Source of the DNA: Scenedesmus sp. PABB004
Lineage: Eukaryota
Direction of reading: 5' to 3'
Assembly (NCBI GenBank): GCA_014905635.1
Contig: JABVCE010000009.1
Location: 124,001-188,000 of the forward strand
DNA: 64,000 nt
A program made the position numbers and the translations under genes. Positions 1 to 64,000 of this stretch are shown piece by piece (within the stretch, counting starts at the first letter, position 1; each line of letters starts with the position of its first letter). The notes under the pieces were generated by a model, which worked only from the letters and a program-made list of their open reading frames with translations, searched no databases and was not told the DNA's origin.

Positions 1-213
1 AGGGCTGCCCCGCGCGATCGTGTCAGCACTGATTTCTTGCCGCGCACACAGCTGGCGCTCGCCCGCCCCGCCAGCCCGCGCACGAGCCGGAGTGCGCAGC
101 TTCGCGCGCGTGCGGCTCGCCCGCGCGCGCCGGGTCACGCTCGCAGCTGGCGCCAGCGCCCCGACACTCTCGGCGAATCCGAGCTAGGCGTGGCGGGCAG
201 CAGCGGCAGCAGC

Positions 214-1509
214 ATGGCCCGCGCGGCGTCGCTGCTGCTGCTGGCGTGCGCCGCCGTCGCTGCGGCGGGAGCAGCTCCTCCAGCAGCTCCAGCAGCTCCT
301 GCAGCAGCGCCAGGACCCCGGCCAGCCTCACCAGGCCCAGCAGCGCCGCCGCCGGCGGCGGTGCCGCCCGGCTGCGGGCTCGGCCTGCTGCGCGCGGCGG
401 GGCCGTGGCGCGTGGTCGAGGCGCGGGAGGTGTTCTCCATCGTGCCAGACTTTGTGCGCCCGGGGCGAAATGCGAGCGACTCCGCCGCGCCGGCGCGCGC
501 GTCGGAGGCGCTGCTGCTCCTCGAGGCCCGCCCGCCCGCGTGGGAGGGCGCCCCGGCGCTGCTGTGCGTGCGCGCGGCCGCGCCGCTCGCGGCGGCGTGC
601 CGCCCCGGCGGCGGCGCGGCTGCCGCGGCGGCCGCAGCTGTCGAGGCGCCGCTGCCGCGCGACGCCGCGTCGTTCATCTTTGGCGACGCCGCGGGCGCCG
701 GCGCAGCGGGGCCCTGCCTGGAGCTTGCGCGCGACGGGACCGCCGCGGCGCTCGTCGTCGACGCGCCGCGCGCGCCCGGCTGCTGGCCCGGGTCGGGCTA
801 CTGCAGCGACGGCCGGACGGCGTGGCGCGTCGCGCCGCGCCGCGGCGCGGGCGGGCGGGACGCTCTGCTGGTGCTCAACATCACGCGCACGCGCAGCACC
901 GTCCAGGACACCGACGGCGCGACCGAGACCTGGTCGGCGGAGCTGCCGCTGGCGGTCGCGGCGGGCTGCGCGCTCGGCGTGCGCGCGGCGGCGGCCACGG
1001 AGGCCGGCGCCGCGGCGGCCGCCGGCGGCGGCGGCGGCGCGGCGGCGGCGGCGGCCGGCGCGCCGCTGTGCGCCGCGTGCGGCGGCGGCGGGCAGGTTGG
1101 CCTCGCCGCAGCGACCAGCGACGCCTGCGTGCGCTGCCCCGCGCGCTCCAGCAGGGCGGGCGGCGGCGGCGGCGCGTGGCGGTGCGTGCCGGGCATGCCG
1201 GCGGGGTTTGAGAGCGTCGCGGTGCGCACCGGCCGCGGCGGGCACCCCGAGTGCGCATCGGTCGACGGCAGGACCTGCCTGCGCGGCCTCGGCGGCGCCG
1301 CGACGGGCTGCGCCGCGCTCGCGGCGGCGCTCAACCGCGCGCCGCTGCCGGTTGCGCTGCGGCCGCTCGCGTGCGGCGCCGCGCACGCGGCCGCGTGGCC
1401 GTCGGTCGGCACGGGCTACCGGCGGGGGCACTGGTGCGTGACCGCGCGCGACGAGCTGCAGGACAGCCAGCCGCCCGTGCGCGGGCGCTGCGTCCCCGCG
1501 GCGCCCTGA
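214..1509 (+). CDS. Secreted Cys-rich protein of unknown function (apparently single exon)
   Basis: ATG at 214 is followed by a signal-peptide-like MARAASLLLLACAAVAAAG, a Pro/Ala linker and a C-terminal Cys-rich module (WRCVPG...ECASVDGRTC...LACG...TGYRRGHWC). Stop at 1507-1509. Confidence 0.7.
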   Translation: MARAASLLLLACAAVAAAGAAPPAAPAAPAAAPGPRPASPGPAAPPPAAVPPGCGLGLLRAAGPWRVVEAREVFSIVPDFVRPGRNASDSAAPARASEALLLLEARPPAWEGAPALLCVRAAAPLAAACRPGGGAAAAAAAAVEAPLPRDAASFIFGDAAGAGAAGPCLELARDGTAAALVVDAPRAPGCWPGSGYCSDGRTAWRVAPRRGAGGRDALLVLNITRTRSTVQDTDGATETWSAELPLAVAAGCALGVRAAAATEAGAAAAAGGGGGAAAAAAGAPLCAACGGGGQVGLAAATSDACVRCPARSSRAGGGGGAWRCVPGMPAGFESVAVRTGRGGHPECASVDGRTCLRGLGGAATGCAALAAALNRAPLPVALRPLACGAAHAAAWPSVGTGYRRGHWCVTARDELQDSQPPVRGRCVPAAP

Positions 1510-1679
1510 CGCGGCGGCGGTGTCGGCGCGAGTGCATGCGGCGGGTCCCTGACGTCGGCGGCGGCGGCCGCACGCGTGCGACGCCCCCACTGCGACACGT
1601 GGGGGGGCGCGGGCCTTGTGCCCTGGGCTTGCGCCGCGCGTGGAACGCGAGCGACGCCCCGCCCCCGCCCGGCCCTCCG

Positions 1680-4600
1680 ATGGCGCCGCTGCCGTCGCGT
1701 GCTGCTGCCAGAGTCTCTCCCCCCACGCCCCGGGCCGCCCACCGGCCACACGCGCGCCGCACCGCACGCGCCGCCGCCGACCGCGCCGCCGCTGCTCCGC
1801 GCGCGCCGCACCACCCCCCGGCCGCCAGACGCAGCCGTGATCGCCAGGAGGAGCTGCCTGCACGGCGCTCCGCTGCGCCAGGCGCGGCGGGAGCTCGCGA
1901 GAGCAGCGATGCGCAGCTCGAGGCACTGCTGCGCGCGGCGGGCGCATGCCTCTCGACTGCGCGGGGCGATGCCCGTCGACTGCTTCGCTTGATGATAGTC
2001 GTCTGTGGCGTCCTGCTCGCGCTGCTGGCGCTGGCTGCGGTGCTGAGGTGCGCGAGGGCGGCAGTCGCCCGCCGCGTGGCGCCCCGGCCCGATCGCGGGG
2101 CGGCGCCCCGCGCCCCGGGACCGCCTGCTCCTCGGCCGCACACCTGACCGCGCCGCGCCGCCGTCGCCGCGCCGCGCGCCGCGCCGCGCCGCCGCCGCGC
2201 GCCGCCGCTGCTCCGGCACCGCGCGCAGCGTGGGCAGCCTCTGGCGCAGCGAGAGCGCCGAGCGGCCGGGCGGCAGGGCCTCCCTGGACGGCGAGCCGTG
2301 GTGGGAGCGCGCCGTGATCGCGCGGCGGATGTCGATCGACGCCTGCGTCTGCCGCGTGTGCGGCAAGCCCACGACGACGCACTGCGGGCACTGCAAGAGC
2401 GTGAAGTACTGGTGCGGCGCTGCTGTCGTGCGGCTGGCGCCCGTGCTGCACGCTGGCACGCGGGCGGCAGCCGTTGACCGCTCGCCGTTCCGCCGGCCAC
2501 CGACGCCCGCGCCGCGCCGCGCCGCCGCAGCGGGCCCGCGTGCCAGCGCAAGGACTGGGGCGCGGCGCACAAGTTTGAGTGCCCCAACCTCGCGCGCCTC
2601 GCGGCCGCGGCCGCGGCGGCGGGCGGCGGCGACGACGCCGGCGGCGCCGGCGGGCCCGCGCCGGCCAAGCCGCCGCCGCCCGACCCGAACGAGGACGCGC
2701 CGGTGCCCCAGACCGTCCTCTTTCCCTACGCCCACTACCTGCAGCTCTGGCACAACCGCAGCAGCTGCCGGCGGCCGCCCGTGGGGCTGACCAACCTCAG
2801 CAACAACTGCTACGCCAACGCGGCGCTGCAGATCCTGCTCGCCAACCGGCCGCTGCGCGCCTACCTCGACCAGGGCCTACACAGCGGCAGCTGCAACAAG
2901 CCCTCCAAGCACGAGTGGTGCCTGCTCTGCGAGCTGCAGGCGCGGCGGCGGCGGCGGGTGGTCGCGGGAGCGCCCCAGGCGGCGGCAGCAACGGCGCCGC
3001 AGTCGCCCGCGCGGCTGGCTGGCTCACGCGCCGCGCCGCTGCCGCAGGCGCTCTGCAAGCGCCTGGCCGAGGCGCCGCCCAACGACGAGGTCAGCGTGCG
3101 CCCGCTGCTGCGCCACCTGCGGCGCTTCGCCAAGACGCTCAGCTATGGCCGCCAGGTGCGCGTGCTGCGGCCCGGCGCGTGCGCGCCGCGCTCCATCCGT
3201 CCGCCGGCGCCGCCACAGGAGCCCCGGCCCCCAGCGCGCGGCCGGGCCGGGCTCTGGCCTGGGCTCGCACCACGCCGCGCGCGGCGCCGCCCACGCTCCC
3301 ACCCACCCACCCACCCACCCACCCACCCACCCACCCACCCGCCCACCCACCCACCCGCCCGCCCACAACACGCGCGCGTGCCCCACCGCTTGCAGGAGGA
3401 CGCGCACGAGTTCTTCTACAGCCTGCTCAACACCATGGAGGCCATCCAGCTCACCAACTACGGCGGCAAGGAGCGCTTCGACGTCCGGTGCGGGGGGCGC
3501 GCAGGAGGACGGGCGACAGGCGGCGGCGGCGCGCGTGCGGCCCGCGCCCGCTGACACCGCGCCGCCGGGGCGACGCGCTGTGGTGCGCGCCGCCGCGCAG
3601 GAGCCAGGAGACGACGCTGGTGCACCACCTGTACGGCGCCTACCTGCGCAGCCAGGTGCTGTGCGGCGGCTGCGGCGCGGCGAGCCGGCGCTACGAGGTC
3701 GCGCTGGACCTGAGCCTCGAGGTCCCCCCCGGCGTGGACCGGCTGGAGGACGCGCTCGCGCGCCACACCGCGGGTGCGCCGCCGCGCGGCGCGGCGCGGC
3801 TCTAGCCTGCCCCTGGCGCGCGGCAGGGGGGTTGCGCGGCGCACAGGCAGGTGGCCGCGACCGAGCCGCGCCGCCGCCGCCGCCGCTCCCGGCGCAGACG
3901 AGGTGCTCGACGGCGACAACCGCTACGCGTGCGACGCGTGCGGGCAGCGCTGCCGCGCGACACGCTCCACGCGCTTCGAGGTGCGCGCGCCCGCACCCCT
4001 CCGCGCCCGCGCCCCTCCGCGCTGCGCCGCGCCCCTCCGCGCCGCACGCTCTGCCGCCGCGCGCCGACCGCCGCGCGCGGCCTCCCCCTCCCTCCCCCCT
4101 CTCTTGGCAGGTCGCGCCCAACACGCTCGTGCTGTGCCTCAAGCGCTTTGGCATGGGGCGCTTTGGCAAGATCAGCAAGCCGCTCGTGTACGGGGAGCAC
4201 CTGAGCCTGGGGCCCTTCATGGCCGCGGGCGCGATGGACGGCGGCGCGCCGGGCTACACCCTGTCGGGCGTCGTGGTGCACCTCGACCAGGCGCGCCCCC
4301 CCCCCCCCCCCCCCGCGCGGCGCAGCAGGGCGCGGTGCAGCGGGGCGCGCTGCGCACGCGGCGCGCACGCGGCGCGCCGGCCGCGGCCGGGGCGGCCCGC
4401 GGCGGCCGCCCACCGACGAGGCCGCCGCCGCCCGCCCACGCGCGCGCCGCTGTCGCCCCCGCCACTGTCGCAGATGAACTCGACGTCGTTCGGGCACTAC
4501 GTGTGCTACGTGCGCACCGCCGACGGGCGGTGGTGGGGCTGCGACGACGCGCGCGTCGTCGCGACGAGCGCGTCGCGCGTGCTGTCGCAGCAGGCCTACA

Positions 4601-5855
4601 TGCTGATATACGCCCGCGACACGCCCAAGCCCGCGCCGACGCCCGGCTACAAGCGCCCCGCGCCGCTGCACCCGCCGACCGCGGCGGCAGCTGCCGCGGC
4701 GGCGGCCAAGGCCACGGCGGCGGCGGCGGCCAAGGCCGCGGCGGCGGCGGCCAAGGCCGCGGCGGCCGAGGCCGCGACGGCGGCCGAGGGCGAGGGCGAG
4801 GTGGTGGCCAACGGCCACGGCGCGGCGGCGGGGCCCGCGGTCGAGGGGGAGGCGCAGGCCGCGGACCAGCAGGCGGCGCCGGCGCTGCCGGCGCCGGAGC
4901 ACCTGTCGCGCGTGGCGACGGCGCCCGCGGCGCTGGCGCGGCTCGCGCGCGGCCCCGGCAGCAGCAGCAGCGGGCGCGACGAGGAGGAGGAGGGCAGCCT
5001 CAGCCTCACGTCGTCGTCGTGCCTTGCCGACGCAGACGCGTCGCGCTGCTCCACGCCCACGCCGCGGCGCAGCAGCAGCGAGGCTGCGCTGGGCGCGGGC
5101 GCGGGCGCGGCCGCCGCAGCTGCGGCGCAGCAGCAGCCTCATCCTGGCGTGGCGGGCAGGGCGGCGCCGCAGCCAGCAGCGCCCCCGCTGGCGCCGCGCT
5201 GCCGGCGGTGCGCCACAAGCTCTCGCGCGCGGGCCCGGAGCTGCTCTGCCTGCGCGCGCAGCTGCCCGGCGTCGCGCGCGCGGCCGAGGTCTCGGTCGCC
5301 GTCGCGAGCTGCGGGGGCCACGCGCTGCAGCAGCTGGAGCTCTCCGTGCCGGGGCGCTTCGCGCCGCTGGTGGTGCCGCTCGGCGCGCTGCTGGGACCGG
5401 GGCAGTCGGTCGCCGCCGTGAGCGGCAAGCTCTACTGCCGCCGCGCCACGCTGAGCCTCAAGCTCCACCTCGCGCCGCTCGGCGGCGGCGGCGCCGACGG
5501 CGACGAGGGCCTGGCGGTCGTGCACTGGCACAGCCCCGGCGGCGCCGACGCGAGCAGCAGCGGCAGCGAGAGCGACAGCGCGCGCCTGCCGACGCGCGCG
5601 ATGCGGAGCGTCGTGAGCGCGGCGGACCTGAGCATCCTCGTGGGCCGCCACCTCGCCGCCGGCGCGGCCGGCCTGCGCAGCGGCGGCGGCGCGTCCGCGG
5701 ACGCCGTCGGCGGCGAGGGCGGCGGCAGCGCCGACGCCGGCAGCGGCACCGCGCCCGTGGACGGCGGCGGCGCCGAGGGCGGCGGCGGCAAGGCCAAGCC
5801 CAAGGGCGGCGGCGCCAAGAAGGGCGCCGCCAAGGGCAAGGGCAAGCGACGCTGA
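1680..5855 (+). CDS. Ubiquitin carboxyl-terminal hydrolase (USP/C19) with N-terminal TM helix, MYND zinc finger and probable C-terminal CS/PIH1-like domain; multi-exon, plant UBP15-19-like architecture
   Basis: The hydrophobic LMIVVCGVLLALLALAAVL exon splices in frame (intron ~2048-2228) to the MYND motif CRVCGKPTTTHCGHCKSVKY. Also present: Cys box GLTNLSNNCYANAALQIL, QEDAHEF, and His box GVVVHLD..FGHYVCYVR..WWGCDD..QQAYMLIY. Start is uncertain (1680 or 1992), and there is a frame discontinuity near 5190. Confidence 0.85.
3298..3356. repeat. (CCCA)n microsatellite inside a USP intron
   Basis: Directly visible tandem CCCA units. Confidence 0.9.
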
Positions 5856-5949
5856 GCGGGCAGCTGAGGGACGGCCGGATCGCTCCGCGGCGCGCCGCAG
5901 CAGCGTTTTGCAGTAGAGCGAGCGAGCGGCGTGAGGCGCAGGCCGGTGG

Positions 5950-8900
5950 CAGGGGCCTGCACGTCAACTGAGGTGTCTCGGGCCCGCCGTCGCCGCGATC
6001 AGGCACTTCCCGCGCAGCTGAGCCGCGGCGCCCCCTCAACCACTCACGCCCACCGGCCTCCTCCCCCCCCCCCCCCCCCTCCCGCACTCTCACTTGGCCG
6101 CCGCCGCCTCGCGCATGTCCGCCGCAAGCGCCGCCAGCGCCGCGTCGGGCTCGGCCAGGGGCGCCAGCGGCACACCACGAGCGCCGCCGCCCCCGCCGCT
6201 CGCCAGCTCCTCCAGCGCGGCGAACGCGTCGTCCGGCTCGCCAGCGAGGCGCGCCGTGAGCTCCTGCGGGCGCGCGCAGCACAGCGGGCGTTGCGCGCGT
6301 GAGACCGCGTGTGGCACGGCGCTGGCAGCCCCGGCCGCCGCTGGCCCCCACAGCCGCCCTGGCAGCCGCGCAGCGCACCTCAAACGCGACGAAGCCAGCC
6401 TCGGCCAGCTGCATGGCAAGGCGGGCATCGGTCAGCTCCGTCACCCCCGCGGCGCGAGCGGCGTCGAGCAGCCGCACGACTAGCTCGGGGCGGTCCGCGC
6501 CGGCCCAGGCGGCCGCCGCACCGGCCAGCACCGCCTGCTGCGCGCATGCGTCGTCGCCGCCCGGCGCGAGCGGCAGCTGCCGCCGCGTGACAGCGAGCAC
6601 CAGGCCCGCCAGCTGCCGGCGCTCGCCCGGCACGCAGCCCCACAGCTCGGCAAGCAGCGAAAACGTGGCGGCGTCCGCCTCCAGGCCGCTGGGGGCGCCG
6701 CCAGGCTCCGCTGCCGGCGCGCGCACGCCACCGACAGCCGCGCGCGCTGGCCCGCCGCCGCGCCTCGCGCTGCCCGCCCTGGCCGTGCCGCTCGCCGGCG
6801 GCGCTGGCGGCGGGTCCAGCCGCGCGGCCGCCTGCAGGTGCACCGCCAGCAGCTGCCGGCCAAACACCGCGCCCGCCACGCGCAGCGCGTCCTGCGCAGC
6901 GTCCAGCGCCGCGTGCTCGTTGCGCGCACGCTCGCGCTCGCGCACCACCTCCAGGGCCGCACCCAGAAACCCGTTGATCAGCGGCAGGCACAACAGGCCG
7001 CCCTGCGCCGCAGCCGCGCCCGCGCCGCCCTGCCTGCGCGCCGGCGCGCCGGTCGCGGGCGCGCCGGTCGCGGGCGCGCCGGTCGCGGGCGCGCCGGTCG
7101 CGGGCGCGCCGGCGGCCTGCCGCTCGTGCTCTGCCAGCAGCAGCTCTGCGGTCCGAGCCACGCCCTGGTCTCGCACGAGAACCACTGGCAGCGCCGCCTG
7201 CGCCACGGGCAGCGCAGGCAGCCAGGCGGCATGCTGCGCGGCCGCGCCGCGCTTGCCACTGGCGCCGCCGCTGGCGGCCGCCGCGACCTTTTCCGCCGTG
7301 CGGACAATGGCTAGGCCTGCAACGGCGACGGCAGCAGCGGTGAGCCGCGAATGGCCGAGGCCGAGGCAGGCGGCGCACGACCGCGCGCCGCAGCATGCAC
7401 CGCACCCTCGCGCCAGCACGCCTCTGCCTCGTCCGCCGCGCCCGCGCGCTCCCAGGCTCGCGCGGCGGCTGCCGCGGCCGCCAGCCCCAGGTCCAGGGCG
7501 AGGCTCTCCAGGCTGGGCTTGCCGGCGGCGCGCAGCCGCCTGAACAGCTCCAGCCCCAGCGCCCCCACCGCGGCCGGGGCCGGTGACGCCGCGGGGCCAG
7601 GGCGCGCGTGCGCCCAGTGAAGGCAGGCAAACAGGGCCGCAGCGGCGGCCTCCGGCGTGAGCGCGGCAACCCAGTTTTGTGGTGTAATTATCTTTGTCTT
7701 TGTCTTAACCCAGTCAAGCGCGGCCTCTGCCCCTGGGTCTGTAGCAGGGAGCTGGCTGAAGCCCAGCTGCGCGAGCGCCCAGCTTGCCTCCGCCACCGCC
7801 GCGGCGTCGCACTCGTCGGCCGCCGTGGCGCGGCGCGCGCCCTCCGCGCTCAGTGCCCCCAGCAGCGCCGCCGCCCGCTCTGGCTGCAGCGCCGGCTGCG
7901 CGGCCGCGAGTGCGTTGGCCAGCGCCGCCGCCGCGCGGGGCGGCACCGCCAGGCCGTCGTCCGACCAGGCGACCACGCACACGCACGCCAGCGCCAGCGG
8001 GCTCAGCAGTGCCGCAGTCTCGCCCTGGTCGCTGATGGTGCCGACGAGCGCAGCGACGCCCTCCAGCTGGCCGGGCGAAAGCAGGCGCGGCAGCGGCGCC
8101 GGCGCCTCGCCGCCTTCACTGCCCGCCGCTGCCAGCAGCTGCAGCAGCAGCGCGACGGCCGCCGTTGCAGGCGAGGCGACTGCCAGCAGCACGTCCAGCG
8201 TCGCGCTGAGCACCTCACGGCTGGCCGCGCCGGCGGCGCGGAGCTGCGGCTCCAGCTCGCGCGCTGCCGCCTCTCGTGCGCCCTCGCCAGCCGCCGCCGC
8301 GGCGGTCGCAAACCCTGCCAGCGCGCGCGTGGCGCCTGGCGCAGGCTCGGGGCCAAGCACGAGTGCCTGCAGCACGCGCTGCGCGGTGCTCACGCGGCCG
8401 TGCGTGCACAGCAGCATCACGAGCTGCGCCGCTGTGCCGGTGCCAGGCAGTTGCACCGGAGCGACGCCAGGCGCCAGCGCCGCCGGCAGCAGGATTTGCA
8501 GGGCAGCATCCGCAGTTGCCGCGGCTGCTGCCGAGCTCTCGCGCGCGGCGGCCTCCAGCACGGCCGGCAGCAGCGCAGCGTCACGCTGCATCAGCAGGCC
8601 CGCCAGCTTGCCTGCCGCGCCCCCAGCGTTGCTCCGCATCGCCGCACCCAGTGTTGCCAGCAGCGCGCCGCTGTCCGGACCCTCTGGCTGAGCAGCCCAC
8701 AGGCCGGCCAGGTGCTCCAGCAGCCCGGCATCGCTGGCCGCCAGCAACGCCGCCAGCGCGTGCTGCCCGGTCTCCACCGCTGCCGCGAGCAGCGCCCGCT
8801 GCGCGGCACCCGCCAGCTCGCCCACCGCTGCTGCTGCTCCGTCTGCCGTCTCCGCGTCTGGGCCGCCCCCGGCGTGGTGGCGCCACAGCGCCAGCACCTG

Positions 8901-11900
8901 GTCCGCAGCGTACGCGCCCTCACGTGCCTGCTGGCAGATCAGCGCGCTGCACACGGTTGCCGGCAGGGCCTGCTGTGCCGCCGGCCAGCCGCGCTGCGCC
9001 GCCGCCAGGAGCTCGTACAGCTGCCACGTGGTGTCCGGCGGCCCCGCGTCCCTCGCGCTCGCCGCCAGCAGGTCACATGCAAACGTGTGGACCGCGGCCG
9101 GCGGCGCCGCGGCGCACTGCTCGCGCAGCCACGACAGCAGCCGCGCCGGGTCGGCGCCCTGCACCACGGCTGCCGCTGTTGCCGCGTCGGGCGCCCGGCC
9201 CTGCTGCAGCAGCACCGCCAGCACGGCCAGGCTGGGGCTGCCGTTGCCCTGGTCGCCGCGGCCACCGGCGTGCGCCACCTTGGCCAGCAGCGCCGCCGGC
9301 AGCTGCGCCAGCAGCTGATGCTGCTCCGCGTGCGCCACCAGTCGCGCCAGCGCGCATGCGCTGCGCGTGGCCAGCGCCGCCTGCAGCAGGGCCGCCACCA
9401 GCGGCGCAGGCAGCCGCGTGGCCAGCAGGCCGTCGGCCGCATATCTGCTGAGCGCGGCGACGACTGCCTCACAGGCGTCCACCGACAGCGGCGGCGCCTG
9501 CGGCTCTGTCGCCGCTGCCGCCGTGAGCGCGTCCGGCCAGAGCTGCAGGAGGCTGCCGTCGTCGGTGCCGCGCCCAGCCGCGCGCGCAGCGCCGGCCACG
9601 GCGCCTGACAGCACCGCCGCCACGTCTTCAGCGGTCAGGTCCAGAGCTGCCGCGTGCTGCAGGGCCAGCCGGTACAGCCGGCCGCCACCGGCGGCGCACT
9701 GCGCGGCGGCGACCGGAAGCGCCGCCGCCAGGCCCGGCTTCCGCGGCAGGCGCCGCGGGCTCAGCAGCTCCACCACCCGCGGGGCCAGCTCTGCCAGCAG
9801 CTCCGCGTGCGCCGGGTGGCTGCTGACGGCGAGGCTGGCGAGCAGCGCGTCCAGCAGCAGCAGCCCGGGCACGTAGCCCCCGCCGCCAGCATCCCCCAGC
9901 GCCGCGCGCTGCAGCTGCTCGCTGGCTGCTGCGGCCGCAGACAGGACAACGAGGCGCACGAGCTGGCCAGCATGCAGCTCCCAGGACAGCAGCTGCGGCA
10001 GCTGGGCAGCCAGCCAGGCCTCGCTGGGGCGCTCGCCACCAAACGCGGGCGTGGCCGCCAAGCGCGCGTCGAGCCCGGCGGCCAGCGCCGAGGCCCATAG
10101 GTCTGCCAGCGCCTCCCAAGCCCCTGCAGGCGGCGGCGGTAGCGGCGGCAGCTGTCAGCCGCAGCAGCAGCACACATTCGCGCCTGCTGTGCTGAGCAGG
10201 TGTGTGCGTGCGCCGCTGGCACCGCACCCTCGACAACCGCCTGGCGTAGCAACAGCTCGTAGTCCTCGCCGTGCAGCAGCAGCACGGCCTTGGCGAGTTC
10301 TGCCAGGCTGCTGAGCCACTGCGCGGGCGTCAGGCTGCAGCGTCCTTGCACCAGGTGCTTGGCCACCGCCTGCAGCAGCGCCTGCGCCGGCGCCTCCAGC
10401 TGCTCAAACGGCCCCAGCACGCTGACGATGTGCTTTGCCATGTTGATGGCACGCGAGAAGTGCCTGGTATCTGTGTGAGCAGCTGCTGCCAGCCCAAGCA
10501 GCCTGGGAAAGAGGCGCCACACGCTGGGCGCAAGCGCAGCACCGCCACTGCCCTGATCGGCAAGCCTCAGCTCGAGCTGCACAGGGCTCAGCATAATCAC
10601 TGGAAATGGCAATGCCACAGTGCCATTAAGCAGCAGCTCTGTGTGGCAGTGGTGGCGGCGGCCAGCCACAGCCAGGCGCGCAGGCGCGCAGCGCTGATGG
10701 GCGCCAGGCTCAGGATGCGGCTGTTCACCAGGCTGCGCGCGCCCGTGCCGGTGATGCTCCAGCCCGCGGCGCAGGTCGCCTCTGCCACCGCCAGCGCTGC
10801 CGACTGCGCCGCTGACAGAAGTTCGTCGTACGGCCTGCGGGCGCGGGCGGCCGGCGGCAGGTGAGTGGCCGGTCAGGGCAGCCAGCAGTCTCTGCAGCCG
10901 GCAGATCCGCCCACAACGCTGGGCGCACCTGAGGAACTCCGGCTCCAGCGCGCCGGGGCCCATCAGCAGCCGTGCGGCCTGGAGGCTGCTGGCACCGCTG
11001 CTGATGCGCGTCTGTGCGAGCGCCGCCGCAAACCAGACCGTGGTTGGCAGCTTGGGTCGCTGGCGTATCTCCAACAGTGGGCGTGCCGCTGAGATGCGGG
11101 AGAGCCAGTCCAGCAGCGCGCCAGTCAGCGCCGGGTCAAAGCTGTCCAGGGTGCTGCCCAGGAGCTGCAGCAGCTGCTCCACAGCGGGCCGGTCCCACGC
11201 CGCTTGAATGATATCCAGCTGCTCATCCGTCCATCCGCCTCCTTTGTTGTCACCTACCAGCAGCGCCGCCTGGAGGGTGCGCTGATGCTGCTCGCTAGCC
11301 GACTGCAGCATGCGCGCCAGCTGGGCAGCAGCGTCGGCCACCGCCGCGGCAGCGCCTGCAGCCCCACCGCCCTGCGCAGCGCCGCTGTGAGCTGACGCTG
11401 CCTTGGCTGCCGCCTCCGGCAGGGGCAGGCCGCGCTGCATGAAAACCTCCAGCGTGGCGGCTGCTGCGCGGTCGCCGCGCGCCAGCGCCAGCGCCCGCAG
11501 CTGCGTGCTCATCTGCACGGGCGCAGTGCTGAGGTGTGACGGCGGCATTCCAGAGCCCTGCAGCGCGCTGGCCGTGTGCAGCACCCAGCGCGCCAAGAAC
11601 GCGCTGTGCGGCTCCTGCAGCAGCGCCTGGCCGGTGGCGACTGCCTCGGGCCCCGGCTGCCCGCCCGCCTGCTCCAGCGCCAGGCCCACCAGGTCGCGCC
11701 AGTAAAAGCTGTACAGCCAGCAGGCGCGCCCAGCGTCGATGACCTGCGTGGCAGCAGGCAGCGAGGGGCGTGCGCAGGGGAGGGTCAGCGGAGCGCCACG
11801 CGGCTGCTGCCAGCAGGTCAGCTGACGCTGTGCTCACCTCCAGTTGGTTGCTGAGCTGCAGCTCGAGGTAGGCGTTGACAGGCTCGGCCCGGGCAGCGAC

Positions 11901-13506
11901 AGACCTGAGCCGCTCAAACTGCAGTGGAGCAGCAGTGCGCGGCAGTGAGTAGGCCGCCTCGGACATCCTGCGAGTGGAGTAGGCGTTAGAGGCCAATCAG
12001 CGCACGCCACACGAGCCGCAAACTGCCAGAACCTGAACCGCTCACGTGTTGCGCGCCACCGCTGCTGCCAGCCCCTCGCCAGCGGCAGAGTTTGCACTGC
12101 GGGCCGCAGCCTGCATGGCATCCGCATCTAAGGTACCGGGCGTGAACAGCGAGAGCTGAGCGGACTCCACTGACGCCCACTCGTATAACTTGTCACCGAC
12201 AGGGCGAGCCATGCACAGGGGTGGCAGCTGGAGCTCCTGGGTTGTGGAGGGAGGGGGGCGCCGACATTGGTCAGCAAGCTGCTGCCGCCGCGGCCGCTGC
12301 CGCCGCCAGCGCTGCAGCGGCCCCATGCCGCGCGCCGCTTCACTCACCACCTCGGACCAGTCGCCCGCCGGCGTGGCGCCCGCCGGCTGCTGGAACGCGG
12401 TGCGGTGCATGAGGCCGGCAACGTAGGCAAAGCTGCAGCGCTCGATAAGCGCCATGAGCACGCCGCCGCCAGCACTGTTCCACTGCTCTTGTTGGCTGTC
12501 CACGCTGCAAAAGGTGCCGAGTGGCCAGGAGTTGGCCTCCAGCTCGATCGACAGCGCCTCAGCCAGGTCGGCAGGGTCGTCGAGCATCGCAATCATGGCG
12601 GTGTAGACCTCACCGATGCGGTCGCCAATGGCCAGCCTGCGTGCAACAACAGTCAGCCGGGCGGCTGGGTCAGAGTGAGCAGCCCGGCAGGCGCCTGCGG
12701 CTGCGCGGCACTCACAGCAGGCCCAGAGCAATGACGGTGCTCTTGCTGAAGAGGTCATCTGCAGCGCCAGGCACGGGGCTGGCCGCGCGCTCGCTGGGCT
12801 GGCAGGCGCACAACAGCAGCGCCAGCGCGTGCTGCTCGCTCAGGCCCCCCCAGTTCTTGCCCAACACCGCGTCCAGTGCGAGCCCGGTGACTTGCCGGGC
12901 CCAGTTGGGCAGGCCCAGGCCAGTGCCAACGACGTCGGCGACAACGCCGGTCATGCCCTGCGAGTCTATGAACCCGCTCTTGAGGCTGGTGAGCGTGTCG
13001 GGCATGATCAGGCAAGAGATGTCGCTGCGCCCGCCTCCGCCAGGCCCCGCTTCCGCCTGCTGAACTGGCCCGCCGACCGCAGCTGTCTGAGCTGCTGCGC
13101 CATCACGCTGCGCGCTGTGGCGCAGCAGGGCGCGGTGGTAGAGGCGCTGCGTGCGGCTCCACGTCTCAAGCATGCTGCGCAGCAGCGGGTTGCGCTCCGC
13201 CTCCTCCGCCAGCGGGCCTGAGGCCATGAGCTGCTGCTGCGCTGCCTCTGCCGCCGCTGCCGCCGCTGCCGCCGCCGCCAGCGCCTCGGCCGGCGTCCCC
13301 ACGAGCCCCTGCAGCACCTCGGAGGTGAAATCAAACTCCAGCTCCAGCTGAGGCTGCCCCGATGCGTCTCCGGAGCTGGCCAGCGGCGGCGACGGCACGC
13401 GGCGCGGCGGCGCGACGGGCGCTCGCCTGCGCGCGCCGCGGTGCCGCTGCTGCGCCGCCGCCGCGACGCAGCCCGGGCGCGCCAGGTGCTGGGCCCGCAG
13501 CAGCAT
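5950..13506 (-). CDS. Very large (~2,200 aa) Ala/Leu-rich, probably plastid-targeted helical-repeat protein of unknown function; multi-exon
   Basis: Transit-peptide-like start MLLRAQHLARPG... at 13506. Successive long minus ORFs (12712-13671, 12042-12758, 11295-11996, 9761-11689, 7311-10061, 5458-7419, 6090-6428) are linked by plausible GT-AG introns (e.g. ~12714-12637, ~12045-11968, ~11837-11743, ~7406-7316). The 3' end is approximate. Confidence 0.6.
7042..7112 (-). repeat. 15-bp coding tandem repeat (GAPAT x4-5)
   Basis: Repeated gcgccggtcgcgggc units in frame within the large minus-strand gene. Confidence 0.9.
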
Positions 13507-13813
13507 GGCGGCGGGCCCCGGCCTGGGCGGACGCGCTGGCGGCCCGCCACGCTCCGCGAGCGGGCGAGCGGCGGCGGGCGATCGCTGCGAACGCGGGCGC
13601 TGCTCTCCCCTTTCGCGGCAGAGGCAGCCCGCCAGCTTTGGTCGGGCGAGAGGGGGTGTGACGGGAAGCAAGAAGCACGCGGCAGGGGAGGTGGATCAGC
13701 AGCGGCGGCGTGATTTTACGGGTGACGCGCGCAGGAGTGAGTAACCGTGCAGGCTTTGCGAGCCCGTAGCAGCCCCGAGCGACCTGCCCCGCACCAGGAG
13801 CAACTAACCATCA

Positions 13814-15744
13814 TCAAACCGCCGCCCGCGCCGCGGCCGCCGCCGCCTGCTCGCGCGCGACCGCCGCCGCGGCCGCGACGGCGCGCGGGCGGCTGAACGC
13901 GCGGCAGAGCGCCGCCAGGCCGATGTAGCCGCCGCCGCCGCCGCCGCCCTCGGCCGCGCGCTGCAGCTCGTTGGCGCCCAGCACAAAGTGCTGCGCGGGG
14001 TCGCCGGCGGGCGTGCGCGGGGCCGCCGCGCAGGGGCTCCAGAGCTTCACCGTGCTGTCGATGCCGCACGAGGCGACGAGCGGCAGGCTCGGGTGGGACT
14101 CCGCGCAGTTGACGACGTAGCGGTCGGCGCGCAGGCAGCTCACCAGCGCGCCTGCGCGCCGCAGAGGGCACGGCGCGGAAAGGGGCACGGCGCGGTCGGC
14201 GCGCGCATCCATGCTCGCGACGGGGCGCTGCCCGGCGCAGCAGGCCAGTGCCCGGCGCAGCCCAGGCGGCGCAGCGCACCCGTGTCGCGGCGCCAGATGA
14301 ACAGCCGGCCGTCGTCGCTGCCGGCGGCGACCCAGGCCTGGCGCGGGCCGACGAAGGCCACGTCCTTCACTGTCTTGACGCTGATGTGGCCCCGATACCT
14401 GCGGCGCACGGCAGCAGGCGTCGAACGCGCGCCACTGGCTTGCGCGTGACGCGCCACGGCCGCCGCTGAGCGCGCGCGGGCCCCGCGGCCGCGCGCCCGC
14501 TCGCGCGCACCGGCACGCCCAGCGGTGCTGCCGGCCGCTGCTCACGCCCCACGCCGCGCCGCCGGCGGCGTCGTCGCCGCCGGCGCCGGCGTTGCCGCCG
14601 ACGTCCGCGCCCACGCCCGCGGCGCCGACGCGTGGGCCGCTGCCGGCGGCGCCGGGCGCGCCAAACTCGCCCGCGGCCAGCAGGCGCCCCAGCTCAACGA
14701 TGACCGGATCGTCCTGCGGGTGCGCCCCAGCGCGCAGCGTGAGCTGGCAGGCCCCCCTGTGGGCGCTCCCGCCCCGGCCGCGCCGCCGGCGCACCGGGGT
14801 GAGCAGGTCAGACGCCGCCAGCAGCTCGTGCCCCTGGGTGTCGCCGCTGTCCTCGCTGCCGTCGTCGCTGCCGCTGCTGTCGCCGCTGCCCTCGTCGCCG
14901 CTGCCGCCACCGCCGGCTGGTCGCGGCGCTGCTCCCTGCTGCGCCTGCGGCTGCGGCTCCTGCTGCTCCGCTGCCTGCTCCTGCTGCTGCTGCTCTGCTG
15001 CCTGCTGGTGCTCCACCCCCTGCTGCTGCTGCTGCTCCGCCCCCTGCAACTGCTCCGCTGCATGCTGCCCCGCTCCCTGCTGCTGCTGCTCCGCGTCGCG
15101 CTGCGCCGCTCGCTCCTCTCGGATCTCCCGCCGGACCTGCAGCATCACGAGCTGCCGCCGGAGCGGCGCCAGCAGCTCGGCAAAGCGCTCGCGGTCCGCG
15201 TCGCACGGGCCGCCGCGCGCGCGCTCGCCGTCGTCGGCGCCGCCGCCGGCGCCGGCGCCACCGCCGTCCGGCGGGTCACCGCCCCAGTCCAGCACCTCGT
15301 GGCGGCGGTCCAGGCCAAAGAAGGCGTCCTCGTCGTCGCCGTCGCTCGACCACGAGTCCGCGCCGCCCTCGCTGCTGCCGCCGCTCGACCACGACTCGCC
15401 GCGGCTCCCGCTGCCGCCGCCGAGCTGCGCGCTGCCGCCGCGCGCGCTGCTGCCGCTGCCTCTGCCGCTGTCGCCTGACATGTCAAGGCTGTCCAGCACC
15501 TCCGAGCCGCTGCTGCCGCTCAGTGACATGCTGCTGCCGCCCTCGTCGCTGCTGCTCTCGCCGCTGCCGCCGCTGCTGCTGCTGCCGCTCGCCGCCTCGC
15601 CGCTGCTGTCGCTGCCGGCGCCCGCCGGCGACCAGGGCTCCGAGTCGCCGCTCGCTGCAGCTGCAGCCGCGGCGAACGCGCCGTCCTCGTCGTCTGGCGC
15701 CACCGGCTGCTGCGCACTGGCTGGTGGGCCGCCGCCGCCTGGAG

Positions 15745-15776
<32 letters not shown>

Positions 15777-18077
15777 GCGGCGGCGGCGGCAGCCGCGCCC
15801 GCATCGCCGCCCGGTGACGCAGGCGCGGCAGCGCCAGGCAAGATGCCGCGCGCGGCGAGGCGCTCCTGCAGCAGTGCCGGCAGCGGCGCCGCGGGCGCGC
15901 CTGGGCCGCTCGGCCGGCCCCCCTGGACGCCGCCCTCGTCGGGCGCCACCGCGGAGGCGACCGCCTCGGCTGCCGCGGCCGCCTCGGCCGCCCGGGTGAG
16001 CCGCAGCACAAACTGCTGCAGGTCGTAGCTCCACGAGACCTCGAGCGCGGCGCGCCCCTGCGCGAGCGCCTCTGCCGGCCGGCCCTGCGCCTCGAGGCAG
16101 AGCGCCAGCTGGAAGTGGGCGGCGCCGTAGGTTGGGTGGAGGCCGAGCGCGGCAGAGGCAAAGCTGCGCAGCACCGCGCGAGAGGGTGGTGCCGGGCGGG
16201 CGGCGCAGGGCGGGGCGGCGGGTGAGGTGGGCCACGGCGCGCGCGTGCCCAGCGCGGCGCGCCGAGCCCGCGAGCGGCCCGCGCGCGCCGGCGCCGCTGC
16301 GGGCAGGCGCGCACCGCGCCGAGGCGGCCACCTCGCCGCGCTCGAAGAGGTCGCAGGCGCGGTTGAGCACGGCGCTGGCGAGGCCGCGGCGCCGCGGGTA
16401 CGACAGCTCGCCGCGCTGCCGGCGGCGGTGGCGGCAGGCAGGCAGGCGGCAGCAGATGGCGCAGGGCGGGCATGGGGCGGCGGCCCGGCGCGGCCGGGGC
16501 TGCGCAGGGGGGCGCTGCCCGGTCGGGTGCGGCCGGCGCTGCGCGCGGCACAGCGCACACAGCGCGCGCGGTGCGCACCTCGAGCATCTCCACCGCGACG
16601 TCCACGCTTATCACGCGCCGCTGCTCCCCGCCGGCGCCCGCAGCTGCGCCCGCTGCACCAGCAGCCGCGCCCGCGCGCTCGCGGCCGCGCCCGCGTCCGC
16701 GTCGGCCGCGTCGCCGGCGGAGGCCGCCGCCTCGGCCGCGCCGCGCGCGCGCTTGGCGCGCCGAGCGTCGCCGCCCGCCGCCGCGGGCGCCGGCGCTGTG
16801 CCGCTCGCGGGTGGGGCGTCGAGGTCCCACAGGTATACGTGGTCCGCTGCGGCGGCGCGGCGGCGGCGGCTGCTCGGGCGCCCGCCGCCGGTGCCGCCGG
16901 CGCCAGCGCTGCCTGCGGCCGCGCGCGCACGCGAGGCGTCTGCGCGCTGCCGCGGCCCCCGCGGGGCGCCCGTCGCTCACCCAGGTGGTTGCTGAGCACC
17001 TGCGTGCCGCAGTCTGAGAAGGCCACGCCGGTGATGCACGCGCTGAACATATCCTCCGCGCAGCACAGCCCCGGGCTGAAGTGCGCGACGCACTGCGCGG
17101 CGGGCGGCGCGGCGCTGAGCCTGAGCCGGCGGCGGCGGCGCACCACGGCGCGGCGCGAGAGCCGCGGCAGCGCGCCCGCTCACCTGCGGCCCGCGGCGCC
17201 GCGCGGGCGCCCGGCTGCTGGCGGTGCCGCCGCCGGGCGGCATGCGGCGGTCATACACACGCAGCGCGTCGTCGCTGGCGCCCACCGCCAGCAGCCAGGG
17301 CTTGTGCCTGCGCGCGCGTGCGCAGGGCGTGCGTTCACGCAAGGCGTGCGCTCGCGCGGCCACGCCCCGCGCCGCCGCACGCCGGCGTGCGTCCCGGCGC
17401 CCGCGGCAGCGCGGCGCACCAGGGCGACGAGATGGAGTTGATTTCCAGGCTCACGCCGCCGCGGGCGAGCTGCAGCAGCTGCGTCGCGCCGTCAGCGCGG
17501 GCACGCAGGTCGACCTGCCACACCGAGCCGTCCTCGCTGCAGCTCGTCAGCGCGTGGGGGTTGCCCGGCTCGGTGGTCAGCTTCTTGACGCGGCTGCTGT
17601 GGTGGCTGAACACCGTGCGCGCGCCGGTCGCAACGTCGTGCAGCCGCACCTCGCCGTCGCCCGCGCAGCTCGCCAGCTGGGCGCCGCCGGTCGCTGCGCG
17701 CGCGGCGGCGGCGGTTGGCGGCGGTCGCTGCCTGCAGGCCGCGCTCCCTCCCCGCCTTGGCGGCAGCACCGCCGCGTGGACGCACCTGGGATCCAGCGGA
17801 CGCAGAAGATGTTGGCGGTGTGGCCGGTCGGCAGGGTGGCGCGGGGCGTGGCGGCGCCGCTGTCGACCCCCGCGTCCCACAGGCAGATGCGCGTGTCGTC
17901 GCTGCCGCTCGCCAGCAGCGTGCCTTCTTCGTTCCAGGCAAGATGGTTCACGCAGCCGCGGTGCCCGACGAGCAGGCGCTCCAGGGCCAGGCGCGGCCAG
18001 AGCGCCGCCGCCGCGCCGCTGCGCCACGCGCCGCTGCCGCCGCCGCCCTGCTCGGCGGCCAGCAGAAGGCGGTCCAT
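13814..18077 (-). CDS. WD40-repeat protein with TPR and acidic insert, WDTC1/DCAF6/DCAF8-like (CUL4-DDB1 substrate receptor family); multi-exon
   Basis: LVGHRGCVNHLAWNEEGTLLASGSDDTRICLW, GHTANIFCVRW, HSSRVKKL, LAVGASDDALRVYDRR, TPR-like AAHFQLALCLEAQGRPAEALAQ, then YRGHISVKTVKDVAF, GSDDGRLFIW and VVNCAESHPSLPLVASCGIDSTVKLWSP. Confidence 0.85.
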
Positions 18078-18441
18078 GGCTACCCGCTACCCGCTACCGT
18101 GCTGGTGCCACGGGCGCGGCGCGGGGTCGGCGGGGCGCCGCATGGGCGCAGAGCGGCCGACCGTTGCCGCCGGGCGCTGCTGCTGCTGCTGCCGCCGCGC
18201 GGGCGCGCCCGGAGACAAGGCGTGCGGGCGCGGCGGGTGGCGCGGCCGCTGGCGCTGGGAGTGTGGCGCCGCGGGGCGAGCGGCTGTGGCTGTCGCGGCG
18301 GCGCCGAAAGCCCCGCGCTGCGCCGCTGCGTCGCTGACGCGAGGCCTCGGCACAGCGGGGCGGCCAGGGAATTCAAGTATCGCATCCCCCCAAACGAAAT
18401 GCAGTCCTGCCCAGGGCCACGCCCCCTGCCGCGCCGCCCGC

Positions 18442-19848
18442 TCAGAGCTCGGCGAGCGTCTTGCCCGCGACGAACTCGAGCACGCGCGGCACGGTCGCCT
18501 GCAGCGCCGCGGCGGCGGCGTTGAGGTTTTCCAGGAACTCCTCCTGCGTCGCGCGGTCGCCGTCCACGATGTCCGTCACGGCCTGGCGGCGCCGCGCCGC
18601 GCCGGCGGCAGGCGGCCGTGCGCGCCGTGAGGCGAGGCGGCGCGCGCTCGTCGCGCGTCGCGCGGCGGCCCGAGCCCTCGCGCGCGGGAGGGCGCGGCGG
18701 GCGGGCCAGGGGAGAGCGGGGCGCTGCTGCTGCCGGCGCCGCCGCGCCTTGACGCAGAACATGGGCTTCCGGAAGAGCTGCGCGACCCACGCGATCGCGG
18801 CGGCCTCCATCTCTTTGACCGCCGCGCCGTGCTTCTCCATAATCTCCATGTCCTGCAAGCAGCGCGCGCGGCGCAGCAGCAGCAGCAGCAGCAGCAGGGG
18901 CGGCGCGACGTTTCAACCCCCGCGCGCCAGCTGTCGGCCCCCCGGCGCGCCCGCCGCCCGCCAGACGTCGCCCCGGCGGCGGCGGCGCCGCGCGGCCGCC
19001 CGCCTGCGTGGTGTAGTCGAGGGAGTTGCCGGACGTCACGATGCCGGCCTTGAGCCCCAGCGCGCCGCGCAGGCGCGGCGTGGGCGTGGAGTCAACGTAG
19101 CCCAGGCCCTGCTTGTCAAAGCCCGGCAGCGGGATGCGGCGGTCGTGGTGCATCTTGCCGGTCGAGACAAACACGTCCCCGATCGCCGCGCCCTGCGCCC
19201 GCCGCGCGGCGGCGCGCCGTCGTCGGCGGCGGGGGCGGCGCGCGGGCGTCGGTCGGCGGCGCGCCTGCCGCGCCGCCGGCGGGCCCCGTGCCACGCCGTG
19301 CAGCGCGGCGCACCCGCGCCCGGAAGCCGCCCGCGGTGCCGGCGCTGATGATGAGGTCAGGGTTTAGCGCCTGGACCGCGAGGTAGGTCGCGAGGCTGGC
19401 GGGCACCGTGCCGATGAGGTCCACGCCGTGCTCGTCGTCGTGCCCCGCCCACACCACGCTCACGGCGAGGCCCGCAAAGGTGCCCGAGTAGGTCACGCAC
19501 GGCGCGGGCGCGGGGACCCTGCGCGGCGGCGGGCGGGGCGGGGCGTGCGGGCGGCCGGTCCTGCAAGAGCAGCCGCCGCCGCCGCACCCCTGCGCGCGTC
19601 CCCGCCGGCGCGCGGCGCGCACTTTGGGGGGTCGTCCCTCTTGAGGCCGAGCACCGCCACGATCGGCGCCGCCTCGGCCTGCATCGCTGCGCGGCGCGCG
19701 GCGGCGGCGGCATGCGGACGTCACGGCCGGTCTGCCCGGCCTGCGCAGCGGCCCTGCAGCCGCTGCGGCGCGCCGCGCCGCCCGGGCGCGCACCGATGAC
19801 CAGGATCACGCTCCCGATCGGCGCGCCGGGCTGGCCGTCCGCGTGCAT
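18442..19848 (-). CDS. MTN: 5'-methylthioadenosine/S-adenosylhomocysteine nucleosidase; multi-exon
   Basis: ILVI|AMQAEAAP, GVDLIGTVPASL, PDLIISAGTAGGF, HHDRRIPLPGF, SGNSLD, VKEMEAAAIAWVA and KAVTDIVDG match plant-type MTN motifs. Confidence 0.92.
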
Positions 19849-20436
19849 CGTGGCCGCCGCCCTTGCGCTGCTGCTGCTCTCCGACGCCTGCTCCCGCTGC
19901 GCGCCGCGCCCCCGACGGCCTGCGGTCGCCGGCGGCGGCGGTCGCCGACGGTCGTCATTGACAGGCGGAGCCGGGGGCGGGGAAGGGGGCGGCGGCCCCG
20001 CGGGCGCGCTGCGCGGGGCGCGCCGGCTGCCGCGGAAGCTGCAGCAGCGCGCGGCTGGCCCCCGGCGCCGCCGCTGGCCACCACGCCCGCAGCGGCTTAG
20101 CGACCACCCCGGACCCGGCGTAAGCGGCGAAGGCGGGCTGGCACGGTCACCTGGCGTGCGCGGCGGCGCGGCGGGCGGGCGGCGGGCGGCGGGCGGCGGG
20201 TGCGCGTGGCCGTTCTGCTCGACCGGGCCGCGCATGATGAGCTGCTCACGCGCGGCGGTTCGCGGTCTCTCACTTCGCGGGCGTCGCTCCAGCTGCTGCT
20301 GCCCGGGACGTTCTGCGTCGTGCGCGCGCGCCCCGCCGCCCCGCCACTCCTCGCCGCTGCACGCGCGTGAGCCGCGCACCCAGCCACGCGCACAGACGCC
20401 GTCCACGTCGCCAGCCCGCGCGGGCGCCCGCCAAAC

Positions 20437-23947
<3,511 letters not shown>

Positions 23948-24780
23948 GCAGCAGCAGCACCGGCCATCAGAGCCGGCCATCAGAGCACTTGCAACCAGGT
24001 GCTGATGAGCCGCACCGGCCATCAGCACTTGGCCCAGCCCGGCGCAGACTCTGGAGGCGCCCGGGCTGCTGCCGCCGCGGCAGCAACGCCCCCAGGCGCC
24101 GCGAGGCTCTCGCAGCGGCGTCGGGCTGCGACGCGCCGCGCCGCGCGGCCCGCGCGGCGCGGGCGGGGGAGGGCGAGGGAGGGCGGGCGAGAGGGTGTGC
24201 GCGCGCCGCGGCGCGCGGGGCGGGAGAGCGGCGCGCACGCCGCGGCCCTGCGGCCGCGCGCACCGCGCGTGCGTGTGTTGTTTGTGAACGGCTAGGCAGC
24301 GGGCGCACCATCCCTGCATTGCAAAGTAGAGTCTGTACCATGTATGACGCGTCGATGTGCGACGCGTGTCGAGCGGCGGCGCCCTTGCCGCGCGGGGCGC
24401 GCGCGCGGCGGGCGGGCGGGCGGGCTGGCGGGCTGGGACAGGCCCCTTGGACCCCCTTCTTCTGCGATTGCACAGGCGCGCGCGCGCGCGGGCGGGCGGC
24501 CGGCCGGCCCCCGACTTTGACGGCAGCGGTCCCTCCTTTGACTACGGCTAGGCGGGCGCGCGATGCATTGTGGCGCGCCGCGGTGACTCTCGGTCGCTGC
24601 GGTCATGCGTCACCTCCCCACCGCGCAGCGCGATCACGTCACACACCGCCCGTCCGCGCGGCGCCGCGGGCGCCTCCGCCCAGCCGCGCGTCCGCTCGCC
24701 TCGGCGCCCCGCTCAGGCACGGGGCGCACGTGCATGCCGCCGACTGCCTGCCTCGCGCAGCAGCTCCTCCATCCAGGCGC

Positions 24781-24900
24781 GCGTGCCTCCGCCCGCCCTC
24801 AGGCGTGCCTCCCGCCCGCCCTCAGGCGTGCCTCCCGCCCGCCCTCAGGCATGCCTCCGTCCGCACTCGGGCGTGTGCCTCCCGCCCGCCCTCAGGCGTG
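24781..24900. repeat. ~23-bp tandem repeat (about 5 copies) spanning the EPSPS stop codon and 3' UTR
   Basis: Unit cctcccgcccgccctcaggcgtg repeated, with one degenerate copy. Confidence 0.85.
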
Positions 24901-27512
24901 CGTGACGACGCTCTCAAAGACGCTGAAGTAGGTGGGGAAGGTCTTGCGCGTGCAGCCGGGGTCGTTGATCGCCACCGGCACGCCGCCGCACGCGGCGAGG
25001 CTGAACGCCATCGCCATGCGGTGGTCGTCGTACGTGTCGACCGCCACGCCGGGCGCGACGCCGGCGGCGGGGGGCGTGATGGTGCAGAAGTCGCGCCCCT
25101 CCACGACGGTCGCGCCGAGCTTGGTGAGCTCCGTCACGATCGCGACCATGCGCTCCGTCTCCTTGACGCGCCAGTTGTAGACGTTGCGGATCGACGTCGT
25201 GCCCTGTGTGTGTTGGGGGCGCGGCCGTGGGTTGGTGTGGTGTGGGAGCAGGCGGGCACGGGCGTGGGGTGGGCGGCAGGGAGGGAGGGAGGGGTGCGTG
25301 AGGTGTGCGGGCGCGGCGGCGGCGGCGCGCAACGCGCCTGCGCGAAGAGCGCGGCGACCGCGAGCGTCATCGCGGCGTCGGGGATGTCGTTGCAGTCGTG
25401 GTCGACCGCGCGCAGCGGCTCGCCAAACGCGGCGGGGCCGGTGATGGTGATGGAGTAGGGCGACCACTCGACGCGCGCGCCCATGAGGGCCATCACGTCG
25501 GCAAAGCGCTTGTCGCCCTGCGGGGGCGCACGCGCGGCGTTTAAATTTTGAATTTGAACCGACGAGTCAAAAGTCAGGTTCGAAAGACGGTTCAAAAGCT
25601 GGGCGAGTTGCGAGAGAGAGAGAGAGAGAGTTGCGAGGGGCGCCGGGGCTGCTGAGCGCGGCGGCGCGCGCGCGGCGGCGCGCCTGCAGGCTGTCGCTGC
25701 CGCAGCCCTCGACCGTGATGGTGCCGCCCGTGATGGTCGCGCCGGCGAGGAAGTAGCTGGCGCTGCTCGCGTCGCCCTCGACGTACGCCTCGCCCGGCGA
25801 CTTGTAGCTGCGCGCGCGGCAGGCAACGCAGCGCGGCAGGCAGCGCGGCGGCGGCGCATGGGCGGCGCGCACGGCGCCGGCGCTCGCGCGGCGCGCGCTC
25901 GCCGCCGGCGCTCCGCTCGCCCCGCCAGCGCGCGCGCACGTCTGGCCTGGCGGTATCCGCATGTGAGTGAGGCCGTCGAGCTGGTTGACGGTCACGCCAA
26001 AGCGCTCCATGAGCTTCACGGTCATGTCAACATAGGGCTGGGAGACCAGCTCGTCCTTGATGATGATCTCAATGCCATCAGTCCCCGTCGCCAGCGGCGC
26101 GGCCATGAGCAGCGCGGTCAGGTACTGGCTGCTCACGCTGCCGCTCAGCTGGACCTGCGCGCATGGAGGCGCAAGCGGCGCGGGCGGCGCGGGGGGCGGC
26201 GTCGGGCGCGCGCGCGCGCGGCCCTGGGCGCCCGGCGCACAGCGCGCGGCGCGCGGCGCACGTGCGCGCGGGCGGCGCGGCGGCGCACCTTGCCGGACGG
26301 CAGGCCCGCCGCGCGGATCTCGACCGGCGGGCAGCCCGTGCCCATCGTGCACGTCGCGTCGACGCCCAGCTGCACCAGCCCGTCCACCAGGTCCTGCGCG
26401 CGGGGCGGGGCGGGGCGGACTCGCGCCGCCGCGCGCCGCCGCGCGCCACGCGCCACGCCGCTGCCTGCGCCGCGCCGCCGCCCGCCGCGCCGCGCAGGCG
26501 CCGCGCGCGCCCGGCGCACCTGGATTGGCCGCTCGCGCATGCGCGCCACGCCGTCCAGCACAAACCGGCCGCGCCCCGCGGCCGCCACGGCGGCGGTGAG
26601 CGGGCGCATCGCCGTGCCCGCGTTGCCCAGGAACAGCTCCGCGCCCTGCGCGCGCCGCGCCGCGCCGGCGTCGGCGTCAGCGCAGCGTCGCCGCAGCAGC
26701 CGCTGCCGCCGCCGCCGCCGCGCCGCACCTCGACCGGGAATCGCCCGCCGCAGCCGTGCACGACCATCACGCCCTCCTCCCACTTCTCCTCCAGCTGCAC
26801 GCCCAGCGCCTTGAGCGCGCCGGCCATGTAGCGGATGTCGTCGCTGTCCTGCGAGGGGCGCGCCGCCGTGCACGGCGCGTGTCGGCGGCCCGCGCCGGGG
26901 CTGGCTGGCCGCGGGCCCACCCGCCGCCGCCGCCGCGGGCCAGGCGGCGCCGCGGGCCAGGCGGCGCCGCGGGCCAGGCGGCGCCGCGGGACGGCCCTGC
27001 GCGGGCGGGCGCACCAGGAGGTTGCGCACGACGGTCGTGCCCTCCGCGAGCGCCGCGAGCAGCAGGATGCGGTTGGAGAGGGACTTGGACCCCGGCAGCT
27101 TCACGGTGCCGCTGATGGTCTTGATGGGCTGCACCGTCAGCTGCTCCACTGCGCGGCCGGCGGCGGCGCTCGGCGCTCGGCGGCGTGCACATGCACGAGT
27201 GCCGCTGCTGCCGCGTGCCGCTGCTGCCGCTGCGGGCGGCGCAATCGCCCGCTGCGGCGCGCCCGCGCGCTCACCCTTCTCGGCGGCTGCGGCTGCAGCC
27301 ACCACGCGGCGCGCCGCCCCGGGCGCCCGCCGCGCGCCGGCGACGGCTGCTGCCGCCGCGCCGTGCCCGCGCGCCGCGCCCGCCGCGCAGGGCGCCCGCT
27401 GCGGCGCCCCGCGCGCGACTGCGGGCGAGATGGGAGCCAGGGCGCCGCGCGCCGGGGGCCGCGCGGCCCCCGGCGCGCGCGCCTGCTGTCGGGTGAGCGC
27501 GGCGCTGCGCAT
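24892..27512 (-). CDS. EPSPS: Plastid 5-enolpyruvylshikimate-3-phosphate synthase (class I); multi-exon
   Basis: Transit peptide, then [27 protein letters not shown] (wild-type residues in the glyphosate-binding motif), [45 protein letters not shown] and KTFPTYF. Confidence 0.97.
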
Positions 27513-28111
27513 TCTGGCGCGCCGCCGATGCTGGGGCTGCGGGCCGTGTCCGAACGGTGCGTGTGAGCACAGCGAGCGGGCGCGCAGGCGGCTGAGTGCG
27601 CAGTCCGCCGGTGATGTTTTTTCGTCTGTCATGTGGCGGCGTCGATTGGCGCCACCAGCGCGCGCCGCGTGGGCGCCGCAGTGCCAGTGATCCGCCTCCA
27701 CCGCGCGCCCGCCTGCGCCCTCGCACGCCCGGCGCTGGGCCTGCTCCTGCTGCGATTGCCGCCCTCCCCGCGCGCCCGCTGCTCCACGCCGCCCACGAGC
27801 GGGCGCGGTGTGCTCCTGAAGATCATTTCTCACTCTCCAGCTGACTCTCAGGTGCGTGCGCGCTCGCTGGCCGCAGCTGGGCGCGCGGCATCAGCAACGC
27901 TCCCGCGCGCTGGCGGCGGCCCTGCAGCCCCCGGCCGCCCGCCCAGGCGCTGCGCGGCAGCAGCGCGCCCCGCACGACCGCGCAACGCCCGCGCACCGCG
28001 CCCAACCGCCCCGCGGCGGCGCGAGCAACCGCGCTGCCCGCCGCTGCCCGCCGCCCGCCGCCCGCTGCCGCGCAGCCGGCTCCCCCCTCGGGCCGCCGGG
28101 AGCAGTAGGAC

Positions 28112-31100
28112 ATGGCGGCACTGATGCAGAGCCGCGCTCGGGCGCTGTGCTCGCGGCAAGCGGCCGCGCCGCGTGCGGCGCTGCTGCAGCGGCCGGCGGG
28201 CTGCGTCGCGGCGCCAGCGAGGTGCGTGGCGGGCGCGCGCCGGCGAGGGCGAGGGCCACACCTGGCGCTCGTGGGGCAGCCGCAGCGGTGCTGCGGTGCC
28301 GCGCCGAGCAGCGGGGAATCGGGCCGCAGCCGCCGCGCGCGCCAACAACCCTACCACGCCGAGCACCGCCGCCGCTCCGCTCGCCCGCGCCCGGCCCCCG
28401 CGCCCCGCAGGCGGCAGCAGCCGGCGCCCGCCTGCGCGCTGCCCGCGCTCGGCGGCCGCGGCGGCGCCGCGGCGCGCGGCTGCCGGCGGCCGCTGCGCGT
28501 GGCGGCCAACGCCGCGGGCGCCGCGATGCCGGCGGGCGGCGCGCCCGCGGCGCCGGCGGCGGCGCCGCTGCAGGGAATGAAGCTCGGCCCCGCCGCGATC
28601 GCGGTCGCGTTTGGCTGCGCCGTCAAGTTCCTGCTGCCCGCGCCCGCGGCCATCACGCCCGAGGCGCGCGCCGCGCCGTGTGCCGCGCTGTGTGCCGCGC
28701 CGCGCTGTGTGCCGCGCCGCGCCGCCGCGCCGTCGCCGCGCCGACGCCGCCCCGCCCCGCGTGTCGCGTCGCGCGCACCAGGCGTGGACGCTGTTCAGCA
28801 TCTTCCTGTCGACCATCCTCGGCCTCGTGCTGCAGCCGCTCCCCGTCGGCGCGTGGGCGTTTGTGTCGCTCTGCGCCGTCGTCGCGAGCGGCGCGCTGCC
28901 GTTCGCCAAGGCCCTCGGCGCGATGACGAGCGAGGTGATCTGGCTCATCGTGATCTCCTTCTTCTTCGCCAAGGGCTTTGAGAAGACGGGGCTCGGCGAG
29001 CGCATCGCCAACGTCTTTGTCGCCGCGATGGGCCGCTCCACGCTCGGCCTCGCGTACGGCCTCTCGATCGCGGAGCTCTTCCTCAGCCCCGCGCTGCCGA
29101 GCACGACCGCGCGCGCGGGCGGCATCTTTGTGCCCATCATCAAGTTCCTCTCCAAGAGCGTCGGCGGCGACCCCGAGACCGGCGGGCGCAAGAAGATGGG
29201 CGCCTTCCTCATGCAGGCGCGCAGGCGGCGCGGCGCGGGCGGCGTGTGTGTGTGTGTGTTTGTGTGTGCGTGTGTGTTGAGAGCGGTGGTGGCGACGGGG
29301 AGGGGCGCGCGTGCGCGCCGCCGACGCCGCCGACGCCACCCTGCCGCCGCGCCACCCCGCGCCCGGCCGCGCAGAGCCAGCTGCAGCAGTCGAGCTACAG
29401 CAGCGCCCTCTTCCTCACGAGCGGCGCGCAGAACCTGCTCTGCCTGCAGATCGCCGCCGAGCTCGGTGCGCAGCGCGGCGCGCCCCGCCGCCGCAGACGC
29501 CCGCCCGGCGCCGCGCCGCTTCGGCCCCGCCGTGTGTGACCCGTCCGCCCGCCCGCGCGCTGGGCGCGCAGGCGTGGTCGTGCCGGACGCGTTCACGACC
29601 TGGTTTGTGGGCTGCCTGCCGCCGGCGCTGCTGGGCATGGCCATCACGCCGATCCTGCTGTTCAAGCTCTTCCCGCCAGAGGTGCGCGGCGCCGGGCGGC
29701 ACCCCGCCGGCCACTCCACCCGCGCAGCGCCGCCGCCCGCGGCCCGCCCCCGCCCGCGCGCGCACGCGCACGCCCACACGCCCGGCACCCCGGTCGCCGC
29801 CGCCGCCGGCGGCGGTGCGCGCAGGTCAAGGAGACGCCCGAGGCGCCGGCGCTGGCCAAGGCCAACCTCGCGCGCATGGGCCCGATGAGCGCGGCCGAGA
29901 AGATCACGCTCGCGACCATCAGCGGCGCGGTGGTGCTCTGGATGACCGGCGACGCAATCGGCTGCCCCGCCGTGCTCGCGGCGATGCTCGCGCTCGCGAC
30001 GCTGCTCGTCACGGGTGCGCCGCGGCGGCGGCGCGCGCGCGCGCGTGCGCGCGCCCGGCCCGCGCGCCCTGCCGCCGCCACGCACCCGCCTGGACCCATA
30101 CCGCCCAAACGCACACCGCACACATCCACACGCCCACACGCCCACGCCCGCGCCTGCGCGCCCGCGCCCGTCGCAGGCGTGCTGACGTGGCGGGACTGCC
30201 TCGAGTACAGCCCAGCGTGGGACACGCTCATCTGGTTTGCCATCCTCATCAGCATGAGCAACGGCCTCAGCGAGAGCGGCCTCATCTCAACCTTTGCCGG
30301 TGACCGCCGCGCCCGGCCCCGCCCCGGCCCCGCCCCGCGCGCCGCGCGCACCCGCGCCGCCGCCGCCGCCGCCGCCGCGGCCGCCGTGTGCGCTCACGCG
30401 CCGCCGCCCGCCCCTGCCTCCCCGCGCGTCGCTCCCTCGCCCAACCTCCTGCGCGCCCCGCTCGACCCCGGCTCGCACCAGGCATGGTCGGCGCGCAGCT
30501 CAACTCGCTCAACCTGGGCTGGCAGCCCGTGTTCTTCATCCTCCACGCCGCCTTCTTCGCGCTGCACTACCTCTTCGCCTCGCAGACGGTGCGCCGCCGC
30601 GCCTCGCTGCCTCGCCGCCCCCGTTGCCGCCACCGCCGCTGGCACCGCTGCCGCTGCCGCCGCGCCGCCGCACCGCGCCCGCTCCGGGCTGCCGGCGGGT
30701 CGCCGACCCGCGCCGCCTTGCCGCTCCGCCGCCCGCCCCCCCCCCCCCCCCCCCTCCCTGCTCGTCTCGCGTGCGCAGGCCCACATCGGCGCGCTGTACG
30801 CCGCGTTCCTGGCCATGATGCTCGCCTCGGGTGCGCCGCCGGCGCGGCCCGCGCGCCGCGCATGCACACATCCCCGCCGTGCGCGTGCCCGGTTGCGCCG
30901 CCTGCCCTGACCCCACCGCCACCGCCGCAGGCTGCCCGGGCCTGCTGTCCGCGCTGAGCCTCGCGTATAACGGCAACCTCTTTGGCGGCATCACCCACTT
31001 TGCGAGCGGGCAGGCCGCGATCTACTACGGCTCGGGGTTCAACTCGCTGTCAGAGTTTTTCGTCTATGGCGCCATCTTTGGCTTCCTCAGCCTCGCCATC

Positions 31101-31148
31101 ACGCTCGGCGCGGGCTGGCCGTGGTGGAAGCTGCTCGGCTGGTTCTGA
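28112..31148 (+). CDS. DiT2: Plastid dicarboxylate transporter (DASS family, DiT2-type); multi-exon
   Basis: Transit peptide, VLQPLPVGAWAF, EVIWLIVISFFFAKGFEKTGLGERIA, PSTTARAGGIFVPII, AWDTLIWFA, HYLFASQT, THFASGQAAIYYGSG and C-terminal WWKLLGWF. Confidence 0.92.
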
Positions 31149-31580
31149 CGCGGCGGGCGCGACAGCGGGCGGCGGACGCGGCGGGCGGCTGGGCGGGCAG
31201 CTGGGCAGGGGCGGTGGGCGGCGGGCGGCGGGCTGCGGGCGGGCGGGCGTCGGGCTGCGGGCGGGCGGGCGGGCGGGCGGGCAGCAGCGGGCGCGTGCAG
31301 CAGGCGCAGGTGCAGGCGCGGCAGGGACGGGGCCCTAGGTCTGCGCGGCGCGCGGGGGAGCCGAGGGGGCGCGCCCGTGCGGGCCCCCCGCCCCGTGCCG
31401 CCCGCGGCGGGCTGCGGCGCATGCCGCGCGCGCGGGTAACCGAGTCGGCCGTCCGCCCCGCGCTCTCCCACGGCCGTTGGCCGCCCGCCGCCACTGTGCG
31501 CCGACCTCGCCCGTGCTGCAAATCGTCCGCGCCGCCCGCGGCGCCGCTGGCTCGCCGCCGCCAGCCCGCCCGCTGCGCCG

Positions 31581-34500
31581 TCACGTCGCCGTGAGCAGCG
31601 CGTGGTGGCGCCGCGAGCTGCGCCGCTGCCCGCGCGCGGTGAGGCCGCTCAGCGCCTCCGCGGCCTCGTCGTGCATCGCGCCGTGGTCGGGCAGCTCGCC
31701 CGACGCCGCCATCGCCTCGGCCGCGGCGCGCAGCGCGGCCATGCCGTTGGGCAGGGCCTTGAAGTACTTCACCTGGCGGCGGGGAGCGCCGGGCGGGCGC
31801 GGTGCGGCCGCGGTCAGACGGCACCGTGCGTGCTGTGCGTGCTGCGCGTGCTGTGCACGCCCAACGCCGCACCAGCGCGCGCGCGCCGTCCTTGAGCTTG
31901 CGGTCCACGCTGCCGTCGGGGCGCCACGCGTAGAGGCCAAACTCCATCATGTACCCCGCGTTCCACTCGAAATTGTCAACCTGCGAGCCGGGTGGGTGCG
32001 CGGCGGCGGCGCAGGGCGGGCCGGGTGCGCGGCGGCGGCGCAGGGCGGGCGGCGCGGCGCGGCGGCGTCGGGACGGCCCCGTCGGCGCAGCCCCGACGGG
32101 CCTGGCGCGCGGGCGCCGGAGGGAGGGCGCGCCGCGCCCCCGCCCCGCCCCGCCCCGCCCTCCCGCGCGCCGCACCAGCGTCCAGTAGTAGAAGCCCCGC
32201 ACGTCCGCGCCGTCCGCGACCGCGCGCAGCGTCTGCGGCGGCGCGCGGTCACAGGCTCGGCGCCGCGCCTGCCGCTCAGCCCCCGCCTGCTGGACATCCA
32301 CAACAACATCCACAATGAAAGGGACAAGCAAAACAACACAACACAGGCAATGCGCCCCGCGGCGCCGCACCGCCTGCATGTACTTGTCGATCATGGTCGC
32401 GCGGTTGGCGTCGCTGCGGTCGGCGATGCCCGTCTCGGTGATGTAGATGGGCATCCTGTACTGCGACGCCTGGGGGTTGAATGCGCGTGTGTGTGCGGGG
32501 GGAGCGGCGGGGTGCGGCGGAGGCGGGCGCGCGCGAGGGCGTGCGCGGCGGTGGCAGGATAAGGCAAGCGGGCAGCGTGCGCGCGCCACGGGCCCGCCCT
32601 CAGCCTACGCCCAGCCCCGCGGAGCCCTGAACCCCAAACCCCAAACCCCCAAACCCCGCCGCGCCTGCATGAGCGCCTCGTAGAGGCCGTCCGCATAGAT
32701 GGGGTAGTACATGTCCGTCATGACCTGGCAGGGTTTAGGGGTTAACGCCCGTTAACAAAGGGGGCAGGGTTTAGGGCGCGGCGCGCGGGGTTAAAAGCGG
32801 CCGAGCGGGCGCGGCGCGCGCGCGGGCGCGCGCGCGCGACGCGGGGGCCGCCGCGTGGAGGGCGGCGGGCTGCGCCGCCGCACCTCGCCGGGCAGGCACC
32901 AGGGCTTGAGGTACCACGTGACGACCGCCCTGCGGGGGGACACGGCCGCGGCGTGGGGGCGAGGCACGCGCGAGCAGCGGCGCTGGCGCGCCGGCGCGCG
33001 CCTGGCCTGGCCCGCGCCTGCTGTAGTAGTTGACGCCGAACCAGTCGCACGGCGGGCGCCCGCCGGGGCACTGCCACTCGAGCCACTGCCCGAGCAGCGG
33101 GAGGCGCCACGTGAAGCGCCCGGTCAGCATCCACTCGTGGATGAGCTCGTAGCCCCACCAGTAGTTCATCCACCCCGCCGCGTAGCTGCGCGTGCGTTCA
33201 CGGCGGCGAGTGGCAAAGGCCGACAGGGTCGGCGCGGCGGCGGCGACGTCGGCGGGGGCGCTCGCGACGAGGACGGGGCCGGCGGCGGCGCGGTGCGCGG
33301 CGTGCGCGGCGTGCGCAATCGGCCGCGCGGCGCGCGGTGCGGCGCCGCACCCCGCGAGCGCGCGCAGCAGGCGCGGCCCGGTCGCGAGGAAGGTGATGTG
33401 GTGGTGCACCAGCCCCACCTGGCGGGGCAGGTGCAGGGTTCAGGGCGCAGGTCGGGGCTCACACAGCCGCAGGGGGACGGGGGCAGAGCGCGGCGGGCCG
33501 GCCGCAGCGGCGGCGGCGGCGCGCGCGCTGGCGGCGGCCGCGCCTGCAGCGTCCGGCCGCGCGGCGTGCGCTTGATCGCCTCGTACGCGGCGACGTGCGC
33601 CTGCAGCTTGTGCATCACCACGCGCCCCGCGGTCGCGCACGCGAGCACCTGCGCCGGCGTCGGTCGGTCAATGACGCGGCCAACGGCGTGGTCAAAACAA
33701 TGGTCGAAACAATGGTCAAAACAAGGGTCAAAGCAGCAGTCAAAACGCGCCCACCTTGCCGGGCGGATGCATGCCCGTGATCCAGCCCAGGAACATCGCG
33801 CACTGCGGCCGCCGGCGGCGGCGGCGGCGCCCAGGCAGTCGGCGCGGCGCGGCGGGGCGCGCGCAGCGGCGGGGGCGCGCGCGGCGGCGGTGTGCGCCGC
33901 GCAGCGGCGCGCGGCGGGGCGGCTGCACCGTGGGCTCTGCGGCGTGGCGCGGCGCGGCGTCGGTGCGGACGGCATCGGCCTCGGCGCGCGGCCGCGGCGA
34001 GAGCGCGCGGCGCGGCGCTGGCGCCGCCGTGCGGGCGCGGCGCGCGCGGGCGCGCGCCCACCGTTGAAGGTCGCCCAGAACGTGACGCGGCTGCCAAACA
34101 GCTCCACCGCCTTGAGCGCCCAGGCCACAAAGATGGGGATGTTCTCGGCGCGCTCAAAGCCGCCGAGGTCCTCAAACCACTGCGGGTGCGTGAAGTGGTG
34201 CAGCGTCGCGTTGGGCTCCAGGCCCGCCGCGTGCATCGCGTCGAGCATGTCGTTCGTCCTGGCGGGGTTTTTAGCGAGGGCCCCAACGGCGGGCCCCAAC
34301 AGCCGGGCGTCAAAACACACGCCCGTGACGCGCGGGGCTGGCGTTTGAGCGCGCCGCGGCGGTCGCTGCAGCAGCGGCGGCGCAGCATGCAGCGCGCGGC
34401 GCGCGGCGCGCAGCGCACCGCGCGATCGCGTGCTCGTCGAACTCGCCGCGCCGCGGCTCGATGCGCGCCCACTCGATGGAGAGCCGGAAGGCGTTGCAGC

Positions 34501-34890
34501 CCGCCTTGACCGCGAGGGCGATGTCCTCCTCGTACCTGGGGCGGGCGGCGCAGGTGCAGGGAGGCGGGTGATCGGGCAGGGAGCGTGCCGGCGGGCGGGC
34601 GGCGGCGCAGCGCACCGGTTCCAGGTGTCGGGGCAGGCCTGCTCGACGCTGTGGGTGCCGCTGTAGCGCTTGAGGCCAAACGGCAGCCAGCTGAAGGGCC
34701 AGGGCGAGCGAATGAACTTGGTCCAGTTGGAGTGCTCGTCGCCGCTGTTCTGCCACATGGAGATGGCGACGCCCTTGTGGAAGGTCTGCAGCTTGTCGCC
34801 GTCGGCGCCGCCGCTCGCGCCTGCGGCCGCGCCGCTGCCGTCGTCCGCGCGCCCGGGCGTGCCGCGGGTCGAGGAGCGCGTGGTGACCAT
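31581..34890 (-). CDS. Glycoside hydrolase family 1 (beta-glucosidase-like); many exons
   Basis: AFRLSIEWARIEP, TLHHFTHPQWF, WATFN|EPT (acid/base), GVNYYSR, IYITETGIAD (nucleophile) and YWTLVDNFEWNAGY. Start is 34890 or 34914. Confidence 0.92.
33690..33746. repeat. ~12-bp AT-richer tandem repeat (GGTCAAAACAAT-like, ~5 copies) in a GH1 intron
   Basis: ggtcaaaacaat ggtcgaaacaat ggtcaaaacaag ggtcaaagcagc agtcaaaac. Confidence 0.85.
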
Positions 34891-35406
34891 TCTGTCGAGG
34901 TAGACTATGTGCATGCGCCGCCGCGCGGGCTGCGGCGCGTCCCCCGCTGCTGGCAGCGGCGCGGCAGCAGCGGCGGCGAGATGGTCGCGCGCGCAGCTCC
35001 GCCCTGTCGCTGATCCGCCCGCGCGCGCGGCCCGCCGGAAGCGCGAGAGTGTGTACCGTGTGGCTCGTCGAAACGGGGAGAGCGGCGACGCAGCTGCGGT
35101 TTGGGGCTTGCGTCGACCGCAAAAGCGCCGCCGCTGCCCGCTGCGTCTCCTGTCATCCACGCCGCCCGTCCCACGCCGCAAACCCGCTCCGACACCCGCT
35201 GTCACAACGCGCGTCCGCCAAGCTGCGGCGCCGCCCCCAGAGGGCAGGCGCCGTGCAGCAGCGGCGGCGCGCGCAGCAGCGGCGGCGCGCGCAGCAGCGG
35301 CGGCGCGCGCAGCAGCTGCGGCGCGCGCTCCCGCCCCGCGCAGCGACGGCGCGCGCTCCCGCGCCGCTCGCCCCGCTCGCCCCGCTCGCCTCGCCCGCCG
35401 CCCGCC

Positions 35407-38400
35407 ATGTCGGCGGCCGCCGCCGCAGCGCTGGCGGCGGCGGTCGGCGCGCTCGCGGACGACCTCACGCCGAGCGCCGCCGAGCGCGGGCACCGCGCCG
35501 CCGCGCTGGCGCAGCACGTGCGGCAGCTGTCCAGCGCGTTGCAGGCGCCGGAGGGCGCTCAGGTCGTGCTCTCGCCGTTTGGGTCGTCGCTCAGCGGGCT
35601 CGCGCTCGCCGGCAGCGACATTGATCTTGGTGTATTTGGCAGCATCGGCGGCCGCCCGCTGCGCGAGTGCCCGGCGCGGCAGCAGCAGGCCGTGCTGCGC
35701 GCGGTGCTGCGCGCGATCACGGACGCGCGGCTGGCGGCGTTCCGGGTGCGCTGCGCGCCTGCGCCAGCGCTCGCCGCGGACGAGCCCGCGGCCCGCGCCC
35801 GCCACGCCGTGCCGCCGCCGCGCCGCCGCCGCACACGGCTGCGGGCGCCTGCCTCAGGCGCGCGCGTCCCCGCCGCCGCGCCGCCGCCGCCGCCGCCGCC
35901 GCAGGAGGGCGGCCCGCGCGTGCAGGCGCTCTGGGGCGCCCGCGTGCCGGTGCTCAAGTACACGTGCCGCCTGAGTGGCCTGGAGGTCGACGCGTCCCTC
36001 CAGGAGACTGGCGCGCTGCTCAAGGCGGGCGTGCTGCGCGCGGTCGCGGAGCGCGCGTGCCCCGCCCTCGCGCCGCTGTACCGCCTGGCCAAGTCTTGGG
36101 CCGCCGCGCACGACCTCAACGACGCCTCGCGCGCGACGGTTAACTCCACCGCCCTGCTGTACATGGTGCTCTTTTTCCTGCAGCGCCGCAGCCTCGCGCC
36201 GCCGCTGCGCGCGCTGATCGACGACGCGCTGCTGTCCGACCGCGGCGCGCGGCCGCTGGCCGGCGGCAACGTCGCGCTCTGCGACGACGACGCGCGCCGC
36301 GGCGCGCTGCTGGCCGCGGCGGAGCGCGCCGCGGCGCGCTGGGCTGCGGACCGCGCGCGCGCGGGCGCGCCGCGTCCGCCGCTGTGGGAGCTGCTGGTCA
36401 GCTTCTGGGAGACCTGGAGCGGCGACCTCGCCGACTGTGTGCTGGGCCGCAAGCTGTGAGCGCCGCGGGGGCTGCCGCCGCGCGGGCGGCGGGCGGCCGG
36501 TGCGCCGCCGACGCCGCGCCGCCCGCCGCGCCCGCCGCCGGCCGCGCGCCGCGCAGCGGCCTCGTCGCGAGCCTCTGGGTCGGCGACTGGGCGCCCGGCG
36601 GCTTTGCCAAGCCCTACACGTTTGCGATTGAGGACCCCTTTGACGACGCCGACTGCCCCGCGCGCGCGGTGGGCACGCTGGACAACTTCAATCGCGGCAC
36701 GCCCGCCCTCATCTGCCACGTCTTCGGCGCGAGCGCCCGCGCCGCGGCGCGCTTCCTCGGCCGCGGCGCGCCGCCGCCGGCGCCGGCGGCACTGCGCGGC
36801 GAGCTGCGCGCGCTGCTGGCGTGGCTGTTCGGCCCGCGGGCCGTGCTGGTGCGCGGGCGCGGCGGCCCGCCCCGGCTCGCGTGGGCGGCGGCGCCGTTTG
36901 CGGACGAGCACGAGTGGCACCTCGTGGCAGAGGTTGGGCGCCGCCTGAGCCAGGGCGAGCCCGCGGGCGCGCTCACGGCCTGGCTCGTGGACCACCTGCG
37001 CGGGGGCGAGGCGCTGGACGAGGAGGCGAGCATCATCTGCCTCGACCAGCTCACAGTCCTGGTCCCCCCGCGCCGCGGAGCTGCTGGCGCCGCCGACGGC
37101 AGGCGCGCGGCGCCGCCGCCACGGCCGCCGCAGCAGCAGCAGCTGCCAGCGCAGCAGGAGTGGCAGCCAAAGCGGCAGCCCCTGGAGCTGCAGGCGCAGC
37201 AGGCGCAGCAGGCGCAGCAGCTGATGCAGCAGCGGCAGCAGCTGGCAGCGCAGCCGCCGCCAGAGCAGCCGCCGCCAGGGCAGCCGCCGGCAGAGCAGCC
37301 GCCGCCAGGGGAGCAGCCGCCGCCAGAGCAGCCGCCGCCAGAGCAGCCGCCGCCAGCGCAGCCGCATCCAGAGCAACCGCCGTCACAGCAGCAGCTGCCG
37401 CAGGCTCAGGAGCAGCGGGGCCGCGCCGCCGACGGTCGCGGGCGGCGGCAGAGCAACGACGGTCGCGGCCCCGGCGCACAGGCCCCGCTGGGCGCCGAGG
37501 CTGCGGACGGTCAGCACGCGGAGGCGGCGCAGCAGCCGTCGCAGACGCGCAACAAGCGCCGCGGCCGGGGCCAGGGCAAGGGCGCCGCGGCGCAGCCGGA
37601 GGCGCTGGCCCCGCAGCAGCAGGCGCCGCAGCAGCAGGCGCAGGCAGAGGCCGTGTCGCAGCCCCTGGACGGCCCGGCGCTGCAGGCGCCCGACGGGGAG
37701 CTGCTCAGGCTGCGGCAGGTGCTGGCAAGCGAGCTGGCGCAGCTCACGCACAAGCGCGACGCCGTCGCGGAGGCGCCGGCCCCCAAGCGCCTCCCGCGAC
37801 CGGTGAAACAGGCGGGCCAGCGGTGCGTGCAGGCTGTGATCGCGCGCCTCCAGGCGCTCGAAGCGCTGGAGCAGCGGCAGCACGGCCTGACGGCGGTGCT
37901 GGCGCAGCACGGCATCACGCCCCTGCTGGAGGCGTGGCGCCTGGCAGACGGCGGCGTCGTGTGGGAGGGCCTCCTCCTGCCGCCGGAGCGGCGGCAGGAC
38001 CGGGGCAGCGCCGCCGGCCTGGATGCTGGCGTGGCTGCACTGGCGCTCCGCGACGGGCAGTCCAGCGGCGCCGCCGGCGCGGCGGGGGGCGGAGCCATGC
38101 AGCCGCGCGGGCCGCCGCCGCCGCCGGCGGCAGCGTCGCCGGTGTCGCCCGCCGCGGCGGCCGCGGCGGCGCTGGCCGCGGCGTCGCCCGGCGCCGCGGC
38201 GGCCGTGGCGGCGGCGCGGCAGTGTGCGTTGGCGGTCAACGCGCAGCGGCTCGAGACTGACCTGAAAAAGACGCGGGCGCGCATCGAGGAGCTGGAGCTG
38301 GCGCTGCAGGCCGAGGCCGCGGTGATTGCCGACCTGCGGGCGCAGGAGGCGCGCCTCGAGGCGGACGGGGGCGCCGCGGGCACAGAGGGCGGCGGCGGCG

Positions 38401-38690
38401 CCAGCGCGGAGGGCGGCGGCGCGGAGGGCGGCGGCGCGGAGGGCGGCGGCGGCGAGGCGGCGCAGCCGGGCGGCGAGGCGGCGCAGCCGGGCCCCCCGCC
38501 GGCAGGCGCGCCGCCGCCGGCGGCCGGCACCGAGCTCGGCGAGCTGCGCCGCAAGCTGGCTGACCTCGAGGCCCGCCTGCGGGGCGGCCACCTTGCGTTG
38601 CGCTCCTGCAAGGCCAAGCTGCGCGAGCTCGAGTGCGAGGCGGTGGAGGCGGGCGGCGGCGCGGCGGCGGTCGAGCTGCCCGCGCCGTGA
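35407..38690 (+). CDS. Non-canonical poly(A)/terminal uridylyl transferase (Cid1/TUTase, HESO1-like) with long Gln/Pro-rich and coiled-coil C-terminus
   Basis: Pol-beta NTase signature PFGSSLSGLALAGSDIDL, ARVPVLKY..GLEVDAS, LYRLAKSWAAAHDLND, LLYMVLFFLQ and PAP-associated FAIEDPFD. Introns at ~35746-35904 and ~36456-36556. Confidence 0.85.
37250..37385 (+). repeat. Coding tandem repeat EQPPP-like (15-18 bp units)
   Basis: Repeated gagcagccgccgcca in the TUTase tail. Confidence 0.85.
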
Positions 38691-39004
38691 GCGCCCTGAG
38701 CGGCGGCGGCGGGTCCGACGAGGGGCGCGCGCAACTTGCTGCAGTTGCAACTTGCTGCAGTTGCACAGGCAGGCAGGCAGGCAGGCAGGCACGCACCACC
38801 CATGGTTCGCACTCATCGCGGGCAGCGCAAAATCGCCCGGCAGTCGCCGCTCTCCCCCGTCAAGCGCCGCCCTCCGTCCTGGGGCTGGCCTCCTCCCTCG
38901 CCGGCAGCCCATGCGGGCGCCGCGCACCCGGCCGCAGCCTGCCGCCGTCGCGCGCAGCGCAGCACGGCCACCGCCACCATGCTGCGCGGGCGCGGCGCGG
39001 CCGC

Positions 39005-39758
39005 TCACTCGTCGAGGTCCCCGCCGGCGGCGCGGCCCTGCTTCTTGCCCTTCAGCGCGCCCTTGACGTTGTCCACCAGCTCCTTCAGCGTGTCGCCGTG
39101 CCCGTGGCCCGACCCCTGCGCGGCGCGCGGCGCGCGGCCGCGCTCGCGGCCGCGGTCGCAGTCGCAACACAGCGGCGGCGCGCAGAGCACGCACGCGCGC
39201 ATGTCGATGCGGGCGTGCGCCGCGGCGCCGCACCTCGACCTCGGGGCCGCGGCGCTCGGCGCTGTAGTCGCCCTCCACCTTGCTCATGTTGTTGTGCGGC
39301 AGCTCCTCGCGCTCGACGTCGGTGCCCTCGATCTGGTTCTTGCGCCGCCACTCCAGTCGCTCCTGCTGGTACTCGTACTGCTGCTCCTTCTCCGCGCGCC
39401 GCACCTGCGCGGCGCGGCGCGGCGCGGCCGTGCGCGGCGCGGCCCGGGGGGCGCGCTGCGCGCGCTGGGCGCGCGCGCGCGCACGTTGCCGTCCTTGGAG
39501 CCTGCGGGGTTGGAGCGCCGGCTCTTGGTGGTCTCGCGGTCGTGGTAGATGTTATGCTTGTCGGGCGAGGGCTTGTCCGACGACGCGCGCGGCGCCAGCG
39601 CAAGCGCGCGCCTGCGGCAGCGGCGCGGCGTCGCGGGCGCGGGCGGCGCGCGGCGCGGCGCGTCCGGGCCCCGACGCGCCCCACCTGAGCGCGGGGCGGG
39701 CGGGCGCGGCGCTCGCGGCCAGGCGCGGCGCGCCGGGCGCGCGCGCGAGCGAGGCCAT
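39005..39758 (-). CDS. Small hydrophilic, charged, probably plastid-targeted protein (4 exons, ~160 aa), function unknown
   Basis: Exons MASLARAPGAPRLAA.. | RALALAPRASSDKPSPDKHNIYHDRETTK.. | VRRAEKEQQYEYQQERLEWRRKNQIEG.. | GSGHGHGDTLKELVDNVKGALKGKK..DLDE*, bounded by GT-AG introns with host-like codon use. Confidence 0.7.
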
Positions 39759-40119
39759 GACGGCGGCGGCGGCGGCGGGCGCGCGGGGTCGGGCGTGGGC
39801 GTCGTGGCGTGCAGGCGCGGGGGAGAGCAAATTCTGGCGAGTGGGGCGCTGCAGCTCGCGCTGAAGGGCGTCGCGCCGCGGGTTCTGTGCATTGCGGTGC
39901 GGCCGCGGCGCCGCTCCGAGCCCGTCCCGCCTCGCAGTGCTTCCAGTCCCTCCCAACCCCCGCGTACCGGCTCGCCCAGGCGTGTGCGCCCCGTGCGCGC
40001 CGCGCGGCGCCGCCGCTGCTCGTGCCCGCCCGCCAGCTTGCGTCTGCGCTCACGCCGCGGAGCCGCGCCCGCTTTTGGCCGCTCTCCGGCGCGCGCTGGA
40101 GGTCGAGGCGCGCAGGGGC

Positions 40120-42056
40120 GGCGCCGGCGCAGCGGCGCTCGCAGCGGCGGCGGCGCCTGGAGCAGCCGCTGCTGTCGGCGGCACCGCGACGCGTTCGTTG
40201 TCCTGGCGCCTCGCTTGCGGCTTCCAGGCACCTGATCGGGTGCCTGATCAGGGGTCCAGGCACCTGATCGGGTGCCTGATCAGGTGCCTGGAAGCGGCAA
40301 GCGAGGCGCTTGCGCAGCTGCAGGCCACGGGCGCGCAGCTCGCAGCGGTCAACGCGCAGCGCGCGAGTGCTGAGCGGCGGCGGCGGCGCGGCGGCGCATT
40401 TGCTCGTGGGGATTGAGGCGCGCGCCTCGATGGACGCGTGCGAGTTGTGGCGCGCGCCTCGATCGAGGCGCGCGCCTCAAGCCCACGAGCAAGTGCGCCG
40501 CCGCCGCTGCTGCGCGCTGGCACTCGGCCGCAGCGCGGCGCGGCGCGCCCGCGCCGCGCTGCGCCGCGCGCCGCGCCGCGCCGCGCGGCCGCGCCGCGCC
40601 GCGCGCGCTGCCAGGCTCGGCGCCAGGTCGCCGCCGCGGCGTCGTGTCGGCCGAGCAGTGCGGGGGGAGAATCATCGCCTTGAAGTCGTACCGCAGGGCG
40701 ATGATTTCAGGGCGCATGATCCTCCCCCCGCACTGCTGGGGCGACGCGTTGGCGGGGGCGATCCACGGCCGCCCAAGCTCCATGTCCGTGGCGTGCGTGG
40801 ACGCTCGGCGAGGCCATGACGCTGGAGCGGCCTGCGGCGCGACCCGGCCAGCGCGCTCCAGCTGGTCGGATTCTCCTCCGAGGCGCGCGAGATCGTCCCG
40901 CCCGGTGCGCTGGTGCCGCTGCGCGCGCGCCGCGCGGGCGCCACGCGGGCGCTGCTGCCCCCCGCCTCCCAGCCGGGGGCGGCCAGACGTCACCCCCCCC
41001 CCCCTCCCTCGCGCCAGGCCGCGGCGGTGGCGCGATCTGGGGCTGCCTGTGCGGGTGGCTGCGGACGCGCGCCAGGGCCTTTGGGGCCGCCGTTTGTGAC
41101 GCTCATGCACTCTCCCACGCTGTGCACGCGCGGCAAACGGCGGCCCCAAAAAAGGCCCTGGTGCGCGGGCGCGGGGGCGGCGGGGCCGTGCCAGCCGCGG
41201 CGGCGGCGCGCTGCGCGCGCGCGCGCGCGCGCAGCCGCCGCAGCGCTGCGGCCGCGCGCGCTTGCGCCCCGCGCGCACAAGCTCTCCTGCCACTGGCAGG
41301 CCCCTTGCGCGCGAGCGCGCAGTCGGGCCATGGTCGAGCCAGCTGCGTACTGCCTCTCCGCCTGGACCTCGGAGAGCCGGTGCGCCGCCGGCTCGACCAT
41401 CGGCCCGACCGCGCTCGCGCGCGAGGGCCTGCCGCCCGGCCTGGCCAGCGGGTGGGCGCCGCCGCCGCCGCCGTCGCCGCCGCGCTCGCGCCCCGCGGCC
41501 TCTTGCGCCCGCGGCGGTCGCGTCCCCAGCCACTGCAGCAGCCGGTCCGCCCCAAACTCGGCGTCGCTTGCGTTGCTGACGTCCAATGTCGGGCTCAGCG
41601 ACCCATCGATGAGCCAGACGACGACGTCAGCGGCGCGAGCGACGTCGGGCTTGCGGCGTCTGGCGTCAGGCGCAGCGACGCAACGCCGGCCGCTGTGGCT
41701 GGCGCCAGACGCCTGGCTGCCCAGGTTCATGCGCGCGCGCGCGCCAGCCGCGCCCGCCGCCGCCGTGCTGTCGGCGCCCCGAACAGCGCGGCCACCACGT
41801 TCAGGCGCTGTGCACAGCACACAGCGCATAAACGTTGTGTCTGTGTTGCTCAAGCCACGTTTCTTCCAGGTCAGCACCTCCTCCAGCGCAACCTCCGCGA
41901 GCGCGAAGGTGGCTGGCGGAGGTGTTGCAATCATGGGGGAAGCGCAGCGACGCGGTGCCTGGAGTGCGGCGGCGGCGGCGGCTGCTGGGAGCAGGCTGCG
42001 CGGGTCGGCGCGCTGCGCGGGGCCTCGACGTTTGTGCGACGACCAGGCATCGCTGC
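40120..42056 (+). ncRNA. Putative polycistronic hairpin RNA (pri-miRNA-like cluster or large structured ncRNA)
   Basis: Consecutive long imperfect inverted repeats read by eye at 40206-40309, 40388-40504, 40654-40737, 41066-41167, 41295-41433, 41557-41649, 41655-41713, 41781-41851 and 41858-41944, plus weaker ones. Mismatches are mostly G·U on the + strand. Confidence 0.6.
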
Positions 42057-42111
42057 TTGGCGCCTGTGACCGCCCTTCTTGTGGGCTGCGCTCGCTGACC
42101 AGCCGCTCGCT

Positions 42112-42116
42112 TTACA
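42112..42116 (-). promoter_or_regulatory. TGTAA polyadenylation signal of the CNNM gene
   Basis: ttaca on + reads TGTAA on -, ~110 nt past the CNNM stop. TGTAA is the established chlorophyte near-upstream element. Confidence 0.55.
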
Positions 42117-42224
42117 GGAAACCCACAGACCTCCAACCAGCCCGATCCCGCGCCTCATCAGGAGGAAAAGAAAGCGCAGTGCTCGCAGTGCCTCTGCCGT
42201 GCCTGCCGCTCCCGGCGCGCGCGC

Positions 42225-45200
42225 CTAGGGGTCGGCGCTCCGTTCGCGCCGCGCCGCGCCGCCGCTGCCCTCGCCCGCCATGCCCAGCGCGCTGCTGCTC
42301 CGCTGCTTGATGATCTTGCGCGCGACCGTCACACGCGCCGCGGCGGCGCCCGCGACGGCCGCGGGGCTCGGCGCCGCGCTGCGCGCGGGCAGCGGCGCGA
42401 GCGCGAGACGCAGCTGCGCCGGCAGCGACTGCGCGAGCGCGGCGGCGTTGACGGTGATGGTCCGGTAGCTGCGGCGGCGCGAGCGCGGGGCAGGGAGCAG
42501 GGGGGTCAGGCGGGGCGCGGCAGGCGCGCGGCAGGCGCAGCGGCGCCCGCGCGGCCGGCCGGCCGGCGCGGCGGCGCTGCCCTCCTCCCCCCGCGCGCCG
42601 CTCACTTGTCCACAAAGAGATCGGTCTCGTCCACTGCGGGGCGCGCCGCAAACGCCGGCGGGCGGCGAGGCAGCGGGCGTCGGCAGCGGGGCAGCGCGGC
42701 GCCAGCGCGGCGGACGCGGCGCCCGCGCGCGCCGCGCGCTGCGTCGCCGCGCTGCGACGCCCCCCCCCCCCTCCCTCCCTTCGCACCAATCTCTGACTGC
42801 ACGAGCTCCTCAATAACGTCTTCGATCGTTATGACACCGATCGGCACCGCCACGCCCTCCGCCGCGCCGGCGGCGTCGGGCCCGTTGCTGCCGGTCAGCA
42901 GCGTCGGCAGCGGGCCGCTCATGCTGCGGCCGTGGCTGCCGCGGCTGCCGCGGCTGCCCCGGCTGCCGCCGCTCGCGAGGCGCACGAGGTCGTCGGGCTC
43001 GCCGCCGGCGCTGCCGCCGCCGCTGCTGCTGCGGCTGTGCGCGCCGCCGTCGCCGCCGGCGGCGGGCGCGGGGCCGAGCAGCTCGTCCGCGTCGCTGAAC
43101 TGCACGACGCGCGGCGCCAGCTTGGCCTGCGCGCTGCCGCCGCCGCCGGCGAGCTCCTGCTCGCGCCCCGCGGCAAAGGGGCTCGCGCCGTTGGCGCCGC
43201 GCTGCGGCGGCGTCCAGGGGAAGTGCTGCGGCGGCTCCGCGGCGAAGCCAAAGCCCAGCAGCTCCTGCTCGGGGAACAGCGCGGACGGCTGCCGCTCCGG
43301 CGTGGCAGCGGCGGCGGCGTCCACGATCCACGCCGCCGCCGCGCTGTCGGGCGCGCCGTCGGAGCCCAGCAGGTGCGCCGCCTCCTCGCGCGGCTGCAGC
43401 AGCGGCGACCGGAAGCGCTCCGCCTCCTGCTGCCGCTGCTTCTGCTTGCGCCCGCCGCCGCGCTTCGCGGCCGCGGCGCCGCGCGCCGCGGCCGCCTCGG
43501 CGGCGGCGGCCGCCGCGGCAGCGGCGGCCTCGGCCGCCGCGCGCGCCGTCGCGGGCGTGTCTGTGAGCACCACCATGTGGCTGCGCCCCGTCTGGAAGAG
43601 CTTCAGCATGTCATACATCGGCGTGTCCGCCGGCAGCCTGCGCCGCGGCGCGGCACACGGCGCGCGGCGCGCGCGGTCGGTCGACGACGCGGCGCCGGCC
43701 GCGGCGGCGGTGAGGGTGCTGCGGCCCGCGCCGCGCCGGCGTGCCCGCGTCCACGCGCCCGCGCCGCGCGCCCGCGCCGCCCGCGCTGCGCGCACCGTGG
43801 CAGGCTGCGCATGCGCACGTCCCGCACCGGGACCTCCTGGTGGGTCTTGTACTGCAGCAGCTCCTTGACCAGGATGAGACCGATGATGGCAGACCTGCGC
43901 CCGCGGCCGCGGCGGCGGCGGCGGCGGCGGCGGCGGGGGCATCATTTTTCAAAGACAAATAATGACACCGTGTCGGCGCCGGCGCGGCGGGGCGGGTCGA
44001 GCCGACCGGCCGCGCGTGCGCTGCGCGGGGCGGGCGCGGCCGCGCGGCGCGGCGCGCGCCTGTCGCCGCCGGTGTAGACGGGTATGCGGCTGTGCCCACT
44101 CGCGAGGATCGCGCGCATGGTCGCCTGGTTGAGCAGCGCGTCGGCGGGCAGCATGAACACCTTGCCCAGCGGCGTCATCGACCTGCGGCCGGCCGGCAGC
44201 GGCGGCGCGGCGCGGCGGCGCCAGCTCGGCGCTCGCGCAAGCACGCAGCGCCGCGGCCTGCGGCGGCCGGCGCAGGGCGGCCGCCGCGGGGGCGGCCGCG
44301 CCGCCCCGCCCCGCGGCGCTGGTGCGCTGGCGCGGCGCACAGCGCGCGCACTTGCGCGCGGTCTTGTTGGTGAGGTCGAGGGCGCCGCAGATGACCTTGA
44401 TCTCATCCTCGCTCAGGTTGCCGCCCAGGCCCTCGTCGGCGCCGTGGATGTCAACGAGCGCCTTGAGCTGGCCGCGCCTGCGCGGGGGCGAGCGTTGAGC
44501 GCGGGCGCGCGCGGGGGCGAGCGGTGAGCGCGGGCGCGCCGGCGGCGGCGCCGCGCGGCGGCGGGGCGGGGCGCGGCGCGCGCCTGAACAGCGCGCGGTG
44601 CTCCACGCCCAGCAGGAAGTCGAGCAGCTTGCCGATGGGCCAGCTGATGGGAGACGTGACTGCGGCGGCGCCGGCGGGGGTCGGCGGCGAGCGGCGGCGC
44701 CGGTGGCCTGCCGCTGTGACGGCCCACAGCGCAGCCCGCCGGCAGCAGACCCCCGGCCGCCCGCCGCCGCCCGCCTGGCAGCGCACCCGCCATGAGGCCG
44801 CGCACGAGCCAGGCGCAGTAGTAGCCGATGGCCAGGCCGTACCTGCGGCGGCCACGCGCGGGGCCACGCGCGTCAAGGGCCGCTGCAGCGTCGCGGGCCC
44901 CCCGCCGGCCGCCGCCGCGCGCGCGCGGCCGCGCACCTGCTGCAGACCGCCTGCGGGAGAATCTCGCCAAACACCAGCACCGCCGTCACCGAGATGAGGA
45001 TGGCCGTCACGGGGTCGGCCAGCCTGCGCGCCGCCGGCGGGGCGGCGCGCGCGCAGCGGCGTCTCGCAGGGCGCGCCGCGCGCCGCGCCGTGCAGCGCTG
45101 CTCGCGCGCCCGAGCGCCGGCGGCGGCGCACCGGTCGAGGAAGAGCGGGAGCGCCTCCATCGCGCACGCGTTGCACAGCAGCAGCGTGACGAGCAGGAAG

Positions 45201-45561
45201 TGCTGGTTGGCCACGATCGGCGCGATGGCCGACGCGTAGAGCTGCTCGCGCGGCGTGCCGCTGCGCTTGAGCACCTCCAGCTCCACCTGCGCGCGCGCGC
45301 GCACGCGCGCGCGCGGCGCGTCGGCGGGCGCCCCACCGCGCGGCGGTGGCGGCGGCGGGGGCGGCGGCGGGGGCGCACCAGGTCCATGGACATGAGCCCG
45401 AGCGTGAGGCCGCTCGCGAGGCCGGCAAAGATGACGAGCCCGACGCTGATGCCGATGAGCGCCAGCCGCACGCTCGGGGTCAGGGGCTCCTCGCCGTGCA
45501 CCAGCAGCAGCCGGCCGCCGGCCTGCACCGCCAGCGCGGCCGACGCGCGCAGGCGCCGCAT
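42225..45561 (-). CDS. CNNM/DUF21 transmembrane + CBS-pair metal (Mg2+) transporter family protein; multi-exon
   Basis: [70 protein letters not shown] and [23 protein letters not shown]. Confidence 0.93.
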
Positions 45562-46303
45562 GGCGGCGGCGCGCCGCGCGCCGCCGCAGCCGCTGCTCCG
45601 CCTGGCGCCTAGCGCCGCCGCATCGTCGCGGGCGCCCGCCTGATGGCACGGGAGGTGGACGAGGGCACGGGAACGCCGGCGGGCCGAGGGCGAGGGGGGC
45701 TGCTGTGGCTGTGGGGCGCAGGAGAGGCGGGTCTCTGCTGCCGCTCGATGGTCGGGCGCGCGCCTGTGACTGCGCGGCCAGGGCCGGGCTGCTGCGAGTG
45801 TGGCGGGCGGCGAGCAGGGAAGGCGCAGGCGATCGGGGGCGACCGGGGCGCACACAGAGCGGCATAACAGAGGCAGCCCGCAGCGCCCAAGCGGCCGCAC
45901 AACGCACTGTATGGCTCAGTGACGGGCGACCCGGCCGCCCAGACGCACGCCTGCGCGCGGAGCAGCATCAGTTGCCGACGTTTTCGCTCCCACGCGGCTG
46001 GGCGACGCTCGCGGCGGCCTGACACCCGCCCCACGGTGCGCAGGGCGCCGCACCGCACGCCGCCCGCAGCAGCAGGCCGGCCGCCGCGCGCACGCGCGCG
46101 CCGCAGCGCCGGCGCCGTCCGGAGCGCTGCTGCCGGCGGTGCGCGGCGCGCGCGCAACTCCTCGGCGCCGCCCCAGCCGCGCGTCGCCGCCACCCCCGCC
46201 GCTGCCGCACACGCACGCAGCGGCGCGCTGCGGCGGCAGCAGCGGCGGCAGCGGCGGCGCCGGTCGCGCGGGCAGCGCCGGCCGCTCGCCGCGCCGGCCG
46301 GCC

Positions 46304-48367
46304 ATGGCGGCGCCCGACGACGCCGGCGGCGGCGCGGAGGCGAGCTACTACGCCATCCTCAACGTCCCGCGCGAGGCGACGCCGGAGGAGATCAAGCGCG
46401 CGTACCGGGGCCTCGCGACGGTCTTCCACCCCGACAAGCACCATGACGACGCGCTGCGCGAGACGGCGCAGGCCGCGTTCGCCAAGCTCCAGGCGCGCGC
46501 CGGCGCCGAGGCCGCGCCCCGCAGCGCGTGCCCCCGTCATGCGCGCCGCCGCTCACGCGCCGCGCGCACCACCGCACCGCCGCGCGTCCCGCAGGAGGCG
46601 TACGAGGTGCTGTCCGACCCCGCGCGGCGCGACGTGTATGACGTGTACGGCAAGGAGGGCCTGACCGCGGGGCTCGCGGTCGGCACGAAGCTCAAGGACG
46701 TGGAGGAGCTGCGGCGCGAGTGGGAGGCGTTCAAGGCGCAGCAGCGCGCCGCGCGCGAGGCCGCGGCGGCGAGCCACCGCGGCATCTACGTGTGCAAGGT
46801 CGACGGCCGCGGCTGGGCGCACGGCGACTGGGCGGCGCTGCCGCAGATCCGCATGGTCGTCGTGCAGAACAGCCTCGACGTCGCGTGGAGCGACGCCGAC
46901 GTGGGCCTGCTGCAGGGCCAGGCCGCGCTGCGCGGCGGCCAGGGCAGCGGCAGCGTCGTCGCGGGGTACAAGCGCGTGCTCTCGCCCAACGACGAGCTCG
47001 AGGCCAACGCGGTGCTCGGCCTGCGCAGCCTGCTGACCGTCACGAGCACGCGGCGCCTCGGGCACTACACGACCGCCGCGCTCACGGGGTCGTACAACTG
47101 GGAGCAGGGCGCCGGCCTGCAGCTCAGCACGACGCGGCAGCTCACCGCGGCCGCGACCGGGTCGCTGAGCTGGGTCGTCGGCCCGTCCGGCGCGGCGGGC
47201 ATGGCGCTGAGCCTGTCGCACCGCGGCGCGCGGTACGCGGTCAGTGGCAAGCTCGACGTCGGCGCGGTCACCTCAGTCAGCAGCCGCCTGACCTGCCTGC
47301 TCAGCGAGGGCGTGAGCCTCAAGCTCACGGGCCGGCTCGGCACGGCGGGCGTGGACGGCGAGCTCGGGCTCACGCGGCGCTTCGGCCCGGGGACGACGCT
47401 CTACGCCGGCACCGCGGTCAGCCTGCAGGGCGGCACCGCGTTCAAGGTCCGCTACGCGCGCGCGGGGCAGGTGTTCGAGTTCCCCATCCTCCTCACCGGC
47501 GACCCGCGCGACTGGGAGATGCTCGCGGCCGCGAGCGTGCTGCCGCCGCTCGCGTCGTTCCTCGCGCTGCGCTACGTGCTGCGCCCGCTGCGCGCGTGGG
47601 GCGCGCGGCGCGCGGAGCGCGCGGCCCGCGCGCAGCACGCGGCGGCGCTGCGCGCCGCGGCGGCGCGCGCGGGCGCGGAGCGCGCGCTGCTCGCGCCCGT
47701 CGCGCGGCGCAAGGCGGCGGCCGAGGCGGCGGCCGAGGGGCTGGTCGTGCTGGAGGCGACCTACGGCGTGCTGCACGAGTGGCGCCTCGCGCGCGCCGCG
47801 GCCGCCGCGGCGGCGGGGCAGCAGCCGCACGGCGAGCCCGGCGGCGCGGCGCAGCCCCAGCAGCAGCAGCAGCAGCCCGCCGACCTGCAGCAGCCCGACC
47901 AGGCGCGCCGCGCGCCGGGCGGCGGCAAGCGCCAGCGCATCGGCAGCCCGCGCGCCAACGGCGCCGCGCCGCCCGCCGACGGCGCCGCGCCGGGCGCGCC
48001 CGGCGAGCCCGCCGCCGCCGGCGCCGGCGCGGCGGGCGAGGGCGGCGGCGAGACGGAGGAGCAGGGCCTGCCCGCCGCGTGGCTGGACGTGACGGAGGCG
48101 CTGCAGTACCTCGTGGCGGGCGGCAAGCTCGAGCTCGCGGGCGGCGTGAGCAAGCTCGGGCTCATGGGCTTTGCGGACGTCGCGCCGAGCGCCGACAAGG
48201 AGCTGTACGTCGCGTACGCGCACCGGCGGCAGCTGTTCGAGAAGGTCGTCGCCGACGGCGAGCTGCTGCGCCTGCCCGGCGCGGGCGAGCCGGTCGCCGA
48301 CGCGGGCGCGAGCGAGCGGCTGTGGGCGCGCTACCGCGCGGCCGCGGCGCCGGCGGCGGGGCAGTAG
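46304..48367 (+). CDS. DNAJC11: DnaJ homolog subfamily C member 11-like (J domain, beta-rich middle, DUF3395 C-terminus)
   Basis: YYAILNV..EEIKRAYR..FHPDK, EAYEVLSDPARRDVYDVYG, GQVFEFPILL, GLVVLEATYG, LDVTEALQYLV and SKLGLMGFAD..KELYVAY. One GC-AG intron at 46493-46594. Confidence 0.9.
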   Translation: MAAPDDAGGGAEASYYAILNVPREATPEEIKRAYRGLATVFHPDKHHDDALRETAQAAFAKLQARAGAEAAPRSACPRHARRRSRAARTTAPPRVPQEAYEVLSDPARRDVYDVYGKEGLTAGLAVGTKLKDVEELRREWEAFKAQQRAAREAAAASHRGIYVCKVDGRGWAHGDWAALPQIRMVVVQNSLDVAWSDADVGLLQGQAALRGGQGSGSVVAGYKRVLSPNDELEANAVLGLRSLLTVTSTRRLGHYTTAALTGSYNWEQGAGLQLSTTRQLTAAATGSLSWVVGPSGAAGMALSLSHRGARYAVSGKLDVGAVTSVSSRLTCLLSEGVSLKLTGRLGTAGVDGELGLTRRFGPGTTLYAGTAVSLQGGTAFKVRYARAGQVFEFPILLTGDPRDWEMLAAASVLPPLASFLALRYVLRPLRAWGARRAERAARAQHAAALRAAAARAGAERALLAPVARRKAAAEAAAEGLVVLEATYGVLHEWRLARAAAAAAAGQQPHGEPGGAAQPQQQQQQPADLQQPDQARRAPGGGKRQRIGSPRANGAAPPADGAAPGAPGEPAAAGAGAAGEGGGETEEQGLPAAWLDVTEALQYLVAGGKLELAGGVSKLGLMGFADVAPSADKELYVAYAHRRQLFEKVVADGELLRLPGAGEPVADAGASERLWARYRAAAAPAAGQ

Positions 48368-48452
48368 CGACCGACGCGCGCGCGCTGCCGCGGCGGGGGC
48401 GTCGGGGGCGTGTGCTCGCGGTTGAACGCCCCGCCTGCCGCCGCCGACCGCG

Positions 48453-49279
48453 CTACGCGCCGCCCGTCTTGCCGCGCAGCACCAGGTCATGGCGGTTGAC
48501 CTCGCACTCCAGGTCGCCGGCTCCCAGCAGCAGCAGCTCCGCCCCGCCGCCGCCCTCGGCCGCCGCGGCGCGCCGCAGCTGCAGCCGCGCGAGGCTGCCC
48601 TGCACTCTGCCGGGGCTGCCGCGGGCGCCGGACGCCGCCGCCTCTGCCCCGTCGCGCACGCTCAGACCCGCCACGCCGGCTGCAGCTGCGGCTGCCGTGC
48701 CGCCGCCGCTGCCGCCGCCGTCGTCGCCACCCGCGCCGGCGCCGGCGCCGCCGCCGCCCGCCTGCGCCTGGGCGAGCATGTCGCCGAGGCGCAGCACTGC
48801 GCGCTCCACCAGCACCTGCTCGTGCCGCGCCCAGGGGTGGTCGCAGTTGCACACCTGCGGCGGGAGAGCTGAGCGCTGTGCCGCGTGCCCGCCGCCGCCG
48901 GCCGCCGCCGCTGCGCGCCGTGCAGCACGGCGCGCAGCACGGCGCGCACCCAAGGGCTGTGGAACCGCCGGCACTCGCAGCGCGGCTTGGCGCAGGCGTG
49001 GGCGCCCGTGGGGTGGTGCTCCGTGGCTCGGTGCTTGCAGGAGCAGCGCAGCGTCCACGCGCCCTCGGCGACGATAAACTTGAAGCGTTCGCACGCGCAG
49101 CCGCCGCGCGCGCACGGCTCCAGGCCGCCGCGGCCGTGCTCCCTCAGCCGGTGGCCGCAGAGGCAGCGCGACTCGGTCCGGATGGGTACGCAGGCGCGCG
49201 TGCAGTCGCCGCACCGCCACTCCCAGGCCTGCTGCGTGGTCGCGACGGCGGCGGCCACGCCCAGGCCTGCGGCCGCCAT
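48453..49279 (-). CDS. FAM221-like (DUF4475) Cys/His-rich protein
   Basis: SRCLCGHRLREH..C...C.C.RF.FI...W..RCSCKHRATEH...C....C.C..FHSPW|VCNCDHPWARH. One intron at ~48855-48947. The 5' end may extend upstream. Confidence 0.7.
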
Positions 49280-49695
49280 AGCGGCAGACCTGCGCGCTGC
49301 CGCAGGTCCCCGCTGCCGCGGGAACCTGCGCGCTGCCGCGCAGCGGCGGGAGCGGCCGCGGCGGCGCGCCTGCGCCCTGTTGCGCTATCGGCGCCCGCTG
49401 GAAGAGCACAGGGTGTGAGCTGGGATCGCGAGCCGGAGCGGCAGCGGGAGCGGGACCGGGCGTTGTGGCGCCGCCCCCGACAACCGCCGCGCCGTCACGC
49501 AGGGTTCGGGCTGGGAGCGCCACGTGGCCGGCGTGTCTGTCGGCGTTGTCGTCCCGGCGCAGTCACGCACACACACACGCGGCACAGCGTCGCGCGGGGA
49601 CGCGGCGCGGGCCTGCACCGACCGCGCCGCCGCCGACGCGCCGCCACCGGTCCGCGGTCGCGGCCATGCGCGCGGTGACGCTGTAGAGCTCGGCG

Positions 49696-52600
49696 ATGAG
49701 CGCGCGGGCTCGCCCGGCGCACCCGGGCGGCGGGGCCGCGCCGTTGTCGTGGCGGCAGCAGCGCGCCCTTCCGCGGCCCGCCGCCGCCGCCGGCGGCCTT
49801 GCCGCCGCCGCACGAGGCGCGGGCGGTCTGGCATGCCGGCGCGCCGTGCCCCTGGGCCGCTGCGCGGCGCCGCCGCGCGGCCGGCGGGGCGGCGTCGCAG
49901 CGGCCGCGGCGCGCCCCGGTGTGTCGCGCGGCGCGGAGCGGCCGCGCAGCGGCGGTGGCGGCAGCAGCGGCAGCGGCAGCAGCTCCGAGGAGGAGCCGGG
50001 GCTGGACCCCGCCAACATCTGGGCGCCCGTGCCGCCCACGCCGGCGCTCGGGCGCAAGCGCAAGGTCGCCCTGCTCGCGACGGCCGCGTTCGTCGAGCTG
50101 AGCCTCACCGGCGCGCTCGTCTGGTCGCCGCTGCTGGGCGTCATCGCGCTGGCGCTGCTGCAGCCGACGCGCGCCGAGATCGCGGCGCGCCAGGAGGCGG
50201 CGGTGGAGCAGGCGGTCGCGGCGGAGCAGGTGCGCAGCCCCCGTGCCGCCTCCTGCCCCACCCCGGCGCAGCGGCTCACCCCGCCACTCGCCCCCTCCCC
50301 CACACCCCTGCCGCCGCGCCCGCCGCGCCGCGCAGCTGCGCATGCTGCGCCGGCTGCCCGTGACGCCCGTGGAGAGCGCGGCGTGGATGAATCGGCTCAC
50401 GCAGGAGATGTGGGCGCCCTTCCTGCAGCCCTTCCTGCTGGCCAATAACCTCAGCATGTGGCAGGTGGGGCGGGCCCGCGCCGCGCGCGCGCTGCGCTGT
50501 GCTGCGCGGCGCGCAGCCGGCGGCAGGCGGCGGCCTGCGCGCGCCTGGGTGCCCCTGTGCGCGCGCAGCGCGGCGCGCCGACCGCGCCGCGCCGCCGCGC
50601 CGCGCCGCGCAGGACACCGTCACGGCCGCCGCGCCGCGCGGCTGGGAGGTGCAGATCGCCGACGTCAGCATCGGCACGACTGCGCCGGAGCTGGGCGCGC
50701 TGCAGGCGTTCGCCGACCCCGCGACCGGCGCGGTTACGGCGGTCGACGCGCACATGGCGTTTGCGAGCGACAGCGTGCGCGTCGTCGTGGTCGGGCGGGG
50801 GCCGCTCGGCGCGTTCACCGCACGCGTGTCGGGCGTGCGCATGGAGGGTGCGCCGGCGGCGCGGGGCCGGGGCCGGGGCTCGCGCGCGGGCGCGTGGCGG
50901 CGAGGCGCGGCCCTGACGCGCGCCGCCGCCGGGCGGCCGCCCGCGCTGCGCTGCGCTGCGCTGCGCTGCGCAGGCCAGCTGCGCATCACGCCGGTGCTGC
51001 AGCACCGCATGCTGCTCGTGGCCTTCACGGAGCAGCCGCAGGCGCGGCCCGCGAGGCGCGCCCGGCCTCGGACGCTGCGGCAACGCGGCGCGCCCTCACC
51101 CCCTCGCGTGCGCCGCAGGTGCGCGTGAGCCTGAGCGTGAGCGCCCCGCTGTTCAAGGCCTCGCTCACGCCCGGCGACCTGGGGCAGCTCGACTTCATCC
51201 AGGCGCGGCGCGGCCGCCGCGCCCGCGCGGGGCCGCCGCGGCGGCGGCGGCGCCGCTGCGGCGGCGGCACCGCCGTTGCTGCGCGCGCCGCACGCGCGAC
51301 GCCGCTGCCGCCGCTGTGGGTGCGCGCGCGCAGGGCCTGCTGGGCGCGGCGGTGAAAGACCTGCTAGTCGAGCCGCGCCGCATCGCCGTGAGCCTGGACG
51401 CTGAGATGCGAGTCGAAGAGGTGCGCCGGCGGGGCTGAGCCGGCGGCGCAGCGGCCGCGTGGTGCCGGCGCGGCGGCCGCGGCGCGCGCCCTCATTCCCC
51501 GCCCCACGCGCGCGCGCGCAGGCGGTGGCCACCACGCTGCACCTGACGGTCGAGAGCATCCAGGGCCTGCCGCCCGCGCCGCTCGGCCCCACGGGCAGCG
51601 CCGGCACGGCGCAGCGCGCGGGCGCCGCCGGCGCCGGCGGCAGCCCGCCGCGGCGACCCCCGGGGTCGGGCGCCGGGCCGCGCATCGCACTGGTGGCGAT
51701 CGACACCCTCACCAAGTGACCGCGCGCGCCGCGGGCGCCCGCGGCGGCCCGCGCCCCGCACTGCCCCAGCTGCGGCGCGGCCCGGCGCGCGCCCCCGCGT
51801 GCCCACGCGCCGCCGCCGCCGCCGGCCGCAGGGTCCGGCGCGCCACGCCGGCCGCCGCGCCTGCGGGCGCGCGGCGCTCCGTGGCGCTGCGGCAGGGGCT
51901 GTCGCTGGACCTGCCGCGCAAGCAAGGCATCTTCCGGCTCGAAGCGCGCGACATGAGCAGCGGGCGCGCGGGCCGCGGCGCGCTGCTCGGCCACTGCCAG
52001 CTCTGGGTCGCGGCGGCGCGCGACGGCACGACGCTGTTTTGGTCGCACGATCGGTGCGCGCCGCCGCGTCCGCGCTGCTCTTGCGCCGCCCGCGCTGCGC
52101 CGCTCGCCCGCCCGCCCACGCCCGCACCGCGCCGCCGCCGCCGCCGCCGCACGCCGCCGCCGCACGCCGCCGCGGCACGCAGGCTGGGCGCGCCGCTGGC
52201 CATGCGCTGGGCGCCCAACGAGGCGCCCTGGCGCGTCACCCTGCCGATGATCAGCAGCACCCCCGGCTGCGCCGGCCTCGAGGCGCGCGCGCTGCTGCCT
52301 GCGCGCCGCGCCGCGGCGCCCGCGCGCCCGCCCCGCCTCCGAGCGCCGCCGCCGCTGCTGCCGCCCCGCCGGCGCAGGTCGCGCTGGGCGTGAGCGTCGA
52401 GCCGTGGGCCTACCAGCAGCCGCGCGCCGGCACCGTGGGCCACCGCTCCGCGGGGCCGCGCGCCGTCGTCCTGCAAGTCGTGGAGGGTGCGCCGGCGGCG
52501 CGGCGCGCGGCGGCCGGCCGCCGCCCCAGCCCGCACGCAGCCCGCGCGCGCCGCACCGCGCCCACCCACCCTCGCGCGCCCGCCCGCCGCGCCCCGCCCG

Positions 52601-55097
52601 CAGCGCGCGGGCTCTCGCTGCCCGGCGGCGCCGGCGGCACGCACGTGCAGCTCTGCTACGACGGCGAGTGCCACGCGACGGCGTGCCAGTTTGGCAGCGG
52701 CAGCCCCATCTTTTGCGAGCTCTTTGCCCTGCAGGAGAGCCCCAGCCCACTCGCGCGGCGCATCAAGCTGGAGGTGTGGCATGATGTGACCGGCAGCGAG
52801 GGCGCGGCGAGCGGCGGGAGCGGCCCCAGCGGCGGCGCGGCGGCGGCGAAGGTGCCGGTGTCGGCGGCGGGCGCCGCCAGGGCGCGGCCGGGCGTGAGCG
52901 CGCGCGCGCGCGCGGCGCTCGCGGGCAGGGCGCCGCGCGCCGGCGCGCTCGGCAGCCGCGACGGCCGGCTGCACTTTGCGGGCCGCGGCGGCAGCCCCGC
53001 GGCGCGCGGCGGCGCCAGCCCGGCGGGCAGCCGCGACGGCGCGGGCCGCGGCGGCGGCGCGGCGGCGCACCGCCTGCCGGACGCCGGCGCGGACGGCGGC
53101 GCCGTGCCGTCGTCGCACCGGCTCGCCGAGCTGGAGCCCGAGAGCGAGCCGGACGAGCCGGACGTGCTGGCGTCCCACATGCTGGTGGACGTGGAGCTCG
53201 AGGACGAGGACGGCGCCGGCGACGCAGCCGCGGCGCTTGCGGGCGGCGGCGCGCCGCGCGCCGGCGGCGCCGCGAGCCCCGCCGCCGCCGGCGGCGGCGG
53301 CGACGCAGGCGGCGGCGGCAGCGACGGCGGCGGCCTGAGCCTGGGCAGCGCGGTGGTCAACCTGGACCAGCTGAGCGAGAGCGTCATCCAGGACCGCTGG
53401 TTCGCGCTCAGCGGCGCCGAGGGCGGCGAGGTGCGGCTGCGCCTCGCGCTCGTGCCGGGCAGCCTCGCCGGCGGCGGCGGCCCCGGATCCGGCCCGGCGG
53501 GCGGCGCCGGCACGGGCGCGGCGGACGGCGGCGACCTGCCGGAGATGCTTTCGTTCTTTAGCAAGAGCCTGCAGGGCTCCAGTCGGGACAGCGTGCTGGT
53601 CGAGGTGCGGCCCGCGCCCGCCGCGCCTGCTGCGGCGCCGGCCGCGGCGCGCGCGCGCGCGCGCGCGCGTGCGCGCGGCCCGCCGACGCCGCCGACGCCG
53701 CCGACGCCGCCGCCCGCGCGCCCAGGTGCTGTCGGCGCGGCTGTTCCTGCCGCTGTCGTCAATGGACAGCTCAGACGTCGACCAGCCGGCCTATGTGCTC
53801 AGCTATAACGGCGCGTCAACCGTCACGCTGCCGCCGCACCTCCAGCCGGGCTTCACGCCGCCGCGCGCCGGCGCGGGCGGCCGGCGCGGCGGCAGCGGCG
53901 GCGGCGCCAGGGGCCGCGGCGGCGGCAAGGGGCGGCGCCTGTTCGAGGGCGTGCGCCCGGGCAGCGTGTCGGCGCAGATCGCGCCGCGCAGCGGCCTCGC
54001 GCGCGCGGTCTTCCCCTCGCTGCGCTGCAGCCCGCGCTGGCGGCGGTCGCGGCGGAGGCGGCGGCCAACGTGGCGGCCCTGCCGCCCGCCGGCGGCAGCG
54101 ACGCCGGCGGCGACGCCAGCGCCGGTGACGACGCCAGCGCCAGCGCCAGCGCCAGCGCCGCCGGCGGCGGCGGCGACGCTGCAGAGCAGGACGCGTCGGC
54201 GGCGCTGGCGGCCGCGGTGGGCGCCGCGGCGGCTGCCCGCACGGCCGCGCCCAGCCCCGCCGGCCAGCGCCACGCCCCGCCGCCGCCGCCGCTGGGGCCG
54301 CTGCTGCGCGTGCTGCTGTACGACCCCGAGGAGCTCACGCCGCCGGCGGACCAGCACAGCGGCAGCGGGCTGCCCGACGCGGCGGAGGACATCGGCAGCG
54401 CGTCGGTGGACGTGTCACGGCTGCTCGCCGCGGCGGGCGCGAGCGCAGACGCCGCGGCGCCTGGCGGCGACGGCGCGGACGCGCCGACGGCGGCCGTCGC
54501 GTCCTGGGAGGGCTGGGTGCGGCTGGACAAGGTACGGGGCACCGACGCCAGTGGCCGCAGCGCAGCCCGGCCAGCGCGCGTGGCGCCGCCGCTCACGGCT
54601 GGCCTCCCGCGCCACCCTCCCGCGCCGCAGGACGGCGGGCACGTGCTGGTGCGCCTGACGCAGCTCCCCGCGAGCGAGCCGGTCGACCTGGTGCCGCCGC
54701 CGTCGAGCAGCACCCTCGCTGGCATCGCCGACGACGCGGCGGCCAGCCCCGCCGGTGGCGCCAGGCCCGCACCGGGCGCTGCGGGCGCGGCAGCGGCGGC
54801 GAGCGCGGCGGTCGCCGGCAGCAGGGGTGGCGCCGGCGACAGCAGCAGGGGCGCCGACCTGTCAGCCCAGGTCGGCGGCCTTATCAAGCAGGCACAGAGC
54901 CAGGTGGGTGGGTCTGCGTACGGGAGGCGAAGGGCCGTGCACTCGGCCCTTCCGTGCGGCGGCGGCTTGGGCGGCGCGCCGCTGAGCCTGCCACGCCGCA
55001 CTCCGCAGGCAAGCGCCGCTGCCGTCCAGCTCAACGACGCTGCGGCACTGGCCGGGAGCTGGTGGAGCGCTAACGTGCCGTCCTGGCTGGGCGGCGC

Positions 55098-55147
<50 letters not shown>

Positions 55148-55974
55148 GCGGCAGCAGCAGCAGCAGCAGCAGCAGCGGCGGCAGCAGCAGCAGCAGCAGC
55201 GGCGGTGGCGCGAGCAGCGGCGGCGGCGACGCCGCCACGCCCCCGGCGGCGGACGCCCAGCAGCAGCGAGAGCAGGCACGCGCAGGACCGGGCGTCGAGA
55301 CAGCCGCGGCGCAGGGCGGGGAGCGTGAAGACACGCTGCAGCAAGAGAAGAGCCAGGGCGCTCCGCCGGCGGCGCCCTGGTGGGACTGGAGGCAGGCCGC
55401 GCGCTCGCTGGGCTGGAGCGCGGGCGGCCCCACGGCGTCGTCCGCGCCGCCGCAGCAGCAGCTGGCGCAGCAGCGGCCGGCGGAGGGCGCGCCTGGGCAG
55501 GAGCCGCCGCGCCAGCAGGCGGCACCCGGGCAGGCGGCGGCGCCGGGCGTGCGGGCGGTCGGTGGCGGCACGGCGGGCGGCAGCGGCGCCGGCGTGCAGC
55601 GGCAGCGACAAACGCTGCTGCTGGATGCCATCGCGGGCAACGGCAGCGCCATTGTGCACAACACTGGCAGCGGCGGCCGCGGCGGCGGCGACGGCTCGGC
55701 AGAACAAGCAGGCGGCGCGCCCAGCGGCGACCGAGTGCCGGCGGGCTCCGCGCCGGGCCCCCAGCCCGGCGCGGCGGCCGGCGCGGCGGCGGCCGGCGCA
55801 GCAGCCGCTGCCGCTGCCGCCGCCGCCGGGCCGGTCAGCCACCCGCTGCAGCCGGGCAGCCACCCACTGCAGCCGGGCAGCCACCCGCTGCAGCCGGGCA
55901 GCCATCCGGTGCCGGCAGACGCGTGGAGCTACGACGGGGGCGACGCGCCCGCAGCGGAGGAGGAGGAGCTTTGA
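49696..55974 (+). CDS. Membrane-anchored SMP + multiple C2-domain protein (synaptotagmin/NTMC2-like), probably organelle-targeted; many exons
   Basis: TM segment LALLATAAFVEL..LLGVIALALL, SMP start VESAAWMNRLTQEMWAPFL, C2-like AVVLQVVE..PIFCELF..IKLEVWHD and LGSAVVNLDQL..DRWFALSGAEGGEVRLRL, followed by a low-complexity C-terminus. Confidence 0.75.
55098..55200 (+). repeat. (AGC)n trinucleotide tract encoding poly-Ser
   Basis: Directly visible. Confidence 0.95.
55836..55908 (+). repeat. 21-bp coding tandem repeat (SHPLQPG x3.5)
   Basis: cagccacccgctgcagccggg repeated. Confidence 0.9.
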
Positions 55975-56413
55975 GGCGCAGCGGCGCGGGGCGGCGGCGC
56001 GCGCAGTGCGCGCAGTGGGCGCGGCGCCCCGCAGTGCGCACCGGGGGAGCGGGCTGCAGCGTGGGGTGTGTGGGGTCATCGCGTTGGATTTTGCATTGCG
56101 CTGGCTCGGGCGGCGCCCGCGTGCCGCAATGCACGCGGCGCGGTCCGCCGTCGGCGGCGTGGGCGTCCCGGCCAGCCGCTGATCTGGGCGGCCGGGCGCA
56201 CGAGGGGGCCGCGCGGTCCCAGAAAACAGGAGTTGCCAGTGGCCTGACTGCGCTGAGCGTGCAGCGCCGCGACCAGCACGTGCGACCACCCCGCGGCCGC
56301 TCCTCGCGTCGCGCACTCGCTCGCGACCAGCGCGCCTGCCGCGACGCCCCGCTGCAACGCTCTCCCCTGCCGCCGCGCAGCACGCCGCCCCGCGCGCTGC
56401 CTCTTCGGCCCCC

Positions 56414-58689
56414 CTACTTGGCCTTGGCGCGGCCCTTGGCGGCGGCCGCCTTGGGCGCGGCGGCGGCCTTGGCGGGCTTGAGGTTGGCGTGGAACAGCTC
56501 GTCCGCCTTGCGCAGCCGCTCCAGGCGCAGCCGCTCGTCCTTCAGGAATGCGTCGGTGTCGTCGCCGCGCAGCTCCTTGCTGAACGGCAGCAGCGGCAGC
56601 GGCGCCGGCGGCGGCGCTAGGCCGCCGCCGCCGCCGCCGGGGTCGCCCTTGCGCCGGAAGGCCTTGAAGTTGGGCGGGCCCGGCGGCGGCGCGGCGGCGG
56701 CGGCGGCGCCGCTGCCGCGCCGCCCGTGCGCCTGCCGGCCGCGGTGGTGCGGCTGCTGCTGCTGCTGTGCCGCCGCCGGCGCCACAATGAGGGGCTTGAT
56801 GAAAATGCCCTGCCCCACCGCCGTGACCTGCGCCGCGGGCTGCTGCGCCGCAGCAGGCTGCGCGCCGCGGCCGCCGCGCGCCGGGTGCGCCCCCTCCTGA
56901 AGCGCCGGGCCCAGCGGCTGCGTCTGGCGCGGCGTGTGGTGGTGCCAGCCCTCGCCCGGCGGCGGCTCGGCCGCGGGCACCGGCAGCGCCGCCGGCGCGG
57001 GCGGGTCATCAAACACAGTGTCGTCGTCCTCCTCCGCCGCCGCCTCTGCGGCTGCCGCCGTCTTGCGGCGCTTGCGCGCGCTCGGCGGCGACGCGGCGGC
57101 GGCGGCCGCCGCCGCGTCGCGCTTGGCGCCGCGGCCCTTGCCCGGCGTGCTGGCCTGCAGCTGCAGCGGCGACTTGGCGGCCTTGCGGGGCGACTTGGCC
57201 GCAGCCTTGCCGGGCGTGCCTGCGGCGCGGCGCGCGGCGAGTGAGCGGCGCGCCTGCTGCGGCCGCGCCCGCCGCCGCGGCCCGCGGCCGCCGCCCGCAC
57301 CAGCCGCCTGCGCGCGCCGGCTGTGCACGACCGGCAGCACCGGCTCTAGCTCCTGCTCGCCCAGCGGCTCGTCGCCCTCGCCCGTCTCGGTCTCCTCCAC
57401 CTCGGTGTCGTCCTGCGAGCTGCTGGCCAGGGCCCGTGCCCCCGCGGGCTTGGCCGCCGCCCGGCGCGCCGGCGACGCAGCCGCCGCCTGCAGCGGCGCC
57501 GTGTCGCCCGTCGCCATCGCGCGCAGCAGCTGCTGCTCGCTGACCGCCGCGAGCGCGCCGGCGGCGGCGCCGAGCGCGGGCAGCACCAGCAGCGCCGCGC
57601 GGCCGCCGGCCGCAGCGGCGCGCTGCTCCTTTGCCGCCTGCGCGGCGGAGGGCGCCGCCGCCTTGACCGCGACCTGCGCACCGAGCGCGCGCGCCGCGTC
57701 CGGCAGCGACTCGTCCGAGCACTGCGCAAAGACGAGGCTGAACGGCGCCAGCAGCTCCGCCGGCGGCGCGCGCCAGGACGCCAGCACCAGCTCCGCCGCG
57801 GGCTCGCCCCCCGGCTGCGCCGGCAGCGCGAGCGCGCGCGGCGCAAACGCCTCGGCGTCGGGCAGCGCGCCCGCGTGCGCGCGCGCGCCCGCCAGCGCCG
57901 CCAGCCAGGCCGGCGTGACGAGCGGCACGCGCTGGAGCAGCGCCGCGAGCGCCGCGCCGGTGAGGCGCCCGCCGTCACGGACGAGGCAGTGCGTCGTCGC
58001 GTCGCCGACGCGGCGCGCGAGCTCCGCGCCCGCGGCCGCCGCCGCGGCGCCCGCGTCGGCGTCGCCGTCGGCGTCGCCCGTCACGCACAGCGCGAGCGGG
58101 ACCTGCTGCAGCTTGTAGCGCGCCTTGGTGCCGAAGCGCAGCGTGTCGCCGAGCCCGAGCGGCACCGCCTCGTTCGGGGGCAGCTGCTCCTCCTCGCCGC
58201 CGCCGGCGCGCCGGAGAAAGGTGCCATACTTGCTCGCCGAGTCTGGCATGGGTGCGCATCGGCGGCGGCGGCGCGGGCGGGCCTCGGCGCCGGGCGGGCG
58301 CCCCGCGCGGCGGCAGCGGGCACAGCGCGGCAGCGGGCAGCGCTGGCCGCGGCTGTCGGCTGCGCCACGGCTGGCGGCCGCGCCGCGGCTGGCGCCAGGG
58401 GGCCCGGCCGCCACGTCGGGGCCGGCGCACAGCGCCGCGCACCCGTGATCGCGACGGCGCCGGGCTCGCCGCCGTGCGCCGCGCCGACCGCGAGGCTGGC
58501 GTGCAGGGAAGACACGCTCGACTCGTTGTGAATCAAGACGTCTGCCTTGCCCGTGGTGCCGCCCTTCTTGGCGGGGCGGCCGATCGTGACGCTGGCAGTC
58601 AGGAACAGCGGCGGGTTGGCCAGGCCGCCGCCGCCGCCGCCGCCCTCCTTCTGGCTGCCGGACGGCACCAGCGGCGAGAGCACCCACAT
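56414..58689 (-). CDS. NBS1: Nibrin / NBS1 (MRN complex): FHA + BRCT + C-terminal MRE11-binding motif
   Basis: FHA VTIGR..ADVLIHNESSVSSLHA..|DSASKYGTF..GDTLRFG, BRCT TTHCLV..ALLQRVPLVTPAWL, PNFKAFRRK, and terminal ERLRKADELF. Confidence 0.88.
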
Positions 58690-58963
58690 GCCGGCGCCCC
58701 GCGGTCGAGGGCGCGGACGGAGAGGCGCCGGCGCGGCGGCGGCGCGGCGCGCGGCCGGCCGCTGCTGTTCGTGGCGCGCGCCGCTGCCTGCGAGCGGTCG
58801 GCGGTCTCTCTGTGGCTGGCGGGCGGGCAGACACCACCACCTGGGACTGGGACTCGGCGAGAGCTGTCACGACCACGCGCCGCACAGTCGGCGGTCTGGG
58901 CGCGCAGAAGCGCTTTACCGAACCGCGCGGCATGCGCCGCGCCGCCGCAGCTGCACCGCGCGG

Positions 58964-61900
58964 TCAGGCGCTGCCCACCGCCACCGCGGCCTCCGCCGCC
59001 GCGCGGCGCTCGGCCGCGGCCGCGGCGGCCGCGGCGCCGGCGGCGGCTGCCTCGGCGCCCGCCGCGCGGCGGCGCGACACCTCGAGGTGCAGCAGCAGCG
59101 CCGCGACGTCGGCGGGGCTCACGCCGCCGATGCGGCCCGCCTGCCCGATGTCGGCGGGCCGGAACTTGGCCAGCTTCTCGCGCGCCTCCAGGCTGAGCGT
59201 GGGGATGGCCGCATAGTCGAGGTCGGCCGGGATCTTGCGCCCCGCCTTGGCCGCGAGCTGCGCGAGCTGCTTCTCCTGCCGCGCGATGAAGCCGGCGTAC
59301 TTGATGTCAATCTCGGCCGCCTCCGCCTCGGCCGCGCTCAGCGGCGGCGCGCCCGGCGGCGGGCCGTGCCCGTGCGCGCACAGCAGGCCGTGGTGCACAT
59401 GCGGGCGGCGCAGCAGCTCCTCGAGCGTCGCGCCGCGCGCGAGCGGCTGCCCGCTCGCGGCCGCGACGGCGGCCGCGAGCGCGCTCGTCTCGCTCACACG
59501 CGTCGCCGCGAGGCGCGCCTTCTCCTCCTCCACGCGCGCCTGCTTGGCGCTGAACGCCGCCCAGCGCGCGTCGTCGATGAGGCCGAGCTCGCGCCCCAGC
59601 GGCGTGAGCCGCCGGTCCGCGTTGTCCGAGCGCAGCAGCAGCCGGTACTCGCTCCTGCGCGGGCGCGGGCGCGAGGTCGGCGCGCGCTGCGGGCCGGCCC
59701 CGCCACGCGCGCGCGCGCGCCGCCGCCGCCGCCGCCGCAGGCCGTCGCAAGCGCAAGCCGCCGCCGCTGCGCGGCCGCCGCGCCTGCTGGTGAGCATGCG
59801 GTATGGCTCGCGCAGGTCCTTGGTCACGAGGTCGTCCAGCAGCGTGCCGACGTAGCTGCTGTCGCGCGGCAGCGTGACGGTCGGCCGTCCCTGCGCGACG
59901 CGCGCGGCGTTGAGCCCCGCGACGAGCCCCTGCGCCGCGGCCTCCTCGTAGCCGGTCGTGCCGTTGAGCTGGCCGCTGAAGAAGAGGCCGGCGATGCGCT
60001 TGGTCTCGAGCGACGCGTGGCACTGGTGCGCGGGCAGGTAATCATACTCCACAGCGTACGCGGGGCGCAGCATCGCGACGGACTCGAGCCCCGGCAGCGT
60101 GCGCAGCAGCGACAGCTGCAGCCGCTCCGGGAGGCCCGTCGAGAAGCCCTGCGCCGCGGCGGGGCGAGGGGGCGCGCGCGTGGGCGCGCCGCCGCGCGGG
60201 CGGCGGCCAGCACGCCCCGGCCGCTGTGACACGAGCGCGCGCGCGCACGCACCTGCACGTAGAGCTCGGGCGTGGTGCGGCCCTCGGGCTCCAGGAAGAT
60301 CTGGTGGCTCTCCTTGTCGGCAAAGCGCACAATCTTGTCCTCGATAGACGGGCAGTACCTGGACGCACAGCCACGCGGCGGCGGGGGCCCGCCCCGTCGG
60401 CCGGCTGGCCGCGGTGCTGCCGCGCCGGCGCGCGCGGTGCCGCACGCATGCGGGGGCGCCGGGCGGCCCGGCCTGGCGCCGCGCGCACCGCGGGCCGTGC
60501 GCGTCGACCCAGCCGCCATACACGGGCGTCTCGGCGAGGTTGTCCCGGATGAGCGCGTGCGTGGCGGGCGTGGTGTGCGTGAGGTAGCAGGAGAGCTGCG
60601 GCCGCGGGACGTGCACGCTTGGGTCAAAGCTGAACCAGCGCTCCTCCTCGTCGCCTGGCGCCGCGGCGGCGGCGGCGGGGCGGCTCGCCGTCAGGGCGCG
60701 CAGCGCAGGGAGCCGCGAGCGGCGCCCGCGCAGAGGGGCCCGCCCAGCGCCGCGCCCGCGCGCACCGGGCTGCTCCTCGAGGCCGGCAAAGTTGACGGTG
60801 CGGCTGTCGACGCGCGCGGGCGTGCCGGTCTTGAGACGGTCCGTCTCAAAGCCCAGCCCCACGAGCGCCTCGGTCAGGCCCGCGCTCGGCGCCTCGCCGG
60901 CGCGGCCCGCCGCCATGGACGCGCGGCCGACCCAGATGCGGCCGTTCATGAAAGTGCCTGCCAAGCCGGCGGCCAGGCCGTGCGGGGCGGGCCGGGCGTT
61001 TCGGCGGCGGCGGCTGGCCCGGCGGCGGCGCGCGGGACGGCGGGCCCGCGCACCCGTGGTGAGCACGACGGCCCTGGCGGCAAAGGTCATCCCGAAGAAC
61101 GTGGTCACGCCGCGGACCTCGTCGTTGGGGCCGACGTCGAGCCCCGTGACCATGGCCTCGCGGATCCACAGCCCCGGCGTCGCCTCGAGCACGCGGCGCA
61201 TCTCGGCCGCATACTCGTGCTTGTCCGTCTGCGCGCGCAGCGCCCACACCGCGGGGCCCTGCGGCCGGCGGCGCGCGGGCGGCGGGCGGCGCCGCGTCGG
61301 GGGCGCGCGGGCGGGCGCCCGCGCCGCCAGCGCGCGCCGCCGTTCGCGCCGCTGCGCCCCCGCCGCCGCGCGCCAGCCGGTCCGCGCCTTTGAGCGGTTG
61401 AGCACGCGCTTCTGCAGGTAGCAGCGGTCGGCCATGCGCCCGATCTCGCCGCCCATCGCGTCGACCTCGTGCACGAGCTGGCTCTTCGCGGGCCCCCCGA
61501 CCGCGGGGTTGCAGGGCTGCCAGGCGATGCGGTCGAGGTTCAGCGTGAGCAGCAGCGTGCGGCACCCCATGCGCGCCGCCGCGAGCGCGGCCTCGCAGCC
61601 CGCGTGGCCCGCGCCGACGACGATGACGTCGTACACGTCCTCCGGCGCGGCGCCGCCGCCCGCCGGCGGCGCCGGCGCCGGCGCGGCGGCGCTGCTGCTG
61701 AACGGCGCCGCGGCCGCGCCGCCGGGCTGCTGCGGCGCGGCGACCGGCGGCGGGGAGGTGAGGCGGCGGCGGGAGGTGAGGGCAGCGGCGGCGGCGCGGC
61801 GGCCGGTGCGGGCGCGGCCCGCGCCCCCGGCCGCCGCTGGCCGCCGCTGGCCGCAGCAGCAGCCAGCGCCTCGCCGCCGCGCGGCCGCTCACCGCATGCG

Positions 61901-62165
61901 CGCGCGCGGCGGCGCCCGCGCGTCCGGGCGCGCAGCGGCTGCTGGTGGAGGCGGGGCCGCCGCGGCTGGCCACGGGGAGGCGCGGGGAGAGGCCGACTGC
62001 TGCCGCGGCCGGGCTGCCGGCGCCGCGGCGGCTCGGGGCCTGCTGCAGGCAGCGCAGCGCCATGGGCGTGCTGCTGGGCGACGGAACGGCGACGCACGCG
62101 GCGCGAGCCGGCGCGGTGGCCGCGGTGGCGAGCAGGCGCGGCGCGGCGCGCAGTGCGGCCAGCAT
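58964..62165 (-). CDS. mnmG: tRNA uridine-5-carboxymethylaminomethyl modification enzyme MnmG/GidA, organellar (likely plastid); multi-exon
   Basis: [80 protein letters not shown] and [14 protein letters not shown], preceded by an N-terminal transit peptide. Confidence 0.97.
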
Positions 62166-62417
62166 GCGCCTGGGCCGCGACGCGTGCGCGGGTGCGGTCG
62201 CCGGGGCCACTGGCGCGAGCGCGGTGCCGGCGCGGTGGCGGCGGGCGGCAGCGGCGGCGCAGCGGCGGCGCAGCGGCGGCGAGAGCCCTGCGCGTGCGGC
62301 GCACGCCCGGGGCGGCGCCTGCTCACGGGCCGCCACAGCTCCCCTGCTGAGCGTGCCCGCATGGGGACCGCCTGAGGAGCGGCGCGCGTCGGTCAACCGC
62401 CCGCGCCGCCAGCCTCG

Positions 62418-64000
62418 ATGTCGGACTACGAGGAGGACTTTGAGGCCTACGCGGACGAAGACGACGACTTTGAGGCACGCACGCGCCGCCGCCGCCGCCG
62501 CCGCCGCCGCTGCGTGCGTGCGTGCAGGGTGCGCCCGCGCCGCCGCCGACCGCCGCATGTGCGCCGCCGCTGCCGCAGAGCGATGATGCTGAGCTGGAGG
62601 TGGGGCAGCTGCCGCCGGCAGCAGCAGCGGCGGCAGCGGACGAGCAGGAGATCGGAGGCCTGCCCGCGAGCGCGTGGCCGGGCCTCGCGCCGGCGGTCGC
62701 CGCGCCCCCGCCGCGCCGCGGCCGCGCGGGCGGCTTCGCGCGCGCCCTCATCCCCGCCGACGGCGGGGATGGTGGGCGGGCCGGGCCCGCCTGCGCCGCC
62801 GGCGACGCCGACGGTGCCGCGGCGGTCGTCATCCTGAGCCCCGCGCCGCCGCCGGCGCTGGGCGACGCGGAGCGCGCGCGCGCGTGCCGCGCGCTCGCGC
62901 GCTCCGCGCGCGCCGCACAGCGCCGCGCCGCGCCGCTCGAGGTGTCGCCGCCGCTCGTCACGTTTGCGGCGGCGCCGCTCTCCACGCACGAGCAGCTGGC
63001 GCGCGGCGTGGGCGCGTTCGCCAGCCGCCGCGGCGCGGCGTGCCAGACGCGGCAGCTGGGGCAGGACGCGCAGGAGGCGGACGTGCAGACGGGCGAGGTC
63101 GAGCAGGCGGACGGGTGCTGCCAGGCGCCGGACGACACGTACGCGGCACCGCCGCGGCGCCCGCCCGCGCGCGACCAGCGCGGCGGCGCCGCCGGCCCCG
63201 GGCCCGCCGCTGCGGTGCAGCTGCAGGACCGCGGCGCGGCGCTGGCCGCCTTCCTGGGCTGGGCGGTGCCGGAGGCGCTGGCGGAGCTCGGACGGCGGGC
63301 GCCCGGGGCGGCGGCGGCGGCGGCGGCGGGGCCGGCGTTTGCGCCCTGCGCACGGCGCGCGGCGAGCCCCCGCGGCGGCGGCACGCGCCCGCTGCTGGCC
63401 GGGGAGCTCCCGCTCGCGGCGCCGGGCGGCCTGCTGGCGGGGCGCGCGGTGCTGGCGCTGGCCTGCCCGCCGACGCCGGCGGCCGCGGCGGCGGCCGCCG
63501 CCGCAGTAGGCGCGGCGACGGGCGCGGCCGTGAGCAGCGACCTGCTGCTGGCGTGCTGCAGCGCCGTGGCCATGCCGCCCGAGGCTGCCATCAGGGAGCA
63601 CGGCCTGCCAGGCATGGCCTGCCTCGCCGTGTGGGACCTCGCGGCGGCGGCAGCGCCCGGCGGCGGGCTGCTGCAGCTGCTCGTCTGCGAGGGCGCGCCC
63701 GCCTGCTGCTGCTGGGGCGCCGGCGCCCCAGGCGGCTGGCTCGTGTTTGCAGGCGCGCGCCGCTGCGCGGCTGGCTCGCCCGCCGCGCGTCCAGCCAAAA
63801 GCCCCTGCCTCGCGCGCGCGCGCTGCTGGCGCGCAGGCATGGAGGAGGGCGGTCTGTGCTGCTGGGACCTGTCGGAGCCGGGCCGCACGCACCAGCCGTT
63901 GGAGGCGGGGCCGCAGCAGCTGGCGCTGCCGCTGCGGCGGCCCTCGTGCAGCACGGGGCTGCCGCTGCTTGACGCTGGCGACGGTGCAGGCTCTGCCGGC
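62418..64000 (+). CDS. WDR60: WDR60/DYNC2I1-like dynein-2 intermediate chain, truncated by the window edge
   Basis: Acidic start MSDYEEDFEAYADEDDDFE, (A)DVQT-like motif, and WD segments CLAVWDL, LLVCEGAPACCCWG..LVFAG|MEEGGLCCWDLSEP resembling WDR60 C-terminal repeats. Confidence 0.6.

Follow-up and report, generated by a model that had tools for sequence, protein, structure and literature searches.

A dense array of nine unrelated hairpins in a non-coding gap of green-lineage nuclear DNA, a possible source of small RNAs

Introduction

What kind of locus places a run of long, nearly perfect hairpins of unrelated sequence between two genes, and are these hairpins folded RNAs or palindromes of the DNA? 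The question arises from a 64-kb stretch of DNA (hereafter the window), in which an earlier note had described the block at 40120–42056 as a candidate polycistronic precursor of small RNAs. In Chlamydomonas reinhardtii, DCL3-dependent miRNA and siRNA hairpins are found in non-coding RNAs, introns and UTRs, according to the part of the source available (PMC4817775). Green-algal small RNAs of the miRNA type, as far as the accessible portions of the literature describe them, come mainly from single Chlamydomonas hairpins that are not conserved between species, and the birth of new hairpin genes is an open question. miRNA clusters are common in Drosophila; in algae they are described as rare, with only two MIR clusters reported in Ectocarpus, in the portion of the article at hand (PMC12026948).

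Results

The hairpins lie in a non-coding gap between two minus-strand genes

The window has a GC content of about 80% (per-kb range 0.69–0.83), is roughly half non-coding and, judged by its codon-phase GC pattern, carries many short exons. It also contains a gene of the DNAJC11 type, for which most of the nearest Atlas clusters are from Streptophyta. Together, these features identify the window as nuclear DNA of the green lineage. When the DNAJC11-like protein served as the query in a metagenome scan, the scan returned one distant DnaJ-domain match (33% over 98 residues) and no orthologous locus.

The array sits in a gap at 39760–42224 that is flanked on both sides by genes on the minus strand. 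The left neighbour is a small gene with a minus-strand phase pattern, for which we propose a model at 39000–39759 (minus strand) with a likely ATG at 39757–39759 and an Ala/Arg-rich N-terminus. On the right lies a CNNM-type gene at 42225–45967 (minus strand), recognized by a PF01595 match (E=1.6e-9) in the ORF 44876–45967(−) and by its minus-strand phase pattern. Its terminal ORF ends at a TAG (42225–42227) that is the likely stop codon, within a gene model whose exon structure is putative. The motif TGTAA occurs on the minus strand at 42112–42116. It is unusable as a poly(A) marker because the window holds 2 such motifs where 2.7 are expected by chance.

The gap itself shows neither codon-phase GC periodicity nor a Pfam family, and it falls within the longest low-periodicity stretch of the window (~39.55–42.7 kb), which contains the array. 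Phase spread is 0.05–0.18 across most of 39.5–42.2 kb, compared with 0.3–0.5 in exons, with a single bump of 0.25–0.26 at 41.3–41.6 kb. A Pfam scan of ORFs of at least 120 aa covered 42 ORFs between 36 and 49 kb; none of the 15 that overlap 40120–42056 matched a family, and the translations of ORFs overlapping the array are Arg/Ala/Pro-rich noise. A protein-coding gene at the array is ruled out by the absent periodicity together with the lack of a domain match, in agreement with the earlier statement that no spliceable gene lies between the small gene and CNNM.

Nine intervals fold better than shuffled sequence on both strands

For each of the 15 intervals that the earlier note had listed as hairpins, a folding z-score was calculated against 200 dinucleotide shuffles on both strands. 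Nine are strong hairpins, at the positions first reported for them, and all nine beat their dinucleotide shuffles on both strands. On the plus strand, 0 of 200 shuffles folded as well for any of them. Their z-scores range from −4.2 to −15.6 on the plus strand and from −2.4 to −13.9 on the minus strand, the plus-strand value being the lower in 9 of 9. Stems measure 24–60 bp and arms are 81–96% complementary.

Hairpin 1 (40206–40309) forms 48 bp on the plus strand from arms of 47 nt that are 89% complementary, with z-scores of −15.6 on the plus and −13.9 on the minus strand (given below in that order). Hairpin 2 (40388–40504; 51 bp; z −13.1 and −13.0) has a 23-bp outer stem that is 96% complementary, and its GC-rich extensions pair out to about 40366–40525. 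Hairpin 3 occupies 40628–40761. Its core at 40654–40737 forms 37 bp (z −10.9 and −9.6), and the extended form, with weaker outer pairing, scores −11.1 and −9.4. Hairpin 4 (41066–41167) comprises 40 bp interrupted by a 3-nt bulge (z −10.6 and −8.8), and hairpin 5 (41295–41433) has the longest stem, at 60 bp (z −12.0 and −11.1).

The remaining four are shorter or differ more between strands. Hairpin 6 (41548–41658, core 41557–41649) pairs 40 bp on the plus strand, six of them G·U, and 33 bp on the minus strand (z −9.2 and −6.0). It adjoins hairpin 7 (41655–41713), which has 24 bp (z −6.9 and −4.4). Hairpin 8 (41781–41851; 26 bp) is the weakest of the nine, with z-scores of −4.2 and −2.4. Hairpin 9 (41858–41944) forms 37 bp on the plus strand and 28 bp on the minus strand (z −6.7 and −4.7). 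The local stems largely persist when the whole 2.2 kb is folded at once, with 353 of 363 local pairs kept on the plus strand and 306 of 339 on the minus strand.

The six weaker hairpins of the original list fared worse. Four of them (40306–40370, 40834–40918, 40984–41040 and 41944–42056) fold no better than dinucleotide shuffles (z −0.8 to +0.5), and two are marginal (40122–40180, z −2.9; 40766–40832, z −2.7). The count of ten or more hairpins is therefore to be lowered to nine of the 15 intervals. Spacers composed of G and C only are not structured either (z −1.8 to +0.9).

The nine hairpins account for 886 of the 1961 nt of 40100–42060. They are 70% GC and of high complexity; the spacers are 82% GC and of low complexity, and the surrounding non-coding DNA, at 82–95% GC, also lies above the hairpin arms. 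This combination of lower GC and high complexity fits either constraint or recent origin.

The inverted repeats are locally clustered and mutually unrelated

Plain folding energy was rejected as a discriminator because, at 80% GC, a value of −45 kcal/mol or better is reached by 286 single hairpins in the window, which do not overlap and are evenly spread along its length. A flat match/mismatch inverted-repeat score was tried and failed as well. The scan reported here uses a composition-aware log-odds score, in which G:C pairs are weighted below A:T pairs, and compares the window with ten block-wise dinucleotide shuffles.

With this score, eight inverted repeats reach at least 300 in the 64 kb, where block-shuffled windows average 0.1. 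Of these eight, six fall within 1.5 kb (40206–41658), a clustering that would arise by chance with a probability of ~4e-6. Hairpins 4 and 5 score 331 and 529, and hairpin 8 comes next in the scan at 274. The two repeats of at least 300 outside the array are a CTG/CAG tract pair (15554–15793) and a modest hairpin (11722–11839). No inverted repeat scoring at least 300 was found in the window's other non-coding stretches of 0.5–1.4 kb. Given that the array is clustered and these other stretches hold none, a locus-specific cause is needed.

The hairpins are not copies of one unit. The longest match between any two hairpins is 18 nt at 89%, which rules out a satellite or tandem array, since the units have no common sequence, and bears out the earlier description of the arms as mutually unrelated. 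No hairpin arm has a second copy in the 64-kb window, where matches to the array are confined to GC low-complexity spacers, and an exact 30-nt word of hairpin 5 found no match among the genome contigs searched. We also looked for marks of transposition. The flanks of all nine hairpins share only 0–2 nt, so target-site duplications are absent at 9 of 9, and the scan of the 42 ORFs at 36–49 kb detected no transposase-like domain. With arms that are unrelated and single-copy in the window, these results speak against a MITE array.

Comparisons with known RNA families and with possible targets or parents were negative within their scope. Rfam returned 0 matches at the gathering score for the 64-kb window, so that no membership in a curated miRNA family was found at that threshold. 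Below that threshold, the block gives only generic miRNA-hairpin matches. The best of them, to MIR2084, reaches 38.4 bits where 100 are required and appears on both strands, which indicates a generic hairpin shape. Every match of a hairpin 21-mer elsewhere in the window has at least 2 mismatches, and those with 2–3 mismatches are GC-rich. A six-frame tblastn search for a parent gene of the arms, with the block as query and the remainder of the window as subject, gave a single match at E=0.16.

Several hairpins contain internal duplications

The internal architecture of the hairpins offers clues to how they arose. Hairpin 1 contains two direct copies of a 30-nt unit (40223–40252 and 40255–40284, period 32) that are identical at 30 of 30 positions, and the unit is nearly self-complementary. 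The interior of hairpin 2 consists of three copies of an 18-nt self-complementary unit, spaced with a period of 32 and then 18. These two hairpins have a common layout and no common sequence: in each, a unique outer stem of ~18–23 bp surrounds period-32 self-complementary tandem copies. A duplicated motif is also present near the apex of hairpin 3. The internal duplications in hairpins 1, 2 and 3 suggest that the hairpins grew through DNA duplication. A DNA-level origin is likewise indicated by the nested self-complementary units of hairpins 1 and 2 and by their period-32 repeats, features that an RNA function would not require.

The arms also carry possible traces of coding sequence. Their 3-nt GC periodicity is above that of shuffled arms (mean spread 0.33 versus 0.21, Fisher p=0.0045). 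On a scale of codon log-odds per codon, where exons average 0.63 and non-coding sequence −0.01, three left arms are exon-like, with scores of 1.23 (hairpin 8), 1.00 (hairpin 9) and 0.71 (hairpin 3). For the left arm of hairpin 8, the exon-like composition appears when it is read on the minus strand. These values are hints that some arms may be inverted copies of coding fragments, for which the window itself holds no parent sequence.

The G·U excess is not significant against the composition of the region

The earlier note had counted more G·U than A·C differences between the arms on the plus strand and had taken this bias as the signature of selection on a folded plus-strand RNA. The direction of the bias was reproduced. 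In Watson-Crick-only folds, 1x1 mismatches comprise 17 G·U and 4 A·C over the 15 intervals (16 and 4 in the nine strong hairpins), and arm alignments give 27 G·U, 11 A·C and 26 transversions (p=0.014 against an expectation of 0.5).

Its interpretation as selection is weakened on three counts. Four of the G·U pairs lie in hairpin 1, where they occur because the directly duplicated 30-nt unit pairs with itself; when hairpin 1 is left out, 23 G·U face 11 A·C (p=0.058). Unpaired spacers are themselves skewed towards T over A (114 T versus 76 A), as is the left flank (48 versus 22). The composition of spacers and left flank alone predicts a G·T share of 0.60–0.69, and the observed 27 of 38 does not depart significantly from these values (p=0.11 and 0.48, the former for the spacer prediction of 0.60). 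Moreover, the difference in folding energy between the strands follows keto skew throughout the window (r=−0.90), and the value for the block, −4.0 kcal/mol per 120 nt, is no outlier within the range of 2-kb bins (−5.2 to +8.7). In a palindrome, strand skew can sit only at mismatches, so a regional mutational asymmetry would mimic selection. Given the duplication in hairpin 1, the T-over-A skew of the spacers and the tracking of keto skew, the G·U excess is not a clean sign of selection.

Base skews give conflicting hints as to the strand from which the block might be transcribed. The sense strands of 31 putative introns have more T than A (−0.09) and more C than G (−0.08). The plus strand of the block shares the T-over-A skew, which would favour plus, and shows no excess of C over G. 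Genes in the window have little G+T on their sense strands, a pattern that would point to a minus-strand transcript.

Discussion

A multi-hairpin RNA as the preferred reading

The hairpins in the gap are clustered and non-coding, bear no relation to one another and each occur once in the window. Our preferred reading, which we put forward tentatively, is that the block encodes a multi-hairpin non-coding RNA feeding an RNase III/Dicer pathway of the miRNA or hairpin-siRNA type. We favour a functional cause in view of how local the array is, its single-copy state in the window and its lack of transposon marks. Each hairpin also offers suitable duplexes: under a rule taken from published plant miRNA annotation criteria (a 21-nt duplex with at most 5 mismatches, at most 3 of them asymmetric), all nine contain compatible windows, with 18–96 windows of 21 nt on the plus strand and 18–91 on the minus strand. 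We claim no membership in the miRNA class for the locus, which is known here from the sequence of one 64-kb stretch. The earlier proposal of a polycistronic pri-miRNA/hpRNA cluster thus keeps its structural premise, namely dense unrelated hairpins in a non-coding gap that all satisfy the duplex rule, and its G·U argument for selection on a plus-strand RNA is weakened.

Transcription, processing and the strand used we infer as follows. The stretch would be transcribed as one non-coding RNA that folds into nine independent, near-perfect stem-loops of 24–60 bp, and an RNase III/Dicer-like enzyme would cut each stem into small RNAs. A candidate unit on the plus strand would diverge from the left gene and converge on CNNM, and a plus-strand unit fits the G·U excess. 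To judge from the period-32 repeats within hairpins 1 and 2, the array probably grew as palindromes were born locally in a stretch with pre-existing transcription, and new palindromes arising there may have been retained because they were co-expressed. A more specific version, in which a dedicated locus makes one RNA that is diced from at least nine unrelated long hairpins, the array having grown by palindrome birth and some hairpins perhaps being inverted coding fragments of their targets, is possible and should be regarded with some doubt.

Palindromes of the DNA

A serious rival, itself rather doubtful, is that the hairpins are palindromes of the DNA that serve no function as RNA. In this account, a hot spot of fold-back or template-switch repair and slippage would have generated them, and the by-products would persist in an unconstrained stretch. 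The rival finds evidence in the construction of hairpins 1 and 2 from period-32 tandem self-complementary units, one copy pair of which is identical at 30 of 30 positions, and in the duplicated motif near the apex of hairpin 3. The near-equal folding of both strands and a G·U excess no larger than spacer composition predicts are also what it would lead one to expect. However, it needs a mechanism specific to this locus: although about half of the window is non-coding, the only other high-complexity repeat is the modest one at 11722–11839. Arms that are 81–96% complementary and 70% GC, amid DNA of 82–95% GC, would also be unexpected if the sequence were old and neutral, in a genome of 80% GC.

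A minus-strand tail of CNNM

The multi-hairpin RNA that we prefer could instead be read from the opposite strand as part of a messenger. In this explanation, which we consider improbable, the array would be part of an RNA from the minus strand, namely a long 3' UTR of CNNM or a read-through tail of that gene. RNase III/Dicer-like cleavage would destabilise the mRNA or provide fail-safe termination before the next gene on the minus strand is reached, with small RNAs as a by-product. In favour of this explanation, the genes on either side of the gap both run on the minus strand, and on that strand the array starts ~280 nt beyond the likely stop codon of CNNM. The minus-strand folds are strong (z −2.4 to −13.9), and in Chlamydomonas DCL3 cleaves mRNAs that have hairpins in the 3' UTR, according to the part of the article available (PMC4817775). 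Base composition can be read in the same direction. The sense strands of genes and putative introns in the window are poor in G+T, so a neutral hairpin transcribed from the minus strand would gather G·T mismatches on the plus strand, as is seen here.

Three observations weigh against this explanation. The minus-strand TGTAA at 42112–42116 lies upstream of the array on that strand, an argument that is weak since the motif occurs 2 times against 2.7 expected. The spacers have more T than A on the plus strand, the sign found in the sense strand of putative introns. Finally, the minus-strand folds are the weaker ones in all nine hairpins.

Decayed transposable elements

Quite unlikely, too, is a nest of decayed non-autonomous transposons of the MITE/foldback type, each from another family, in a tolerant intergenic gap: whole-length inverted repeats of 60–160 nt with GC below the surroundings are typical of such elements, and many known miRNA-like hairpins derive from them, but flanking direct repeats are at most 2 nt at 9 of 9 hairpins, no arm recurs in the 64 kb or is related to another, and no transposase-like domain was found in the 42 ORFs between 36 and 49 kb. 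The likeness to MITE/foldback hairpins is one of build, namely short elements that consist almost entirely of two inverted arms.

Relation to known hairpin loci and significance

For the multi-hairpin RNA that we favour, the nearest parallels come from several kinds of small-RNA locus. With animal polycistronic miRNA clusters the array has in common several distinct stem-loops within 1–2 kb that might all be excised from a single primary transcript. Animal pre-miRNA stems, which are processed by Drosha, measure ~33 bp, whereas here six of nine stems are 37–60 bp and nearly perfect, and three have nested or duplicated internal repeats. Long inverted repeats known as hpRNA loci yield endogenous siRNAs in Drosophila and plants, and the array resembles them in having near-perfect intramolecular duplexes that exceed canonical pre-miRNA length. 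However, hpRNA stems usually run to hundreds of base pairs from one inverted duplication, in contrast to the nine short unrelated hairpins of this array.

Within the green lineage, the C. reinhardtii DCL3 precursors, as described in the accessible part of the source, are likewise near-perfect stem-loops without a conserved sequence family (PMC4817775). Those precursors are single hairpins in a host transcript, whereas here nine unrelated hairpins, recognized from sequence alone, lie within 1.75 kb.

If the array is transcribed and diced, it would be a hairpin cluster denser than the algal examples in the literature cited. It would also offer a snapshot of hairpin birth within one transcription unit, with the internal duplications still visible, and a small-RNA locus that is both compact and testable in an organism of ~80% GC. 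Should the hairpins prove to be palindromes without function, they would mark a remarkably confined hot spot of mutagenesis by inverted duplication, a matter relevant to genome stability. In the literature that we searched we found no description of a nuclear multi-hairpin array in a green alga, and one may still be in print. The literature on palindromic repeats that we did find concerns organelle genomes.

Coding-like features of the hairpin arms

Exon-like codon composition was found on the minus strand in the left arms of hairpins 8 (41781-41812; codon score 1.23), 9 (41858-41898; 1.00) and 3 (40646-40690; 0.71) of the hairpin block, the exon mean being 0.63. Across the hairpin arms overall, 3-nt GC periodicity is in excess. 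Judged from sequence, the arms may derive from inverted copies of coding fragments; a search for a parent sequence within the 64-kb window returned none. Hairpins 1 and 2 have in common an internal direct repeat with a period of 32 nt (40223-40284 and 40405-40478, respectively), and in each the repeat unit is self-complementary. Both 30-nt copies in hairpin 1 are identical. Despite the equal repeat period, no sequence is common to the two hairpins.

Other inverted repeats and strand composition

Outside the block, one isolated hairpin of high complexity and moderate significance occurs at 11722-11839, apparently within or adjoining a gene region. Its folding energy relative to dinucleotide shuffles gives z-scores of -3.8 on the plus strand and -4.9 on the minus strand, and its score in the composition-aware inverted-repeat scan is 349 (significance threshold, 300). 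Two mutually complementary tracts at 15554-15793, one CTG-rich and the other CAG-rich, are separated by ~150 nt; the scan registers the pair as a long inverted repeat, and the region has coding-like periodicity.

Over the whole window, G+T skew correlates with the difference in folding energy between strands (r=-0.90), and genes have A+C-rich sense strands. Antisense RNA would therefore generally be a better folder than sense RNA in this genome.

Gene models and gene ends

The putative small left-hand gene borders the non-coding gap on the minus strand (39000-39759). Its product seems to have an N-terminus rich in Ala and Arg, after which come hydrophilic segments rich in Lys and Glu. Since these segments are distributed across at least three frames, introns are implied.

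In chlorophytes, the usual poly(A) signal is TGTAA. This motif occurs twice in the 64 kb (2.7 occurrences expected by chance), and most gene ends in the window are without it as a marker. On the plus strand, a DNAJC11-like ORF of 688 aa, with DnaJ, beta-barrel and C-terminal domains in one open frame, stops at ~48365. Judged by eye, convergent coding sequence on the minus strand seems to reach to within only ~90 nt of this stop (48365-48460), a gap that implies very tight or overlapping 3' ends.
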